The notes below the pieces were generated by a model. That model saw only the letters and a program-made list of their open reading frames with translations. It did not search any database and was not told where the DNA came from. Positions 1 to 64,000 of a DNA stretch of 64,000 nt are shown here, one piece after another. The stretch lies in assembly GCA_021613535.1 (NCBI GenBank), contig CP075496.1, positions 13,020,001-13,084,000 of the forward strand. The letters are read 5' to 3'. This stretch comes from Adineta vaga (taxonomy: Eukaryota; Animalia; Rotifera). A program made the translations under genes and the position numbers. How positions within the stretch are numbered: the stretch's first letter is position 1; each line of letters starts with the position of its first letter.

Positions 1-3000
1 TATTATTATTTCATCATCCGGTGGCGCATCAAGTGTCACAAAACGAATGGGATATTTTAATTGACCACCACTTCCAAGTGTTAAAACAAGTACACAATCC
101 ATTCTTTAGAAGAAAAAAAGATCAACTTAATTATCGAAATCAAGAGAAAAAAAACCTCTCGTTATTTACGTTAATAATTTAGTTGGTGTATAAACAATGT
201 TAAATCGAATGATATTTGTTTTATCATTATCATGTTTAAGAAGTTGAATACCAACTGAATTTTGAATGAATGTCTGATTAGCATTGTTCTCATTAACAAT
301 CGCATAATCTTCGATAGATTTTGCATTTTTCTTCACTAAAAATCATCGAAAAGAAAACTTTCTCTTGTCCAAAAATCATATTCATTTGAATTATTTACTA
401 TTATTTAAATATCGTTCATCAAAACGAAATAGATCTTGATTTAATTCAAATTCAATTTGTTCTTCAATACGTTCACCAGAAATACATTCAAGAATTTTCA
501 ATTGATTATTATTCTCTCCTCGTTGAGATATCCAACTGAATGCAATACCTTGTAATGGATATGTCCATGAAAGTTCTGAAGCATCAGCACTTTAAATAAG
601 AATGAAAAAAAACGTCCAAATTAGAAAGTTTTCTCAAGAAAATATGACATGAATTTTACTTGTCAGGTGACCATGTTTTGCCGGGTGATAATCGTCCAAT
701 AATACGTAGTTGCGCTTCGTGTCGTGCTAAGATTTCTGGACAGAAAGCAATTGGAATTGCAAATCGTTCTCGTGGTCCCAATGTAATATTATCAAGTTTA
801 TCAAGTACCACACGAAATGAATTACTTGTTCCTATAAGAATAATTTCATTCTAACGAATCAATCAACAAAGATTTTATCTCACCAGAGGAAAGTGATAAA
901 TCACATCGAATTGTATGATTTGATGGATTTTGAAAACCAATATTCGTTGTTGCACTTACTCCAATTTCGGTTTTGATGATAATAGGTGCTTGAAGTTTTT
1001 GAGGTTTCGTACCTATACCTCGGACGTTATATGTCAATGTTCCAAGCTAAAATGATGACAGAATATTATTCTCAACGAAGAAATCCAAATGGATGAATCA
1101 GGAAGATTTTTAAATTAGCAAAGATAGATAATAAAGCAAGATGGAGCATGATGTTACTTTTTCAATACTCGAAAGAGATTTTTCAATGAATTGAATCTAA
1201 TGTATGTGGATTGAAAATGAATCGATTTTTCTTTTTCGTTTTTTTAACAAACCTTTTCGTTATTAAATGAAATTGTCGATTGATGTGGTTGTTGTTCAGT
1301 ACCACTACCAATTGAAGATGGATTAAAGATAATATTCACTTTTGTTTGACTTTTCCCTGGAATTGTTATTGTATCTTGATCTGTATTCATCGAAAAGTTA
1401 TTATTATTTGATGACATTGTTTGAAATATAATTTGTTCATCTAATGGATTTTCAAGTATTATTTCTTGGGTTGTATGACTTAAAATGAAACAAAAGCATT
1501 CAAACCAATGGAAAATGATCAATTTTTTTTTTAATAATTCTTACCCTCCAAGTGGTGCACTCATCGGTTGTAAATCAACTTTTCTTGGATTAGTACTTGT
1601 TAAACTCAATTCATACCAAAATTCACCAATTTCTTCATTGAAAAATACCAAACTAAACAACAGACATAGAGCTGGACTTTTTTTTTCAAAAGAAATACTA
1701 TTTCAAAAATGTTTTTTCTTTTTCATAGGCTATATAAATAAGAATAACTATCGTATCTAGTATGCTCGGTTAATCATTATCATGGATTGTCTTTCAAAGA
1801 GAAAAAAAATAAACTCATTCTACTGAAAAGAAATGTTCATTCCGCATATCTGAATGAGTAAAATCCATTAATAAATGGCGAATCTTTTCCAAGAATTTTC
1901 TATTCTTATAATGCTTACCCGCCATTCCATTGTCCAACAGTTTTAGGTTTATAAAATAGTTCATAACGAGCTTCACCATTTGCTTCAATTTCAATCGTTT
2001 CATTACCCTGGTAAAAAGAAAACAAAATTTAATCATAGAAATTAGTGACATAAATCTTACGGAAACATCGGGTAATGATTGATAGTCAATGTCCAAACGT
2101 ATTCGATGATCAAGTGGATTTCGTAATGGAATAATCAAAGAATTTGAACCCTAAATGTAACATAACAATATTTTAACAACAACGATTCGTTTCATACTAA
2201 ACAAGGTGCTGATAAATCTACAGTTGCTTGAGGATCAGGTGGTTCAACATTAATATCAACTGTAAACCAAAGTGAATATTGAAAATCTGTCGCTTCATCT
2301 GGTTCCAATGCTGGAATTTCATCACCATCGGAATCCACGTCTCTATTTAAAATAAATCGTTTTTGAAATTCATTTATTCTCTTTAACATACTTAATAGGC
2401 CATGGTCCAGGTTGAAATACAACGACACCTTTATAATTGCCTCGTTTTGGTGAACATATTTCAAAATCATATTTTGCTGTTTTCTTCTGTGGAATACAAA
2501 CATATGGTGGTCCTTGAACAAACGGAAGATTACATGTAACAAAATACGCTGTTCGTTTCGATCGTTTATTTGATATATCAATTGAATGTGTTGTTCTAAA
2601 GATGAAATAAGTCATAAATATATCTGAAAAGATACGAATCTATAACTTACATTTTACCAACTTTACTATTTATTTGTAAATGACCAACCTAATAAAAAAC
2701 AAAGAAAATAAAAGGAATATTGTATTAAAAATTCAGTTTATTTACAGGTGGTCCACGATCAGCTTTTCCACGTAATTTGTATGTTTGCAGAAAACCTAAA
2801 TCTGTATTATCAATAATCATTTGTCCTTGAAATTTATCATCTTCAATCTGCGGATTAAATGTTAATGGATATTGATAAACAGATTTCGCGTCTACACGAA
2901 ATGCTTTTGGTCCAGAAAATGCTTTATTACCCGACAAAGTTACAATCATATTCCATTCATCTTCTGTTGCATTTGCCTAGAATCATTAAAAAAAACTCGA

Positions 3001-6000
3001 CATGAATGTTTCTTTTTCTTTTCTTAAATCATTTCACATACAATAGGAATATGTTGTTGTACCGGTGTAAATACACTTGTTCTCATAAATAATGTAGCTG
3101 GTTGTTTTTCATTTTCACTTTGCGTCATACAATTAACTTCAATTTCAAATTCACGCATATCATCTCCACATGATAAAGTAAGTTTTGTTGAATAAATGCC
3201 TGGTTTATCAGCTTGAAAACGAAATGGTAATTTGACGGTTAATTCTTCTAATGGAAATGCTAAATTGTTTGGAACAAGAAAATTCGTTGTTGTTGATGAT
3301 GATTGAACTTTAAATTCTGGTAAACGTGAAAATGGATGTAAAGATTTCTTTGATGAATCAGGTAATTGTTCAGTTAAACCAAGTAAAGTTTGTTTTTGTC
3401 GTTCACGTTCTGACATACCCTTTAGTGATTTAAGGAATAAAATAAATCAAATAATTATTACATTTCAAAATCTTACCTGCCATCGAACGGCAACTAAAGC
3501 ATTATGTCGTTGATCGTTATTAACAGGAACATCAACATCAAATTGAGATGGTACACCAACAACTGCTCGAAAACGTACTTTTCCTGGTTTAGCTGAAAGA
3601 TCAATAAACAAAAAAAATATGGTTAAGATTGTTCTCAAAATCTTTTAAAGTGTCAAAAGAACGTTGTGTTATTTACCTCCTTTCTTTTGATCAACCTTTA
3701 TCGCCTTTTCACCTGATACAGGAAATAATCTATGACAAAAATAGATTTACCGACGTAATGAATATATAAATATTTGATTGAACATACTCAGGTTTCTTTG
3801 GAATACCTTCGATAAGAAAAAGAAATTCTCCGATTGTTTCATTCATAAAAACAAGTAAAGCTTCTCGACGTTTAGCTGTTGTGGCTATATATTGAACTTC
3901 ATATTGCGTTGTTTCATGAGCTTTTAATTCAATTGAAATTTGTTCAATAAAGAAACAATCATTTTCTTGATTGGATAATTTTTTATTTTTCTTTAAATTA
4001 CGAAATAATTCTTCGACACTTTCTTTCTTATTTCTACGAGAAGAGAATTCCATCAAAAATATTAGTTGAAAGAGTATGACTCACTGTTCAATTGATGTAG
4101 CTAATGGATTTTTCATTTCCTGTGTATTCTCTGATGAATTAACAATAGCTACTTGAAAAACTCCACCTTGATCAAATGGATTAGTTATATCAATAGTTGA
4201 TTTCGTTATTTTATAGATTGGTGCTTCGATTCGATGAATTTTCTAATGAAGAAAAAAAAACACATATATAAAATAGAAAATTCTTCTAGTTTCTATCGAA
4301 ATAAGTAGATTAAACAATCATCAATACAAAGATTACATGTGTTACAACAAATAACAAATCTGCTGAATGTGTGTGTGTTTTTACCTTTGTTGCATAGACA
4401 CACTATAGTAGAAAAGGAAAAAGAAGAAGAAGAAGAATTAGAGAGGAATACAGATCATTTCAATAACATGCATAAAAGAATAAATATCAATATAAATATG
4501 TATATATGGAATATCTTTCGTGCGTGCAATTTCTTACTTTAGCTGTAATTGTTTGTATTGAACCTTGTAAATTGAAAACCATTGGTGCACCTGAATATGC
4601 ATTAATTCGTTTGCTATTTAATAGAAGAACTGCATCCGTTGGTCGAAGTCGTTTATTTTTACATTGAACATTTACTAATAATGCAGCTTTACCAGGTATT
4701 GTTACTGTTGTACCTTTAACAAGTTGAAATTCATCAGCATCACGACCAATTACACTCATGGTATAAACTAATGCTTGGGGACTTGGATTAGTTATTTTGA
4801 CTTGTGATGTTGATGGTTCATGTAGAATACCTGTAAATTGTATTGTACCTCGTGAAAGATAATCAGGTAAATGTTCATATAGATATGAAACAAGTAAACA
4901 CATGCATATAGGATCAGCACGTGTTATATCTAATGCTTGAAGATCGTAGTCAAAACCAAGTTGTAATAAACAAGAAACAAGAATAAGAGCATTTTGTAAA
5001 TATTGTTCACCACTTTTTGGATGAACATACATTCGTTGTAATTGTGATTCAATCTAATAGAATAAAAAAAAAACGAATATTTTTTATCTTGAATTGGATA
5101 CTAAGATTTCTACGTACTAAAAATGGACAATAAGCACCTAGGACAGTACCAAGAACAATACTATCAACAAGATCAATATCAAAATTAACAATCCATCGTC
5201 CAGATGGCATATTTGCTAGAATCAAAAAGAAGAAAATCATTTTCTAAGATTTCTAGTTATCAATCAATTTAGTTTGTATTTTTAACTTCGATATCTTTCT
5301 AATAGTCAGCTGAATCGTACAAAATAAATTAAACTTACATTGTTCTCGATCTGCCCAAACTTGATCACGATAATTTGAATAACAATAATTGAGCCATGTT
5401 AATAAAATACGTTCACTAACCCCGTAAATATTACTTGATACTGGATCTGTATTGATATCAGGCATTGGTTTGTTTCGATCAGGTATACCTAATTGTTCAT
5501 ATGATCTTGGTGTTATACGACCAAGTACGAGACTCTACATAAGTAGAGAAAGAAAATTAGATTAGAAGAAATATTTTATCTAAGAAATTACTTTTAAAAT
5601 TTGCATCAAAACATCAATCCATGTCTTTTTCGAAACTGTTTCAAAGACTTCATTTGATAAATGAATAGGCTGTGTACGTTCCTGTGCAAATTCGCTATCT
5701 TTTTGTTCAGTTGGTACACTTGGTGATAGTGCAGTTTCACGCATTTGTACATAAACTTTATAAAGATCGGGTGGAAGTAAATATTCTGGACGAATAAATG
5801 CTGTACATGATCCTTGTGTTCTATTGAACAAACAAAAACAGGTGATTCGTGTTTTAATAAAAAAGAATCAAGAAAATACTTTAAAAATAATAATAATAAA
5901 CGATGTTGCCAAAGATATTGTTTTGTTGCTTCATCTTTCTTTTTCGGTGGAACAGAATTTTGTGGTATACCAGGTAATGCATGTCCACTCAAATATGTAA

Positions 6001-9000
6001 TCATATCGTAGATTGTTTTTTGTTCTTCTTTTGCCGTTTGTTTTGCTCCAACAGTTTCAAATTGTCGTCGAAATAATCCACTAGAAATAAACAATAAATC
6101 ATAGGTTAAATTCAAATTCAAAAATCTAAATTTACTTTCGAAATGATTGTGGAATTTTAACTGGATTAATATCTTTTGGCCAACCTTGATTTGCATACCA
6201 ACGTTCAAGAGTTGAAATAAGCCATTGAAGAGTTTTAGAATCTGCATCCAATGATGGTACTGAAGTTGCATGCAGTTCATTATGAAAAGCATCAGCATTA
6301 TGATATGTATGCGATAAACCAGAACGAATTCGATCGTAAGGTGTCTAAAATATTGACCAAATGGAAATTTTTCTCTAGGATAATCATATAAATCTCAGAA
6401 GCAGAGTTAGATCGAATCGAAATTGAATGAAAGATTATACTAGGAAGGATTCTATGAAGAATAGATAGAGTATCTGAGACTTAAAATGCATACGTTTTTG
6501 AAAATAAATTTTTCAAATCTAAAATTAGTTGAAACTGAAAGTCTTTCTTTTAATATCAATTAGTCTTGAAATATGTGAAAAAGAATTCTATTTGAAAATA
6601 TCTTTACCGGTGAACGTTCATTTCGATTTTGACCTGGCGTATGTTCATCCATTGATATTCCATCAGATGTATGATCTGTTTGATCAAATGTAGCACTGGT
6701 ACTTGTATTTGGTCGTGAATTTGAGCTTGTCACTGCTCGTTTTTGTACTAATAATGGTTCGCCTAAAACAAATAATTTCTTTTAAAAATCAATTTATTGA
6801 TTTCTATTGTTCATACCACTTGAATGACTTTCATCGGATTTAATTCGACTTCCTTTCATAATTTGACCTGGTTGAACAACAATTTGATAATCATTTTCTG
6901 ATTTCCATAAGAATGAATAACATGTAAAAATCGAATTATCAGCCGTAACAAAAACTTCATATTCAAAACTAAAATATGAAGAAAAAGAATGACATCAAGT
7001 GGAAAAATAAACAAAAGAACGAACCAATTTTTTTCTTCATCAATTATTTTCAAAACGATCTGTTCAGAAAAAGATTGACGACTGGTAAAGACTATTTTCA
7101 TAAGAAAATCTTGCGGTTTATCTGTATTAATTATAGCTGGTTCCATAAATGTTGCACGAAATTGATACGAAGCATCGACTGGTTTTTCATTTGCTAAGAT
7201 AATCAATCGTGTATTTCTAAACAAATGAATAATGGAATCGTTATGAAAGTGATCATTTCATAGAAAACTTACTTTTCAAAACCTTTCGGTCGTATACGAA
7301 CCGTTCCAGTACATTCAATATCTAATGGTACTGGTGGAAGAATTAAACGTTTCGGTTCAAAAATTAAGCTTGGTACTAATAGTTCTCCTGTTAAATCGAT
7401 ATATGTATAAGGTATTTGTTGATTATGATTAACATAGAGTGGTATACGTGTTTTATACGTTCCAGGTTTAATAGGAACAAAATTAATTATAAATGAAAAG
7501 ATTTCTTTTGGATCAATTTCACCTTCAGGTCCAATACTTGATGATGAACTAACAAATGCGGTTAATGATGAATGTAAAACACGAAATATATCATTATCTA
7601 ATGTTACATTATTACGTAAATCAAGTTGCCAATGAATTCGTTTTTTGCTATTATTAATTAATATGATTTCTTTACAATCATAATAAGCATCTTGTTTCAT
7701 CGCATTAAATTGTGTTGGATACATTTGAAAATGTAAATCTTTCGTAGATAATTGAAGACAATCAGATAAGGCTGTTGCATGAATGCGACGTCGTATGGGT
7801 GCATGTGATGGTTGTAAAGATTGTCGTTCAGTGGCACTTAATTCACGTTGAGGATGTGAAGCAGAACGAGGTTTTGAAGCTTGAGATAGACCTTCAACAT
7901 TTACTAACGGTGGACACGTACGAATAGGTAGAAAAAATTCATAGAACGCGATCTTTTATAAATGAAAAAAACAAAAACATCATAAAATCCTCAGTTGTTT
8001 TTCAAAAATAAAGAAACAAACTTCGGATGGAATAAGAACTAATTCGGCTTCAATCGATTCATTCGGTTGAACAGTAATACTATAGATTTGACCATTTTTC
8101 GTACAACATTCCTCATTACCTATTAATAACATTACAATAGAAAGATTAAAGTTGAAATTTAATTCAGTTTTACCAATGGGTGGATGTGTTTCAATCGTGA
8201 AATCTGGATATTTCGAGAGATTTATCTCCACAATACCTTTTACACTACCCTATGAAAACAGAAAGAAAGATTTTTGTAATCAAATGTTCTCTTTTTTTCA
8301 TCATTATTATGTATTAGTAACATGAAATAAAACCATGTGTTATTCTTATTATAAAGGTATATATACTTGTTTATTCTATAGATCAAATATATGATTTCTC
8401 ATGGGATTGAAAGAATATTATATCAACTAAGATAAGCATGTATATCGATGAAAATTCAATCTTTCAGACTATTTGAATTTATATGAATGAATAGAGAAGA
8501 TGATAATTATATAGTTTTTAGTTTTTATTTCTCATTTATATAATGAAAATAAAAGATTTTTTCAATCACCACCATTGACCATCGCACGAAAGACAGCTGC
8601 AGGTGTCACATCCACGAACATCAAGTTGGCTACCACAATGGCATGGAGCAAAGCATAAAGTTGGCATACATAATGGATTTGGAAATTTGATTGGAAATGA
8701 AATGATACGACTTTGTTCTTCAGCTGAAGCAGCAGGCTTGGCAGAAACCAAAAATGTTGCACAAAGAAGAAAAGAAGCAATGATAGCGATGATTTGGGTA
8801 CGCATATTTATTAGAATTTCGTCGAGAAACGAATGATATTTTCAAAATATAACTTCAGTATTTATATGAATTTAAACGAACCAGCTGGCAATTTTCTCAG
8901 ATATCTACACCTCCTCATATGTTATTTGATATTTTGATAGAATAAGTGCAAAAAAACAAGTAACAATCCAAGAATCATTCGATTAGTCTTTCATTTTATA

Positions 9001-12000
9001 GATTCAATCTAATCATAGTAGCAAAAGTAAAAATCAGGCTGCACTAAAGAAGAACTTTTTTTTCTTCTAAATATAACTAAATTCTTGCTATAGGCAACAT
9101 AGTACAAACATGATTTTCTATAAATATTCCCATCATTTCTTATCATTGATCAATGTTGATTGATATATATAAATACATGACGTCATCAAGATTATTTCCT
9201 ACATAAAACAATTCAATATGGACGCTTTTGAGGACAAATATTCTCTTTTTTTCCCCTATCATATCTAACTGATTATCATCTGTTGACATGTTAACTGTTA
9301 ATTTTCTTTTGATCATAAATAAATACACTCGTCGTTTTTCTTAACAACAATTATTATTTACAAACATGCAACCAATACGTATCTTAACTCTCTTCGTTCT
9401 TCTTACTCTTCTTTTAACATCGATTCTATCCGATATGAATATCAATGATCTCGATTTGACCAATGAATATCGTACAATATCAAAACGAGGTATCTTTAAT
9501 CATAAACATCATCATCAAGATCCTATGGTTCAAGGTGGATGTGTTCGATGTAAATTTAGCCTGATGCGTTGCTGTGCTCCCAATATTTGTGTCAAACGAC
9601 GTTTTCGAACGGATAAATGTCTTCGTGTAAAAGGTTAAGAAAGTAAAAAGCGTTTTCTTTTCTTTTCTAAATGAAATTCAATCTGTTTGCTTTGCTTTAT
9701 ACATTGAATTAAATAAAATAAATCGAGCGATTAATTGTATTTTCTTACCTTGTTTTCGATATGAAATTGTTTTGATGCTTTCATTAATATTGGTACACCA
9801 TTAAAATTGAATTCTGTTTCAGGAATTGTGATATCAGGTTCGATAACTTCACCTGTCATGCGAATTTCTTGTTCACGTTGTCCGAGAACTTTCAAACCAA
9901 ATTTAATATCGAATTTGATTAATTCAATTGGTGTTACTTCAATAGTAACACTCGATTGAGAACCAGCTGTGACAAGACCATTAGGTGGACTTATTACAAC
10001 ACCTGGACATGGATTTGGTTCAACAATCTAAAGATTTCTTTTTGAAATTACAAAACAAAACGAAATGAAGATATTTTTACTTCATAAAACAAATGATTGG
10101 AACCTTCATTAACAATTGTAAATGTTTGTTTTGATGTCATATTAATTGGTATTGTACCAAAATTGACTCGTTTTTCTGGAATACGAAATTTTCCTTTGCC
10201 AATTTGTGCAATACATTGAAGTGATAAAGTTGTTTCATTATATCCTTTCACTGATTGATTATATCCTGAAATTTTTCGTGAATCATTCGTTGATGATATA
10301 TGTAATGTAAAGAAATTCTCCAATGGTGCTTGTGTACTACCATACCAAACAACTTCGCAATCAATTGTTTGATAAGGTTCAATAATTCCTTAAAGAAGAA
10401 AAATATTTCTATTGTGATTGGAGTTTTTCTAAGCAAATGAACCTGTCGCTGGACGAATTGAAAATGCCGTTCCTTTCGGTCCAATAACCGGTTCCCAACG
10501 AAATTCTGCAGGGGCATTTAATGGATTATATAAATGCACAACTTTCCGAAATGAATCTTCAGCTAACAGATGTGGTAATGATCGTATGACAAGTTTTTCA
10601 GTTGATAATTTCACAGTTGGTACACGAACATCAGCAATAATTTTAACATAATGTCGATAGAAATTATTAATTACATAGGAAAGCGATCGTTGATAAAGAC
10701 CGATTTGCGATGGTTCAAATGTAATTGGAAATTGAACATGAGATTTACCTGGAATCACTTGACATAATGGTGATGTCATTTTTAGAGCAGCAGAATCGAC
10801 CTAAACATATTGATTTGATTATTATACCTCGATTTGAAAAATTTTACTTCAATTTGAACGACAATAAATTGATCAAGATTATTTAAAACGGATAGAAATT
10901 TTGTAACTGGTGCATTGACACAAACTTCACCGAAATCTAATTCTGCTGGACCTAAATTTCAAGAGAAAACACACACACATAAATTTACTCGATTTATCTT
11001 TGAAAAAGAAAAACTTGAACTTACCAACAACTACTTTGAATAATTGACTTGGTGATAATTGTATAGCACATTCTCTTTTTTCCTTAAAAGTTGTCGGAAC
11101 AGAATTGAGACCTTCTTTAACTGGTTTACTTAATAGTGTTTGTTCTTGTTCAGCTAATTCCGATGTTGTTGGTAAGCGAAATTTCCAATTAGGATACGGC
11201 GGAACTTTAATATAAGAGAAAATGATGAAAAAAACTGCTCACATCCGTGTCCTTCTTCTCTTTCTTCGCATTGCTCTTCATAGAGCATAATCACGCACAT
11301 CTAATTTTACGTTTCTATTTCTGCTTGTCATCTCTTTTTTTTACAAACTGAAAAAATCTTTTAATAACATAATATTCATCAGTTTATGACATTTCTAATA
11401 AGAAAATAAATGAGAGAGAGGAAAAAAAGAAGAAGGGTGTGTAGAGAAAAATAGAAAAATCATCGAAGCTTTCATCATATTAAGTAGAAATGACGTAGTA
11501 CATCTTATAGCTGAATTAAAAACTAGATTATTAGAGTCTGTGTAAGATTTCATAGACTTGATTATTCTCCAATCGTACGGGGGAAGTTCATTCTCGATGT
11601 CTTACCTGTTGATTTATTAACCGTTTTTTCTACTTCTTCGAGAGGAATTCGAGGTGATTCAAGATCATTACCAGGTTTCATTCCAAGATCAGTATTATTA
11701 TCAAATTTTTTTAATGCTCTAAATAATTTTTTGACAAAAAAAAGTAAACTTTTCTTTTATCATTTGCTTCGATTTTACTTTGTGCGTTGGCTTTCGTTTC
11801 GTTGATATCTTTGTTCATGAAATAAGTTATTATAATAATTATTATGTTGCTCAATTTGTTTTCTTTCTTTATCTGTATATGCGTAATCAGGATCAACATA
11901 ATTATATCGTTCTTCACGTGTAAATGGTGTTCTAAAAATAGAAAAAACCAGACAAATAAAATTGATTCAGATGTTCTTTTTTTTGAACATACGTAAAACT

Positions 12001-14068
12001 GTCGTCACGATTGAATGGACCAATACTTCGTGCTCGATCATTGGGAAATGAAACTTTATGTTTTTTGAAATTATTTAAATATGTATTGGATGCTCGTTTT
12101 ACATGTGTAATATCATGACTACTATTTAGAACGGCTGCACGTGGATGAAATGGTTTTAATGTATCTTGTGTTGTATTAACATTAATTCCAACTTCATTAG
12201 CAATCAAGGGTTTTAATCCTAGAAAAGATTTTAAAATAGAAATAGTATTCAATTTGATCTCTCTTTTCTTTTTCTACCCATGTTGAATTTTTCTGGTGGA
12301 ATTTCTGTAATCAATGATGCGTGTCCAGTTAAAAAACATTGAGCTTGATGAATTGCTTGTGATTGTGTATAAACGGGAGCAGCAGAATGAATTGCTGAGC
12401 CTACGACTTCACATACAAGTGTTTTCTTAATATCACCTAATGAAAGAAATGAATAAAGATTAAAAATAGAAACAAATGAACAAACCCATCTGATGAGGAA
12501 TGAATGCTACTGTAATTTTTAATTTTTCTCTTGGTTTCAATCTTCCACTTGCTGGATAAGTAGCAAAATTTGCAATGGACGGAAAACGAAAATCAATTGG
12601 TTTATAATCCGATTGATTATATATATGAATAATTTGTTCATATTTTTGTCCAATATATGTTGTAGGATATTGTAATTGATGAGGTTCAAGTGATAAAATG
12701 ACTGGAAGAGCTGTTCCAGCAACAGCGATTTCAAGTTTTGTTTTACTATGTTCAATCTTTGATAGACCAGGACTTGCACCTAATAATTCAAAGTACATAA
12801 AAGCAGCAATATCACGTCTTGGTGGTAAATCAAGTGTTGTAGCAAATGCTTGTTTGGGTGGATAAGCTCTGAAAAAAGAAGATTTGATCCATAAGAAATC
12901 TGAACAGGAAATCTTACCTTGGACTAAAACGAAAGAATAAAGGACGTTTTTCGAATGGATTGAGAATGCCTTGATTCGGAAAGACAGTGATCATTGAATT
13001 TAATGGATTCATTGTAAATTCTATATTAGTTGTTTCTTTTTCATTATAGTCCTAAATGTAAAAAAAACCAATGAAAACATTATTGCGAAGATTCTTATTT
13101 GAATTTATACAGATGGTTTTGAATCATCGATTAATGCTGAATAAGCAACGGGTTCAGGTGAATCATTGTAGAGAACAGCTAATGCTGTTAAATCGCAACC
13201 ATAATAACAAGAACCAAAATTAAGTTTTTGTAATTCTTCATCACTTTCAGGATGAAGTAAACATAAACGACGGTTCATTATTTTTCCTTTCAATTTTATC
13301 TCATGTGTCTTATGACATGCTTTTAATCTACAAGTAATAAATCGAAAAAAATCCTTTCTTTCTTTTTTCAATCAATTAGAGGTACGAATAAGTTAACATA
13401 CGTAGCAATATCATCGATTAACATTAATGATGATGTTAAGAGAGAAACTTCAACTGATTGAGATGAATTCGGTTGAACAACTGCTGATTGGGGTGTAAAT
13501 GCAATGGGATGTTCACCTTTATATTCCATTTCGTATGTTGCTGGTGTACAACCAGTATTTCTAACAGTAATTTTCTTGAAAACAGTTTTATTATCAGCAA
13601 CATGTATACCAAAATCAACGATTTCTAAATTAAATTTATCTTTATAATCAATATTTGTCAACAAAACAAAACATCGATACCATCAACAGAAATTTCTGAG
13701 CGTGCTGGAAATGCATAGAGAGGAATTTTAATTTCTTGTCCATCGATATCGACAACAATTGTATCATGTTGTTCTTGATTGATTTTAACGATATATTCAA
13801 TAACACCGGTAACTTCTAGACCAGGTGGAACCGGTTGATCAGGATTATCCACAATCAATTGAAAATCCTTCAAGAATAAAAACGGACATTTTTCTTTGAA
13901 AAACGTGTCTTCAATTACTTTATTCGATGGTCGAAATATTTGAATACGTTTACTTTTTGTGCCGACATTTTTCACGTGAATTGTTCGTCGATAAAGATTA
14001 TTCTGTATCGTATGAGAAAATCTAATTTCATTCGGTTCAATAACAACTGAAAGATCTTTATAACGCAT
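1..14068 (-). CDS. CFAP47: Cilia- and flagella-associated protein 47 (multi-exon; ASH/MSP-like Ig repeats plus calponin-homology domain); 3' end beyond the left edge of the window
   Basis: Dozens of short GT-AG introns join the minus-strand ORF fragments. N-terminus MRYKDLSVVIEPNEIRF...RRTIHVKN...PPGLEVTGVIEY...IPLYAF resembles the CFAP47 N-terminus. Repeated 'DFG/NFG...I.N' ASH-type units. CH domain in ERILLTWLN...NFDIDLVDSIVLG..LGAYCPFL...QNALIL...LYEHLP (~4850-5420). Confidence 0.9.
8566..8805 (-). CDS. Secreted antistasin-like (hirustasin/guamerin-type) protease-inhibitor peptide, 79 aa, nested in a CFAP47 intron
   Basis: Signal peptide MRTQIIAIIASFLLCATFLVSA; motif CMPTLCFAPCHCGSQLDVRGCDTCSC matches antistasin C-x4-C-x3-C-x10-C-x2-C-x-C with the D.xGC signature; TATA and Inr upstream; AATAAA downstream (minus strand, ~8524-8529). 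Confidence 0.8.
   Translation of the reverse strand: MRTQIIAIIASFLLCATFLVSAKPAASAEEQSRIISFPIKFPNPLCMPTLCFAPCHCGSQLDVRGCDTCSCLSCDGQWW
8831..8866 (-). promoter_or_regulatory. TATA box (TATAAATA, 8866-8859) plus initiator (TCATTC, 8836-8831) for the antistasin-like gene
   Basis: Canonical ~32 nt spacing between the first T of TATA and the Inr A, ~30 nt before the ATG at 8805. Confidence 0.65.
9084..9098. promoter_or_regulatory. RFX X-box-like imperfect palindrome CTTGCTATAGGCAAC
   Basis: Perfect GGCAAC half-site and near match to GTTGCY-N-RGCAAC; sits at the midpoint of the 560 bp spacer between the two nested peptide genes. Confidence 0.4.
9366..9638 (+). CDS. Secreted cationic 6-Cys knottin-like prepropeptide, 90 aa, nested antisense in a CFAP47 intron
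   Basis: Hydrophobic signal peptide, acidic propeptide ending in KR, mature 49 aa with C-x2-C-x6-CC-x4-C-x9-C and C-terminal Gly; AATAAA at ~9712-9723. Confidence 0.8.
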   Translation: MQPIRILTLFVLLTLLLTSILSDMNINDLDLTNEYRTISKRGIFNHKHHHQDPMVQGGCVRCKFSLMRCCAPNICVKRRFRTDKCLRVKG

Positions 14069-14689
14069 TTTTTCTTCAAAATGATACAGTGTTTTTCTTT
14101 TTGTGATTGAATTTTGGTCGATAGGAACAATTAACCATGTTGAAAAACCAATGTTAAGCAACGTCCTCTATCATTTCTACTGTAGATGTCTTCAACACAT
14201 CAATGCACTTTATATAATCAATTAGGAAAACTGCGTTACATTCTATGTCCACACATGTTGTGTTTATATGATCATGTGTTCGATTGCAGAACTATATATA
14301 TGCACTTAGATAAAAGTTCATGGTTATGTTTGCGCGTGCTGAGATCTAATTGAACAATACTAGAATCGTTTTTTTTTGTCTTATGATGTTTATCGATAGG
14401 TCAACGAATCACGTGCAATACTTCGATCGCTCTATATATATAAATATGTACATAGTAAAACAACATCACATGGCTGTAAAGATTACAAGATGAGTCAGCG
14501 TACGACGAAGAGATTTTTTTCTTCGTCTTTGACGTTTCTAACGGAGACATGAGATGTTCGTTTTCTTTTTTGTCTTCTAATGATTGGCATCCGTAGTTCG
14601 ATAAATATCGATTATTAAACGTTTAATCAACATTTTTTTTTCTTCAGATTTTTCTACATTTAACTAAACAAAGAAAGTATTAGTGAATC

Positions 14690-15445
14690 ATGAACAAATC
14701 AATGCAACGTTACACATCAGGCAGGATAAATATAATAAAACAAAAAAAAAAATAAATAAATATTGAATTTATTGTTTTCTCTTTAGATTCTTGGATTGAT
14801 ATTCAATCTGAAGAAAAACAAACTCCAACACCCGAAACAATTATGAGTTCATTTGCTGATCGAGATCTTTCGTCCAGTATGCATATCAATGAAAATTTAT
14901 TATTAGAGGCACAAAAAGAATCATCACGTGTTGGCTCAAAAAGTTCACAAAGTGATAGGTATTGAATTGACAATGATTTTTATCTATTTAAATAAATAAA
15001 TAAATTTTTATAGTTCATCACCAAAAAGTCCGAAAAGTCCGATTCAAACTGATCAAAACGTCGCGAATTGGATGTTATATTGGTCATCACGTATCGAATC
15101 TGAACCACCAAAGTAAAATTTTATTCGAGGTCTCGTTTTTTCCTGAAATTGATTTATTTAGAGAATGGAAATTCGTTCATCCAATCAATCGAAGTGTCCG
15201 CGATCAATTACTCTACGAAGATGAAGAAGAACGAGCAGCTGAAGAAGCAGCTAAAGCATTAGTTGAAAAAAAACGTATGCGTTATGTTCTTTTAAGTAAT
15301 TGTGCCAGTTTTCTTCTTGGCATGGGAATGTAAGTTTGTTATTTTGAATTTAACAAAACATATCTGACTTTCTTTTTTTAGAATGTACTTATGTTTACGT
15401 CGTTATCTTCGTATGAAAACACCTTATTTTTATGCATTAGATTAA
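14690..15445 (+). CDS. BNIP3: BNIP3/NIX-like mitophagy receptor (5 exons; absent from the ORF track)
   Basis: Spliced translation gives LIR SWIDI, ENLLLEAQKESSRVGSKSSQSDS (cf. EKILLDAQHESGRSSSKSS), WMLYWSSRIESEPPKEWKFVHP and a C-terminal TM anchor VLLSNCASFLLGMGIMYLCLRR. Confidence 0.88.
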
Positions 15446-16824
15446 TCAATTCATTCAATCACTACATTTTTATTTTGTACATACAAACATTTCTTTTACT
15501 CGCATATTTACAAGAAAAAAACATTCTTCTTCTTCTTCTTTTTTGCTTTTAAGTTTCTCTTTTATTTGCAAACAACAACAGCACTTCTGTACATACATAT
15601 AGATATCTACATAAAGAGTCATAACTCCTCTTTTAACACACATATATATATATATATACACCTACATTTACTGATGTTCAGAAGAACATTCCTTATTTTA
15701 TTTCGTTGATTATTATCACAATTGTTTGTTTTTTTTTCTTCTGTTATTTACTTCTTCTTGTTGTTGTTGTTGTTGTTTTGTTCATCAACGAGTTCGCATT
15801 TTATGTTTTGTGAATATTTCATGATATCGTGTTGGGTAACAATCGAACTAGACGTAGACGAACGGCTTGAAAAAAAAAGACAAAATTATTATTCATATAA
15901 GTGTACTATAATCGATTGTAAATATTAATGTTTGTTTTTCTCATATATAAAAAAAAGAACGAATGCATGAAAATATAACAAACAGGCATAGATGTGTTTT
16001 TTCTTTCGTCATTTTTTTTTCTTGTTCATATTTTGACATTACAAATAAAAATTTCATTCATTATTGAAATGAACGGTTCTGTTGTTAATCGTTGGGGGGA
16101 CCTTGTTCGGACCCATTTTGCATGTTTAATAGGCACAAATCGTTTCTTTCAATGAATTATTTGACAAGAATTTACATTGATAGTGAACAGATGTTTATTG
16201 AAGCAACATATTTCATATGAATTAAAGAATTCTATTGAGATATTGTAATTGAATAGATTATATTTTATGGTTTATTACATTACACGAAATAAATCAGGCA
16301 TAAGAAATTTTTGAGAGAAACAATCTGACTGAGTAAGTTATCCTCATTAGACGATTAATTATTTCATAATACATATGTCATACATCGTTATTATCTCTTC
16401 TTTTCTTGTTTGTCTATTCGTATAATCAAGGTAGAACATTCGTTAATACATGACACGTATAGGTGAGTCGATTTATATGTCTAAAATATTGATCCATTAA
16501 ATGTCTCGATTAGACATGTCAAATGTCAATGGATGACCCTTGTTTTTTTAAGTATTCTAATAGAATAAATGCTTGAGGTGTCTGATTTAAGTACGATAGT
16601 TTTTATCGAATGTCATACATTTTATTTACTTTCGTCAATCATTTATGTTGAATATAGACAGTCTTGAATATACTACTATATTCGTTTAGCTTTCAATTTT
16701 GATTGTTTGAATTTATATACAAAAATATATGTTTTCGGATTCACACGCTGTGAAACTGAATTTTTATTAATATTTCAGAAGTAAATGACAACGAATGTAT
16801 GTTTTTTTTCAAAAGTATAAATTT

Positions 16825-17237
16825 TTAAAAATAACGAAATTGTTGCGAAGGATAAGTATAGTATGGATTAGTTTGGGGAGCAGCAAAATTGTTTGTGCCA
16901 TAGAATTGACCATTGTTGGCATAACCCATCGATGAATGACCATATACTCCTGGATATCCGCGAGCAACATCAGGAGCACGACCGAGAATACCATCACCGT
17001 TAATATCTCTTCCTGTAGCGCGTTCAAGTCTACTTAGATATCCTAAAATAAAAGAAAAAATTCATTTAAAACATTATCATAGCGAGAAAATCTATCGACA
17101 CTAACCTTCTCCACCGATATAGCCATCTCCATTGAGATCAATTCCATATCTTCTTTCAAGCATGTTCATTTGTCGTGCTAGAAATATCAAGATAAAACTA
17201 TTTCATTTCATCGAATATCAATAAACTTACCCTGCAT
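16825..17237 (-). CDS. 98-aa protein with two LExxxGxD(L/I)NGDGx(I/L)G repeats and a Gly/Tyr/Asn/Gln-rich tail (3 exons)
   Basis: Exons 17237-17231, 17177-17106 and 17042-16825 splice in frame via GT-AG: MQARQMNMLERRYGIDLNGDGYIGGEGYLSRLERATGRDINGDGILGRAPDVARGYPGVYG...YYTYPSQQFRYF*. TATAAAA at 17310-17304. Confidence 0.8.
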
Positions 17238-18295
17238 TGTTTTTGCTTGTCTAGTGATGGTATTAGAATGTAATGTATTCAAATATTCAGTTTTTACTTC
17301 TGATTTTATACTTCTTCGTTAGTATGACACGTCAGAAAAAATCCCTATATGCAGTCACGCATGATTTGCTTTTTTTCGCAATATTTTCTCGTCAATATTG
17401 ACGATAATGAATGCTTTGATTTCATCAGAGAGGAAGTAAATGGAAAACAAATGTTCTGCTCAAATAACATATTTCGATAGTAATCATGAAAAGAGCAAAG
17501 GTTAATACGTCTCCATTAATGATCATTTTTTTTTATGATTTCTTCGTTTCTCTGCATCCTTTTTTCACATAGATGCACTCAAATGACGAATCACTTTGCT
17601 ACCAGAGACACATTCTGATATATTACTGTAGGAATGTTAATTAAAAACAAAATGAAAGACGAAATAGATTCATATTTACATTGAGAATAATTTTGCTGAT
17701 TGTTTTACAATCTATTTCAAATTGTTTCAAAACACAATATCAAACGTGATTTTCGTATGATCATGAATCGACAATACATTTGAAAGTCATAGATAAGAAC
17801 GCGAAAATTTTGATCACAATTTGATTTTATTGTCAACACGAAATGGATTATTCAATTACTATATAAATATAAATCCTATGATGTTATTCTTGATAATCAT
17901 CGACGTCCTATTGAGAATAAGTATCGTTTTTCATAGTCAACACAACATATCATCGTTACGCGAATAATTTCCTTTTCTCTTCTACAAAAAGGAAGAAAAA
18001 CATTAACATAAGCTGATTTTTTTCCAACATTTGATAATAAAAAGAACGATCATAACAATGAATAAATTTCCCACAATTTTAGTCATACTTTCCTGACTCA
18101 TGAATAATTGTCCTAAAAAACTTCTCTTTTCTTTTAAAAATACAAATAAAAGTTATTCCTGTATACATTTATTATACATTTAACTTAGGCAAAAAAACGG
18201 AAAAACTAAATTGTTTAAAATTAAATTAAAATTAGTTTTAAAATAATCATTAAAAATTAACTTCGTTTTTTTCTTCTTCTTCTTCTTTTGGATTC

Positions 18296-19684
18296 TTATT
18301 GAGTTGTTATGGTGAATACTTCGACTTCATTACAAGCAAAATATTTCTTTGCAAATATTGAACTTCCATGATTGGTTGTATCGATATAACTTTTCGGAAA
18401 GAAGATACAATTGTTTTTTTCATTAAATTTATTTCTTAAACATAAATCACTGCCAACATTCTTTGGTGAACCGAAATTAGGACCACATGTTGGATTTTGA
18501 CTTATCGCACATTGTTGAAATTCTTTCGCGACGGGAAATTTCGTCGGTGGAACAACTAAATTATTTTTTAACGTAAATAGAAATGCAGTTGAATCAGAAT
18601 GATCAGCACGCATTTCTGCTGAACTCCATGGAATGGATGTAAAACCGCCGAAAATATTACCAAAATCTGTTTGAATAATTGAAATTGTTGGTGCATACGA
18701 ATCACAACAACGATGAAAATCAGCAGCTTCAAAACCATGATCACTCCCCCGATAAATTAATCGCCATGGTTGTTCTGTCGAAAATTCTGGACCGATAAAT
18801 TCTAGAAGTTTTTCTTCATATTCAGTTGTTAATAAAGTACTTCCAGGAAAGATATTTAATCGATTTTCTACTATGGATTTTGATCGCCATGATGATGCTG
18901 TTTGAGCTGGATGAGGTTTTGCTTTTGTTGGTACAGATTGATTGAATGGTGACAAACGTATTAATGTAGATGGTGTTGTTGGAGAAAAAGGTGATGAATG
19001 AGTTCGATGAACTCCTATTGCAGGACTACATGGTGGTGATTGATTAGTCGGTTGAAATACAACAGATGATTCATCTTTACATAAAAGAGAATTTAATTCA
19101 TCTTCGAGCTTTTGTATTTTATAATATTTCGCTTCGATTAATAATTCTTTTCGAATCGATTTCTCTTCAATATTAAGTTCATCAGTTCGAAGATATTTAA
19201 GAACATAATCAAATAGATCACCATCACGATCAATAAATATTCGATTATCTGCTGTATTCGTTTTTTGATCCCATTCTTGAGCAAGAAGTGTTTTAAAATA
19301 CAATGAATTACTTTTTTGAACTAATGTTTTCATTTTTGTCGTAAATTGACGTCCACCTACATCGAGATAAATACATTTATCTGCATTAAAATCTGATTGT
19401 TTGTCGAAATCATTGAAATCTTTTCGATATTGTTCTAATTCTTGTTCAAGTTTTTCTTGTTTCAATTGCATAGCAGAAAAAACATTACTTAACTGTTCCG
19501 TATAATTAAAAACTTGATTATATTGCTGAGAAATTAAAATAAAATTTTGTTTTATTGATGGAATTAATCTATGAAGATTATTAAATATATCCGATTCCTT
19601 TTCCGAATCAAGTTCATTTCGATTAGGATTTAGTTTATTATGATTTATTGTAGCCGTTGTAATACCGTTAGATGTTGACATCAT
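18296..19684 (-). CDS. Intronless coiled-coil + BTB (KCTD/T1-type) + TLDc domain protein, 462 aa
   Basis: BTB_2 motifs IYLDVGGRQFTT..TL and IFIDRDGDLFDYVLKYLRT; TLDc motifs WRLIYRGSDHGF.A.DFH..CD, GNIFGGFT, AFLFTL, GPNFG, F.CNEVEVF. Confidence 0.9.
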   Translation of the reverse strand: MMSTSNGITTATINHNKLNPNRNELDSEKESDIFNNLHRLIPSIKQNFILISQQYNQVFNYTEQLSNVFSAMQLKQEKLEQELEQYRKDFNDFDKQSDFNADKCIYLDVGGRQFTTKMKTLVQKSNSLYFKTLLAQEWDQKTNTADNRIFIDRDGDLFDYVLKYLRTDELNIEEKSIRKELLIEAKYYKIQKLEDELNSLLCKDESSVVFQPTNQSPPCSPAIGVHRTHSSPFSPTTPSTLIRLSPFNQSVPTKAKPHPAQTASSWRSKSIVENRLNIFPGSTLLTTEYEEKLLEFIGPEFSTEQPWRLIYRGSDHGFEAADFHRCCDSYAPTISIIQTDFGNIFGGFTSIPWSSAEMRADHSDSTAFLFTLKNNLVVPPTKFPVAKEFQQCAISQNPTCGPNFGSPKNVGSDLCLRNKFNEKNNCIFFPKSYIDTTNHGSSIFAKKYFACNEVEVFTITTQ

Positions 19685-20184
19685 TTAATGTTGTTATGAT
19701 GATAAGTAATAAGAACGAAAAAAAAGAAAAAAGAAATTACTTTAACCAGCGTTTTTATATGCAGTCGATTTATGATTTCTTCTTCTTCTTCTTCTTTTTT
19801 CTTGAGCATAAGATGGTTTTTTTTTATCGTAAAAAGTTATTTTGTCGGTTCTGTCATTTTTCTTTTTTTTTATTTGTCTTACACTTCGATTTTTTTTCTT
19901 AGAAATCTATCGACGGAGACGGTACATGTTTTGTTTCAATGTAACACATGGCTCGTGAGATTTTATTTTCTTCTTTCTTTTGATCGAGATTTTATCGGAA
20001 TGAAAAACATCAATGAAATTATGTTGAAAAAGAAACAGAATGACTCGTTTTGCTTGCTCTTATTCGATGATGGAAGAAAAAAAGGAATAAATTGTTTTTC
20101 ATAGCAATTGCCTTTGATATATTGAAATAAATCGAGTTAGATTTATAAATGCAACAAAAAAACATTGAAATACAAAAGAACAAG

Positions 20185-21225
20185 TTAGACAAGTGTTTCT
20201 AAATGATGTTGATTCGTCGTCGAACTATTATTGTCGTCCGATGATAACGAACCTATACATGAATCTGTCGTACTATGATCAGACAATTCATCATCGGATG
20301 TATAAGCACTGTGTTGTCGTTGTTTTAATGATGTTAAACGTGTGATATTACGATCGACACTTGTTGTTCGAGAAGTTGTCGTTGAATAGTTTGGTGAAAC
20401 TTTTTTTAAAATACTTTTCATTTCTGTTGCTATTGGTGATGATGAATTGTTTACTGCTGAGGTATGGAAACGAACACGTGATAGAGAACGAGTTGATGGA
20501 CGATTGATAGCCTGATGATATTCATCTTGACGAGATTGTCGTCGACAAATTGGAATTATATCTGATGAACTTCTAGAAAAGAAAAACAACAAATAACAAT
20601 TATTAATCAATATTCAAATCTTTGTGTATGAAAAACAAACCTGCTATCATCACTATCTGTTTGTTGATCATCAGTCCGTGTAACCCAGTCAAAATAAGTC
20701 GCATAATTTGATGAAGATGAATAATTATTTGATAAAGTTGTTTTTCGTAATTGTGTGATAATTTCATGTTGCTTACGAATCAATGATTCTTGAATTCTTA
20801 ACTGTTCATATGCATTTGTTATTTTTGGTTGTTGTACTGGTGTTCGAAGAAGTTTCTTACGTTGAGCAAAACGTGATGGTGATGAATTACGTTTGAAGGA
20901 TAATTTGAAATTTATATCTGATGATGCATAACGTAAAAGAACATCTTGAATGAAGTCTGCAGGTTTTAATGGATATAGATATGGTGGACTTTCAACATAA
21001 AGGCAACAATCATTTATAGAAAAGTATTGTTTTTCCAACGAATCATCGAGTAAAGCATCAATAATATTAGCAACTGTAGTTATACGATTGAAATTTGTTA
21101 TACATTTATGAATACCACGATATGAAACTTGAATACATTCAAATCGACGATGATGACAAGCTATACAAATAAAAAGATTTAGTTTCATAAATAAATAATG
21201 CTTCGAATGAATTATTACCTTGCAT
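20185..21225 (-). CDS. N-terminal Ras-association/ubiquitin-like domain protein (N-RASSF7-10-like), with short coiled coil and C-terminal PDZ-binding ETLV
   Basis: Three exons (ATGCAAG|GT at 21225). IQVSYRGIHKCITNFNRITTVANIIDALL..CCLY....PLKP.DFI.DVL...FKL follows the RA-domain pattern; ends HLETLV*. Confidence 0.6.
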
Positions 21226-22070
21226 GATTCTCTATTTCACAATATCAATAGATTACAACATTGATTCATTCTGTTTATATATCCATATCTTCTTGAGCAT
21301 TCGTCTCTGTCTCTCTGTCTCTCTCTTTCTCTCCTTGTCTTTTGTTTATAAGCCAATCTATTCGTCGTCTTACGTTTTCTTTCTAATTGATTACCGAATC
21401 AAATATGTATGTATATACACGCGGCTCAGTAGGGCATCTTCGTCGTCTCTCGATAGTCAATTAAGATAGATAGAGAAATGCCGGAAGCAAGACAAAATTT
21501 CACTTCGATATCACACGTTAACAAGTTTATTCGATTAGTGTTTATTGTCTACAAATGATTAGAGATAATCCGGTGATAGACGAGCCGTTTTAGTTCTAAA
21601 TGGATTAGCAATCATCGCACTTCCATGTTAGTTTACTAGAAGACGAAAATCTTCTATTCCAGATTCAAGATAGTAGTTAACATCTGGAATAGTAACGAAA
21701 ACGAGTCGAACAAATGAACATCAAAGAGAATTGAAACTGATTTCATCTAAAGACATTAATGAATGAGAGATGATCGTCTAATGAGTGGTCTATTAATTGA
21801 GAAGAAGAAGAAGAAAATGTTTGTTAGCTGTTTGTTTTTCAATTACACAAATGTATTTTTGATCGTGTGATCAATTAAAAGATGCGAAAGAGTGAAATTC
21901 TTTACAATTAGCAGTTGGAATCCAATGAAGATATTAGAAAAATTCATCACTAGATTACCCAGATAAGTTGAATACAATTTTTTGGGTGATAATTGACAAG
22001 AAAAGAATCATTTTTTCTTAATTTGTTTTTTTGCTAGAAAATAGACCATTTTAATCATTTTATATGTGTA

Positions 22071-24773
22071 TTAAGGAATGAAAACCTTTTTTTTTTAGAT
22101 GATGATCCACGTTTGGAAGGGGATTTAGGGTTATTCGGTTTTCTTTTACTAGGCGTTGCTGATTTCAACGATCCTTTCGATTTGCTAGGAGATTGTTTTG
22201 CTGAAGGTTGTTCACTGTAAGATAGAGAAAGATAGAATTGTTTGAATTTTTCAATATTAATTTACGGTGAAGCTGGTGCTCTGCCGTTCATCCATATATT
22301 CGTACGAAAATCATAATATGACTAAAGAGAATCATAATATTCGATCAGAAAGGTCATATTTTCTTACTTCTGATATTGAATCATTTGAATCGTTTTGATC
22401 GTGAACAGCTCGTTTCGTGATTTCAAGATATGGATCTTATGAAAAGCATTTAGGTTATTGTGAGAGAGTTATATCTTAAAAGTTTTTGTTTACCATGAAA
22501 TGACAATGCATGGAATTTCGATAACGTTGGTGTTTGTGACACTTTAATCCATTTTGGTTTGTCTAATGTCCATTTTAAAATATCCTTTTTATTGTAAAAG
22601 AAAAAGAAAACATTGAAAAAGTCATCATAGATGAATGCGAGTTCTTACATTGGAAATTTGCATTTTTTTATTACCATTTCCATCGTGACCTTCGACTAGA
22701 CCTGATATACAAAAAATAGCATGATTCGTGGCGAAAACTAGACTACGACAACGTGGCTTTGGAAGATCACTAAATTTCTCAAATCTAAACATCTCATAGA
22801 AACAGAATTAAATAAACATATATAATATACTGTCGTGTTGCTAGATTATAAACTGTATAATCAGGTAATAGAAATGTTTGGTTTTGTAGAATATCATAAC
22901 CACCTCTAATTAAAATTGAAGAGTGGATATCCGCAAAAATCTTTTGTATAGATCTTAACTTACACCAGATAGATTCGTTGTTGATCAAGAGTCATCCCAC
23001 TATGCAGCAGAGAATAGGAAATAATTTATCTTTAACAAAAAACAAGATCTAAATCTAACCAAGCCGCAATTGGATTCATTAATGTGGCTACATGCTTCCA
23101 TTTCAATGTATTTAGATTCAAACATTGAATATCATCTAATAATCTACAAAGTTAAACATGAAAATTAACATACGATTTTCTTGAAATAAAAGATTTACTC
23201 ATTCTGAATTGTTTGACCACCCGCAATATAGATCGCTTCTCCATCCGTACAAATTCCTATGATCATTAAATGCAAACAAAAGAAATCATATTTTCTGAGA
23301 TAATTTACCGAAATGAACTCGACATGGATGTAACGGTGGAATTTTTACAAGTTCTCCAGTAAATTTAACTAAATAATCTGTGGTCGGTTTTCTTTGAACG
23401 GGAACATCAACATATAAATTGTATCCACCTAAAATAATTGTAATTGGTAAAATTGCAAAGAAAAATATTCTTTACCAATGACAAAAATGCCGACACTTTC
23501 ATGAACCAAAGCATATTTTTTTCTTGGTTCCATACTTTTTAATCGTTTGATAACTTGAGTATCTTCTTTATCAATGACGATTGCGTCTTTTTTAATATGT
23601 GGGCCAGTAATCTAATTGACAAGATTTCGTACGTTTACTATTTTACAATTTCTTACACTTATTCCCGGATCAAATATAGGTGAATCAGAAGCAGCATCTC
23701 TTATCAGACCATTTTGTCGTTTAAAATTATTAACATATTCTTCAAAAACATCCAAACAATGAGATCGTGATTGAATATATTTTGTTAAATGATCATCGGA
23801 ATCTACGGGACTACAGATAAGAAACAATGAATGGATTCCAATAATACGATATACAAAGGTAGATACCAATTCAATCGTATTCGATAACGATGATCTTTTG
23901 CTACATTATCTGAAAAGAATGATAATATTGTATAGCATCAATGGAATCTTTACGACTACTTTGATTAGCAAACATGTCTCGTGTAAATGCATTAATATCA
24001 TCCAAATCCTGAACGAAAGAAAAAAATCATGTAGTGTTTTAGCAATTGAACCTGAATTTGATTTTTACAAAGATTTGTACGTTCGTCATTGGACTTGGTT
24101 CACCAGCACTTGCCGACTGAGTGGATAATGTTTTTCGAACTGATTTTGTTGTATTCGATTGTACATCAGATTTCGATTCTAATGCTGGTAATTTTTGTAT
24201 TGTATTTATTGATGTAGAAGAAGAAGGATGTAAAGATATTTTTGGTACTGATGATGCTACTTTTGGACTTTGGATATTTTTTTTCAATTGTTGTTTTTGA
24301 ACATTGCCACTACTAGAATCGAGTGGATGAGAATGAATATTACTGTTTCGATGATTTTTAATACCTATAAGTTGCTTTACGTGCTTTAGCAACATCAGGA
24401 ACTTTAATTTTGATAACACCATCACGACCTTTTCGTTTCGTCTAGATTAGAAAAATTGAAAGTGAAGTTATACGATTTTTTATTGTTTATAAAAACAAAC
24501 TTTATTTTGAACCAATTGACTTTTGTTTGATACTGAGGGTGATGATGATTTTAATTTTTTATTAAGTACCTTTGCATTAACCGTTTTTTTACTACTCGAA
24601 TTTCTCTCCAAGGAACTTCTTCTCCTAACATCAAATATTTGTTTTAAATTTCGATTCAATTTATCATCATCTAATTTATATGGTAACAATCTTTCAAAAT
24701 TATAATGTTCAAAAATTGATTTATATTCCTCTAATTTATTCGATACTTGATGATCGATGGTTATGGATGGCAT
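22071..24773 (-). CDS. Kelch-repeat protein with long basic/Ser-rich disordered N-terminus (multi-exon)
   Basis: Spliced Kelch motifs IFVIGGYN, RVHFGICTDGEAIYIAGGQ..IQCLNLNTLKWKHVATL, ILIRGGY..VYNL, LPKPRCR.SLV..IFCISG; stop after ...KKKRFFIP at 22071. Confidence 0.7.
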
Positions 24774-24854
24774 AGAAAAAAAGGAAAGGAAAGAAGAGAA
24801 AAACTTTGAAATTTAATTAAAAAAGAACGGGAAAATATCAATGCGCCTTTTCTT

Positions 24855-25897
24855 TTATACATAATTATCTCGAACATGATCATATTCACTTATATCAATC
24901 GTAGATTGTATAATAACAGATATAGGTTCTTCATAAAAATGATGTGAAAGATTTATAGATGAAACTGGAATTCGCTCGGTAACTGTGGGTTTCGTACGAA
25001 TTATATGAAGATATATAATAACGCTTATAATTCCAAGAAATAGAATACTACTGATAAGAAATATCCATTGATATTGTTTTTGAATAGATGAAGAAGCAAT
25101 AATCGTTGTATTATCGAACTCAATCTGTCGTAATTTTGTAACTAGAAGAAGTTCAATGAAATAATCAAATGAATTACAATGAATTTACCTTGATCACATT
25201 GTTGAATGGATAAATCTTTGATAATTAATGATTGATTACTTATTATTCCATTTGTTTCTGTAGCTACATTGATCTAGAGATTAAAACATAGTAAAGTTTC
25301 CATTCTATATAATCAAATAATCGTATACCATTGTTAGATTTTCTGGAAGTGAAATAGTCAAAGAATGCCAAATAAATTCCGATTGTTCATTTGAAATACA
25401 AAATATTGAAAATAATTGCGATGGTATTTTTATATTTCCTAAATATTTTCCATAAAAATTCATACATGCTAAAATATATCATCATAAACATATTCTCATT
25501 TTTGTTTGATATTCATTACTATTTGTTACATTGCCTGTAATAAGATATTTGAATTTAAAACAATATTGTTCATTGAATAAAAACTTTATTTTTATTAAAA
25601 ATATTGATTTCGATCCATCCAAATATTTCCTTATGCATAAATCTAATCAATAATATTCTCAAAGAGAAAATTACAAATTTCATTCCTATTACTTACGTTG
25701 ATTCATCTTTTGTCTATATCCACAACTATGATACATATCCCATCCAAATAAATCCCATTGACATAATTGATGATTGTCATTTGGTGAACAAATTAAATGA
25801 CTTTCTAAAACATTTCTAATCTTTTATCAAATCATAATCTCATCTTCTATTAACCTGTTTTTATCAAACATACGAATAAACAAATCATACCAATCAT
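24855..25897 (-). CDS. Single-pass type I membrane protein with degenerate MAM-like ectodomain and Tyr-motif cytoplasmic tail (6 exons; absent from the ORF track)
   Basis: In-frame GT-AG splicing gives signal MIGMICLFVCLIKT, C..CQW..GW, YCFKFKYLITG, WHSLTISL and LIIKDLSIQQC (MAM hallmarks), TM WIFLISSILFLGIISVIIYL, and tail ...FYEEP...SEYDHVRDNYV*. Confidence 0.7.
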
Positions 25898-26243
25898 ATC
25901 TTTATTTGATACCATTCTTTCCTATATAATATAATATAATCTTGAATTTTATTCGATTATTCTAAATCTAAATATTCATTTGTCTTTCTTACAAATATAA
26001 TCTAATGCACAATAGTCGACAAGTTTAGTTGTTTTTTTTATATCTTTATTTTAGTTCGAACTGGAACTAAAGATTTTTAGTTTCGATATTTTGTTCTTTT
26101 CAATCGGACAAATGAAGCAACGAATAGAAAAACAAATCTTGTGCAATGATTATTCGACATTGATGTGAAAGAGAAAAAAAAAGTGAAAATATAATCAAAT
26201 CTACGTTGTATGAATTTGTCTTTATACAATAATTTGCATTGAT

Positions 26244-29200
26244 TTAATTTCGTCGATGATGAGTTTTATCAATTACATCGGGTGCTGATGCTACAGGTGT
26301 ACCTGAAGGATATTCAATTGCAGGAAAGAAACCTTTCTCTTTGAAAATCGATCTAGAATTCAAGAAAGATTGAAATAAATATTCCATTGAATTTATTGAT
26401 ATAACTTACTCATAAAAACGAACATGAGTTTCTAATTGATTTAAGAGTAATTGTTGTTGTTTCGAATGTGCTTTAAGCATCTATTTATCATATTGAATAG
26501 AAAGAAAGAAAAGTAGAAGATAAAATGAGAGAAGAATCGATTTCTACTTTATATTTCTTTTGACTACTTTGACAACCATTCAAATCGGTCGAAAGTCCTC
26601 GAACAAATTGTTGTAATACAGCATTTTTCGTTTTCAAATTATCTCGATCACCCGTTAATTGTTGCATTAATGCTGGAATTTTCTTTAAATTTTCATGTAA
26701 TGAACCATTTCGACTATTACTATCACTATCATCCAAACTAAACAAATCAAATAATAAATTTTCGTATTAAACAACTACATTCTACATTTATTTACTATCT
26801 AACCAATTGTGTAATACAAATTAAGAAAGTTACGATAAACACACAAACATATGTAAATGAGATTCACAAACAACAAAACAATGTACATATATCTGATATT
26901 AAAGTGATTAGAAACAACACCCGATGTTAAGCAAGATATTTCACTGACTAGATCAAACACAAAAAGTGAGATTCAAACATCAAACGAAAGATTTTTTGTT
27001 ATTAATGTGATATGTTTTACCACAATTCAGGAATGCCTTCATGAATAAAATTTAAGGCTTGATCACAATCTTTTCGTAAACGTTTTTGTTCTTCATGACA
27101 ACGATTGACATTTTCACGCATTAATTTTAATTCTTCATTTAACGAAGTATTTTCAACACGAAGTGCATTCAATTCGGTATCTTGTTTTGTATACTAAATC
27201 AAAACAAATATAATTTTAAATAGAAAAATTTAATATCATACTTTTGTATTTAATGTTGAAGTACTTTTCATTGTATCTTCATATTCATTTTTAATCTGTT
27301 CAAGTTCATGATCACGTTTACGAGCTAAACGTTTATATTCATCATTTGATCGTTCAAGTAAAGATATATGTCGTTTTAATTCTTGATTCATTTCATCAAC
27401 TTTTTCAAACTAAACAAATGTATATATATATATGAAGATCATCTTGTCATGTAACGATAAGAAATTTTATGGAAGAGAGAAAAAAGAATCAAACCTTTGA
27501 TATGATTGTTGTTTGTTGATATTTCAATGCTTGTATTTCTGATTGTGCTGTATTTAATTCGGTTTTTTTCTGTTCAACTAAACCTAATGTATTTTTATTT
27601 GCTTCTTTCAATGATATCAACAATAATTCACATTCATTTATCTATAGACAAATCGAATTCTTTTAAATTTTTCATCCGAAAACAAAAACCCAAAACATTC
27701 ATTACTTTTTCTTGGTATAATAATTCATTTTGTTGTAATGTTTTTTGTAAACCTTCATTTTGACCATGTGTACTTGCTAATTGTTTTTCAAATTTTTGTA
27801 TTTGTTGATGTAATAGACGAATTTCATTGGTATATCCATCAATATCATTTTCAAATTTTTCAATCTAAAATATTAATGAAAATCAATTTTCTTATTTAAT
27901 TAAATTTTACTTTTTTATTTGCATTTCCCATATTCTTAACTAATTGATCACGTTCACGTGTCGTTTCATCTAATGTATGTTTTAAACGTTCAATTAATGT
28001 TTCTGCTTCGAAATGTGTTTGTGCTTCAGTACTAAAAAAGGTGAAAACTAGGAAAACAAAAATATCATTTGAAATGAAAGATTTACTTTAATTCTTTTCG
28101 TAATTGTACAATAGTAGCTTCTTGTTCATCGATTTTACCATGCATTAAACCTTCTGCTCGATGAAAATCATCAATTTTACTTCTCATACGTTTCGTTTCT
28201 GTACGTAAATGACGATTTTCATTACTTGTTTGAGACCATTTACGTCTATATTCTCGAACATAAAGATAAGCTTTTTCTAAAACAGGTTTAACAGCCATAA
28301 ATTGTAATATTAAATCTTCATGTTGACTACGTAGAAGTGTTAACATTTTCGTCGATTGTTCAAGACGTTCATCTAATGTACGTAATTTATTTGCATCTTC
28401 ACTTAAATCAGTAATTTGTTCATGAAGTTTCGATGTACTAATAACCCATTGTTCACTTGTTTCCGAAGCCTATTCATACAAATCGTAGAATATGAAATTA
28501 CATATGAAGAATATGTTGGAATTGAATTTTTTTTTACTTTACGAACGACTGTTTTGAAACAATTACCAAGTAAAGTTAATTTTCGTTTATAAATCTTTGA
28601 TTCATCCATAGATTGAATTAACTAGAATAGAGATTGATGAAGAGAATGATTTATTAATGAGTTTGATTTACTCGTTCTTTATGTGAACTATCGGATAATT
28701 CTATTTGTTCAAAATCATATCGACATTTTGTTAATTCTTCATTTAAAACTGCATGTTCATCTTGAAGTTTTTCATAGGTATTCATCATTGTAGATAATTC
28801 ATTTTCAACAGTTTTTAAACGTTGTTCATGTTCAAAATAATCTTCATTTGCATAGCGATGTTCTTTTTCATATGTATGAAATTCTTGTTGAACTTGATGT
28901 AAACGATTCGTTATTGTTGATAACTAAAGAAAGAAAATGGAAAGATTTAATGAAGGATTTTTTTATTTACTTCATTTGTTTTATCGGTTGAATGTTGTTT
29001 TAAGATTTGATTTTCAATTTCATGTTGAACAATCTCATCATGTGCTTTCGATAAATCATTTTTTGATTTTTCATAATCAATCTGAAGACGTGATAGAAGA
29101 TGATTTAATGTTTCAATTTCACGTTGACGACTATCTAATGTTTGATTCGCTTCTTCCAACGATGATTCAGTTCGATTGAGAACTTGTTTTAAATCCGTTT

Positions 29201-32200
29201 CCTATAAAAAGAAAAGAAATCAATTACAAATCTTTTCTTATCAAATGATATATATATATATACTTTAGTGAGATGTTCTTGAATAAGTGATCGTGCTTGA
29301 TTAAGTTCGGTTTTTAATGTATCATTTGTCATCATTGTACTTTTTAATTGCATTTTCAAATCATCAGCTTGATGTATGGCATCGACCGCACGTTTTTGTT
29401 CATCATCTAATTGTCGTGTGATGAGAACGAGTTTTGCTGCTGTTTTCGAACCTATTTCTGTTTCATTATATAACATTTTTTGAATATTTTCAAGTTCATT
29501 TTGATAATTTTCATTTTGTTCTCGAATTTCATTTCGTTCACTTGTTATATTCGAAAGATCAGCTTTTAATTCATCAATATTATTCAAAAGAGTATCCTCA
29601 TTTGTTCTTAATGATGCTATTTCACTATTTAATTGTTCCAATTCATAACTAAATTTACGATGTTCATCTTCACGATGAATTTTTACATTATGTAATTCTG
29701 ATTCCGAACGTTGACATTGAACAGTAATTGTTTCTTTCTATACAAAAGAAAATTCATCAATCGAAAGATAATTATTTCCTTTTTGAACAATCACATCAAT
29801 GATAAGAATTCGAAATTTCAAAACTATTGTTATTGTTATTATTCATCTTCTATTTTACATCATATTCTCCTTGAAAACGATTTCAATTCTTATTTTACTA
29901 AGTAACTCTCAACATGCCTAGAAACTTCATGCATATGTATATATATATACAATAAGTTTGTCTTTTTAAAGTGTTTATTTTAGAATTGTTTGCATTGAAA
30001 TGAAACTCATCAGAAGTGATGACGGCGAGTGTGTTTATATGGTTTCATTTGAAAGCGTCGTTTTCTCAAGCAATTTTTTCTTTATTATCAATCTCTATTC
30101 TTACAGATAGTTAGTTACCTCTTCTTGAAGTGTTAATAGATCTTGTTGTAATGTTTTAATTCGAACTTCTTGTTCTTCTTGAACATTATTTAAACGAGTG
30201 ATTTCTTTTTCTTGAATTAAACATTCTTCTTTTGCATATTTAGATTTGATTTCTAAATCATGAAGACTTTGATCACAACGAACTAATTGATCTTGTTTAA
30301 TTGTTAACTAGAACAAAGCAATTGATTCTATTTGAGAAAAAGAAAGAAAGATTCTTACTTGTTTATTCAATGATTTTTGTGTTTTTTGAAATTCTTCTTG
30401 TTTTAATTTAGATTCAGTTGATAATTGTTGAAGTTGTTCATTCAATGTAACATTTGTTTGTTCTCGTTCAGCTAATGTTTTTGATAAATGACGAATCTAT
30501 TTACGTAGAAAGAAAGTAAAGAATTTTATTGATTTTGAAATTGTAAATTACTTCTCGTTGTAAGATTTTCACATCATGTAAAGCTTTTGTTGCATTATCT
30601 TCAGCGAATTTTTCTCGATGATGACTTTTAACAAGACCTGTTTCGAGTGTTTCTGATAATTGTGCAACTTCACCTGTTTTTTCAATAACAATTTGTTCTA
30701 ATTCATCAATATGTACTTGTTTATCAACAATTTCTTTATGTTTTTGTATTAATTCATTTTTCATTTTTTCCATTTCATCTTCATAATCCATCAATGTTTT
30801 ATTACGTAAATCAACTAATGTCATTGTTTCGAATAATTTCGTTTCAATTAAATTATTTTGAGAATTTAAATCATTTATTGTATATTCTAATTGTTCATTT
30901 TGTACAGTAGCATCTTGTAATGTTCGTTGAAGTTTGCCAATTTGTTCATTTGATTGTTGATTTATTTCACGTAATTGTTGTTGATGATCTTCATTCGTTA
31001 GATTTTTATTTTGTTCAATTGCTAATTGATCTTGATATGTACGTAATTCTAATGATCGTTTATCAAGCTAAGAAACAGTCATAGAACGATATATGAAAAG
31101 TGTGTTTACATAATCTTAGTAATCGTTACGAATATAATAATATTCATCTACAATTGACCTTCAGAACTGACATCGGAGTTTTTTTTCTTTCTAATACATG
31201 AGAAGAATTTCAGGACACAATTTTTGAAGGTCAATTTCTTATTATTCTCTATCTTGAGGGCGATTATTAATGACAGTAACAAAGAAAAGAAATTTTATGT
31301 AAACGAAATCTTACTTCATCATCTTTTTCTTCACATAAACGTTTTAATGCACGAATTTCTGAATTTAGTTGTTCTGCATCAGTTGTACTTGTTTGATAAT
31401 GTTGCTCTAATTGTTCATCATGAATTTTTCTTGCAAATCGAACATCTTGTTCAAGTTTATCGATTAATGCTTCTTTTGTTTTAATCTAAAACGAAATATA
31501 TTTCAAATGATAAAATTTTCTTTATTTTCAAATATAATTCACTTCAGAAACAAGTCCATCAAGACGTTTTCTTGTTGAATGTAATTCTTGATCAAGTTTT
31601 TCATATTCAATTTTTGATACAGTTGATTCAATAGGTTGAATAGGAGTTACTGAATACATATTTGCTGATACTTCTCGTTGAAGATTACGAATTTGTTCTT
31701 CTAAATCTGTTGTTATAGAATCTTTTACACGACACTAAATATTAATAAATGTTATTATTTGTTGATGTATTTTTAAATGGTAACTTACATGTCGTTGAAG
31801 ATCACTACGTTCATTTTCTAATTGAATTTTTTCATTAACAATCTGCTCAATTTGTTGAACATATTGTTCGATTTGCTGTTTTTTCGTTTTGATATCATTA
31901 TTAAGTAAAGCTGTAGATTCAAGATGACGATCAGAAATTGTTTTTAATTTCGTTGATAAATCATGAATACGTTCTTCAGAACGTTGTTTCGTTTGTTTCA
32001 ATTCTTCTTGAAGTTCTTTTAATTCATTGGTTCGAAGACGAATCTAATAGAAAAAGATATTTAATTGAAGAAATCAAAAGTGTTTTCTTACATCCATTTT
32101 AACTGTTTCAGATTTTTGACATTCTTCAGCAAGTTTTGTACGAAGATCTTCGACTTTTTTTGAAAGAACAATATTCTAAAAGAATGAAACTGATTGAAAA

Positions 32201-33452
32201 AGAATAGTCGTATGAATAAACATCAACCTGTCCTTTTAAGTCATCATCTCCTGAATAAGACGAAAGAGTTGAATGTTTATTCGTTGCCTTAAAACGAAAA
32301 TATTTTATTCTTCATATCAAACATTTCTTCATATCTACTTGGAGAGCCAATTCATCTTGAGCTTTTTTCAATTGGTCAATCTCAGCTTGTAAAACTTGAA
32401 TACGTTCATCACGATATTGAATTTCTCTATGTAAAGGAATTGTATTGTGAAGTTCATCATTTGCTATTCCAATAATTGAATCAACTGGAATTGTTTTCAA
32501 TTGTAATCTTTTCGTATCCCATTTTCCTGTTCGTTTAGCAGTATTAATAAATGATGTTAAAGAATCAAGATCATGTTTTAAATCGAGATTTTCATGACTT
32601 AATTTCCATTTTTCAGTTTCCACACCCTATGAAAACGCTCTACATATGATATTTTGATTTTCTACGAAAGAATACTTACACTAACAGTTTTTGAGACATC
32701 GGATAGATGATGTTGCTATACAATCAATAGAATTTCGAATATTAGAAGAGAGATATATGTGTAAAACATACTTGTAAAGATGTATGTGCTTTCTTTAATT
32801 TATTTTCAAGTAAAGCAACACGTTGATTAGCTTCCTTTTCAAGTTCATCAAGACTTTGTAAGAGTAATCGTGTTTGAATCGATAGATCTTTTACATAACT
32901 TTCATAGACAGCTAGTTTTTGCTATAAAAAAACCCAGATAACTTAACAACATTTATTAGATTAGAATACGAATGTTCATTTCTCTCTATTCATTCTTCGT
33001 GAGAAACTCAATTATATTGTAAGGTTTGAAGTAGGCTGCTCCTTTTTTTTCTAAACAAATTATCCCATATATATTCTTTCAAGGGGAAACCTTACATATT
33101 TCGTTTGTTCATCAAGTATTATTACACAAGTCTAATTTGTTCTTCTTTCAAAAGATGAATTCTTCAGAAAAATCTAGTGCAATGTTTAAACTCATTCTAT
33201 AAGAAGAAGAAAAAACTTTTGCTAAATATTTAAAATGTGTCGTATTATCTGATTTTGGATAACTATTGAAAAAAAACAAAGCAAGATCTGAGCATTAATA
33301 GATAAATGTTATACCTTATGACGATCGTCGACTGCGATATGTTTCTCATCAATACTTGTTAATTTCTTCACATAACGATTTTGAACTTCTTCGAATAAAG
33401 TTGCAACATGTTTAACATTGAGGTTTTGATTGGTGCATGTTGTGTTACTCAT
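26244..33452 (-). CDS. Very long coiled-coil protein (multi-exon; centrosomal/cytoskeletal type, family not assigned)
   Basis: About 25 in-frame exons of E/K/Q/L-rich heptads from MSNTTCTNQ (33452) to ...GFFPAIEYPSG...HHRRN* (26244). Confidence 0.8.
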
Positions 33453-33993
33453 TGAGAAAGAAAAATATAAATAGAAATGTGTGGTTTAATGATAGAAGGA
33501 CATTTCGATTTATATGGTTTCTTATTTCTTCAACTTCATTCACTGAATCATTTCTTTGACTCGACCTCTATACATACAGAATGCATTTGATTACAAATGC
33601 ATTGATGTGTTAGATTATATTCCATTCATAAATGGTATTGATAAAAGAAATTTGAAAAGAAAAATTTTTTCATTTTGAAACATAAGGAAAAAAAGAGAGA
33701 GATGATTTCTTGTAATAATGAACATTTCTAAATAATAAACATATTCGACGAATCAAGTTCATCTTCTTCTTTTGTTGTGTTGTGTATTACATATGTACTC
33801 AAAAATGAAGTATTAGTTTTCTTTGAATTTGTAGATTATATTATCTATTTTTTCTTTTGTTCATGTTATTATTGTTCCAATCATTAGAAGTATTCATTAA
33901 CAGTAAAACAAACGATTTTCAAACCTAGTTATTTTATCTCTTCATATTCTATGGCTAAAAATACTTGTTAAACATTAATTCCACTAGATTATC

Positions 33994-36609
33994 ATGTCTG
34001 AAAATCAAAAGACGACAACGAAAAAATCGAAAAAAGGCAAGACTATACCATTGACTGATTTTCTTGCTGAAACACCGAAAACAGTTACTGTTCGAGCCAA
34101 TTGGTCGGAAATAGTTGACAGTGAAGAAGCAGAAACCAAACCTATTGGTAATATTTTCATCGACAATAAATTTCATTTTATAATGATCTCCTTGTGTTTC
34201 CAGTTGTTAATATAGGTGTTTTACCAACAGCTCCTCGTAATGCCACTGATATTGATCCTAGTAGTATACCAAGCAATCCTCCATTTGTTGCTCATATAGC
34301 TAATCTATCGTTTGAAATTGATGATGAAGGTTTAAGAAGAATATTTGCTGATTTAACCGTATAAAATTTTTGTAAATAACTTCGTTTATTAATGTTTTAT
34401 TTTATGTTTAGACTAAATCAGCACGTGTATTACGAGATGGTATGCGTAGTCGTGGAATTGGCTTAGTTGATTTTGAAACACGTGAACATTTGATTGAAGC
34501 TTTGAAACGAACAGATAAAGAAGTTTATGGACGTAAAATACGTGTTACTGTTTCCGATAAAACAGATATGCATCAAACAGATGGTGGACGAGGAACATTC
34601 GGTAATAATCGATCGAATCGTGGTGGTGGTGGCGGTGAAGAACGACCAGAAATGGCTGATAAATGGAAAAGAGCTGAACGTAAGTTATTAATATGTAAGA
34701 TCTGTTTTTGAAAAAATCTATTCAAATTTTTTCTAGCACGATCTAATGATACACATGATGATCGACAAAGTAGTGGATTTAATCGTGATAGACAAAATCG
34801 TGGTGATCATGGACGATGTATGTTATCTGACATAGGATTGTGAATAGAATAGAAAAAAACATATGAAGTGATTTTGGTTTCTAGCGAATATGGGTGGTGG
34901 TTCACGAGATAATCATGGTAATGATTTTGGATTTGGATATCCACGTACAAGAGATGATCGTGGTGGAGGACAAAGTGGTGGAAATCGTGATTATAATCGT
35001 CAAGGACAACGCAATAACCGTAATTATGATGATGAAAATCGATCGAACAGTGGAACTGATAGACCTCGTTATTCAGGTCGATACAGTGATACACGGTAAA
35101 ATTAAAATATTAATTAAATATTCTATTTTCTTACATTCTTATTTTATTGATTTTAGTGATACTCGTGATCGAAATCAAACTAATGGTATTGAAAACTAAT
35201 CCATTTTCTTCTTCCTAAAAATTTTCTTTGTATTGATATTAGATGAACCTCGTGGTGATGATCAACAAGAACCACCACGAGAACGTCAACGTTTACAACT
35301 TCAACCACGTACTAAACCATTGGAAGAATTCGAACCATTATCAGGTTCATCATCATCTGTGAATAATGTTGCTGCTAATGCTGGACAATCGTCGATATCC
35401 AATGCAGATGATTCGTCTTCATCTATAGCAAATAGATATACTCAACAAACTCAAGATTCATCCATTAATGAACATCGAGATGATAATCAACATGAAGAAT
35501 CTCGAAATTCCAATGATCAAGTTAATACACCCGATGAGCAATCAACGGTGAAACCATCACGTGGTGCTGGTGCTTCTATATTCGGTGGAGCTAAACCGGT
35601 GGATACAACTGCAAGAGAACGTGAAATTGAAAAGAAATTAAGCGAAATTCAAATAACTTCTAGTGAAACAACGGGTGACAGTGAAGAGAAAACGTCATCA
35701 ACTAAGTAATGTATCATTTGTTATGTCAATGAGATAGAAATTGTTTGAATGAAATTTATTTTAGACCAACAAATTATCGTACTGAACGAGATGTCTATCG
35801 TGCCAAACGACCATCACATAATGATGAGCATCGTGATCGTGATCGAGATCGACGAGATGATGGTATTAGAGAAGAGTTATTTTTTCATCAACAAACACAT
35901 TCAATAAATATATCTTTGATTTGTTTAGGTCGGTCTGGACATGGTACAGATTATCATCATAAACGTGAATTTAGTGGTATGTACTTTTGAGAGAATGTCA
36001 AATGAAGTTAAATTTTATATTAAATCTAGGTGGTCGTCAATATGAAGACGAAGGTCGACGACGTCAAGATGATGAACATCCTCCACATCGTGGTGGTTAT
36101 GATCGAGACCGTCTTAGTGGTGGACAATCACGACGTGATCCTGATTCTGGTCGTTCAAATAAATTCAATCAACCAGATCGTAGTACATAGCCGAGATTTT
36201 TCTTTTATTCATTGTAATTTTATTTCTATACATTCAGATCTTGATCGTGGTAATAATCGAAATCGTGAACGTGAAGATCGCAATCAAGATCCAGATGAAT
36301 TTAGTACTTATGGACGTCCATCAAATAATCATAATACTGATTCCAATTCTCGAACTCAACAACGGTAAAATATTTATATTATTCAATTGAATTATTGATA
36401 ATCCTTTTTTTTTAGTGGTGTACCACGTCGAAATGTTCAAGTACAAGATGAAGCGAATAAAGTAAGGAAAAGAAATCGATGATTTAATTATTCTAAATGA
36501 ATTTGTATTTGTTTAGGTTCAATTATCGAATAAATTCTCTATGCTTGATGATGATGATGATGTTGATAATGAAAATGATGACGCTCAAAGTCCAAGTATT
36601 GACGAATAG
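33994..36609 (+). CDS. EIF4B: Eukaryotic translation initiation factor 4B
   Basis: KKGKTIPLTDFL, LPTAPR, PPFVAHIANL-RRM, DRYG-like region, RQRLQLQPRTKP, ASIFGGAKPVDTTARERE, C-terminal NKFSML. Confidence 0.93.
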
Positions 36610-37807
36610 ATCCTTTCAGACATTCTCTATATTTTTTGCCCAGAATTTTGTTGTTTGTTGATCGTTATTAGAAGAAAGCAAAAATCAAAAAAAGACTTTA
36701 TATTCTAAGAGGGAGAGAGAAAACATACGTTTATCTTTTAATTCTGCAAGTTTAGTTTCCTTCATTTTTCATTCTTTATTCGTATGGGATATCGGTTGGT
36801 TGTTGGATCTTTTTTGTTCCTTTTTTTGTCTAGACATGGACGATGAACTTTTTCTTCGTTTCATTTTTTTTTCTCTTTCAGTTGTTTCTTTTCTTTTTTT
36901 TGTTATCGTTATAACTTTATTCTTTTTCTTTTTCTCTCTCTCTCCCTCTGTTTTTTTCTTTCTTTCATAAGGAAATCTTTTCTTTCTGTTGTTTATTGAT
37001 GATCTATTCATCATTTTCTTCGTTTTTCTTTCATTATTATTCAAATAAACAAAACGAAAATAAAAAAGAGATTAATTCCATTTGAAAATTTTCTTTTTAG
37101 ATTATTCTATTGATATTTTTATTTGCAATATATTCTTATATTCATGTAAGTATATTTATAAACAATAATGAACATCTAGTTAAACCTTTTCTCAATTGTA
37201 TTTTAGATCGTTTTTGGAAGAATTTGCATGTTTATTTCTATTTAATTTATAATCAACGACAGAAAAAGATTTATTTTTTGTCGTATTTAGATTCTCTTTT
37301 CGTTGTTTTTCTCTTTATTCATTTGTTTTCTAATCGACATTATTTATTATTGTTCAATGAGATACAGAAAAAGAATCTAAGACTAACATTTATTCAATAT
37401 GGTTAATATATGTTGTTGTTTTAAAAAGAATATTTATTTCTTTTGTTATTCATATACACATATACTAATTCTTCTGTTGTTGTTCTTATATTGATTTGTC
37501 TATACGTATATATATATTGATGTATTTCTTATTGTTATGATGAGAGTCAACTATTTCCATACAAGAGGTAAAGTAGATAACATAATTAAACAGATTAAAC
37601 ACCAAACACTATTTGTGTATGTGTGTGCCATTCTTGTTTTTTACTGCTGCTTATTAATAACTAAACTTGATTTGTTTTTCAATTCAATGATAATGCAAAA
37701 GAATGCTTTATTTTATTCTTGTTTTAAAATAGTAAGAAAAAAAATTCTTTTCATTATTTTTTAGAGTCTACTCTGATTGCCTGTCAAGATCAATTTGAGA
37801 ACGGCTG

Positions 37808-39822
37808 ATGGAAACAAGACCAATTCGTTTACGTTCACCATCATCATCGGTATCACGTTCACGTTCACCGATATCACCCAGTGAACAACGAAGTATTTCA
37901 ACGTCACCACGACGAGGTCCATCAACACCTGTGAAATCACCTACAAATAGAACGAATAGTGATGACGAAGGTTTAGCAGCAGATGATTCATCAAAAGTAG
38001 TTTCTAATGAAATTTCATCACCAACCCTGTCAGATACAGAACAAAATCATCATAGAAAACGATCCCATCATGGACATCATCGGCATCGACATCATAAACA
38101 ATCAAAATCGAATAAACGTTCGATATCACATAATCGACAACCAGCAAAACGAAGGTAAATACTTACTGATCTTGAAATACTTTTGTATGAAACTATGTTT
38201 CCTAAATTTTTAGTAAAAAAGAAACGGGATCTGTATCACGACATAATCAATCTGATGATGAAAATTCTATTCCTTCACCAGAAAAAAATACAAGTGAAAG
38301 TGAACAATTGTCATCGGACAATGAAGAACAAGAAGAAGGAATGATTGAAGGTAAATTTCTTCAAGAATTTTTTTCTTCTTATATTTCATCTGATGGATTT
38401 TATTAGGAAATAGCACACCGAGTGATCATCGTAGTAGTCGTCGTCATCATCGTAAAAAACATCATTCATCATCGACAAATAATGAACGTACTAGTCAAAG
38501 TCCTCAATCATCCTCAGATTCTCCCTCAAAAACTAACAAAGGCACTCAATTAATAGTGAATTATTTACCTGAATCCTTACGTGAAGCTGATTTTTATCAA
38601 TTATTTTCTCGTATTGCACCAGTTAAACTTTGTAAATTAATCACTGATCGTCATACAGGTCATTCGTATTGTTATGGTTTTATTGAATATCATACAAAAG
38701 AAGATGCTTCAAAAGCAATTAAAAAATATAATGGTTATGGAATTGAACATAAAAAATTAAAAGTATCATATGCTCAACCAAAATCAAAACCGAATATGGA
38801 TGAGGTTGATATTGAGATTAAACATTCAAATTCATCTTCAACACAAAAAAATTCAAATGTTTATATTACTGAATTACCGGATACGTTTGATGAAAAAATG
38901 TTAAAACGTCTTTTTTCAAAATATGGCGAGATTGTTCAAGCGAAAATTTTACGTGATCCACGTACAAGAATATCACGAGGTGTTGGATTTGTTTTAATGA
39001 CATCGACTCGGTATGCTGAACGAGCAATTAAAGCACTTGATGGTCATATACCATCAGGTGCTCAAAGGCCTATATCGGTCAAATATGCTGATCCAAAAAA
39101 GACAACATCGTCATCATCAGGAAATAATAATCCGGTATCTCGTTTATCAAGTGCATCACCAATGGCAAATATTACTGGACCATATGGATATCCACCTGGA
39201 TTTCCTTCATTAAATATGATAGATCCATATTATGCAGCAGCTCTTCATCATCATCATCGTGCGGCAATGAATATGTTCGTAAAAAAATTGTCTCATCTTT
39301 GAAGTAACTCGCATGAATTATTATTTGTTTTTTTGTTCTTCTAGGAGAGATTTAAGTCGATCACCACCTCCACTCCCACCACCTCCGCCACCGCCACAGT
39401 CATATTATAATCGATCGTCACGTCGACGCAGTTCGTCACCTGATGTTTCACGTTCATATTCATCTTCATCATCATCAAAACATAATTCCAATAATTTAGT
39501 ACCGGGAATGGCAAATTCAACATCATTAGCTGCTGCATATGATTTAATAGCTAAAGGTTGTCAACAAGCAATTGATCCGAATGGTTTTGTTATATATGCA
39601 TTTGGTTTACCACGTGATTGTGTTGAACACGAATTAGAAGAATTATTTCAACGTTATGGTGATGTTTATCGTGTATATATTGTAAAAAATTATACGACAG
39701 GTGAATCAAAAGGTTACTCATTTGTTACAATGCGTAATTATGACGAAGCATGCCATGCTGTTGATAGTCTCCATAATTCAACATTTCAAGGTCGAACCAT
39801 TCAAGTACGATTTAAACAATGA
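37808..39822 (+). CDS. ELAV/Hu-family three-RRM RNA-binding protein with long RS/SP-rich N-terminus
   Basis: RRM1 LIVNYLP..CKLITDR.TG.SY.YGFIEY..LKVSYA; RRM2 KILRD..T.ISRGVGFV..PISVKYA; RRM3 KGYSFVTM.NYDEA..IQVRFK. Four coding exons. Confidence 0.85.
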
Positions 39823-40317
39823 AATCAATATCTATTTATCATACAAAAAAAATGAATCTGAACGTGTTTTTTTTTTCTTCTCGATCAGCAATCTTTTTTT
39901 CTTTTTCTTTCTCATGCCGTTGATCTATATGTGTTGTTTGTTGTATTATTTGTGTGTCTACAAATATTAAATTTAGACGAATTAAAAAAAAACAATAATA
40001 TTACAATATTTTAGATTAAATTTTCATACGTTTATTTATTTTCTCATTCATTTCTTTTACGTACAGTTATCAATCGATGTAATTGGATGATCTCTATTCG
40101 GTATGTTTTGATATCATGACTTACGAACTATTTTATTAGAAGCAGTGGTCTTCGATTTTTAATTTAGAAATTCATGTAATATATGTATTTGCTTCGTCTT
40201 TTTATGCAACGATAACCGGTTATAATTATAATAGTACGATATAGAAGAAGAAAAAAAAACTTAACTCCTTTAACTTTGTTGATACTAAATTCTTGAACAA
40301 AACGATCAAAACTCATA

Positions 40318-41923
40318 ATGGAGAATAGCAGTAATTTAGCGACAACTGCCAGTGAGGTTTCTCAATTATTAAATGGAGTATTAGATAATGATGATACGAA
40401 TAATTCGGCTTCGGCTACAACTGTCGGTGTTGATGATGTGTCAAGTATAATGCGAAATCCATGGGATCCATTTCATTGTGCCGATTGGGATATGCAACAA
40501 CCAAGTGCCACTTGTCTTGCACGCATCAAACGGTAAATCTTGTAAAATATTGAAAAAAAACACTCTTTATTCTGTATGTTTATTTTCTCAGTGATATATG
40601 GAGTGTATTCAAAGATCCTCCACCAGGTATGTTCATTGCACCAGATCCTGATAATATAACTAAAGTACGTGAAAAAATATAATCTGTTCATTTCAATAAG
40701 AAAATTATATTTCTAGATTCATGCTTTAATTGTTGGTCCTTTTGATACACCATACGAAGGTAGCAACTCAACTATTTTATGTTTACATTGTTTAGTTTTG
40801 TTAATTAGGTGGATTCTTCTATTTCCTCATTCGTTGTCCTCCTGATTAGTAAGTCGAATTAGAAAACAAAATGCATTGATTTCCATCTCTGATATCAATT
40901 TTAGTCCTATTCGCGCACCTCGTTGTCGTTTGATGACTACTGGAAATAATACAGTTCGTTTTAATCCAAATCTTTACCGTAATGGTAAAGTTTGCCTTTC
41001 CATTCTTGGGTAAGTTTTTCTCTTCAAAATCGACATTATCTTATGTTCGAAATAGAACATGGACTGGTCCATCATGGTCTCCAGCCCAATGTATATCATC
41101 TCTTCTCATATCCATTCAATCATTAATGTCGGAAAAGCCATATCATAATGAACCCGGTTATGAACATGTATATATTTTCGACATTGTATTATCGAATTGA
41201 ATTAATCATGTATTTGTATTGATATTTAGGAACGTACGTCAGGTGATTCGAAAACATACAATGAAATTATCAAACATGAAACCTTACGTGTTGCTGTTTG
41301 TGAAATGCTTGAAAATGAAGCGTCATGTCCGAAACAATTACGGTGAATAATTATTGAAAAAACTAAATTTAAATATCATTCTTTCTTTGTTTAGAGAAGT
41401 AATGATCAAACAATTCTTTGATTTTTATGATTATTACACCGAAGTCTGTACGGACAATCTGAATAAAGATGGACAAAAAATGATCGTAATTGAATATAAT
41501 TATTTAGAGAATTTGTTCTTTTAATATTTTCTTTTGTAGGATCCATTTGGCGATCGTCGTGGTCAGTTTGAATATGGAACATTATTACAACGTTTAAAAA
41601 AATTGAAAACAAAATTTGAATCATTACAAAATACAAATAATAATGCTTCTTCAACACGTTCCTCTACGTCTTCAGCATCCAAACATCAACAAATTGACGC
41701 ACGTACGCGTGAAATAATGAACGATGCTGCTTCAATTGATCCAAATCCAGCATCAAATGATGGCACTAATCTTGACGATATCTTCGATCAAGATGATAAT
41801 GATGATGATGATGATGATGATCCAAATTCATCAATGGATGAAGACGATGAACAAGATATTGATAATGCTGTTCTTGATACTAAACAAGAAGTAAATGTTC
41901 CAGATGGATTAACAACTGAATAG
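40318..41923 (+). CDS. UBE2Z: Ubiquitin-conjugating enzyme E2 Z (USE1)
   Basis: Spliced [70 protein letters not shown]; acidic C-terminal tail. Confidence 0.93.
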
Positions 41924-42713
41924 TCAACAAAAACAACCTCGATGTAATAAGAAGAAAGAAAAGGGTCTTTTCTTTGTATATTTCTATTCTAATGATATGT
42001 TTTCTTTTCTGATTGATGGTATAAATCATTTCTCTTTATTGGCATGAAAAACGAATCATCAATCAGACAATTAATATTTTCATTTCTCGTTCTTTTTTTC
42101 TTTCACATATTGATTTCTATCTTGTCGTCAAAAATAACATAAAAATCCAAATATTTTCTTTTAATTTTCTCCTCGAATTTGTATTATTTACTTTTGAACA
42201 AAACAATATTTTGCTTGAATTGACAGTAAATTCTCTGCATGCACGTACACATCTAGTAGTTTTCTTTACAGAACAAAGTAAATGATTCAAATTATCACTC
42301 TGATGAATCCTTCACTCAATGGTCTATTAAATTTCAATTGGAATTTAAAGAAAAGCAAGATGCTGTTACCTACATCTAAAAACTAACATTCTTATTCAAT
42401 CAGAACTAAAATTGTTCAGTAACTTTGTTTATCAAATAATCGAGACTAAAAACTCATTAAACTCAATGATATTTTAATTAAAAATCTTACGTATGTGAAA
42501 GTTTTGCGAGAATCATTTATGTAAAGCGTTAGTGTCCTCTATTGTCGATATCTTCTTAATACAAGTTTTCGGTTGGTAGATTAATAAACCAAAGGTTTTT
42601 TCTTTACATTTCAGTTTTGATTGGTTGTGTTTCAATAGCTCTTCGTCATTCTAATATATATATATATTGAATTTATTAAAATATTTTTGACGTAAGTTAC
42701 TAGAAAATTTGAC

Positions 42714-45670
42714 ATGGGAGCCTATCTCGCATCGCCTATATGTGATAAAGATACAATAGATGGTTCAAATAATGATTTAGCTTTTGCTGCAAGTTCGATG
42801 CAAGGTTGGAGAATGTCGCAAGAAGTATAGTTGATACATGTTTTTTTCTTTGAAAAAAAAGATTTTTGTTTTTCTTCTAGGATGCACATAATGCTATACT
42901 CAATTTCGATGATAAAACATCTTTCTTCGCTGTTTATGATGGACATGGTGGCGCAGAAATTGCTCTGTATTGTTCTCGTCATTTACCCGATTTTATCAAA
43001 CAACTTGATTCATATCGTGAAGGCCGATTACATGATGCATTAGTGGAAGGTTTTCTCAAATTCGATTCTCTATTATTAGATCCAAAAGTCAAAGAAATTT
43101 TACAAGAAATAGCTGATGCGAAAGATAAAATTGAAGATGATGATGATGCTAATGATGATGATGATGAACAAATTGATGATCGCGCAACTGCCGTCTTTTC
43201 AACGACAAATGCCAATGAAGCAAATAACCATAATGATGAATTAAATGTTGAAGAAGCACATTTACTACGCAAAGACGCTGAATTACCTATTGAAGAATTA
43301 TTGAAACAGTACAGTGGTAATGAAAAACACCTTCAATCATTAAAGATTTTTAAACAAGCAGAATCGAATCCATTAACAAATGATAATCAACAGACGAAAA
43401 CTTTACAAAAATTAAAAAAATTGTAAGATCTATTTATTTAAATGAAGAAGTACAAAATCTCTTGTTCTTTTCTATAATATTTTTAGACGTGATTCTGAAG
43501 GAAACGATGAAGAACATGTCGCTTCATCTATTGATTTTGATCAAATCAAAACAGATGTCGTTTCACATGCTGATGAAGAAAATACTCCTGCAGATGATGT
43601 TTTAGATCATAAAATTGCTGAGACAACAACGAATGGTGAAATTTCAGATGCAGTTGTATGTTTTTTTCTCTTGTTCTTCTTCTTCTATTCTGTTACTGTT
43701 TATTCTTGATCAGGAAGCCAAACCATCGTCATCTGAACCAAAAACAACATCAAGACGTTCTCGAAAACCAATTTCAACTGATACAACAATCAAAACAACA
43801 TCATTAACACATCATTTACTCAGTGAAAATATTGATGATTTAGACGATGATGATGACGAAGATGAAGATGGTGATGATTTTGAACTTGAAGGGTATGCTT
43901 GATTATAATATTAAATATATATCATGGATTTCCAGCAGATAGAAAAACGTTATAGTAGTTGACTCGTTTTTCACTTTGATCGTACCGTTTGTAAACTGTA
44001 GTTCTCGTTTCAATAGTTTAGTTAGTATTCGACCATAACAGACGATAGTTTATCACAATGGAGATGCAATAAAAAGAAAAAGACTAGATATATATATATA
44101 TATTGTATACATACCTTTCTATTACAGATCCGATGACGAAACAAGTGATGATGATGATGATGAAGATGAAGGCGAAGATGATGCAGAAGAAGAAACAGAA
44201 GAAGAAGATGATGGTGACGAAGATAAACAAGTAAAACCAAACAAAGCAGCACAAATTAAAAAATTGTAAACCAAAATGCATTTAGTTCCTTTCCTTGACT
44301 ATTCATCATTTTTTCCCTTTCAATTATTAGAATGAAAAAATCGATTATGGCTATTTTAAATCGACATACAAAGAAAAGAAAACATGGTGATTATAGTGAA
44401 GATGATGCCAAAGAAAATCGAGTCAGTTTTATTTTATTTTACTTTTTTCCGATTAACTGATTGATTTGTTTAGAACACCGGAAATGATGATGACGAATAT
44501 GAAGATGTTGATGGAGGAGAAGAAGGAGAAGAAGAAGACGACGACGCCGAAGAAGAAGGAGACGATGAAGATGACGGTATTAATTTAAACCGATAAAAAA
44601 TTCTATGTGAAAGAAATCTTTGGAACTTTTAGATAATGAAAATGATGTGGATTTAGGTAAAATGCTTAATATGACTGGTGATCCAGGTTCATCAAGTGGA
44701 TGTACTGCTGTCGTTACTGTTCTACGTGATAGACAATTATTTGTTGCAAATGCCGGTGATTCTCGATGTGTTGTAAGTCGGAATGGTCGAGCTGTTGAAA
44801 TGAGTATTGGTTAGTATTGTTGTTAATTTTATATTTATTTATTCATTCATTGTCAACGATTTTATATAGATCATAAACCCGAAGATTCATCGGAACGTAG
44901 TCGAATTGAGAAAGCAGGTTATAAAGTAACATTAGATGGACGTGTTTCAGGTTTGTTTAATAGATCGTACTATATTTTTTTGTTTCAAAATAACTTCTTT
45001 AGGTGGTCTTAATTTGTCCCGAGCTATTGGCGATCATGCATACAAGAAAACCATGACATTACCAGCAGATGAACAAGCTATTACTGCTCTACCTGATATA
45101 AAAACATTGACATTAGAAGATCAAGATGAATTTATGGTAATTGCTTGTGATGGTATCTGGAATTCTTTGTCCAGTCAAGAGGTTGTTGATTTTGTACGTA
45201 CACGTCTTGATAAGAAACGTTTAACACAAATATGTGAAGAAGTACGTTTGAATTCATTTTATGATTGGATAGAAGAAAATCATTTTTATGTTTAATAGTT
45301 ATTTTCACATTGTCTTGCACCAAATACAAGTGGAGATGGTACTGGTTGTGATAATATGACAGCAATTATTGTGAAATTTAATTTTAATCAATCATCAAAA
45401 GTACAATCCAATGCAGAGTCAGAAATATCGAAATCAACTGAACACAGTCCATGGTCAACAATGTTTTCATCTACGAATAATAAACGATCTTTATCGCCAG
45501 ATCATACAACGACAGAGTTAACCGACAGTAGCAGTAGCAAGAAGTTGAAGATTGTAGCCGAGAATGGCTTAAATGAGACATTATCACCATCGAAAACGAC
45601 TGGTGTTTTCTCTTTTAATGCTGCTGCTGCTGCTAATGCGAATAATTCAAATGATGATCAACAAAATTAA
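42714..45670 (+). CDS. PPM1G: Protein phosphatase 1G (PP2C-gamma) with long acidic insertion
   Basis: MGAYL myristoylation start, [21 protein letters not shown], acidic insert, [43 protein letters not shown]. Confidence 0.93.
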
Positions 45671-46703
45671 GAATATGTATAAGACATGAAAATTTAGAAC
45701 ATTGCATATAAACTTATTTTGTCACCTACATGCTTGTAATTGTTTATTTGTTTTTCGTTGTAAACAAAAGTAAGAAGATGAAAAGAGATGATTTCTTGAT
45801 AGGCAATTTTTTTTGTGTATGTGAAAGGAAAAGATTATATATGCAACGGGTTTTTTGTTTATTTTTGTCATTTAACTGTCTTTTTTTCTTTGTATTTGCT
45901 CTAGTAGAAATATGATGAATGACAGATTTTTTGCCATAATTAAAATTTATATTCTGTATACTGACTATCGTATGAAAATACTTGGACAACAAGAAAATAA
46001 ATGTTTAGAAGAAGGTGAGTGGCTAGCGTTTGAAATTGTGGCACGTCATCTTTCAAAGTACTTGTCAATAATCAATGAGTTTATGATATGAAGAATTTCG
46101 GTATCATAGTAATGAATGATACATTTCACTATGAACGTTCTTAAGCTAGTTACTATCATTGCACGGACATTGGAAGTGTCACGGTTCGTCGTATGGTACG
46201 ATTTCATATTCAGTTGTGTTATGTATGAAGTCTTTTGATTAGATTGTAATGATATTCATGTAAAGATGATAACTTGAATGTGTATTATTAGTAGAGAAAA
46301 CAATAGAATTGTCGAATGAACAGAACTGCAGATTGGTATGTTAAATTGAATTGATTTTAGTTATAAATCTTCTCGAAAAAAATCATTAATCATAGTATTT
46401 GATGATTCTTACATTGAAAAAGACTGAAAAAGACTGAAAATGAAGTAACATGTGAAAGATATATCAAACAATCAAATGTCATCATAGTTTCAGACTTTGT
46501 ATTATCTATAATCAATTAATTCCATGATATGTAATAAAGCGCGTTTCTTTCTATATGAAAACTGATTTAAGCGCTTCAATCATTGACTCACTCAGTTATT
46601 CTCGATACTACTAGAGTACAAATATTCATTATCATTTTAGTGAAAAACTAATAATTCAATATCTTCAGTTTATTCTCTTATCTTAATTATACTTGAAAGA
46701 AAA

Positions 46704-47305
46704 ATGGCTCGATCAACAAGTAACAATCACAGTAGTATCCGAAATGCTCGTGATCGAAATACCAAAGCAAAGACTAGTGGTCGCGTATCGTAAGTATATC
46801 AACACACACAATAATCTGTGTATAACTTGAATAAACAATAGTATTCGAAAACGATCATCAACAACACGAACTCATAGTACAAGTAATAAACGAATCAAAG
46901 GACAAAATCGAACTTCAATTCGAAACGTTCACGGTATGAACAATAGTGCAGTTCGCCATAGACACTCGACAAATGCGGCACGAAGTGCAAACAGAACAAA
47001 GAGCAATTCATCATCTACCAATGCACGAAAGAAAAAATCAAAAACTACAACAAATCGTTCGAACAACAGAAAGAAAGGTACAATTAGTAGTAAGAACAAT
47101 AATAATAGGCAACGACGATTAACACGTGATCAACAAAGTATTTACTTTCTATTATAAATCAAGAAATACTTTTTTAATTACTTCATCTGTAGAGAAAAAG
47201 ACGATGACAAATAGCATTGCATCTTTGATAGCTACAACAGTACCTAATTTAGTTCGATCCGATAATGATTTTCATCAAGAATCAAGTTTTCAAGCAAATG
47301 AATAA
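46704..47305 (+). CDS. 164-aa highly basic, disordered R/K/S/T/N-rich protein (protamine-like/chromatin-binding candidate; 3 exons)
   Basis: Exons 46704-46789, 46842-47137 and 47193-47305 total 495 nt in frame: MARSTSNNHSSIRNARDRNTKAKTSGRVSIRKRSSTTR...RKKKSK...RQRRLTRDQQK...QANE*. Confidence 0.75.
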
Positions 47306-47809
47306 ACAAATCTTCTGATTTCTTTTTCTTCAATCGATTTTATCGGCAGCAATTAAATCACTCTTTATTCAATAATCTATGTTCATATCATTGGTTTATT
47401 TGTATGATTTAATTATCACTAGTCATTTTTCTTCTAATAGAAATTGTATCCCAAAGAAAACTCGACGAACAAAAATTTCATTACGATTGTTTTTTTTTCT
47501 TTCAATTTTAGTCTTTCTTTTTGAAAAAAATAAGACTCGAGTCACTTATTCACTATCATTTAAGTTTTATGAGAAAAAAATTCACTTGTATTGCCTGAAG
47601 TTATTTGAGTACTTTTTTTTTTCTTTTATATTTGAAACTAAGAATAAGTAATGGTTGTCGCGTATAGATCATGTCAAAAAGACACATACACTCTTTTTTT
47701 ACTCTTCAAGTCATTGTCAATGACCATCCGTGTGGAAATATAGAAACAATGTTTTTCACTTTGCATTGCCTTCAGGCTTCATTTCTAGTTGAGTAACTAG
47801 ACAGCCTAT

Positions 47810-47840
47810 TTCTTCTTCTTCTTCTTCTTCTTGTTCTTCT
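47810..47840. repeat. (CTT)n microsatellite
   Basis: Run of tcttcttctt... in the intergenic region upstream of the nuclear receptor gene. Confidence 0.7.
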
Positions 47841-48861
47841 TTTTCTCTGCGTCTTTTTTGTTTCCTCATTCCTCATTGGTTTGAGTCAAAAAGTGTCTTG
47901 CCTTTCTAACAAATCATGGAACGAGGAATGCTAATGTGTACACATTATGTTGACGATGACAAGTGAGAAAAGTGACAGAAGAAAAGAGAATAACCAACTA
48001 AACATTTTCCCCATGATTTATTTATTAATATCAATGCATGTTTGCAATGTAATGTGACACGACTTCAAAAAAAAAAGAGCGAGAAAGAAGAAGAAACGAC
48101 ATGTATTTGACAGAATGAACATTGTTTAAATAGATTTGCTCGAATGACTAAATAGTGTCGATGAATGTACATGAGAGAGAAACGACAAAGTTGTAGTAAA
48201 TGGATCTTCAATTATCGATCTTCTCTCGGGCTGTTCACATTTTTCTATCGAAAACTAGATGATTAATAAATAATTTACCTGAAATAACATTGCCGTGATG
48301 CTTTTCAAGAATGAAAAAAAGAAATTCGAGATCGGTTATTTTTCTAATGTATGGTGTGCGCTTACATCTATCAAAAAGATAACAAATCGTCATAAAGTGT
48401 CTAATCTCTTTTGATAATGTTCGACGAACAAAAAGAACATATGCTAGTACATGATCAATAAAAAAATCTAAAGAAAATGTATTTTCTCTTAGTCTATTTG
48501 ATGCTTAGAAAAATCTAACGAGAAGAGAAAAAGACAAAGAAGATGAGAAGATAGTTTTTTTTTCTCATACTCACTAAAATGTTACTGAATAGCGAAGACA
48601 AAAGCGGGGGAGAGAGAGAGAAATGGAATGAGTAAATGCGTCAAAGGGACAGAGAGAGAGAGAGGGAGAAAAAAAGAAAGTAGTGATAAGAAGAAGCAGA
48701 AGATCATTTGAAACGGAAAAGCTAGTGAGACACGCACACATCCATCCGATCTAGTCTCAATCTCTCTAGTCAAGTGTTTAAAAGTAATTTTTGCTCGAAG
48801 CTATCAACGTATTTTCTTTTTATTTATAACGATAAAAGACATATATCTGTTACTAGCCATT

Positions 48862-50538
48862 ATGCCAGGTAAGACTTGACGTTGAGACTTTGAAAATTAG
48901 CAAAAGTCAATTATGAAATTTGAATGTATTTTTCAATGAATTCATAGGTGAACGTCTATTGAATGTTCTATGTGCAGTATGTGGTGATCGATCATCCGGA
49001 AAACACTATGGTATCTACAGTTGTGATGGTAAATTAAAAAAAAATTTTCTCTCAATAATAGCAAATCTCTCGTATAAGAAGAGTTGAGAGAGATAAAGGT
49101 GCAGTAAGCTGATGTCAATCTGTATCAGCATCAATCTGTGAAACCAGAAATAAGGAGAAGAGAAGTGACGGTAAATAACTTGAAAACTAGTATAAATTTC
49201 CATACTGATGGAAGATGTCACAGATAATCTCATTGAAAATTGAGGAGCATTAACCAATCAGATTTGTTTATATGAAGATATATCAATATTTTCTCTCCTA
49301 TCATCTCTTTGTTTAGGCTGTTCCGGTTTTTTCAAACGAAGTATTCATCGACATCGTCATTATGTTTGCAAAGCTCAAGGTGAATTAAAAGACAAGTGTC
49401 CTGTAGATAAGACACATCGAAATCAATGTCGATCTTGTCGATTAGCTCGTTGTTTTTTGGTCAATATGAACAAAGATGGTACAATACTTTGCTATAGTTT
49501 CGTTTTATTTTTGACACAAATTTTTCTCTATTTATAGCGGTACAACATGAACGTGGACCACGTAAAGCCAAACCAAAAATTCTTAGTGTTTCCAGTATGA
49601 TTCTTCCAAATTCAACAACATCAAGTGGACCGCCTATTGCTTGTTCATCATCACCAATTATGGCTAATGTATCTAGTGTATCAATCGGTAATCAATTCAA
49701 TCGAAAATCTAAACATCCTTTAATACAACAGTCACAATTGACATGTTTACCAACAGTGGACAATTATAATTCATTTTCAACGATCATCAATCAAGTAATG
49801 TAGAAAAGGATAGACGATTTGTTTTCAATCTTTCATTTAACTAGACAACATTATATGAAGCAGCAGCACGTCTTCTATTTACAATAACAAGTTGGTTACA
49901 AACAGTACCTTCATTCAAAATTCTTCCGACTGATGATCAAGTATATAAAATTCATTATAGAAATGATTCTTTTTTTTAACTTTATGATTGATGTTTGTTT
50001 TAGCATATACTTCTCGAAGATAATTGGCATTATCTTCTTATTATAAATCTTAGTCAATGGATGGTACCAATCATGGCTATTCAATTAACCAACAGTACAT
50101 TGACTCAAAGTGATCAAATCGAAGTACAACGTATTTGCGATTGTATTTATAAATTACGATCACTTGGATTAGATTTTTATGAATATACTTATATAAAAAC
50201 ACTTGCACTTTATCAAAGTACAGGTAAATCAAATGAAAAGAAAAGTAGCTAAGCGATAATTCTTCTTCTTTACAATAGCTAAAACATTAATTAATCAAAG
50301 TCATATTGATGCGTGTCAAGAACATGTTCTTTTCCTATTACGTACAAGTTTAATGTCCCATTCAGCAGCAACCTATTCAATTAAGTTTACTCAATTGATT
50401 GGAATTATTCAAATGATGAATCATATATCAGCCAATGCTGTTCAACGTATCTTTTTTCCAAGTATAACGTATAATATAACTGTTGGTAAAATTCTTTGCG
50501 AATTATATCGTTCTAAAACAAGTGAAACAACACCATGA
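48862..50538 (+). CDS. dsf: NR2E-family nuclear receptor, dissatisfaction (NR2E4)-like
   Basis: [67 protein letters not shown]...[14 protein letters not shown]; [12 protein letters not shown]...VPSF..L...DQ..LLE..W. The RLL, GIYSCDG, SIHR and GxLK features match my recollection of dsf rather than tll/PNR. Confidence 0.75.
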
Positions 50539-51147
50539 AATTTCAACTTTTATCTGAACAGAATATTTACTAACAATTCTAGTCATTGTTCTTCTTCTTC
50601 TTTTCGCAAATAATATTATAAATAAATATACGTATATTCGAAAATATTCTTCATATATATATATACAAATGTTGTGTCTGACTTTGATAATGGAAGAATG
50701 TATACTATTGTATTTCCTATTCATCAAATATTAAGTGACAGGAAATTTTTCAATGTAAACTATTGAAAGAAAGTAGTTTAGAGTATCAACATTGACGTCA
50801 CTGTTTGTTACAAAAGCAGATGATGAATAAGACAAAAAAAATAAGTAACCAACTAAATGAAAAGGATATAGCATTGCAAAATCAGAAATAGAATGCATAT
50901 CTTGTTATATCGATATCTACGAATTTTCAATAAGAATAGAGTCAAATGTATGTGAAAATAATTGAATGATAAAACCTCCTTCTTACGTCATCTTTACGAA
51001 AGAATTTTAAAGACAATAAATGGACGAATCGTATCATTTTACCGATCACTACTACACTGCTAGTAAGCGTACTTTTTCCTCTACTAATAAGTACACCATT
51101 CCTATTCTAGTCTCTGTCAAATCTATTCGTTATTTTAAAAATTTCAA

Positions 51148-53023
51148 ATGGATGATCTTGAAACACTTGTAGTAAAACTCTTTGATATTGAAGCATTTAA
51201 GTTTGGTTCATTTAAACTTAAAAGTGGCATTCAATCACCTATCTACATCGATTTACGTGTGATTATTAGTTATCCAGATATTTTGGTAATTTATTCATTT
51301 CTAATTGAATTTTTCTTGATACATGTTTTTAATACATATAGCGATCCATAGCTGTGCATATAAATGAAGTAATTCAACGTGCAAATATAACATGCGATTC
51401 GATCTGTGGAGTTCCATATACAGCATTACCAATTGCTTCTGTAAGATTTTTGTTTTTACTTGTCAAAACAAACGAACAGTTGTTTGTTGTTGAAAGATTA
51501 TCTGTGTTGATTATAAAAGACCAATGTTAATTCGACGAAAAGAAAAGAAAGATTACGGAACAAAAAAATTAATTGAAGGAAAATTTCAATCGAATGATCG
51601 ATGTTTAATTATTGAAGATATTGTTACGAGTGGATCGAGTGTCGCTGAAACGGCCGAAGTAAATCTTCGAATAGATGTTCTTATTTCAATTTGTTCGTTA
51701 TATGATTTACTATAGGTTCTTCGTACAGAAGGTTTACAAGTAACCGATGCAATTGTCTTTTTTGATCGAGAACAAAATGGTGAAAATAATTTGAGAGACA
51801 AAAATATTCGATTGTTTAGGTAAAAAAATTCTTCTTACGAATAAATAGATCGATATTATTTTATTCTAGAGTTTTGACTGTAACAGATGTCTTAAAACAT
51901 TTAGTGAAAAATGGTCGAATTACTGAAGAGATTTCGAAAGATGTTCAAGTATTTATTCGTGAAAATCAAATTCAATTATCTTCATTAAAACCAAATATTG
52001 TGGAAGTTAGAGGTTCTCCAATTCCGATTCGACAACGATTTCAAAGTATAATGAAAGAAAAGAAAACGAATCTTTGTTTATCTGCTGATTTAACAAGTCT
52101 TGATGAAATAATTGAAGTAAATGTTTTTGTTTGCAAAACCGTTTTTTAGTGTTTCATTCAATTTAGTTATCAAAACAAATTGGATCAAATATTTGTATGT
52201 TGAAAATTCATTGTGATATTCTCGATGATTTTTCAATGGACAAAATTCTACAATTAAAAGATATTTCGCGAAAATTAAATTTCCTTTTACTCGAAGATCG
52301 GTAATCAAAAGTTTCCGTGATAATTAGACTTGTTTTTATTTGATTTGATTTAGAAAATTTGCTGATATTGGAAATACAGTGAAGTTACAATATACGAAAG
52401 GACTTTTTCAAGTTGCTCAATGGGCAGATCTTGTTACTGTTCATATTTTACCTGGTGATGGTATTGTACAAGCATTAGAACAAGTAAATATTGTTAAATA
52501 ATTCTATCAGGTAAACGAAGAAGTATTAATTAGGCAGCTGAATCGATCGATGAACCACGTGGATGTTTATTGATTGCACAAATGTCATCGAAAGGTGCTC
52601 TTACGAACAATGAAGATTATGTTAAAGGTTTGTATGCAACAACTTCTGTTTGTTAGACAAGGTCTTCTGTTTCTTCTCTTTCAGGTGCAGTTCAATGTGC
52701 TAAAAAATACTCCGACTTTGTTATTGGATTTATCTCACAATCACGTCTAACAACCGATAATCAATATTTTCATTGTACTCCAGGTAAATCGATTTTCGTA
52801 TGATAAATTATAACTGATTTCATTGAAAAAAGGTGTTCATTTGAGTAATACTGGTGATCAACTTGGTCAACAATATGTAACACCTCGGCAAGCCATTGAT
52901 GGTCGTGGTGCTGATATTCTTATTGTTGGTCGTGCTATACTTGATTCAATTAATCGAGTAAAAACTGCTCAAGAATATCAAGAAGAAGGTTACCAAGCAT
53001 ACGAACAATTACGTCATGTTTAA
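51148..53023 (+). CDS. UMPS: Uridine monophosphate synthase (OPRT + OMP decarboxylase)
   Basis: [44 protein letters not shown]; [21 protein letters not shown]...[19 protein letters not shown]. Confidence 0.96.
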
Positions 53024-53292
53024 AAAGCATATCTTGTTTGCTTTTTTATATGTTGGATTCTATCTCTAAATAAAATATGATAGAAAAACTAAATCTTCTC
53101 ATTGACTTATATGTCATATTGATTTTCGAGGTCAACATGTGTCTTATATATTTTTGCAATTCAATGAGTTCTCGTTCTTACATGAAGAGAACAAAGAAAA
53201 GAAGAGAAAGAAACCATGATCTTCTCATACTTAAGCATGGCTTATTTAATATATCGCTCAACATTTTATTTCAATATTATTCACGAGCAACG

Positions 53293-54138
53293 ATGATGAT
53301 GATGATGATGATCTTCAATATATATTTTATTTTGTTATTTCATTCTATCCATGGACTACAAAGAAATTACAATAGATTTATGCCAGATTTACCACCTGTA
53401 CCATCAGCAAGACCTTCTGGATCAATTCCAATCATGACACGTGAATCTCATCCATTAACAGCACGTTCATTTTCAAAAATAAACTTGTCAGGTGGACCAT
53501 TCAATGTGAAATTCTATCATAATACAAATTTTAATGATAACTATACATCAGTTGAAATTGAAGCTGAGCAATCTATACATAAATTCATTTCAATTGATAT
53601 CATTCAAAATGATATTCTTACAATTCGTTTGACAGAAAATTTAAATATCAATAATCAAACAAATATAACATTAGTGATTATCTATCAACAATTAACAGAA
53701 CTTTATATTGATGGTATGACCAATATACAATGTATTAATCAAATTCAAACAAATATCTTTCGTATACATAATCGTGGTACTGGTTCAATTAAGTTGAAAC
53801 TGAATGTGAATATTCTTGATGCCTATTTGCATTCAATTGGTCGAGTAAAAATATGTGGACAAGTTAATGAAGAAGCCATTTTAAAATCCTTAGGTGTTGG
53901 TGATGTCGATTGCCGACATTTATTAACGAAAAAAATGAATGTCGTTTCAAGTGGTATTGGAAATATTTATGTTACAGCTACTGATGAAGTTCAAATAACA
54001 TTAAGTGGTATTGGTACTGTTTATTATGCAGGTCCATTGAAGCAACAAATTAAAACAGGTTTAGGAAATATTGTTGAAATTCCTAATATTTCATCGACAT
54101 ATGATGATCAACAGATTCTCAATGAAGAATTACATTAG
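53293..54138 (+). CDS. Intronless secreted head-GIN-domain (DUF2807, putative autotransporter-adhesin beta-helix) protein; horizontal-transfer candidate
   Basis: Signal-like M(6)IFNIYFILLFHSIHG. FSKINLSG..NV..SVEIEAE.SI..ILTIRL is followed by (S/R)G.G.I repeats (RGTGSI, SIGRV, LGVGDVD, SGIGNI, SGIGTVYYAGP), ending in the family's Y.GP. The start is likely within the ATG run at 53293-53310, not at ORF-track position 53077. Confidence 0.85.
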   Translation: MMMMMMIFNIYFILLFHSIHGLQRNYNRFMPDLPPVPSARPSGSIPIMTRESHPLTARSFSKINLSGGPFNVKFYHNTNFNDNYTSVEIEAEQSIHKFISIDIIQNDILTIRLTENLNINNQTNITLVIIYQQLTELYIDGMTNIQCINQIQTNIFRIHNRGTGSIKLKLNVNILDAYLHSIGRVKICGQVNEEAILKSLGVGDVDCRHLLTKKMNVVSSGIGNIYVTATDEVQITLSGIGTVYYAGPLKQQIKTGLGNIVEIPNISSTYDDQQILNEELH

Positions 54139-54642
54139 ACAACTTGATATATATTTTCTCGTTTTTTGCTTCTTCTTTCCTATTTGTAGCAATTTTAATA
54201 AAAGAAAATGTAGTTATTTTTCTTTCTTTCTTTCTTTTTATCAAATGACCTATTCACATTTGATCAAAATCATTATTTGGTATGCAAGCTGTTCTCTATT
54301 TATTTGTTACGAACATCGACACATATATGTCTATAAATATAAGTAAGAAAATGATCTAACTAGTCGGAAGATAAGAAAAAGAGAAAAGAAGAAGAAGAAG
54401 AGGAAGAGGAAGAGAAGTCGAATTCATTGCGACGGAAAATGTCGCCCGAACGCATACACGATACGACCACCATCTGGCTCTGTTCTTGAGACGAGGACGA
54501 TTCTGATAGATGCGATCATAATGACGAGTAAGAAAAAAGGCAAAGAGACAGAGAAGAAGAGAGAAACAACTCGGAACTCTCTCTCCTTTGCCGCTGCCAT
54601 CCCGTTGAGACCACGGATCGTTTATGTGTCCTTCTCTTACAT

Positions 54643-54673
<31 letters not shown>
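54643..54673. repeat. (CA)n(TA)n compound microsatellite
   Basis: acacacacacacacacatatatatatatata. Confidence 0.8.
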
Positions 54674-54674
<1 letters not shown>

Positions 54675-54956
54675 TTATTTATATGTAAATGCACATTGAG
54701 ATAGACGCAAACGATTCAACCATACTGGTGATAAAACTGCCGATAGCGATGTCTCCTAACTTTTTTATGTCTCTTCATTCGTCTCAAATAGCAATACATA
54801 AAAGATGATGATAATCAAAAGCATCTTGCAAATGTTATTCTCCTTTATTTAATGGATGATTGTTTTTAAACAGATACATTATATATTATCGACTTATTCT
54901 AGACTAAAACTACTTAATAGGAAGAAAATCAATACTAACAATTGATAAGTATTAGT

Positions 54957-55667
54957 ATGCATCGAAGATATTCATCGAAATCTTATGATATTTTACATGG
55001 AATTAATGTACCTTCTAATATATCATCAATATTTACGTATCTCAGTTATTTTCCACCCCCACCACCATTACTACCTGGTCCGCCTCCTCAACGTTCTTGG
55101 ACATGTTCTGCTTATTCTCTATCATCTTCATCTTGTTTTGTTTCGGATGACTTAAATCCTTCAAGTTTACGTACATATATTCCATTGACAGTTGGTAATC
55201 AATCATCATCAATAAAAAATACATCTCCAATAACAAAAATCACATATTCAAATTCGAAAATCTCACCCATTGTACAATTCTTACAGACACATCTAACAGT
55301 TATTCTTCTTTTAATTATTCTTCTAAGTATATTAATCTTTCTTATTTTATTCTTCTTATTATTTCTTTACATTCAACGTGTACGTCATCGAAGATTATCA
55401 ACAACTCTTCATACTACAACAGATGATATTAATAATAATAATAATAATTTAGAATCAAATCATCATCATACGAATAAAAATAAACATTTTTATTATCATT
55501 TAATACCTTATCGTGAAAAAACCACAAAGACAGTACGAAAAACAATTGATGAGAATAATCGATTAAATTCAACAAATCATGATTCATCTGTACTTGAAGT
55601 TATTCATCTAACTAAATCAAATGCAACATATAAAAATAATAATGAGGAACAAGAAGAAGCTCTTTAA
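54957..55667 (+). CDS. Orphan single-pass membrane protein with polyproline-W-x-C motif
   Basis: Open ~236-codon frame; FPPPPPLLPGPPPQRSWTC...C; ~26-residue hydrophobic segment followed by QRVRHRR; ends EQEEAL*. Start codon uncertain. Confidence 0.65.
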   Translation: MHRRYSSKSYDILHGINVPSNISSIFTYLSYFPPPPPLLPGPPPQRSWTCSAYSLSSSSCFVSDDLNPSSLRTYIPLTVGNQSSSIKNTSPITKITYSNSKISPIVQFLQTHLTVILLLIILLSILIFLILFFLLFLYIQRVRHRRLSTTLHTTTDDINNNNNNLESNHHHTNKNKHFYYHLIPYREKTTKTVRKTIDENNRLNSTNHDSSVLEVIHLTKSNATYKNNNEEQEEAL

Positions 55668-55812
55668 TCTTTTCTTCTGTGTTTTCTTTTGCTTGCTGTA
55701 AATCTTCATTTCTTTTTCTTTTTCCTCAGGAAAGAAAAAATACAAAAAGTGTTTTTATCTAAAACGTTTCATTTCTTGTCTTTGCTCCACATATATGTTG
55801 ATTAAATATCAA

Positions 55813-57639
55813 TCATTTTCGAACGCTAATCATTAGAATCGTTGTAGAATTGCAATCATACGATCCTAATGTTCGATTATCATCAAGTTGATCAAAAAAA
55901 TTGCCAGGTTTTGTTAATGTTATTTGATTTGGTTTAAGATTTTCTTGTTTACCAAACATTTGCTTCAATTCATAGATAGTTTTATCCAATGTTATTCGAT
56001 ATTTATATTCTTGATTGAGAGACGTTCGAAGAGTTAAACATATTGATCTATTCATTTTTGTTTAAAGAAAAAAAAAAAGGGAAAACAAACGAAATTATTT
56101 GATTTATTTAGTTTGTTTTTTTTCGGTACTTACTCAGATGGAATAAATACGTTCGTCTGTTGATTAGATTTTGGTTCAGTTGTATTGCTGATATTTAATT
56201 GAATATGATTACACATTTGATTAATTTGATTAATTTGTTCGGGATCGTATTGAAGAGTTATTTCGATAGTCTAGGAATGAGAAAAATATATATTTATAAG
56301 GATGAATTCATCGAGTTTGTTCTTTCTATCTTTACATACATTTAGATGAGCATAATGTTCAGCTAGTTTTGTACTTAAATGTGATTGAATATCAGATGCT
56401 TTCTTTAGTAAATCGATTAATTCAGGTTCATTTTTACTAAACAAAATGAATCATTGTTTTGAATAAAGAGATTAGATCAATAGTTTACCTATCGAGGTGA
56501 TGATTTCTTTTCGTTAGTTCTAAGCGAGATTGTTCCAATGCTTGAAGATCACTTTCGACATTCCTAACAAATAAATATGTCTGTAAGTAATAATAGGGAA
56601 CTTTACATTTCCGTTTGATAATAACAAGAAATATTTCTCAGGTAATAAGTTCATTTAGTTCTATCGGAAATTTGAATCAATATCAACCTTGATAACTACA
56701 ACTACGATTCATCTGGATGAGAATTTATTTTGTTGATTATTGTGAATCTATTAAGATTATTTCAATCCATCACATTAAGTATTATTTTCAATTATTCAAT
56801 AAAAAGCATTTGATGAAATGAGTTCTATTATTATTATTTCTTTCATCTCAATTATTTTCTGTTTTCAAATCACTTGGGATTAATGATTAATGTAACTTAC
56901 GTTAATAAATTTCCTTGATGAAATTCAAGTTGCTTGAGTATATCGAGTTGTTTATTTAGTAAAATAGAGTCGTGATGTTGTCGAATATTTTGGAATTGAT
57001 TGCAGATTTCATTTCGTACAGTTCTAAAAGCATCATGAATTGATACTAACAAAAAAAAACGAATGTTTCAATTGTGCAAAAAGTTTATTTTTCATAGAAA
57101 ACCTTTCAAATTATTTTGATCTGTTTCTTGTAATTGATCGAGTGTTGTTTTTGTAGATTGTCTTATATCATTAATATGCTGTTCATTACAGTTCGTACAT
57201 TTTGTTGCATTACAATGTTCACATATGGTTAAAGTTTCTAGCTTATCACAACATGGACATTTTGCTTTGACAGGTTGAACGTCCATTAAATTAGTTAACA
57301 ATATATTTCCAGGCAATTCAGTTGGTCCTTGCGTTAAATGCGTTACTTTTCGACATGTTGGACTATATAGATATGAAGAAGAAAAGATTTTTCTATGATT
57401 CAAAAGAATTAGTTTTAAATATACCAAGTTAATGTTTGACGCTGAGTAATATACATTCCTATTGAAAAAAAGTATATAAAATAAAAGCGTAGAAAAAGAT
57501 TATCAATGAAATTACTTTGCAAACATGATAAACAAAATGTATGTTGACATGGAAGAACTTTTGGTGTTTGAAATCGATCCAAACAAATGACACATTGTAA
57601 AAGATCTTCAAGCTTTTCAAACTTATAAACGTTGCTCAT
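55813..57639 (-). CDS. TRIM-like E3 ligase: C3HC4 RING + B-box-like + coiled coil + C-terminal ubiquitin-like domain
   Basis: [18 protein letters not shown]...LTCPTCR..LPGN; CPCC..CEHC..KCTNC..H; helical middle. The penultimate exon (...FIPS GA|GTAAG) splices in frame to the AG at ~56049 (E-SICLTLRT...KTIYELKQ...[15 protein letters not shown]). Confidence 0.75.
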
Positions 57640-57963
57640 CTTTTTCAATGAAATACAATTATTAATATTCATACATTCATTTGCTTGTTTCAACTGGTTT
57701 GTCTGTCATAAGTCGATGAATCATCATCGATTTTGATTGGATTAAAAATGAGGACAACAGTTCCAATGTTTATTTTCTTATATCAATCTCAACTCAATAA
57801 TATATTTCGTTGTAATTATTGGAGAACATGTAGAATCGATGACTATTTAAGTTGATACAAATGCATTTCAATCCCATTCTCTCTATCTCTCTCGGATTGA
57901 TATGCTCAATTTATCATTTGAGTAAGATAATATAGCTATAAAGAACAATTGTACCATATTTTA

Positions 57964-58028
57964 TAGGTAAGTTATATTTTGCCCTACTCTCTGGTCCCCA
58001 GAAAGTTGGGCAAACCATAATCTACCTA
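57964..58028. repeat. 65-nt imperfect inverted repeat/hairpin with TA at both ends
   Basis: TAGGTAAGTTATATTTTGCCCTACTCTCTGG-tcc-CCAGAAAGTTGGGCAAACCATAATCTACCTA; 25 of 31 arm positions are Watson-Crick complementary. Confidence 0.7.
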
Positions 58029-58957
58029 AATTAAGACATTCATTATTATGTATCGTTTGTTGATTTCAATAAAATCATTTGCTAGAGTATTTGTATTGAC
58101 TACAAAAATATGTGTCTGATTGTTTGATAAATATTTTAGTACTTGGATAAGATCTTTTTCAAAGAATTGAGCTTTTTATTTATACAATTTATACAAAAAC
58201 AAGTTCCTTGACTTTGATTATCATTTAGTTAAACTTTATGCAAAAGAATTGCATTTAATATTCAACCAAAAAGAGAAAAAAAATTGTAAATCTCTGATTA
58301 AATTATTATAAAATTATGTACTAGTTTCAAAAAAAGATATTTTATTGATAATGTGAAAATTACTTCTTTTTTCAAAAACTAATTTTTTTCAAGTTTAAAA
58401 TTTATCTATCATTCATTTCCTAAAAGCCTACACTCTGTTGAGTATTTGCTTCTCTTATCTGTTGCTGCTCGTTACAATAAAAAACTCTTTGCTTTGTATC
58501 AATTCAATATTAGCAAACGAAATAGGATATTGTTTCGTATTAATGTACTAAAACTGGCAAAAAGTCATCATGTTATGACAATAATAAATTTACAAGTGAA
58601 AAAACATTTTTTCTATAATAAATGAATTTAATACTTCTGTGTGAACTCCAATATTCGTTTTATTTACTTCTTGATCCATATCATCAAAATGAAACCATTC
58701 CTTTTTTACTTATTATTTACCTGATATTAGTTTAGTATGCACTTTTGTTTCTTGTCAGTTAAAGTAAGTATTCATTCATTCTAGCTGAATCTATTCTTTT
58801 ACCGATGTTAGTTTAGATAAAACATGTTGATACGTTTGATTCATCTTGTTATGTCTCTCGTTCAGATACAAATTTTCATCTAATGTAAGAATTTATGTGA
58901 TTATAACGAAAAGAATCTCATTTTTAATTTTTTCTAGAAATTAGTCTTAATGAAACA

Positions 58958-60355
58958 ATGACTCGTATTCAAGTATTCGACAAAAAACATAACTGTCCAG
59001 CCATTATGATGACTGATTCAAATAATTGTTTGAGCATTACATACTTACAAACATATTTTACAGATGCAACGGGTCTATATTTCTATGAAGAAGATCAGAA
59101 CTTGAAAATTCTGTAAGTGGGAAGCTAGGCAGCATGACTATCAAATAACATATAATTATTCTTTCTATTTAGTGTTCCTCGTATTGATAGAGATCAATTT
59201 CAGTGTAATTGGCACGCAGACACGATTTATTACCCATACTATCCAAGTAGATCAAATTAAAAAAAATTATAATATACTCATAGTTTTGTTTTAATAGATG
59301 ATGATTCTCAACCAACATCAACTCCAACAACTAATTTTTTTAGACAATTATTATTTACAGCTGCAGGTAAGTGTATTGCTCAAGAGTCTCTTCAAAGATC
59401 GTATTCAAGGATATTAATTTTGTGGCAAAATGATTATCTAATAGAGAAGTAGTCGATGAGGAAAGGAAAATTCAAATTTATAAATAATGTTACCAATATA
59501 GATGGCGTTTGCAGTTCTCTTAGTACAGCGAGCTGATCTATAATACGATGAATACTCTATAAAGCTGAGACTAGACCTATCATCCGTATTCTTGACGATA
59601 GACAATAATGAGCATTCCTCATTTTTTAATGCCTTCAAATAGCAATGGCGACTCTTATATTTTACCGTCTCTTCTTATTCTTAGTAAAAGTCAGTGAAAG
59701 CTTGAGTTTGCCACAAAATCTAAGTCCTTTTTACCATCCGAAGATGCATGTCATTATCGAATAGGATATTCATATTATAACGATTGTTTTTCTGACAAGA
59801 TTTTTCCTTGTCACTCCAACATATAAAAAAGTCGAATAAATAAAAACATATGGGTAATATTGTAAGTACTTTTCTTGGTAGAATATTTGTTTGTCAATAA
59901 ACGTAACATGAACTTTTCTTTTTTACGATCTATTTGTATGTCATCAGTTGTTTGTTAGTGAGTGTATTCTTTTATATGTACTGCGCTTTTTTTTATGAAA
60001 ATTGGATATGTGTTTATCCTATTAATCTCATATTAAATACTCAAAGTCAAAGATTATTACAATTTTTTTGTTTTCTCTTTTACGTATAGTCTTCGTGTGG
60101 ATCAATTCTGCGATTTCGTTTATGTACGTTAACTTACACGATGACTGGATTAGAAAAAGTTTTTCATCGTATCGTGAGGTAATTGTTTTAATAGGAAGAA
60201 CATTTTTAGCTTTTTCCTATAGCCTCTTATTCATTCTTATTCTCACTTGTTTTTCGACGCCTATTATCCGCTTTATTTGGTCGATGTTAAAGCAATGGTT
60301 CTCAGACATAGATTTTGATAACCTTGTGGTACACAACGTGTTGTATCACCAATAA
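58958..60355 (+). CDS. Protein with a stand-alone TDP-43 N-terminal-domain-like module; last exon uncertain (hydrophobic 60090-60355 or short soluble alternatives)
   Basis: Exons 58958-~59112, ~59173-59246 and ~59299-59366 splice in frame: MTRIQVFDKKHNCPAIMMTDSNNCLSITYLQTYFTDATGLYFYEEDQNLKILVPRIDRDQFQCNWHADTIYYPYYP..., echoing TDP-43 NTD (IRV...P.EI..E.DG.VLLSTV..QFPGA.GLRY...W..VY.VNYP). No RRMs follow. Confidence 0.6.
59407..59729. mobile_element. Candidate degenerate MITE (~320 bp) in an intron
   Basis: Terminal inverted repeats 59407-59429 and 59707-59729 match at 19/23, with a perfect 13-bp core ATTTTGTGGCAAA / TTTGCCACAAAAT; no coding capacity; no clear TSD. Confidence 0.5.
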
Positions 60356-61566
60356 AACTGAATATAGACTTTTCGATTTACACATATAATTCAAGATTAA
60401 TTAGCTCGCAAAAGCTCTCATTAAAAGACACTAACTTACGATAATTTCATTTTGTCATTCATTGATTCGAATTAATTAATTTGGCAAAGATGTATTCAGA
60501 TAACAGTCATAAAAAAGATTGATTGAACTTTGATAGCACAATTACTGAAAGGTTTATTTATCTAAAACTAATCTCATTAATGTTAGTAGTCTATTGATTA
60601 TATATACATATGACACTCATATAGATATGTGATTTATTGTACATTTATTTGTTTGAAGATGATTCTTGTACTTTTATACAGTAAGTTTATTACGCGTTAA
60701 GTATAAATATTCGATAAAATTAGCGCGTTTGTTGAAAAGACAAAAAGCTGTATGAATATCATTTTAAAGAATAATATTAATAAAGAATTTTTCGAAAAAT
60801 ATCAGATAAATTTATTTGAAAATTTCATGTCGTTTAGCATTTGAAATACTTCGTACTACATGAATATCTTCACTAAATAATGATTCATCAATATTCGGCC
60901 AATGTTTTTGTTTATTAACATAGAACTTTTTAATAAAATCTCGCGAAGAAATTGTATATTGAAAAATCATGTCCAATTATAAATGAATGTGATGCATTTT
61001 TTCTTGCAATTGTAACAATAATTTGTCTATGTATTGATGGAATAACATCAAATAATTGCAGCAGTGGACAATGTATCCAGTCGTTCGAGAAATTGTTTCC
61101 GTTTATGGAGAAATTCTTCACCCCACATAAAATCGTGTTTAACAAAGAGAAATGGAAAGAAAGAATATACATCTACACAAATATAGCTGTTATAAATGAA
61201 GTACTTATCACATGCTATTCTACATATATCTTACGTGCTTTATATTTTTTACTACCATTCAATTTACAAAATTCTTTAGTTGCTCGTTCAGGTTATCGTC
61301 ATTTCTATCTGACGTAGGGAAATAGTCTACCCCTCCTTGTTCTGGTCATTTTGATAGCCAGAAACCCCGTACACTTCAATTTACTATATTGCACTTGCAG
61401 CGACAACCAGCGACTCGTTTAGCCTGTCAAGTCCTACGTTGATGAGTCATCAATGAATCTGATTGGTTTAAAGACATCAATGAGAAGTCCACTGTTTATT
61501 TATTTATCTCATAGTACTGTACAAGCTTATAGTTTGATTACGATTGTGAAAGAAGACGAATAATCG

Positions 61567-63245
61567 ATGGCTAGTCAAGCTAAAAATACTTTTGAAATCC
61601 CAAAATGGTCAGTTGAAATTTGATTTCATTCTTGTTGACCAATAATAGAACTGTTCTTTTTTTTAGGGCTGGGAAACCTGTAGCTGGTTTACATTTAGAT
61701 GTTGTAAAAGACGGCAGATTGATACAAGTTAGTTTAAAATATCTATCTTATAAATTATTTAAAATTTTTCTATATTTCTTCTAGAAATTAATGATTGATG
61801 AAAAGAAATGTTATTTTTTTGGACGAAATAAAGAATTATGTGATTTTACTAGTAAGATATTGTTTCAATTTCATTCTATAGATAAAGAGATTTTTCTTTG
61901 TGTTTAGTTGATCATGCCTCATGTTCACGAGTACATGCTGCACTTCTTTGGCATAAAGAACTCAGTCGACCATTTCTAATTGATCTTGGTGCAAGTAATA
62001 AATTTTCTTATTATCTTCTTTCAACAACAATAGAGAAGATATTTATTTTTATTTGTTTGTAGCACATGGAACATTTATAGGACATATACGATTGGAAGAT
62101 CATAAACCACAACAAGTACATATTGATAGTGAGATTCATTTTGGTGAATCAAGTCGTATTTATATTATTCGTGAACGTCCACAAATACAGGGAAATAAAC
62201 TTCATCATATGTTTGGTAGTAATGCTAATACACTTAATTCTAATAATGATGCAAACGGTGATCACAATGATGAAAATCGTGATGGAAATAGTTCGTTTTC
62301 AATGCCAGAATCAGAAGTTGAACTTGATGTAAGATAATTTAATGAAATCTAACACGATATTCAAGAACTTTTCTTGTCTGTTTTTTTAGAATTTAACAGA
62401 ATTCAATACTGCACATAATCGACGTATTGCACAAATTGTTCAAATCACTGATTTACCTAATGTACCAACTGTTAAAAGAAAACGACGAAACGTAACATTT
62501 AACGAAGAAGATGATGTAATTAATCCAGGTTTGTTCATAGACGAAAAAAGGAAACTAAAGGACGTATTAATAAATTCTTTATTTTTTCTAGAGGATATCG
62601 ATCCAAATGTTGGTCGATTTCGTAATCTTATTCAAACAACTGTTATTGTACCGAAGGTTAGTTTAACGTCTTAGAGATAGAATGACTGTAGTAATCAGCA
62701 ATTGTAGCGAACTCGAACGATATTTTAGTCTCTATTCAGATGTTCTTTGATATATTCAAAATACTAACAAATCTAGTAATATTTTTGTATTCACTAGAAA
62801 CGAAAATTTGATCATCCAACTGTTAGTCATCTTGGTATCGATACTGCTCAAAAGCATGCCCAAGCATTCCACTATTCACAACTTTATGATGCTAGCCATC
62901 CCATTCATAGTGACACATCTGCTGATGCACCGAATCCACTACAAACGCAACATTTAAGTGTAGCAGCAAAACTTGGTAAATAAATTATCTAAATATATAT
63001 ATATTTATGTTTTAATTCATTTTAAATATTATCTTCTAGGAATAGCAGTACCAAATCTAGCACCTGATCTTCGCGATTATGATGTAACTGCATCTTCAGT
63101 ACCAATTCTCCCAAAGATAACATCAGCTTCGTTAGAATCATCCGCATCTGACTCGAATAATAGTCTCGGACCAAAGAAAAAGAAATATGCTAAAGAAGCT
63201 TGGCCTGGCAAACGACCATCTGGTTCAGTGTTACTTGTTAAATGA
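61567..63245 (+). CDS. PPP1R8: Nuclear inhibitor of protein phosphatase 1 (NIPP1)
   Basis: W-AGKP..GLHLDV.K; FHA FGRN..CDF.IDH.SCSRVHAAL..HGTF; LTEFNTAHNRRI; PP1-docking KRKRRNVTF; INPEDIDP.VGRFRN; KKKKYAKEAWPGK. Confidence 0.95.
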
Positions 63246-63487
63246 TTTTTTTTCTCTTTTTTTTGTACAGTGGACGTGTTTTGTTCTCTTCTCTCTCTCT
63301 CTCTCTAACTGTCTTGTTATAAAAAATCTGAGCTGAAATCTTACTTTCAGATGAATTTCCATCCTTCATACGATGACAAAGATACCATTATTCACCGGTA
63401 AATAAATAAAATTTCACAAACAATCTCTATTTTAAATCTTTAGTCTACAAACACATATAAGTATACTTGAACAACAACAAAATTCAA

Positions 63488-64000
63488 ATGGTTATTTTTC
63501 CTATGAAGAAACTCCGTCATTTAATGAGCAAGTACGAGGAAAATTTAACATTTTTATTCTCTTCTAAATTCAAATTTTGATTTATTCATAGTATTCGATT
63601 GATAATCAACCGAAAGAAGATGTTATTACATTAGAAAAACTTCTTCAGTAAGATTTCAATATTGATTTACTAAACTTTATTATTATCTATAATAGAAAAC
63701 GTGAATATGAATTAGAACAATTACGTGAACAACTTAATCAACATCAACAACAAGCTGAGGAAAAACTTCAACGAACAATTGATCAAGTAAGATTCTATCG
63801 AAAAATCTTGTTGAAGAAAAACAATCATAACTTTTTCTTAGGTTAATCATTTTGAACAAAAACTATCTATTGTTGAAAATGATCGTACGAACCTTCGTCA
63901 ACAATTACAATTATTACAAGATGAAAATGATCTGATTAAATCCTATATGAATCGTTTACCATCGGAAATTGAATATGAAAAACTTCAACAATCACATCGA
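63488..64000 (+). CDS. Coiled-coil protein, 5' part (runs off the right edge); weak CEP85-like resemblance
   Basis: Four in-frame exons: MVIFPMKKLRHLMSK..KREYELEQLREQL..IKSYMNRLPSEIEYEKLQQ. Confidence 0.6.

What the first reader, a model, noticed from the sequence alone, without database searches (positions are those of the whole stretch)
8250..9748. Head-to-head pair of secreted defence-type peptide genes hidden inside one intron of the ciliary gene CFAP47
Seen: CFAP47 introns are mostly ~50-60 nt, but one phase-0 intron (GT at 9748, AG at 8251-8250; ...IENK|GSVKG...) is 1.5 kb. It holds two intronless small genes in divergent orientation: an antistasin-type inhibitor (8805->8566, same strand as the host) and a cationic 6-Cys prepropeptide (9366->9638, antisense). 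They are separated by 560 bp and each has a signal peptide and a downstream AATAAA. Inference: a co-regulated two-component secreted module (antimicrobial/toxin-like effector plus a protease inhibitor that could protect it or block pathogen proteases), possibly expressed from ciliated epithelium. Annotation pipelines would usually miss both genes.
Basis: partly seen in the sequence, partly recalled or inferred. Interest (0 to 1): 0.85.

Follow-up and report, generated by a model that had tools for sequence, protein, structure and literature searches.

The report
Two peptide genes inside rotifer intron
Two small genes for likely secreted, cysteine-rich peptides sit head to head inside one spliced intron of the cilia gene CFAP47 in bdelloid rotifers; both are transcribed and conserved, one likely blocks proteases, the other is a likely antimicrobial (or signalling) peptide of an apparently unnamed family, and nothing yet shows that they work together.

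Summary
A 1,499-nt phase-0 intron (8250-9748) of CFAP47 is spliced out in cDNA-type contigs. Inside it, two intronless genes are transcribed in opposite directions with their own poly(A) tails. Both are under purifying selection (omega 0.23, p<1e-7). The same nested head-to-head order occurs in other bdelloid loci, and accession numbers suggest the two genes are neighbours in Adineta steineri and Rotaria sordida too.

The 79-aa peptide resembles one antistasin module with an extra Cys pair, but scores below Pfam's cut-off. The 90-aa prepropeptide belongs to a family (36 clusters; Cx2Cx6CCx4Cx9C) with no Pfam match; its nested clade has a His-rich head and a highly conserved +9 Cys domain.

The 'co-regulated defence module' is unproven. 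Each gene has its own TATA box, the whole region is colinear anyway, one locus keeps the 6-Cys gene beside a broken inhibitor gene, and the conserved mature peptide is not an arms-race pattern. New lead: the best-conserved intergenic block is an E-box/TC-box (PTF1-like) site beside the inhibitor's promoter, pointing to gland cells rather than ciliated cells. Verdict: real, undescribed in my searches, a new variant of known kinds.

The parts
9749..10027 (-). CFAP47 exon upstream of the long intron (ends ...IENK)
   Evidence: RNA-type contig piece and joint; weak HYDIN/CFAP65-type Ig match; 88% identical in L001
8250..9748 (-). CFAP47 phase-0 intron, 1,499 nt, hosting both nested genes
   Evidence: Skipped as one GT-AG joint in X13 and X14; ends checked; same site in L001 with 1,221 nt, and about 1.84 kb in L003
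8174..8249 (-). CFAP47 exon downstream of the long intron (starts GSVKG...)
   Evidence: Joints
8566..8805 (-). Gene 1: 79-aa antistasin-like peptide; hydrophobic leader (about residues 1-22), 8 mature Cys as Cx4Cx3CxCGx7Cx2CxCx2C
   Evidence: 12 close relatives at 59-72% plus one frameshifted; omega 0.23; transcript contigs 8504-8814
8584..8670 (-). Cys core of gene 1 (residues 46-74); putative P1 Phe52, P2' Pro54
   Evidence: Pfam Antistasin positions 1-26 of 26 at E 0.53, below cut-off; all 8 Cys invariant in 24 rows; F/Y in 22 of 23 and Pro in 22 of 23; the P1 position is recalled, not from a call
8504..8529 (-). Gene 1 poly(A) signal (8524-8529) and cleavage sites (8504/8507), on the host's sense strand
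8859..8866 (-). TATA box of gene 1
   Evidence: matching element in L001 and L002, a variant in L003, lost in L004
8882..8899 (.). Conserved E-box + 6 nt + TC-box-like element (PTF1-like), 16 nt upstream of the gene 1 TATA box
   Evidence: Best-conserved 18-mer of the intergenic region, 33 of 36 vs at most 29 in 30 shuffles; exact pattern in window, L001 and L003, imperfect in L002 and L004; only match in 64 kb, 0.42 expected
9318..9325 (+). TATA box of gene 2
   Evidence: a matching element lies upstream of the start in L001-L004; the longest transcript contig starts at 9348
9366..9638 (+). Gene 2: 90-aa prepropeptide (leader, acidic pro-region, KR at residues 40-41, His-rich head, Cx2Cx6CCx4Cx9C domain, C-terminal Gly), antisense to CFAP47
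   Evidence: 12 homologues at 49-66%; omega 0.23; transcript contigs 9348-9739
9489..9635 (+). Predicted mature peptide of gene 2: 49 aa, K+R-D-E = +9, likely amidated
   Evidence: dibasic site in 20 of 20, His-rich head in 19 of 20, terminal Gly signal in 15 of 20 nested-clade rows; AlphaFold pLDDT 70, four short strands
9712..9739 (+). Gene 2 poly(A) signals (9712, 9717) and cleavage sites (9734/9739), ending 9-14 nt from the host's splice donor

Best explanation
These are two real nested genes, each with its own TATA box and poly(A) site and spliced out of CFAP47 in one intron, that likely encode gland-secreted peptides acting separately: a likely chymotrypsin/subtilisin-type protease inhibitor, and a likely KR-cleaved, amidated cationic peptide that would bind a conserved microbial surface target. 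Shown: splicing of the host intron, divergent polyadenylated transcripts, purifying selection, and the same nested order in other bdelloid loci. Inferred: secretion and processing (hydrophobic leaders, KR site, terminal Gly); inhibitor function with aromatic specificity (antistasin-type Cys spacing, F/Y at the presumed P1); antimicrobial action (+9 charge, His-rich head, disulfide core); expression in secretory cells rather than ciliated cells (PTF1-like site beside gene 1; a same-strand nested gene with its own poly(A) site would interfere with CFAP47 if both were active in one cell). The pair likely stays together because both landed in one intron before the Adineta and Rotaria lineages split and the region does not rearrange.
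For: Splicing and tails. Selection: omega 0.23 for both genes, 2dL 49.9 (5 sequences) and 31.0 (3 sequences) against omega=1; host exon 0.055. Order: L001 has both host flanks; L003 has the downstream flank and the donor; L005 the upstream flank; L002 the 5' part of gene 1 at its contig end plus the donor; L004 a broken gene 1. R. sordida has 4 of 4 accession pairs 14-19 apart and A. steineri 2 pairs 10 and 20 apart, with matching longest-contig sizes (indirect). Separate function: two TATA boxes about 450 nt apart, with the best-conserved element next to gene 1; in L004 gene 1, its TATA box and its E-box are decayed while gene 2 is intact; colinearity over about 20 kb. Guamerin, with Met at P1, inhibits chymotrypsin- and elastase-like proteases (PMC6265900, passages).
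Against: No activity was measured. Gene 1 never reaches the Pfam cut-off (13 of 24 rows at E<=1, best 0.062), and Pro at P2' (22 of 23) is unusual for canonical inhibitors (recalled). For gene 2, a conserved mature domain also fits an endogenous hormone or neuropeptide, and mussel MgCRP-I peptides with the same Cys array and positive charge showed no antimicrobial or toxic activity (PMC4558851, abstract). The PTF1-like motif was chosen after seeing the alignment and is imperfect in L002, where gene 1's visible 5' part looks intact. L004 is one short metagenome contig and may be a decaying second copy. Head-to-head genes 560 nt apart can share enhancers, and transcript contigs of both appear in the same run X13, X14 and X17.
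Confidence: 0.5

Rival explanations
1. Co-regulated two-component secretory cassette: one shared enhancer, probably the PTF1-like element, drives both genes in the same gland cells, and the inhibitor protects the cationic peptide or disarms microbial proteases.
For: Head-to-head order with a 468-604 nt spacer in all 5 regions where both starts are visible; likely adjacency in two named genera; both under selection; transcript contigs of both in X13, X14 and X17; a GATA-type block mid-spacer is shared by 4 of 5 regions.
Against: Linkage equals background colinearity. L004 has lost gene 1 but kept gene 2. The conserved element lies 77 nt from gene 1's start and about 470 nt from gene 2's. A. steineri lists gene 2 on 9 contig places but gene 1 on 2, although small genes are easily missed.
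Confidence: 0.25
2. Gene 2 is an endogenous signalling peptide (neuropeptide or hormone) acting on a rotifer receptor or channel, and gene 1 is a non-inhibitory disulfide peptide; neither is a defence factor.
For: Dibasic cleavage site plus amidation signal. Mature domain 85% conserved against 39-56% for leader, pro-region and His head; Cys-domain dN 0.05-0.19 vs dS 0.13-0.89. ASIP, a signalling knottin, is among the weak fold hits (E 8). The same Cys array occurs in insect hormones (PMC4558851 section 20).
Against: A +9 charge on about 32 residues and a variable His-rich head are more typical of surface-binding peptides (recalled). The wider family spans 36 clusters at 50% identity with charges from +1 to +10, which is more than a single ligand usually shows, though the taxa of most are unknown.
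Confidence: 0.2
3. The nested units matter mainly as cis-regulators of CFAP47: antisense transcription from gene 2 and the sense-strand intronic poly(A) site of gene 1 shut off or truncate CFAP47 in non-ciliated cells.
For: Gene 2's transcript ends 9-14 nt from the host donor, and gene 1's poly(A) site is on the host strand. Nested genes can alter host transcription in C. elegans (PMC12274878, abstract).
Against: Both reading frames are under purifying selection at the protein level. No contig joining gene 1 to downstream CFAP47 exons, or CFAP47 exons to gene 1's poly(A) site, was listed among the joints shown (tables cut).
Confidence: 0.04
4. Chance ORFs in a long intron.
For: None found.
Against: Poly(A)-tailed contigs, homologues in named rotifer genomes, omega 0.23 with p<1e-7.
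Confidence: 0.01

Closest known systems
Nested (intronic) protein-coding genes of animals, e.g. Drosophila, mammals, C. elegans ceh-10 in polq-1 (PMC5174743, PMC8467205, PMC12274878; abstracts)
   Same: Short intronless genes inside a long intron of a large host gene, with their own promoters and poly(A) sites.
   Different: Two unrelated genes head to head, one sense and one antisense, filling an intron about 26 times the host's median intron, in an animal with 50-70 nt introns, and kept across bdelloid genera.
Antistasin family (Pfam PF02822): guamerin, hirustasin, bdellastasin, poecistasin, Hydra antistasin repeats
   Same: Six Cys align over the whole 26-position Pfam profile; secretory leader; a hydrophobic residue at the presumed P1, as in guamerin (Met, PMC6265900).
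   Different: Score below cut-off in all 24 rows; 8 mature Cys rather than the 10 of leech domains (PMC7851590, PMC6265900 passages); one extra Cys pair; Pro at the presumed P2'; a single module; activity unknown.
C-C-CC-C-C prepropeptides: ICK toxins (psalmotoxin, Hi1a, framework VI/VII conotoxins), gurmarin, ASIP, and mini-granulin conotoxins (TxVIIB, PMC11035057)
   Same: Cys array with an adjacent pair, signal-pro-mature layout, dibasic cleavage, amidation signal; weak sequence hits to gurmarin and a jingzhaotoxin (E 0.6-5); weak fold hits (E 6-9; Z 2.2 to the granulin-like alphaD-VxXXB domain).
   Different: First loop only 2 residues, last loop 9; His-rich head; no significant Pfam, PDB or fold match; the mature domain is conserved, not hypervariable.
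Mussel MgCRP-I family (PMC4558851; abstract and section 20 read)
   Same: Lineage-restricted, cationic, six-Cys C-C-CC-C-C prepropeptide family of unknown function.
   Different: [quoted passage not shown] No homology test against MgCRP-I sequences was run.
PTF1 sites (Ptf1a/E-protein/RBPJ) of pancreatic and sea-urchin exocrine genes (PMC4880809 section 17; PMC7197352 passages)
   Same: An E-box followed about one helical turn later by a TC-box-like hexamer; the 6-nt gap equals that in the mouse Ptf1a autoregulatory site shown as sgRNA1.
   Different: TC-box has T instead of C at one place; binding untested; presence of Ptf1a in rotifers not tested; PTF1 also acts in neurons.

Membership tests
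Nested protein-coding genes | Whole gene lies inside an intron that is spliced from the host mRNA | tested here: met
   Joint skipping 8250-9748 in X13 and X14; separate contigs inside it
Nested protein-coding genes | Own transcript ends and coding constraint | tested here: met
   Poly(A) tails on opposite strands; omega 0.23; 5' ends cannot be read from contigs
CFAP47 (host) | Orthology to CFAP47/FAP47 rather than HYDIN or CFAP65 | tested here: met
   3 of 3 exons hit only CFAP47/FAP47 in PDB sequences, in colinear order; Pfam gives generic ASH/Ig families
Antistasin family (PF02822) | Six-Cys module matching the full profile | tested here: met
   Residues 46-71 align to positions 1-26 of 26; Cys invariant in 24 rows
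Antistasin family (PF02822) | Score at or above the curated cut-off (21.2 bits) | tested here: not met
   11.3 bits, 12.1 bits for the mature part; 13 of 24 rows match at E<=1, best E 0.062
Antistasin family (PF02822) | Ten-Cys, five-disulfide domain of the leech inhibitors | tested here: not met
   8 mature Cys vs 10 (PMC7851590, PMC6265900 passages). Hydra-type repeats also have only the C-terminal Cys set, so this excludes only the leech subtype
Antistasin family (PF02822) | Antistasin fold | tested here: inconclusive
   Model pLDDT 49, too poor for a fold search
Antistasin family (PF02822) | Canonical serine-protease inhibition through the P1 loop | not testable with these tools
   F/Y at the presumed P1 in 22 of 23 rows, Pro at P2' in 22 of 23; position assigned from recall
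Inhibitor cystine knot (knottin) | C-C-CC-C-C array | tested here: met
   Cx2Cx6CCx4Cx9C; 34 of 36 representatives carry the full frame (31 with x9, 3 with x8; 2 truncated)
Inhibitor cystine knot (knottin) | I-IV, II-V, III-VI disulfides with one bond threading the ring | not testable with these tools
   Connectivity is not reported; AlphaFold mis-assigned it for TxVIIB (PMC11035057 passages)
Inhibitor cystine knot (knottin) | ICK fold rather than mini-granulin | tested here: inconclusive
   Foldseek E 6-9 to ICK peptides, none confirmed at Z>=2 (0 of 7); wide search Z 2.2, rmsd 2.2, 29 aligned to a granulin-like conotoxin domain; short loops favour mini-granulin (PMC11035057)
Toxin/AMP-type arms-race peptide families (conotoxins, MgCRP-I) | Conserved pre-pro region with hypervariable mature peptide | tested here: not met
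   In 12 nested-clade rows the Cys domain is 85% identical without Cys; signal 56%, pro 47%, His head 39%. Not tested across the wider family
Antimicrobial peptides | Measured killing or growth inhibition; induction by infection | not testable with these tools
   Charge +9 only; could not be mapped to the infection data of PMC11258130
Bidirectional (shared) promoter pair | Divergent starts under 1 kb apart | tested here: met
   560 nt between start codons; 468-604 nt in relatives
Bidirectional (shared) promoter pair | Co-expression driven by shared elements | not testable with these tools
   Only contigs were available; their depth cannot rank genes
PTF1 binding site | E-box and TC-box one to three helical turns apart | tested here: met
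   8882-8899; exact in 3 of 5 orthologous spacers; definition from PMC4880809 and PMC7197352
PTF1 binding site | Binding by Ptf1a/E-protein/RBPJ; factors present in this animal | not tested
   No genome held; no rotifer Ptf1a search run

The most novel reading that the evidence does not exclude
Bdelloid rotifers carry an ancient exocrine defence cassette hidden in a cilia-gene intron: one PTF1-type (Ptf1a/RBPJ) element drives, in gland cells, a new His-tagged, short-loop six-Cys antimicrobial peptide and a new eight-Cys inhibitor of fungal subtilisin-type proteases. That would add a gene-encoded peptide arm to an animal whose known antifungal response is horizontally acquired biosynthetic genes, and extend the pancreas-type secretory programme to rotifers.
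Probability: 0.15. Interest if true: 0.75.

Novelty: new variant of a known kind. Interest (0 to 1): 0.45.

Why it matters
It names two conserved bdelloid peptide families that I did not find described, both short enough to synthesise and assay. The six-Cys family has an unusual Cx2Cx6CCx4Cx9C frame across 36 clusters, which is a direct test case for the knottin versus mini-granulin question. The conserved E-box/TC-box site makes a testable prediction about a pancreas-like secretory programme in rotifers. The locus also shows how an animal with 50-70 nt introns splices around a same-strand gene with its own poly(A) site. Nesting itself is common, so without activity or co-regulation data this remains a good lead, not a new system.

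Tried and rejected
No whole genome was held, so paralogues and the second (homeologous) copy could not be searched; L001's record could not be searched either. No run is on record as RNA; I treat X13-X20 as cDNA because they skip GT-AG introns and carry poly(A) tails. Contig depths differ greatly between the two genes and the host, but the tool states that they cannot rank genes, so they are not used. X18 and X20 showed cover on gene 2 only and X19 on gene 1 only; missing cover is not used as evidence. No contig covered 8812-9264. Complex prediction of the two mature peptides gave no answer (score 0.02, alignments not used). The gene 1 model was too poor to use (pLDDT 49). PDB sequence searches for gene 1 found nothing credible: 0 hits, chance hits, and a pacifastin-related peptide at E 1.5, rejected as only the CxxCxC motif. 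Viral searches were negative: 0 of 88 pattern hits confirmed for gene 1, and no BFVD match at E<=0.001 for gene 2. The two prokaryotic hits L006 and L007 are the C-terminal ends of long Bacteroidetes proteins matching over 20 residues, rejected as chance, so I found no sign of horizontal origin. Pfam gave no consistent family for gene 2 (Conotoxin in 2 of 46 rows, E 0.006). The ESM Atlas did not complete. CRE and NF-kB-like motifs in the spacer are not conserved. No second nested peptide gene was found in six other long gaps of CFAP47, and no further family member in the window. In PMC11258130, passages and 12 of 16 supplementary files were searched with no mention of antistasin, knottin or CFAP47; the 4 unsearched files and its expression tables could bear on induction, but their gene ids cannot be mapped here. 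Two primary PTF1 papers were not held. Earlier scan findings: none relevant.

Full report
Organism and host. The window is about 30% GC with short introns. The only named homologues of the two peptides are from bdelloid rotifers: Adineta steineri, Rotaria sordida, R. sp. Silwood2 and R. magnacalcarata. I therefore treat it as a bdelloid and did not try to identify the record. No whole genome is held. The host is CFAP47: three exons, one upstream and two downstream of the intron, hit only mouse CFAP47 and Chlamydomonas FAP47 in the PDB sequences, in colinear order, at E 2e-8 to 6e-32 for the mouse chain.

Observation. Both ORFs are at the stated coordinates, 560 nt apart. Contigs from runs guessed to be RNA skip GT-AG introns exactly; X13 and X14 skip 8250-9748 as one joint. 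Of the 20 introns I listed from the joints shown, 17 are 47-73 nt, median 57; 27 joints were not shown. Separate contigs cover each nested gene. X17 has poly-T before 8504/8507, that is a tail on the minus strand; X17 and X18 have poly-A after 9734/9739 on the plus strand. The genome is not A- or T-rich at those places, and AATAAA lies just upstream of each. Divergent, polyadenylated transcription is thus shown. Starts and levels cannot be read from contigs.

Conservation. All 5 metagenome loci found with gene 2 fit the same layout as far as they reach. L001 has both host flanks and a 1,221-nt intron at the same codon. L003 has the downstream flank, both genes and the donor. L005 has the end of gene 2 and the upstream flank. 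L002 has gene 2, the donor and the 5' part of gene 1 at the contig end. L004 has an intact gene 2, while gene 1 has a stop at codon 4 and a frameshift. In R. sordida 4 of 4 accessions of gene 1 lie 14-19 numbers from one of gene 2; in A. steineri 2 pairs lie 10 and 20 apart; longest-contig sizes match. This suggests adjacency but is indirect, and nesting in CFAP47 was not checked there. A codon model gives omega 0.23 for each gene, rejecting omega=1 (2dL 49.9 on 5 sequences, 31.0 on 3); a host exon gives 0.055. Simple NG86 ratios are higher (0.38-0.89 for gene 2, 0.31-0.35 for gene 1), mostly from the variable pre-pro part.

Gene 1 (79 aa). A hydrophobic leader is followed by Cx4Cx3CxCGx7Cx2CxCx2C, with all 8 Cys invariant in 24 aligned rows, many of them near-copies. 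Six Cys align over the whole Pfam Antistasin profile but at 11.3 bits against a cut-off of 21.2; 13 of 24 rows match at E<=1, none at the cut-off. The residue after the second Cys, P1 in this family by my recall, is Phe or Tyr in 22 of 23 sequences. Guamerin, with Met at P1, inhibits chymotrypsin- and elastase-like enzymes (PMC6265900, passages). This points to aromatic specificity. Against it, P2' is Pro in 22 of 23, unusual for canonical inhibitors (recalled), and the structure model was unusable (pLDDT 49). It likely works like an antistasin-type inhibitor; membership is not established.

Gene 2 (90 aa). The layout is leader, acidic pro-region, KR, His-rich head, Cx2Cx6CCx4Cx9C, C-terminal Gly; the predicted 49-aa mature peptide has charge +9. 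A profile search found 36 clusters at 50% identity, 34 with the full frame. I looked up 10 of them; only one has a name (R. sordida), so the range of the family is unknown. The nested form falls in a 21-row clade with 100/100 support (tree of 54 rows, P0033 and P0044 left out, bootstrap not fully settled); a His-rich head occurs in 19 of 20 near rows and 3 of 36 others. Pfam gives no consistent family. The model (pLDDT 70, four short strands) gives only weak hits: ICK peptides at E 6-9, none confirmed, and a granulin-like conotoxin domain at Z 2.2. Short loops favour a mini-granulin fold in framework VI/VII peptides (PMC11035057, passages), so 'knottin' is open. Within the clade the Cys domain is 85% identical, the rest 39-56%. 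That is the reverse of mussel MgCRP-I, which has a hypervariable mature part and showed no antimicrobial or toxic activity (PMC4558851, abstract and section 20). A conserved target, microbial or endogenous, is more likely than an arms race.

The spacer. Each gene has its own TATA box, at 8859-8866 and 9318-9325. The best-conserved 18-mer among window, L001 and L003 is 8882-8899 (33 of 36 letters; 30 mononucleotide shuffles reach at most 29). It is an E-box, six bases, then a TC-box-like hexamer. PTF1 sites are an E-box and a TC-box one or two turns apart in pancreatic and sea-urchin digestive-enzyme genes (PMC4880809, passages and section 17), and the 6-base gap matches the mouse site shown as sgRNA1 in PMC7197352 (passages). 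The pattern occurs once in 64 kb with 0.42 expected, so its presence alone is unremarkable; its place and conservation are the signal. It is exact in 3 of 5 spacers and decayed, with the TATA box, in L004, where gene 1 is broken. It is also imperfect in L002. I chose the motif after seeing the alignment, and PTF1 acts in neurons as well.

Is it a module? For: the constant head-to-head order, a short spacer, and contigs of both genes in X13, X14 and X17. Against: window and L001 are colinear over about 20 kb including unrelated genes, so adjacency is the background; L004 keeps gene 2 without gene 1; and the conserved element sits by gene 1. L004 is one short contig and could be a decaying second copy. 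Co-expression could not be measured. On cell type, Drosophila nested genes diverge from their hosts (PMC5174743, abstract), mammalian ones do not (PMC8467205, abstract), and C. elegans shows frequent co-expression (PMC12274878, abstract). The literature therefore does not decide; the same-strand poly(A) site and the PTF1-like element tilt me towards gland cells.

Verdict. I put 0.5 on two separately acting gland peptides (inhibitor; cationic microbe-binding peptide), 0.25 on a co-regulated cassette, 0.2 on an endogenous signalling role, 0.04 on cis-regulation of CFAP47 and 0.01 on chance. Searches for bdelloid with knottin, antistasin, antimicrobial peptide plus cysteine, and nested genes (listings only), and a broader one (30 of 100 listed), showed no description of either family or of this locus. 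The library lacks most subscription journals. Novelty: new variant of known kinds; interest 0.45.

Noticed in passing
window 4244-4538 (minus strand, CFAP47): RNA-type contigs of X15 and X16 join these places with 16 other letters between, which suggests a 16-nt microexon in CFAP47.
   Followed up: no
L004 60-306: Gene 1 is broken (early stop, frameshift) with its TATA box and E-box decayed, while gene 2 is intact: a natural loss of one partner.
   Followed up: partly
proteins P0021-P0054: A diverse wider family of Cx2Cx6CCx4Cx8-9C prepropeptides with long acidic pro-regions, mostly without the His head and often with Gly-Lys ends; taxa unknown.
   Followed up: partly
window 16812-17061 (minus strand): A short Gly/Tyr-rich frame with a DxNxDG (EF-hand-like) motif, conserved with L001; one run, X15, shows very deep contig cover at 16486-17000.
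   Followed up: no
window 14768-15445 (plus strand): A small spliced gene head to head with the CFAP47 5' end, conserved in L001 and covered by RNA-type contigs.
   Followed up: no
window 9139-9160: A GATA-type plus TGTTGAT block in mid-spacer is shared by window, L002, L003 and L004 but is unclear in L001; a candidate element for gene 2 or for both.
   Followed up: partly
L006 and L007: Bacteroidetes proteins ending in a short double-Cys tail just before a PorP/SprF-like gene (label recalled); a chance match to gene 2.
   Followed up: partly
runs X19 and X20: Runs labelled as other organisms hold 99%-identical contigs of gene 1 or gene 2, probably rotifers present in those samples.
   Followed up: no
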